A stretch of DNA of 14,362 bases from Candidatus Latescibacterota bacterium (GTDB lineage: Bacteria > Latescibacterota > UBA2968), in assembly GCA_038279365.1 (NCBI GenBank), contig JAYODI010000025.1, forward strand, positions 1 through 14,362, in the 5' to 3' direction. Below, one piece after another: positions 1 through 14,362 of the stretch. The translations under genes and the position numbers were made by a program. Position 1 is the stretch's first letter; each line of letters opens with the position of its first letter. Under the pieces are notes generated by a model, which made no database searches, was not told the origin of the DNA, and saw only the letters and a program-made list of their open reading frames with translations.

Positions 1-2
1 TA

Positions 3-647
3 CATTTGTTGCGTGCTTGGGATAATCGCCTAGATCGAGACAGTAAGGGGGCGCTGTTGTTTTGGCTTTGGAAGCAACGTTATGATGAATTGGTTGCTCA
101 ATTGCCCGATATCAAGCAGCGTGATCTGTTGGTGCAAGAAAAATTGGCATTTGAGGCTTTGCGCACGGCCATTGCTTCTATGATGAATACCTATGGGCGT
201 TTGGATGTTGCTTGGCAAGATGTACATCTGCTCAAACGGGGTGATCACTTGTTTCCTATGAGCGGTGCCGCACCCGGTCTAACGGCCATCCATCAAACTT
301 GGACGGAAACATCCCCCGAAGGAAATTTAAAGATCACAGGTGGGTCGGCTTTTGTGATGGTTGTGTCACTTACAGAACCGATGCAGTCATGGAGTGTGTC
401 TGCTTTTGGTAGCAGTGAAGATGCTGATTCACCCCATTTTGCCGATCAAGCCCAATTGCAAAGCAAAGACCAGTTTAAGCGTGTCGTTTTTGATGAGTCT
501 ACTTTATCTGCTCAATTGACGTCGGTGTTAACGGTTCCTTTTGACGAAGAGACTATGGCGCGGGAATCTTTGCGTGCTTTTTGGGCAAAAAAGCGTCGTT
601 TGGGACCAGTGATACCCATGTCGGATACCACAAACACATCACAATAG
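3..647 (+). CDS. Penicillin acylase / acyl-homoserine-lactone acylase family Ntn hydrolase, C-terminal part (5' truncated by window edge)
   Basis: The frame is open from the window start. Beta-subunit C-terminal motifs typical of the Penicil_amidase family: LRAWD..D.DS.GALLF..W, W..VH...RG, GGSAFVMVV, GSSED.DSPHFADQA.L. Confidence 0.85.
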   Translation, partial: HLLRAWDNRLDRDSKGALLFWLWKQRYDELVAQLPDIKQRDLLVQEKLAFEALRTAIASMMNTYGRLDVAWQDVHLLKRGDHLFPMSGAAPGLTAIHQTWTETSPEGNLKITGGSAFVMVVSLTEPMQSWSVSAFGSSEDADSPHFADQAQLQSKDQFKRVVFDESTLSAQLTSVLTVPFDEETMARESLRAFWAKKRRLGPVIPMSDTTNTSQ

Positions 648-653
648 GATTGG

Positions 654-1910
654 ATGATGCGTTTTGTATGGTTGATATTGCTATTGATCATAATTGGGTC
701 GGATGTACCTGTGTGTGGCCAAGGTACACCGGCCTTTTTTATGGGCAATGGCAAAACAGGTGAAAAACCTCAATCTAAGGTGTGGTTTCACAATGGATTT
801 TGGTGGTGCTTGTTACCTGGCACAGAGCAAGGTGAAACAGCGTTGCGCTTTTACCAACTGCACGGTGATGTCTGGCAATGCATAGGGGATGGGGTTGATG
901 TGCGCGAAGAAGTGCAAGCCGATGTGTGGGCAGAAGGTGACAATTTGTTTGTGTTGGTGTTTCACCCAAATGAAACGCATTTTTTATCGTTCTTTTTTAA
1001 CCAGGCTCAAGGGCAATATTTTTTGCAAGAGGGTTTTCCCGTTACGTTGGCACCTTTGCCGGTGGTTGGGGTGGAAACCATGTCGCTTCGGCGTGATGGA
1101 CAGGGGCGGTTTTGGGTTGTTTTTGAAGGTGAAGCCAAAGGGGATAAACGCGGGAGTGTGTGGGCCTTGTGGTCCGATGATGGCTTAGATTGGCATCTTA
1201 AGGGTGTGCGGTTGGGCACCAATGTTGCCCCTGATGATATTGCCACTTTGTGCCGTTTTGTAATTGGAGGCACGGGATATATAGGTGCTATTTGGTCGCA
1301 ACAATCGGCCAACAAATCCACACACCGCGATTCGGCAGGGGTGAGTCGGTTGGTGATGCGTTATCACAAAGACGGAGATGCACCAACTCAGTGGTCACCC
1401 ATTGAAGAAATAGCGTCGGGTCAAGCATTGGCAGATGACCATCTCAATACGGCTGTTGCCCGTGATGGGCAGATTTATTTGGTAACCAAAACAAGTTTGG
1501 ACGATTTAAAACCCAAAGATATGGATGCACCGTTGTTGATGTTGTATGTGCGGTCAAGCCGAGGAGGGTGGGCGGGATATACCCTATCTAAAAGCACGGA
1601 GCGGGGTACACGTCCTATTGTTACTTTGGATGAAGAGCGAGGTATATTACACATATTTTATACCATTCCAACCAACAAAGACCAATCGGAGCGCGCCATC
1701 GTACATCGGTCTTCGGACCGGACAAATATACAATTTACAGAATTGGATAGGGCCATTGCACAAGAGGGTATCTATTTAAACGATGTTACATCAACACACC
1801 AGGGCATGACGGCAGATACGGGTATTTTGGTGATGTGTTGGGGGAGAGAATCAAAAAAAAATACACCCAATAGGGCGTATTTTAGAGTCTATAAATTAGA
1901 CAGCGGCTGA
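654..1910 (+). CDS. Secreted hypothetical protein, probable beta-propeller (BNR/Asp-box-like)
   Basis: 418-aa ORF with AGGA upstream and an N-terminal hydrophobic signal peptide (MMRFVWLILLLIIIG). It has many short beta-strand/Trp patterns and an Asp-box-like WSDDGLDW. Motif blocks TGEKPQSKVWFHNGFWW, ADDHLN, VTKTS and TRPIV look like a conserved family. Confidence 0.75.
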   Translation: MMRFVWLILLLIIIGSDVPVCGQGTPAFFMGNGKTGEKPQSKVWFHNGFWWCLLPGTEQGETALRFYQLHGDVWQCIGDGVDVREEVQADVWAEGDNLFVLVFHPNETHFLSFFFNQAQGQYFLQEGFPVTLAPLPVVGVETMSLRRDGQGRFWVVFEGEAKGDKRGSVWALWSDDGLDWHLKGVRLGTNVAPDDIATLCRFVIGGTGYIGAIWSQQSANKSTHRDSAGVSRLVMRYHKDGDAPTQWSPIEEIASGQALADDHLNTAVARDGQIYLVTKTSLDDLKPKDMDAPLLMLYVRSSRGGWAGYTLSKSTERGTRPIVTLDEERGILHIFYTIPTNKDQSERAIVHRSSDRTNIQFTELDRAIAQEGIYLNDVTSTHQGMTADTGILVMCWGRESKKNTPNRAYFRVYKLDSG

Positions 1911-1957
1911 TGCGAAGAATAGGCGCAGGGCGTCTAACGAAATGTGGGACAAGGATA

Positions 1958-2311
1958 TTAAGCCAACAACTCTTGAACCGCAGCAAGTACATCTTGATTT
2001 TTAAAGGGTTTAGAAAGTGTACGGTTGGCGCCGAGATCTTCTACGATGGGTAAAAATTCTGGAGCATCTCCAGAAATCACAATGGTTTTAATGGTGGGAT
2101 ATTGTGATCGCAATTCTAAGAGGGCTTCCACACCATCTCTTTCGGGCATCAACAGGTCTGTGATAATAAGATCTGGTGCAGACGTGCTGTAAATTTTGGC
2201 ACCTTCTAAAGCATTGGGTGCTTCCGTAATTTCATGTCCTTCTTGTTGCAATAAATTTTTGAGTGCTGTTCGCACCGAGGCATCATCATCCATAATAAGT
2301 ATGCGAGCCAA
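1958..2311 (-). CDS. Single-domain response regulator (CheY-like receiver)
   Basis: RILIMDDD acidic pocket, phospho-acceptor Asp in ITDLLMP, Ser in VISG and Lys in SKPF are all intact. Start moved from 2347 to the TTG at 2311 because GGGAGGG lies about 7 nt upstream on the minus strand and MARILI is a canonical receiver N-terminus (117 aa). Confidence 0.93.
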   Translation of the reverse strand: MARILIMDDDASVRTALKNLLQQEGHEITEAPNALEGAKIYSTSAPDLIITDLLMPERDGVEALLELRSQYPTIKTIVISGDAPEFLPIVEDLGANRTLSKPFKNQDVLAAVQELLA

Positions 2312-2355
2312 TAGGGTTCCCTCCCACAAATAGTGAAAATTCGCCACTTAAAATG

Positions 2356-2370
2356 CGAAACAGTGTTTCG
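2356..2370. promoter_or_regulatory. Perfect palindrome in the divergent promoter region (possible operator)
   Basis: CGAAACA-G-TGTTTCG in the 92-nt gap between divergent genes. A minus-strand TTGACA (2373-2378) is adjacent. Confidence 0.35.
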
Positions 2371-2403
2371 GGTGTCAAGTAGGAAAATGAATGAGGTAAA
2401 TAT

Positions 2404-3996
2404 ATGCGGCTTGGATTGGTGGGTAAATTGATCGTTGCTGCGGGCGTGACATTGGTAATGGCCTTGTCTGCAGGGTTTTGGGTGGTGCTCACCCGAGAAG
2501 ATCGGCAAGCCCGAGAAGATTTTAAACGTGAGTTGGGTACCATTACGGGGTATGCCAAAGCTGTGCGAGAATTTATGGCCGAAAACCCCGTAGAGATCCA
2601 CAGAGATTCAACCTACCACAATTTGAATCATGTGCCCGTTATTGCGGCTTGGTTGACTGCCCAAAAATATGCCGATAAACAAGAGTATGTTTTTAGAACG
2701 CCGTCATTAACCCCTCGTTCAATAAAAAATACACCTACGCCATTTGAACGGCGGGCATTGTTGGCTTTTGAAAAAGACACAAGTTTAAATGAATATAGCG
2801 AAGAGGTAATGTCTGATGGGGTGCAGATGGTGCAATATGCGGTTCCCATGCGACTGACCCAAGATTGTTTGACCTGTCATGGTTTTCCCAAAGGCGAACC
2901 CGATGTTTTTGGGTATCCCAAAGAAGGTATGTCAGAAGGTGCATTAAGAGGGGCGTTTAGCTTACAAGCTCCGTTAACTTCTTTGTCCCTACGGCAAAAA
3001 AACAACCGACGGGCGTTATTTTTTATTGGGTTGGGTATTGTGTTGGTAACAGGGTGTGCCATTTGTGTTGCCATTCGGGTGGTTATTCGACCCTTAGATG
3101 GTTTTTTGGCCGCTATTCGGCGAATTGGCGCTGGGCAAATTCAAGAACGCGTATCGGTTTATTCCAATGATGAAGTGGGTGAATTGGCCATAGAGTTTAA
3201 CCGTATGGCCGATCAATTGGAGGCTTCTTATGCCACGCTTGAAGAACGGGTTCAAGAACGTACGCAGGCATTGGAGCAGTCACAATCTCAACTGGTTCAA
3301 GCCTCAAAGCTTGCGGCATTGGGCGAGTTGGTCGGGGGGATTGCACATGAGGTGAATACCCCTATTGGTATTATTATTATGCGTCTGGCGAGCTTGCGCC
3401 CCGATGCCAAAGAAAGTGGTTTGTCTGAAGATTTGCTTGAAGATTTAGAAGTTATTGATCGGCAAGCCAATAAAGTGGCGCAAATTACGTCGGGGCTTTT
3501 GGCTTTTGCCCGACAAACACCGTACTCACCCCGAGAAACAAACCTCAATCAAGTGGTTGCCAATGCCATTGGGTTGGTCGAAAATGTGATGCGCAACAAA
3601 GGCATTGTCTATCGCCCATCCTTGGCAGATGATTTGCCTTTGGTATCTTTAGATACCACGCGTATTGAACAAGTTTTGTTAAACTTGTTTAACAATGCCA
3701 TGGATGCCATGCCCACTGGCGGTGAGTTGATGGTTACCACAGAGAAATTTGAAACCGAAATGGGGGAATTTTGGGTGCGGGTACGGGTGCGCGACACTGG
3801 GGAGGGGATACAGACAGAGCACTTAAATCGCTTGTTTGACCCTTTTTTTACGACCAAGGAAGTGGGGAAAGGTACGGGCTTGGGGTTGTCGATCAGTTAT
3901 GGGCTTATTCAAGAACATGGAGGCACGCTTTCTGTTGAGAGCGAATATGGTCATTGGAGTGAATTTAGAATTGAATTGCCAGCCGTTTTGATATGA
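2404..3996 (+). CDS. Membrane sensor histidine kinase with extracytoplasmic c-type heme domain (DUF3365/Tll0287-like), HAMP, HisKA, HATPase
   Basis: GAGG RBS. Two TM segments flank a domain with PR..KN.P..FE and CLTCHG (2866-2880) ... GALRGAFS. HAMP (NDEVGELAIEFNRMA), H-box GIAHEVNTP, N-box QVLLNLFNNAMDA, DTGEGI, FDPFFTTK and GTGLGLS are present. Confidence 0.93.
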   Translation: MRLGLVGKLIVAAGVTLVMALSAGFWVVLTREDRQAREDFKRELGTITGYAKAVREFMAENPVEIHRDSTYHNLNHVPVIAAWLTAQKYADKQEYVFRTPSLTPRSIKNTPTPFERRALLAFEKDTSLNEYSEEVMSDGVQMVQYAVPMRLTQDCLTCHGFPKGEPDVFGYPKEGMSEGALRGAFSLQAPLTSLSLRQKNNRRALFFIGLGIVLVTGCAICVAIRVVIRPLDGFLAAIRRIGAGQIQERVSVYSNDEVGELAIEFNRMADQLEASYATLEERVQERTQALEQSQSQLVQASKLAALGELVGGIAHEVNTPIGIIIMRLASLRPDAKESGLSEDLLEDLEVIDRQANKVAQITSGLLAFARQTPYSPRETNLNQVVANAIGLVENVMRNKGIVYRPSLADDLPLVSLDTTRIEQVLLNLFNNAMDAMPTGGELMVTTEKFETEMGEFWVRVRVRDTGEGIQTEHLNRLFDPFFTTKEVGKGTGLGLSISYGLIQEHGGTLSVESEYGHWSEFRIELPAVLI

Positions 3997-4011
3997 CGAA
4001 AGGATGGGTAC

Positions 4012-5403
4012 ATGTCTCAATGTACAGTTTTGGTGGTTGATGATGAACCCGATATGTTGAGCAGTTGGAAAAGATTTTTGGGGCGTTCTTATGCCGTTGA
4101 AACGGCCCAAAACGGCAATGATGGATTGAGCAAATTTGAGGACTTACAACCCGATTTGGTTATTACAGACCTCCGTATGCCTGGCATGGATGGGTTTACT
4201 TTATTACAAGAAATTAAAAAAAAGCAAGCAGATGCCTTGGTCATTGTGTTAACAGGATATGGCACCATTGAAGATGCGGTGCGGGCGATGGATGCAGGGG
4301 CATATTATTTTTTACAAAAAAATGACAAACCCGAGCGTTGGTTAGATGTGGTGAGGAAGGCTTTAAAAGAGAAAGAATTGACATCTGAAAACAAGGCCTT
4401 AAAAGAACAACTTGAGACCAAGTTTACGTTTAGCAATATTATTGGCCAAAGCCCTGCCATGCGCCGTGTTTTTGATTTGGTCAGTAAAATCGCCAACACA
4501 CAGGCCAATGTGCTCATTACGGGTGAGAGTGGCACGGGTAAAGAGCTTATTGCACGCAGTATTCACGCAAACAGCAGTCGCAAAGGGAAACCTTTTGTGG
4601 CCTTAAATTGTGGTGGGTTGCCCGAACATTTGGTTGAGAGTGAATTGTTTGGACACGAAAAAGGGGCTTTTACGGGGGCCAATGCGGCACGCTCTGGTTT
4701 GATGGAGCATGCGCATGCGGGCACCTTTTTATTGGATGAGATTGGCGAGTTGCCCATGCATTTGCAGGTGAAGTTTTTGCGTGTCTTAGAAGAGCGTCGC
4801 ATTCGCCGTTTGGGAAGCAACCGAGAGATCGATTTGGATATTCGCTTGGTTTCGGCCACCAATCAAAATTTAGAAAATTTGGTTGCAGAGGGCGGTTTTC
4901 GCGAAGATTTGTTTTATCGCATCAACACATTTGTCATCCATTTGCCCCCCCTGCGTGAGCGCGTGGGGGATGTGCCCATTTTGGCCAATCACTTTTTGGC
5001 ACATTATGCCGCACAGCGAAGTGACCAAGGCCCAAGTGCCATTTCTGACAAAGCAATGGCGCGTTTAGAACAGCATACTTGGCCAGGCAATGTTCGTGAG
5101 TTACAACACGCAATGGAACGGGCTGTTACATTGGCCTCTCAAGACGAAATTTTAGTCGAAGATTTGCCAGATAACTTGGGCATGTCGCGCAGTGTGGGGT
5201 TGCGGTTACAACATTTTGATCAACCCTTTAAAGATGCCAAAGAAAATGTCATTGAAGAATTTGAAAGGGCCTATGTCGAAAACTTGCTTCAAGCACACAA
5301 TGGCAATATTTCAAAAGCGGCCCAACACAGTGGCATAGATCGTCGGTCTTTGCACCGTTTATTGGTTAAGCACCATATAGATGCCCGTTCATTTAGTGGC
5401 TAA
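4012..5403 (+). CDS. Sigma54-dependent response regulator, NtrC/AtoC family (REC-AAA+-Fis HTH)
   Basis: REC domain (VVDDE, ITDLRMPGMDG), Walker A GESGTGKE, ESELFGHEKGAFTGA, Walker B LLDEIGE, FREDLFYRI, WPGNVREL and C-terminal HTH GNISKAAQHSGIDRRSLHRLL. Confidence 0.96.
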   Translation: MSQCTVLVVDDEPDMLSSWKRFLGRSYAVETAQNGNDGLSKFEDLQPDLVITDLRMPGMDGFTLLQEIKKKQADALVIVLTGYGTIEDAVRAMDAGAYYFLQKNDKPERWLDVVRKALKEKELTSENKALKEQLETKFTFSNIIGQSPAMRRVFDLVSKIANTQANVLITGESGTGKELIARSIHANSSRKGKPFVALNCGGLPEHLVESELFGHEKGAFTGANAARSGLMEHAHAGTFLLDEIGELPMHLQVKFLRVLEERRIRRLGSNREIDLDIRLVSATNQNLENLVAEGGFREDLFYRINTFVIHLPPLRERVGDVPILANHFLAHYAAQRSDQGPSAISDKAMARLEQHTWPGNVRELQHAMERAVTLASQDEILVEDLPDNLGMSRSVGLRLQHFDQPFKDAKENVIEEFERAYVENLLQAHNGNISKAAQHSGIDRRSLHRLLVKHHIDARSFSG

Positions 5404-5421
5404 TCCTTTTGTTTTCTTTAT

Positions 5422-5460
5422 AACCCCCTCGGAAAAACATTTTTCCGAGGGGGTTTTTGT
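5422..5460 (+). terminator. Rho-independent terminator after the kinase-regulator operon
   Basis: Perfect inverted repeat AACCCCCTCGGAAAA / TTTTCCGAGGGGGTT with a 4-nt loop, followed by TTTGT, 18 nt after the stop codon. Confidence 0.88.
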
Positions 5461-5498
5461 TGAGACAATGGTGTCTCTCATGGGGCAGTGATTCCTCA
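5461..5498. promoter_or_regulatory. Tandem palindromic upstream activator sites (UAS) for a sigma54 enhancer-binding protein
   Basis: TGAGACA-ATGG-TGTCTCT (5461-5478) and TGGGGCA-GTGA-TTCCTCA (5481-5498) both fit TGnGnCA-N4-TGnCnCA with one mismatch each. They are 20 bp apart (about two helical turns) and about 95-135 bp upstream of a -24/-12 box. Confidence 0.6.
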
Positions 5499-5548
5499 TA
5501 AATATGATCTTGAATTGAGGGGTGCGTTGTTGGGTTGCGCCCAAAATG

Positions 5549-5566
5549 AAAAAAAACAGCAATTTG
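5549..5566 (+). promoter_or_regulatory. IHF-like site / A-tract between UAS and sigma54 box
   Basis: AAACAGCAATTTG (5554-5566) is one mismatch from WATCARNNNNTTR and overlaps an A-tract (5549-5556), at the usual position for DNA looping. Confidence 0.4.
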
Positions 5567-5593
5567 CTTTGGTTTTGTGTGCGATTGTTTTGG

Positions 5594-5609
5594 TGGTATG
5601 GTGTTTGCA
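5594..5609 (+). promoter_or_regulatory. Sigma54 (-24/-12) promoter
   Basis: TGGTATGGTGTTTGCA has GG (5595-5596), exactly 10 nt, then GC (5607-5608), matching TGGYAYR-N4-TTGCW. Predicted TSS near 5620. Confidence 0.72.
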
Positions 5610-5646
5610 ATAATGCATAAAAAACGATCTGCATGGGAGTGCTGTT

Positions 5647-5769
5647 ATGAGCAAAGAAAATTTGCGACATCCGGGCCAATCTGTGCGCAGAATGCCTTGG
5701 TGGCTTACGCTTATCGTAATTTCTTTGGTGGTGTGGGCAATTGCCTATTTGGCGTTGCTTGTTGTATGA
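5647..5769 (+). CDS. Small (40 aa) single-pass membrane protein, not in the ORF track
   Basis: Translation MSKENLRHPGQSVRRMPWWLTLIVISLVVWAIAYLALLVV*. GGGAG RBS (5635-5639) sits 7 nt before the ATG. Basic N-terminus followed by about 24 hydrophobic residues. It is the first ORF after the predicted TSS and ends 21 nt before the ACD start. Confidence 0.68.
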   Translation: MSKENLRHPGQSVRRMPWWLTLIVISLVVWAIAYLALLVV

Positions 5770-5790
5770 CAAAATCATAGGGGTGTTATT

Positions 5791-7995
5791 ATGCCCTCAA
5801 TCGGTCAAGAAGATACAATGGATTTGAGCCCAGTATTCAAATTGAAATCCTTGGAGAATGCACAAAAGCGATCAAAGAAAGTGCGTTTGCTCCAAGCATT
5901 GTTTGAACCCAAACATATTGCTGTAATTGGAGCCAGTCCAAATGAGGGCAGTGTGGGATGGGCCATTTTCCGCAATTTGTTGATGAATGGTTATTTGGGC
6001 ATGTTGTTTCCTGTAAATCCCAAATACGAAAGCATTATGGGGGTGCGGTGTTATCCTACTTTGTCGGCTGTGGATATGGACATCGATTTGGCCGTGATTG
6101 CCATTCCTGCAGTGGGAATTCCTGAGCTTTTGCGTGAATGTGCAAGCAAAGGGGTCAAAGGCGCAATCGTTATTTCGGCAGGTTTTAAAGAAGTGGGGGC
6201 AGAAGGCGCAGCACTTGAAACACAGATTCGGGAAGTGGCCCAAGCTTCGGGTATTGCCCTTTTGGGGCCCAACTGTTTGGGTATTATCAATACCGATCCA
6301 AAAGTATCCATGAATGCCAGTTTTGCTCGGCGTATGGCCATTCCAGGGTCATTGGCTTTTATGTCTCAGTCGGGTGCTTTGTGTACGTCTATTTTGGATT
6401 ATGCAGCAGGCAATCACATTGGTTTTTCAAAGTTTATCAGTTTTGGCAACAAGGCCGATGTGACCGAAACCGATTTGCTCGGTTATTTGGCTGAAGACAA
6501 ACAGACCAAAGCCATTTTGATGTATCTCGAAGATTTGAGCGATGGGGCCTTGTTTATGCAAGTGGCGCGTGAGATAACAGAAAACACGGGCAAGCCCATT
6601 CTGGCAATCAAAACAGGGCGAACTCCCGAAGGGGCCAGTGCTGCAGCATCGCATACGGGGTCCTTGGCTGGCACAGATGAAGTCTATGATGCCGTGATGG
6701 CACAAGCGGGAGTTTTGCGCGTTGATACGGTGCAAGAGCTTTTTGATTATGCCATGGCTTTTGGCAACCAACCCTTGCCCCATTCCAATCGGGTGGCCAT
6801 TGTGACCAATGCAGGTGGGCCGGGCATCATGACCACCGATGCGTGTGTGCGCTATGGTTTAAAGTTGGCCAAATTATCAGATCAAACACAACAAAGTCTC
6901 AAAGAGATATTGCCTTCTGCGGCAAGTGTTAAAAACCCTGTGGATGTGATTGGCGATGCACGCCACGATCGTTATGCCGCTGCTTTAGACCGGGTTTTAA
7001 AAGATGATCAAGTCGATGGCGCCATTGTAATTTTAACCCCGCAAACCATGACGGATATCGAAAATGTGGCTGGGATTATTGTTGAAGCATCCCAGTCTTC
7101 AAGCAAACCGATTTTGGCATCTTTTATGGGGTTGGTCGATGTTTCTGCTGGGGTAGAGATGTTACGCCAACACGGTGTGCCGCATTATCCGTTTCCTGAG
7201 GGGGCGGCACGTGTTTTGGGAGCCATGCACAAATATCAGCGTTGGGTTTCACGACCACGCACCACCGAGCGTATTTTTGAAGTTGATCGTGGCCAAGTAC
7301 AACGCATTTTTAAACAAGTGGTGGCAGATGGTCGCGATGCGTTGCCAGAGGTGGAGGCTATGGCAGTACTCAAGGCATATGGTTTTCCTGTGTTAAAGAC
7401 CGAACTGGCAAAAACAACAGATGAAGCCGTCACTTTTGCAAAAGAAATGGGTTTTCCGGTGGTGATGAAAATAGCCTCCCCCGATATTTTGCATAAAACC
7501 GATGTGGGTGGGGTTATGGTGGGGGTGAAAGATGAAGCGGGTGTGCGCGAGGCATTTGAAACGCTGAGTGCGCGAGCAAAATCACATCGCCCCGATGCAA
7601 ATGTATGGGGTGTTGCCATTCAAGAGATGGCCCAAAAGGGCAGAGAAGTCATTTTGGGAATGACGCGCGATCAAACGTTTGGCCCTCTTATTATGTTTGG
7701 TTTGGGCGGTATATATACCGAAGCACTGAAAGATGTGACGTTCCGTTTGGCGCCCCTGCGATGTTTAAGTGCCAGGAATATGTTATCCGAAATCAGAGGG
7801 CGTCGCATTTTGGAAGGCATTCGTGGGGAAGCCCCAGTAGATTTGGACAGTTTGCAAGCCTGTTTAGAGCGGTTGTCGCAGTTGGTGATCGAGTTTCCCA
7901 TTATTAAAGAACTCGATATCAACCCGCTGGTTACCTATGCCAATGGGGCTTGCGTGGCCGATGCACGTATTATTTTGAAACGAGCAACACCATGA
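5791..7995 (+). CDS. ADP-forming acetate/acyl-CoA ligase, fused alpha-beta (AcdAB family)
   Basis: CoA-binding domain (FEPKHIAVIGAS, PVNPK, ISAGFKE, GPNCLG), SQSGAL, SFGNKADV, phospho-His in ASHTGSLAG (6652), TNAGGPG, NPVDVIGDA. ATP-grasp with HKTDVGGV (7492), FGPLIMFGLGG and ELDINP. Start uncertain (5791, 5818 or 5881). Confidence 0.93.
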   Translation: MPSIGQEDTMDLSPVFKLKSLENAQKRSKKVRLLQALFEPKHIAVIGASPNEGSVGWAIFRNLLMNGYLGMLFPVNPKYESIMGVRCYPTLSAVDMDIDLAVIAIPAVGIPELLRECASKGVKGAIVISAGFKEVGAEGAALETQIREVAQASGIALLGPNCLGIINTDPKVSMNASFARRMAIPGSLAFMSQSGALCTSILDYAAGNHIGFSKFISFGNKADVTETDLLGYLAEDKQTKAILMYLEDLSDGALFMQVAREITENTGKPILAIKTGRTPEGASAAASHTGSLAGTDEVYDAVMAQAGVLRVDTVQELFDYAMAFGNQPLPHSNRVAIVTNAGGPGIMTTDACVRYGLKLAKLSDQTQQSLKEILPSAASVKNPVDVIGDARHDRYAAALDRVLKDDQVDGAIVILTPQTMTDIENVAGIIVEASQSSSKPILASFMGLVDVSAGVEMLRQHGVPHYPFPEGAARVLGAMHKYQRWVSRPRTTERIFEVDRGQVQRIFKQVVADGRDALPEVEAMAVLKAYGFPVLKTELAKTTDEAVTFAKEMGFPVVMKIASPDILHKTDVGGVMVGVKDEAGVREAFETLSARAKSHRPDANVWGVAIQEMAQKGREVILGMTRDQTFGPLIMFGLGGIYTEALKDVTFRLAPLRCLSARNMLSEIRGRRILEGIRGEAPVDLDSLQACLERLSQLVIEFPIIKELDINPLVTYANGACVADARIILKRATP

Positions 7996-9872
7996 GTTGG
8001 CAATCGATTTACAGTTCCAAAATGGTGACAGCCTCAGAAGCCGTGGCGCATATCAAGCGTGGACAACGGGTTTTTATTGGGTCTGGTGCTGCAGAACCAC
8101 AAGCTTTGGTTGCGGCTTTGGCAGATCGTGGGGCCGATTTGGCCGACAATCAGTTGATTCATATTCGCAGTTTGGGCATTGCACCTTATACCGAATCAAA
8201 GTTTTCAGACAAATTTCGATACAATACGTTTTTTATTGGTGACAGTGTGCGTTCTGCGGTTGCAGATGGTATGGCCGATTATACACCCATTTTTCTTTCC
8301 GAAGTACCTGCACTTTTTCGGTCGGGAAAGGCCCCAATTGATGTGGCATTGATTCAAGTGACACCGCCCGATGCACATGGTTATTGCAGTTATGGTGTGT
8401 CTGTAGATATTGTGAAGTCGGCTGCTGAATCGGCCCGCATGGTTTTTGCCGAAGTAAATCCACAAATGCCTCGCACTTTGGGCGATTCATTCATCCATGT
8501 CAATAAACTCAATTTGTTAATCGAAAATGACACGCCCATTTTGGAATTGGAAGGCCATACTCCAGATGAAACGGCTCGCAGAGTGGGGCACCATATTGCC
8601 GAATTGGTTGAAGATGGATCGACCTTGCAAATGGGTATTGGCACCATTCCCGATTCGGTGTTATATGAGCTGACCGATCGCAAAAACTTAGGTGTACATT
8701 CAGAAATGTTTTCTGATGGCATTATGCAACTTATCGAAAAAGGTGTGGTTACAGGATCGCGAAAAACCATTCATCGCGGCAAGGTTGTGGCAAGTTTTGC
8801 ACTGGGGTCACGTAAGCTCTATGAGTTTATTCACGACAATCCAATGTTTGAATTTTACCCCAATGAATACAGCAATGATCCTTTTGTGATTGCACAAAAT
8901 GCCAAAATGGTGGCCATCAATTCTGCCTTAGAAGTGGATCTGTCAGGGCAGGTATGTTCCGATTCTTTGGGGCAGTATTTTTACAGTGGCATTGGTGGGC
9001 AAGTTGATTTTATTCGGGGCGCTGCTCGGTCTCAAGGTGGCAAGCCCATTATTGCATTGCCTTCTACGGTTTGGGTTGATGGCAAGCGAGAGTCGCGCAT
9101 TACGTCTATGCTCAAGCCAGGTGCAGGTGTGGTGACATCACGCGGTGACGTTCATTATGTGGTGACCGAATACGGTTCGGTGGATTTGCATGGGTTGTCT
9201 ATTCGAGAACGCGCATTGGCGCTTATTCATATTGCACATCCCGATTTTCGCGAAGATTTGATGCGTGAAGCTCGGGATCGCCATTTGGTTTATGCCGATC
9301 AAATCGTTGTGGAAGAAGTTGGCTTGGCAGAATTTGAAGCGTTAGAGACGCGATTTGAAGGGGCAAATGGAGATGTTATTTTGGTCAGACCCATTACGCC
9401 AACCGATGAACAACTGATACAAGATATGTTTTACCGATCTTCTGAGCAGACAATTTATATGCGTTTTTTTTCGTCTCTCAAGTCGTTGCCGCACAAACAA
9501 GCGCAGTTGTTTGTGGATGTGGATAACCGGCAGCATTTGGCATTGGCGGCCACTGTTCATGAGGCCGAACGCGAAGTGATTGTAGGTGTGGGGCGTTACC
9601 ATTTGGATCCGGCAACCAATTATGCCGATTGTGCTTTTATGGTGCGTGACGATTGGCAAGATCAAGGTATTGGTCGTTATCTGGTCAAGCGTCTTATTGA
9701 AGTGGCACGCCAATATGGTGTCAGTGGTTTTACGGCCGATGTGCTCATGCAAAATACAGCAATGATGCATGTGTTTCATCAATGTGCACCAGGTAAAATA
9801 GAAAGCCATATGGCAGACGGCAGTTACCATTTGTCGTTTTCATTTATGACCGATGATCAGGAAGATGAGTGA
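7992..9872 (+). CDS. Acetyl-CoA hydrolase/CoA-transferase (family I, 4-hydroxybutyrate CoA-transferase-like) fused to a C-terminal GNAT acetyltransferase
   Basis: True start is the ATG at 7992, overlapping the upstream TGA (ATGA), giving 626 aa. Motifs ADYTPIFLSEVP, PPDAHGYCSYGVSVD, LQMGIGTIP, catalytic Glu in GVHSEMFSDG, SGIGGQVDF and ERALALIHIAHPDFRE. GNAT from about 9370 (VRPITPTD, YMRFF, VGVGRY, VRDDWQDQGIG, N.AM..VF). Confidence 0.93.
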   Translation: MSWQSIYSSKMVTASEAVAHIKRGQRVFIGSGAAEPQALVAALADRGADLADNQLIHIRSLGIAPYTESKFSDKFRYNTFFIGDSVRSAVADGMADYTPIFLSEVPALFRSGKAPIDVALIQVTPPDAHGYCSYGVSVDIVKSAAESARMVFAEVNPQMPRTLGDSFIHVNKLNLLIENDTPILELEGHTPDETARRVGHHIAELVEDGSTLQMGIGTIPDSVLYELTDRKNLGVHSEMFSDGIMQLIEKGVVTGSRKTIHRGKVVASFALGSRKLYEFIHDNPMFEFYPNEYSNDPFVIAQNAKMVAINSALEVDLSGQVCSDSLGQYFYSGIGGQVDFIRGAARSQGGKPIIALPSTVWVDGKRESRITSMLKPGAGVVTSRGDVHYVVTEYGSVDLHGLSIRERALALIHIAHPDFREDLMREARDRHLVYADQIVVEEVGLAEFEALETRFEGANGDVILVRPITPTDEQLIQDMFYRSSEQTIYMRFFSSLKSLPHKQAQLFVDVDNRQHLALAATVHEAEREVIVGVGRYHLDPATNYADCAFMVRDDWQDQGIGRYLVKRLIEVARQYGVSGFTADVLMQNTAMMHVFHQCAPGKIESHMADGSYHLSFSFMTDDQEDE

Positions 9873-9991
9873 GTTTTTGGGTGGGGCACGTGTGTCAACG
9901 TTTGACACCAAACGGGAAATGCGAAATCCCATTGTAAGTTAAAAGACAAAATAATAAAAATGGGTTCGTGTTTTTAAGCGGATATACGTGT

Positions 9992-10024
9992 CGCATCCAA
10001 GCAGGTTTGGGTGCGTTTTTTTTT
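9992..10024 (+). terminator. Rho-independent terminator (end of acyl-CoA operon, or attenuator ahead of the pyrophosphatase)
   Basis: CGCATCCAAG-CAGG-TTTGGGTGCG forms a 10-bp stem with two G-U pairs, followed by 9 T (10016-10024). Confidence 0.7.
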
Positions 10025-10146
10025 AGCTTCAATCAAGATTAAAAAACGGCCCCAAATTTTGGAGATGGTTTTTAAAAACACACCGCAGCAAGATATACAA
10101 GTCGTTGTGTTTGATTCCATTTATCCATTTATGACAGGAGGGCAAG

Positions 10147-12228
10147 ATGCAACCCTTATTTGCACCAGGATTGGGCATTGTTGGTTTGCTGTTTGCCGGG
10201 TTAACGTATCGTTATGTGATATCTCAACCGAGTGGTACAACGCGTATGCAAGAGATTGGAGATGCAATTCATGAAGGTGCAATGGCCTTTTTGAAGCGTG
10301 AGTATTCTGTTTTGTCTGTATTTGTGGTGGTGGTGGGTGCCCTGTTAGGATGGGGCATTGGTTTGATGACGGCCATTTCATTTGTAGGGGGCGCTATTTG
10401 CTCTGTTTTTGCAGGGTATATTGGCATGCAAGCGGCCACGCACGCCAATGTGCGAACCACATTTGCCGCCAATCAAGAAGGGCAAGGAAAAGCACTAAAT
10501 ATTGCGTTTTCGGGGGGGGCTGTTATGGGCCTTGCTGTGGCCAGTTTGGGGTTGTTTGGGGTGGGGGCTTTGTTTCACTTTTTTGGTAGCGCCCCCCGCC
10601 GCCCCGGGGCCCCCCCGGCCCCCCCCGCGCCCGGGGTTTTGTTTCACTTTTTTGGTAGCCCCAGCCAAGCGCACGTTATTAATGGATTTGCTATGGGGGC
10701 CAGTTCTATTGCGTTGTTTGCGCGCGTAGGTGGTGGGATTTATACCAAAACTGCTGATGTGGGTGCAGATTTGGTGGGCAAAGTAGAGGCGGGTATCCCC
10801 GAAGATGACCCCCGGAATCCGGCGACAATTGCAGATAATGTGGGTGACAATGTGGGGGATGTTGCGGGTATGGGAGCCGATATTTTTGAATCGTATGTAG
10901 GGTCTATTGTGGCGACGATTGCGATTGCTGCCACAGCGGGTGTTTCTTTGCTCGAAAAATTAAATGGCGGGGTTGTGGCCGATGAGATGGCGGTAAGATT
11001 GGTCGCGATGCAATTGCCTTTGTTTGTTGTGATGATTGGATTGGTTGCCTCCCTTGTTGGTGTGGCGTCTATTCGCATATTGCAATCGCTCAGCCCCGAA
11101 TCCGCCTTGCGATATGCCACCTATATTGCGGCCGTGATCATGTTGGTCGGCACCTATGTTGTTGTTGGAAAAGTTGGGCTTTCTCAAAATATATTCCATG
11201 CCATTCTTGCCGGATGTGTGGCAGGAATCGTTATTGGTTTGTTAACCGAATACTATACGGGGGCAGGCCCCGTACTGCGCATTGCAAAAGCGTCTGAAAC
11301 TGGGCCAGCAACCAATATCATTGCAGGTTTGGCCGTGGGGATGGAAAGTGCCGCTTTGCCAGTTATGGGAATTTGTGCTGCCATAGGTATATCTTTTCAT
11401 TTTGCAGGGCTATATGGCATTGGAATCGCCGCTGTGGGAATGCTTTCCACGGTTGGTGTGACTATGGCCGTTGATGCATATGGCCCTATTGCAGATAATG
11501 CCGGGGGCGTTTCTGAAATGGCTGGTCTGGGTGTCGAAACGCGTAAGATTACAGATAGCTTGGATTCTTTGGGCAATACAACTGCGGCCATTGGCAAAGG
11601 ATTTGCCATTGGTTCTGCGGCCTTAACAGCGCTGGCTTTGTTTTCGGCATATACGGCGGCAGTGGGGTTGGATTCGATTGATTTGACCAACCCAATGGTG
11701 GTCATTGGGCTGTTCATTGGTGGCGTGATTCCATTTTTGGTTGCGGCACAAACCATGACCAGTGTTGGAAATGCGGCCTTTAAGATGGTTGAGGAAGTAC
11801 GTCGCCAATTTAGAGAAATTCCAGGTCTTATGGAAGGTACGGCAAAACCTGATACGCGCCGATGTGTGGATATCAGTACCATAGCGGCGCTTAAAGAAAT
11901 GGTTGCACCAGGGTTGCTCGCGGTTAGCTCTCCCGTTGTGGTCGGATTTGCTTTGGGGGCGGAAGCATTAGGTGGGTTTTTAGCTGGAGCAACACTTTCT
12001 GGGGTGTTGTTGGCATTAATGATGTCAAACAGTGGTGGTGCTTTAGACAATGGGAAAAAATGGATTGAAGAAGGCCATTTAGGCGGTAAGGGATCTGGGG
12101 CACATAAGGCCGCTGTTGTGGGGGATACGGTGGGAGATCCTTTAAAGGATACATCTGGGCCTTCTATGAATATTTTGGTCAAATTGATGTCTGTGGTGGC
12201 GTTGGTTTTGGCACCTTTGTTGGTTTAA
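10147..12228 (+). CDS. hppA: Membrane-integral pyrophosphatase, K+-dependent, probably Na+-translocating
   Basis: AGGAGG RBS. Signatures [84 protein letters not shown] and [14 protein letters not shown]. Many TM helices. Confidence 0.96.
10569..10659 (+). repeat. 22-bp exact direct repeat flanking a pure G/C tract inside hppA
   Basis: TTTGTTTCACTTTTTTGGTAGC at 10569-10590 and 10638-10659 (offset 69 nt). 10591-10636 contains only G and C. Confidence 0.95.
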
Positions 12229-12333
12229 CTTTATGTTGAGTCGATCCATTTGTTGTGATATCTTTAACTTGTGTGGTCCCCTATGTTCTGGGGGAGAAAT
12301 GATTTTAATGTAACGCGAAAGAGGAGGATGGTC

Positions 12334-12717
12334 ATGATGTATACTGGCATAGAGCACACAGCCATTGCGGCAAATGATACGACCGCATTGGCAAAATGGT
12401 ATTGTGAAACATTTGGTTTTTCAATTGCATACCAAAACCAAAAAGAACCTCCCACATTTTTTGTGAAGTTAGGTCAAAGTTTGCTTGAACTGATCCCTGC
12501 TGGTGATACTGAGCGTGTGCCACGCGAAAACGCCGATCCTGGGTTGAGCCACTTTGCAATTTCTGTAGATAATTTCGATGCCGCTGTGGCCGCACTTGCA
12601 GGCAAAGGCATTGAAGTGACTGGTATTCGCGAAGCGAGTGGGGGCGTAAAAGTTGGTTTTGTTGCAGACATAGAAGACAACGCATTACAGATTATTAGCC
12701 GTCCAAATCCGCTTTAA
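12334..12717 (+). CDS. VOC (glyoxalase/bleomycin resistance/epimerase) family protein
   Basis: GAGGAGG (12321-12327) points to the ATG at 12334 (or 12337), not 12271. Motifs GIEHTAIA..D...LAKWY...FGF, LLELI, GLSHFAISVDNFDAAVAAL...G and FVADIEDNALQII. Confidence 0.88.
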   Translation: MMYTGIEHTAIAANDTTALAKWYCETFGFSIAYQNQKEPPTFFVKLGQSLLELIPAGDTERVPRENADPGLSHFAISVDNFDAAVAALAGKGIEVTGIREASGGVKVGFVADIEDNALQIISRPNPL

Positions 12718-12730
12718 ACAGGGAGGGGAC

Positions 12731-13348
12731 ATGTTGGGCAAATACCGTACGATATTGATGTTTGGTGAGCCTGGGTGTGGCAAAGGCACACAAGGGAAGG
12801 TGTTGGGTGACTTACCTGGTTTTTTTCATTTGTCGTGTGGTGATGTGTTTCGCACACTCAACCCAAACAGCGAGTTGGGGCGTGTGTTTTTAGAATATTC
12901 GAGCAATGGCAAATTGGTGCCCGATTCATTTACTGTGAAGTTGTGGTTAGAGCATATCAAGCGGTTGGTCGATACCCATCAATTTTGTCCAGAAGCAGAT
13001 ATTTTGGTATTGGATGGTATTCCTCGCAATCGTTTGCAAGCAGAAATGATGGACGATTATATTGATGTGGTGATGTTGTTGTATTTGGAAGCAACTGATG
13101 AAGAGGCCCTTATTCGGCGCATAAAGCGCAGGGCTTTGCACGAAAACCGATTGGATGATGCCAACGAATCAGTGATTCGCAATCGGTTTAGGGCTTACCA
13201 CACCGAAACAGCGCCAGTGTTGCAACATTATCCGCCCGACTTAATTCACAAAGTGGATGCCAATCGTTCGCCCATTGAAGTTTTGAAGGGCATGATTGGG
13301 CATGTGGAATCGGTGATTCTGGGGGTGGAAAAATCTGTCGTGATGTAG
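12731..13348 (+). CDS. adk: Adenylate kinase family nucleoside monophosphate kinase (short LID)
   Basis: GGGAGGGG RBS. P-loop GEPGCGKGTQ, HLSCGDVFR, GKLVPD, LDGIPRN, short lid RRALHENRLDD and IRNRFRAYHTETAPV. Confidence 0.88.
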   Translation: MLGKYRTILMFGEPGCGKGTQGKVLGDLPGFFHLSCGDVFRTLNPNSELGRVFLEYSSNGKLVPDSFTVKLWLEHIKRLVDTHQFCPEADILVLDGIPRNRLQAEMMDDYIDVVMLLYLEATDEEALIRRIKRRALHENRLDDANESVIRNRFRAYHTETAPVLQHYPPDLIHKVDANRSPIEVLKGMIGHVESVILGVEKSVVM

Positions 13349-13358
13349 ATGAATGGCG

Positions 13359-13408
13359 CACACAAAAAAGCACACCCTATTTTTCTACGGGGTGTGCTTT
13401 TTTGTGTG
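13359..13408. terminator. Rho-independent terminator, potentially bidirectional
   Basis: Perfect 19-bp inverted repeat CACACAAAAAAGCACACCC / GGGTGTGCTTTTTTGTGTG with a 12-nt loop and A6/T6 tracts, 10 nt after the adk stop. Confidence 0.9.
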
Positions 13409-13558
13409 GTGGGTGGCAGTTAAGAGATCTTTGTGTGTTAGGAATGGCACCCAAAGATGCGACACGCCTTTTTTTGATCTGCGAAGTTTTTGGGTATTTG
13501 AGCCGAGTGTGTATATTATGGCAGAAAAGAAAGGGAAGGTGTCATTTTATGGAGGGAT

Positions 13559-14065
13559 GTGGTGGATAATAATGACCTGTTGATCTCGTTTTATAACGAT
13601 TTAGAAGCCGATGTTGTGCCCTATGAGAACCACCACAAAGACCGACTCCAATGTAAAAAAGGGTGCTCTGATTGCTGTGTGGATGACATGACCGTATTTG
13701 AAATAGAAGCAAACCACATAGTCAAAAATTGTGCTCAGGTGCTACAAGAATCCCCTCATCCTGTGGGTGCTTGCGCTTTTTTAAATACCTTTGGTGTATG
13801 CCGTATTTATGCATATCGACCTTATGTTTGTCGTACGCAAGGGCTTCCATTGCGGTGGTTAGACGAGGTTGATGCGCAGATGGTGGAGTTTCGAGATATT
13901 TGTTCACTTAATGAAACGGAGGAACCGATAGAAATTTTGCCTGCAGATCAGTGCTGGGAGATTGGGCCTTATGAAGGGCGGTTGGCCATGTTGCAAATGC
14001 AAGCCGATGGTCGTAAAATGCGTCGGGTTTCTTTGCGTTCATTGTTTGAACGGGTGGATACATAA
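13559..14065 (+). CDS. YkgJ family cysteine-cluster protein (CxxxCxxCC; putative Zn or Fe-S binding)
   Basis: GGAGGGA RBS before a GTG start. Motifs CKKGCSDCC, CAFL and CRIYAYRPYVCRTQGLP, plus a further C-terminal CSLN. Confidence 0.88.
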   Translation: MVDNNDLLISFYNDLEADVVPYENHHKDRLQCKKGCSDCCVDDMTVFEIEANHIVKNCAQVLQESPHPVGACAFLNTFGVCRIYAYRPYVCRTQGLPLRWLDEVDAQMVEFRDICSLNETEEPIEILPADQCWEIGPYEGRLAMLQMQADGRKMRRVSLRSLFERVDT

Positions 14066-14362
14066 ATGCATAAAGACGGGAAGTTGTGGGTGGCGGTGAT
14101 TTTGCCTTTGATGGTATGGTTTGCGCCTGTTCATATGTTGCCCTTAGAAGGCATGACGGTTGTTGAACAGCGGTTGTTGGCCATTTTTGTGATGGCGGCT
14201 TTGTTTTGGGTGTTAGAACCTATACCTGTTTTTGCGACGTCATTGTTGATTGTGGTGTGCGAATTGGTGTTGGTTTCTGATAAGGGGTTTGTTTACGCAA
14301 TTGCAGGTATTGATCCTGCATCACTGTTAAGCTATCGCGATATTTTGGGCACCTTTGCTGCG
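14066..14362 (+). CDS. DASS/SLC13 family anion (dicarboxylate/sulfate/phosphate):Na+ symporter, N-terminal part (3' truncated)
   Basis: ATG directly follows the YkgJ stop (TAAATG) and the frame is open to the window end. Translation MHKDGKLWVAVILPLMVWFAP...EQRLLAIFVMAALFWVLEPIPVFATSLLI...LLSYRDILGTFAA contains the DASS-type W..E.IP...TSL motif. Missing from the ORF track because it has no stop in the window. Confidence 0.85.
   Translation, partial: MHKDGKLWVAVILPLMVWFAPVHMLPLEGMTVVEQRLLAIFVMAALFWVLEPIPVFATSLLIVVCELVLVSDKGFVYAIAGIDPASLLSYRDILGTFAA

What the first reader, a model, noticed from the sequence alone, without database searches (positions are those of the whole stretch)
2404..9872. 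Candidate system: heme-c sensor kinase and sigma54 activator controlling a small-peptide/ACD/CoA-transferase-GNAT operon
Seen: a CxxCH-bearing membrane kinase and an NtrC-type activator, a terminator, then UAS pair, IHF-like site and -24/-12 box, then three closely spaced genes and a terminator. Known: enhancer-binding proteins often regulate the adjacent sigma54 promoter; extracytoplasmic c-heme sensor domains can report redox state or ligands such as NO; a CoA-transferase plus an ADP-forming ligase can give substrate-level ATP. Inference: an external redox or gas signal switches on acyl-CoA-based substrate-level phosphorylation together with protein acetylation, for example on loss of a respiratory acceptor. 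I do not know of a characterised system with this layout, but I cannot search the literature.
Basis: partly seen in the sequence, partly recalled or inferred. Interest (0 to 1): 0.75.

Follow-up and report, generated by a model that had tools for sequence, protein, structure and literature searches.

The report
Heme-c kinase heads low-oxygen regulon
A membrane kinase with a c-type heme motif and its neighbouring activator likely switch on a genome-wide set of low-oxygen genes through a conserved DNA box in an uncultured bacterium, and because relatives pair the same activator with a kinase predicted to sense oxygen, it offers a testable handle on what this little-studied heme sensor reads.

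Summary
The upstream palindrome (TGWGACA-N4-TGTCWCA) recurs in this Latescibacterota genome before sigma54 boxes of cydAB, PFOR, an AhbD-like heme synthase, a Phs/Psr-like reductase and a multiheme cluster, and before ccmEF (variant box): 9 of 737 boxes against 0.4 for permuted matrices. The box follows the orthologous activator directly in 7 of 9 close loci and 1 of 77 control loci. It also precedes ACD plus CoA-transferase-GNAT in another family, and napDA, hypFCD and cbb3 genes in relatives. The kinase core clusters with FixL-type heme-b PAS kinases, whereas its heme-c sensor is closest to chemoreceptors, so the sensor was exchanged. NO-detoxification genes lack the box, which favours oxygen/redox over NO. 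Binding, signal and substrates are untested. It works like Myxococcus NmpRSTU but is not a member. The scan noted a similar regulon with another box in a Bdellovibrio-like genome (e1-9819837). New variant; interest 0.64.

The parts
2404..3996 (+). Sensor histidine kinase: TM - periplasmic sCache_heme (DUF3365/Tll0287, CxxCH 155-159) - TM - HAMP - HisKA (His315) - HATPase
   Evidence: Pfam over cut-offs; motifs and helices; model pLDDT 81, best PDB folds Tll0287 5b82 and GSU0935 3b42
4012..5403 (+). Sigma54 enhancer-binding response regulator (receiver, AAA+ with GAFTGA, Fis-type HTH with DRRSLHRL helix)
   Evidence: the helix is unique among the 26 activators listed for this genome and shared by 45 of 53 homologues
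5422..5455 (+). Intrinsic terminator ending the kinase-activator unit
   Evidence: 15-pair stem with T run
5461..5478 (.). Upstream activator site 1 (TGAGACA-N4-TGTCTCT)
   Evidence: 22.1 bits with a matrix trained on relatives; conserved in G001, L170 and as a remnant in G002
5481..5498 (.). Weak second activator site, 20 bp after site 1
   Evidence: 3.7 bits, but conserved in register in G001, L170, G002 C272, G030, G004
5554..5566 (+). IHF-like site with upstream A tract (weak)
   Evidence: sequence; partly kept in G001; consensus recalled; IHF itself not established
5594..5609 (+). Sigma54 -24/-12 promoter (TGGTAT-N5-TTGCA), 133 bp after site 1
   Evidence: nearly identical in G001 and L170; rpoN present
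5647..5769 (+). 40-aa single-helix membrane protein, CcoP N-terminal (FixP_N)-like, orphan in this genome
   Evidence: FixP_N E=0.012, under cut-off; same length in G001 and L170, 13 synonymous to 4 non-synonymous codon changes in codons 14-40 against G001; homologues inside cbb3 operons of G116 and G033
5791..7995 (+). Single-chain NDP-forming acyl-CoA synthetase (ACD), His288 and His568 retained
   Evidence: TIGR02717 586.5 over 567.15; best PDB match 4-hydroxybutyrate-CoA ligase 8wzu; motifs
7992..9872 (+). AbfT/Cat2-like CoA-transferase (Glu238) fused to a Pat-type GNAT domain
   Evidence: H[ST]E motif in 120 of 120 homologues; the fusion is common, 7999 of 7999 scored candidates passed E 1e-50
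9992..10015 (+). Intrinsic terminator ending the operon
   Evidence: also kept in G001 after loss of the two enzyme genes

Best explanation
The kinase and the adjacent activator likely form the sigma54-dependent low-oxygen switch of this bacterium, and the peptide/ACD/CoA-transferase-GNAT operon is likely one of about 9 to 12 promoters that it controls through the box TGWGACA-N4-TGTCWCA. Shown: the domains, the box, its place before sigma54 boxes of cydAB, PFOR, an AhbD-like heme synthase, a Phs/Psr-like reductase, a multiheme cluster, a CusA-type efflux operon and a TonB/sigma70 operon, and its conservation. Inferred steps: (1) the periplasmic heme c, which has no distal cysteine, would be kept oxidised by oxygen and become reduced or ligand-bound when oxygen falls; (2) the kinase would then phosphorylate Asp53; (3) the activator would oligomerise on the paired sites and open sigma54 promoters; (4) PFOR-derived acetyl-CoA and other short acyl-CoAs would be interconverted by the CoA-transferase and discharged by ACD to give ATP, while the GNAT would acetylate and silence the AMP-forming acetyl-CoA synthetase; (5) induction of ccmEF would feed back on maturation of the sensor itself.
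For: Box upstream of sigma54 boxes: 5 of 14 sites (one mismatch or none) and 11 of 90 (up to two) against 1.9% of random positions; 9 of 737 boxes at 14 bits against a mean of 0.38 and a maximum of 5 in 150 permuted matrices and 1 in the downstream control. Cognate activator: box right behind the orthologue in 7 of 9 loci of the three nearest families that share the recognition helix, 1 of 77 control activator loci; three orthologues with a changed helix have a changed palindrome at that place. Same box before ACD plus CoA-transferase-GNAT in G077 and G056, a different family, where kinase and activator lie elsewhere. Targets in relatives: napDA, hypFCD, ppk2 (G001), PFOR (G004), type II DMSO-reductase-family operon (G030), nrfH-containing operon (G007), ccoI-ccoNO-ccoP cbb3 operon (G085). 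Orthologous kinases carry the FixL-type heme-b PAS motif and fall in one clade with the heme-c kinases (support 100). The aerobic ACIII-caa3 operon lacks box and sigma54 site. The two Crp-family proteins show no FNR-type cysteine cluster. Signalling-type sCache_heme autoxidises fast and forms no stable oxygen complex (10.64898/2026.02.01.703092).
Against: No binding, phosphotransfer or expression data. The consensus was seeded from this window and the 26 training sites were picked by me, so the genome scan is partly circular; at 10 bits it is not significant (16 observed, permuted maximum 17). In the largest family (f4) the box does not follow the activator directly (0 of 17 loci), though it lies near the pair in several. 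Some targets do not fit oxygen limitation plainly (Cus efflux, QueD-like gene, TonB/sigma70, sugar-nucleotide genes in G044). nrfHA, ackA and acs of this genome lack the box. No box before ACD in G116, G118, G119. The only characterised signalling sCache_heme is an NO binder. Two other FixL-motif kinases and a second heme-c kinase exist in the genome and could feed the activator. AckA is present, so ACD is not needed for acetate-linked ATP.
Confidence: 0.6

Rival explanations
1. Same wiring, but the signal is nitric oxide (or another heme ligand such as CO or sulfide) made in anoxic sediment, used as a proxy for anoxia or to induce NO-tolerant respiration.
For: Signalling-type sCache_heme of P. 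azotoformans binds NO with a slow off-rate; the sensor here has no distal cysteine and no invariant distal His or Met among its 11 closest rows; cytochrome bd is a target; napDA is a target in G001.
Against: The Crp/Fnr-type regulator, di-iron repair protein and qNor cluster of G001 and G002 has no box and no matching sigma54 site; this genome has no NO reductase of the heme-copper family and no prismane-family gene; PFOR is an odd gene to induce by NO (established knowledge: Fe-S sensitive).
Confidence: 0.22
2. The box is read by another of the genome's sigma54 activators, or by several, and the neighbouring pair is a bystander.
For: 26 full-length activators in the genome; boxes also lie next to activator genes on C57, C22 and C87; a perfect ccmE box occurs in G005, where no orthologue of this activator was found (82% complete).
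Against: Box directly behind the orthologue in 7 of 9 close loci with unrelated downstream genes; helix and box vary together; the three genomes with most boxes among 132 (14, 13, 8; all others 5 or fewer) are the three with the heme-c kinase orthologue.
Confidence: 0.1
3. The two enzyme genes are mainly an acylation-control unit, a split Pat in which ACD and the CoA-transferase supply or sense acyl-CoA for the GNAT, or they activate a short acid such as 4-hydroxybutyrate rather than make ATP.
For: GNAT matches PatZ and PatA, ACD matches PatZ at E 1e-110; ACD sits directly before the fusion in 8 of 8 genomes with 72% identity or more; more distant fusions follow acs and a Pta/AckA-like gene; both enzymes have 4-hydroxybutyrate enzymes as best solved relatives.
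Against: Pat ACD-like domains lack the catalytic histidine (PMC8556138) whereas this ACD keeps both histidine motifs and passes the acetate-CoA ligase cut-off; co-regulation with PFOR fits acetyl-CoA discharge. This rival concerns step 4 only and is compatible with the regulon.
Confidence: 0.3

Closest known systems
NmpRSTU of Myxococcus xanthus (PMC11841059; abstract, passages and one Discussion section read)
   Same: Heme-containing kinase input, NtrC-like activator, paired palindromes before sigma54 promoters, regulon of oxygen-limitation genes including a P-type ATPase plus cbb3 oxidase operon (matched by G085) and oxygen-independent heme synthesis.
   Different: NmpU has a cytoplasmic protoglobin and works through a phosphorelay; NmpR binds GCGCA-N5-TGCGC. 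Here a single membrane kinase has a periplasmic heme-c Cache domain, the box is TGWGACA-N4-TGTCWCA, and targets include fermentation and anaerobic reductases.
FixLJ (recalled; the FixL PAS motif is recalled, its presence counted)
   Same: Orthologous kinases in relatives carry the FixL-type heme-b PAS motif; targets include high-affinity oxidases.
   Different: The output is a sigma54 activator, not LuxR-type FixJ acting through FixK; the kinase of this window has no PAS domain.
sCache_heme (DUF3365/Tll0287) signalling proteins, Cluster 2 (10.64898/2026.02.01.703092, parts 1-4 of 6 read; 10.64898/2026.05.25.727664, passages)
   Same: Periplasmic Cache fold with CxxCH, fused through TM and HAMP to a signalling module; no distal cysteine.
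   Different: The characterised members are an orphan HAMP receptor and chemoreceptor domains; in the parts read no kinase of the family has a response regulator, binding site or regulon assigned.
Type I/II Pat acetyltransferases (PMC8556138, passages) and archaeal-type PFOR-ACD acetate formation (established knowledge)
   Same: Pat-type GNAT next to an NDP-forming acyl-CoA synthetase; ACD co-regulated with PFOR.
   Different: ACD is a separate gene with catalytic histidines; the GNAT is fused to a CoA-transferase.

Membership tests
sCache_heme (DUF3365/Tll0287) | Profile match and CxxCH in an extracytoplasmic domain | tested here: met
   PF11845 over cut-off; CxxCH invariant in 85 of 85 rows; flanked by two helices
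sCache_heme (DUF3365/Tll0287) | Cache fold like Tll0287/GSU0935 | tested here: met
   (5b82 E 1.9e-07, 3b42 E 9.4e-04)
sCache_heme (DUF3365/Tll0287) | Covalent heme c; NO binding of signalling members | not testable with these tools
   ccmE and ccmF are present; ligand binding needs spectroscopy
sCache_heme (DUF3365/Tll0287) | Cluster 2 conserved charged positions (85 and 101 in the paper's numbering) | not tested
   the paper's alignment was not available to map the positions
NtrC-type sigma54 enhancer-binding protein | Receiver Asp, AAA+ with GAFTGA, Fis HTH, rpoN in genome, -24/-12 box downstream of palindromes | tested here: met
   no named NCBIfam equivalog reaches its cut-off
NmpRSTU | Protoglobin kinase and multi-step phosphorelay | tested here: not met
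   one kinase with sCache_heme, no globin or hybrid domain
NmpRSTU | Box GCGCA-N5-TGCGC | tested here: not met
   box here is TGWGACA-N4-TGTCWCA
NmpRSTU | Sigma54 regulon of oxygen-limitation genes, induced by hypoxia | tested here: inconclusive
   gene content fits; induction not measurable here
NmpRSTU | Orthology of the activator to NmpR | not tested
   no NmpR sequence was available from a tool
FixLJ | Heme-b PAS kinase and LuxR-type regulator | tested here: not met
   no PAS in the window's kinase; regulator is a sigma54 activator; PAS motif only in relatives' kinases
NDP-forming acyl-CoA synthetase (ACD) | Alpha and beta domains with both catalytic histidines | tested here: met
   TIGR02717 over cut-off; histidine motifs align with 8wzu; their catalytic role is recalled
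NDP-forming acyl-CoA synthetase (ACD) | Substrate and direction | not testable with these tools
   4-hydroxybutyrate-CoA ligase model 788 bits, under its 1300 cut-off
Type I/II Pat acetyltransferase | GNAT fused to a catalytically dead ACD-like domain | tested here: not met
   separate genes, histidines kept
AbfT/Cat2-like CoA-transferase | Both transferase domains and the catalytic glutamate | tested here: met
   role of the glutamate recalled; butyryl-CoA:acetate model under cut-off
CcoP (cbb3 oxidase subunit III) | N-terminal helix followed by cytochrome c domains, in a cbb3 operon | tested here: not met
   only a FixP_N-like helix, under cut-off; no ccoN or ccoO found in this genome

The most novel reading that the evidence does not exclude
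Latescibacterota run their aerobic-to-anaerobic switch on a sigma54 activator whose kinase has swapped a cytoplasmic oxygen-binding heme-b PAS for a periplasmic heme-c Cache domain related to chemoreceptors. The heme-c version reads the redox state of the periplasmic electron-transfer chain, commands an enlarged regulon in place of FNR, induces the maturation system that builds its own heme, and keeps an orphaned cbb3 subunit peptide in a new role.
Probability: 0.3. Interest if true: 0.82.

Novelty: new variant of a known kind. Interest (0 to 1): 0.64.

Why it matters
The sCache_heme family was defined only in 2026 and its physiological signal (NO or redox) is open. This locus supplies a kinase, a cognate activator, a binding box and a target list, so the question can be tested with purified proteins and a reporter. 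The exchange of a FixL-type PAS for a heme-c Cache domain on one kinase core, with the same activator and box, is a natural experiment on whether the two sensors report the same condition. It also gives a first regulatory map of oxygen limitation for an uncultured phylum and a way to assign unknown genes (the CoA-transferase-GNAT fusion, the multiheme cluster, the alternative sigma70) to that response.

Tried and rejected
Metagenome scan covered half the collection and gave one relative, L170. First structure prediction on a 3-row alignment failed (pLDDT 41). Complex prediction of the peptide with the kinase sensor dimer gave no verdict (score 0.02). Apparent co-occurrence of the peptide with heme-c sensors (4 of 168 genomes) was rejected as evidence for an MgrB-like feedback peptide once two of the four hits proved to lie in cbb3 operons. 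Atlas search for the peptide gave only scores under 0.9. RNA runs X1 and X2 hold small shares; X1 contigs cover parts of 5640-8700 but contigs show neither start, strand nor level, and no silent control was laid: inconclusive. The gene-filtered promoter scan missed this window's own promoter because of a shadow ORF, and 1 of 200 unfiltered permutations reached the observed count; it was replaced. The careful activator tree did not finish; quick trees were used, and 10 kinases without my H-box pattern were left out of the kinase tree. The direction of the sensor exchange could not be fixed. Met176 as distal ligand was considered (82 of 85 rows) but is not invariant in the kinases. Three of 19 CoA-transferase-GNAT loci were not examined (G149, G152, G154). 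Literature searches found no paper on this box, on a sCache_heme kinase regulon, or on the ACD plus CoA-transferase-GNAT pair; the library lacks most subscription journals, motif figures of PMC4641369 and the preprints' supplements could not be seen.
Full report
What is there. The window is the start of contig C152 of a 6.0 Mb genome, 98.5% complete. Close homologues are named Candidatus Latescibacterota by NCBI, as in earlier notes of the scan. A model of the sensor on an 85-row alignment (pLDDT 81) matches Tll0287 and GSU0935 best. This is the family renamed sCache_heme in preprint 10.64898/2026.02.01.703092 (parts 1-4 of 6 read).

The box is genome-wide. The palindrome at 5461 generalises to TGWGACA-N4-TGTCWCA. 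The count alone is not decisive (14 sites within one mismatch; shuffled palindromes average 3.3 and 3 of 40 reach 14). The position is: 5 of those 14, and 11 of 90 sites within two mismatches, lie 50-220 bp before a strong sigma54 box, against 1.9% of random positions. A matrix trained on 26 hand-picked sites from relatives gives 9 of 737 boxes at 14 bits (permuted matrices: mean 0.38, maximum 5 of 150; downstream control 1) and 12 at 12 bits (mean 1.1, maximum 8); at 10 bits the excess is not significant (16; maximum 17). The consensus was seeded from this window, so the test is partly circular. Targets here are cydAB, PFOR (3 kb beyond the window), an AhbD-like heme b synthase (477 bits, just under cut-off), a PhsA-like molybdoenzyme operon, a multiheme cytochrome cluster, a receiver-less activator, a CusA-type operon, a TonB/PSP1/sigma70 operon, a QueD-like gene and this operon. 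The best site precedes ccmEF, with a sigma54-like box that has GA for GC at -12, conserved in four genomes. The ACIII-caa3 operon, nrfHA, ackA and acs have no box.

The neighbouring activator is the likely reader. Orthologues occur in 31 of 132 genomes of the class. Its recognition helix is found in no other of the 26 activators listed for this genome. Within 250 bp behind the orthologue a site with at most two mismatches occurs in 7 of 9 loci of the three nearest families that share the helix, whatever gene follows; in 1 of 77 unrelated activator loci; and in 0 of 17 loci of family f4, where other genes follow (7 of 30 scored loci in all). In f4 the box lies elsewhere near the pair, often before the kinase-activator genes themselves. 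Three orthologues with a changed helix have a changed palindrome and a sigma54 box at the same place. Among 132 genomes the three with the most sites (14, 13 and 8; all others 5 or fewer) are the three that encode the heme-c kinase orthologue; only G033 is independent of the genus, and 5 of its 8 sites have a sigma54-like box.

Targets in relatives point to oxygen limitation: napDA, hypFCD and ppk2 in G001, PFOR in G004, a type II DMSO-reductase-family operon in G030, an nrfH-containing operon in G007, and ccoI-ccoNO-ccoP in G085. Others do not fit plainly (corrinoid and uroporphyrinogen-decarboxylase-like genes, sugar-nucleotide genes in G044). The NO-detoxification cluster of G001 and G002 (Crp/Fnr-type regulator, di-iron repair protein, qNor, named from their sequences) has no box. 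This genome has one heme-copper oxidase (caa3-type), no prismane-family gene, and two Crp-family proteins without an FNR-type cysteine cluster.

The kinase has exchanged its sensor. Its core is 57-68% identical to kinases that sit beside the orthologous activator in other genera but carry a cytoplasmic PAS with the FixL-type motif. Its sensor, apart from 10 close orthologues, hits chemoreceptors: 106 of the next 109 listed proteins have an MCP domain (120 of 135 hits listed). In a quick tree of 24 cores the heme-c and PAS kinases form one clade (support 100) and are interleaved, so the exchange is supported and its direction is not. A third variant in f4 has TM-HAMP without a periplasmic domain, often next to a FixL-motif hybrid kinase.

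The operon. The five-gene layout is intact here and in L170 (contig ends early in the last gene). G001 keeps activator, boxes, promoter and peptide but only the last codons of the transferase; G002 keeps the enzymes and a box remnant but lacks kinase, activator, promoter and peptide at this place, with the ACD start cut (assembly error not excluded). G033 has the heme-c pair before another gene. The two enzyme genes are a stable pair: adjacent in 8 of 8 genomes whose fusion is 72% identical or more, and in 0 of 8 more distant ones examined (16 of 19 examined). Box plus sigma54 site precede the pair in G077 and G056, weakly in G057, and not in G116, G118 or G119; the last two gave no activator hit. 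So regulation is conserved where adjacency is not. ACD keeps both histidine motifs and passes the acetate-CoA ligase cut-off, unlike the dead domains of Pat enzymes. The transferase keeps its glutamate; its GNAT resembles PatZ and PatA, and distant fusions follow acs, which suits Acs as target. AckA is present and both enzymes have 4-hydroxybutyrate enzymes as best solved relatives, so substrate and direction are open. The peptide is a real gene by conservation; its distant homologues lie between ccoO and ccoI in cbb3 operons, while this genome has no ccoN or ccoO. It is best read as an orphan cbb3 subunit piece, function open.

Mechanism and odds. Activator binds the box and drives this promoter: about 85%. 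Regulon responds to oxygen or acceptor limitation: about 75%. Signal: heme redox state about 50%, NO about 30%, other 20%. The redox reading rests on the fast autoxidation and lack of an oxygen complex reported for a signalling sCache_heme, on equivalence with FixL-type sensors, and on the exclusion of NO-detoxification genes. All steps from heme to transcription are inferred.

Comparison and novelty. It works like NmpRSTU of Myxococcus (PMC11841059) but differs in sensor, relay and box, so it is not a member. Ten literature searches found no description of this box or of a regulon under a sCache_heme kinase; passages of the Desulfovibrio sigma54 regulome (PMC4641369) show none, but its motif figures were not visible. 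Verdict: new variant of a known kind, interest 0.64.

Noticed in passing
G000 C10:32304-32621 (L168, L112); also L138, L141, L145: Perfect palindrome before ccmEF followed by a sigma54-like box with GA instead of GC at -12, conserved in four genomes, then about 220 nt of leader with a conserved stretch: possible non-canonical sigma54 promoter or leader RNA.
   Followed up: partly
G000 C10:19425, C41:118220, C124:5947: Three sigma54 promoters share a different upstream element (TCGGACAC-N3-TGTATCA), probably the box of another activator; targets look like ABC-permease and ECF-sigma genes.
   Followed up: no
window 1958-2347 (-): Stand-alone receiver-domain protein divergent from the kinase, kept with its promoter region in G002 although the kinase was lost; may be a phosphate sink or relay.
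   Followed up: no
window 654-1910 (+): 418-aa exported protein with only a weak BNR-repeat hit; truncated in G002.
   Followed up: no
window 10147-12228 (+): H+-pyrophosphatase gene with a low-complexity proline-rich insert flanked by a duplicated short segment near residues 140-172; possibly an assembly duplication. The gene is missing from the syntenic G002 locus, and a homologue lies before ACD in G118.
   Followed up: no
L253:4623-9021, L256:483-4809 (family f10): acs, an 815-aa AckA-like/Pta fusion and the CoA-transferase-GNAT form a recurring acetate-metabolism cluster in another family of the phylum.
   Followed up: partly
L267:482-6580, L268 (G116, G033): Atypical cbb3 operon: cytochrome c, ccoN, ccoO, ccoS-like gene, a stand-alone CcoP-N-like peptide, ccoI; no full ccoP seen in the stretch fetched.
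   Followed up: partly
L215, L218, L225, L226 (G114, G121, G127, G125): FixL-motif hybrid kinase followed by box, sigma54 promoter, a TM-HAMP kinase without periplasmic domain and the activator: a two-kinase, self-induced variant reminiscent of NmpU/NmpS.
   Followed up: partly
G000 C47:31612-34221, C57:19339-21960, C51:15586: Two orphan kinases with the FixL-type motif and a second CxxCH kinase; possible extra inputs to the activator.
   Followed up: no
L127:11967-13141 (G003): An IS630-like transposase pair sits right behind a perfect box downstream of the orthologous pair.
   Followed up: no
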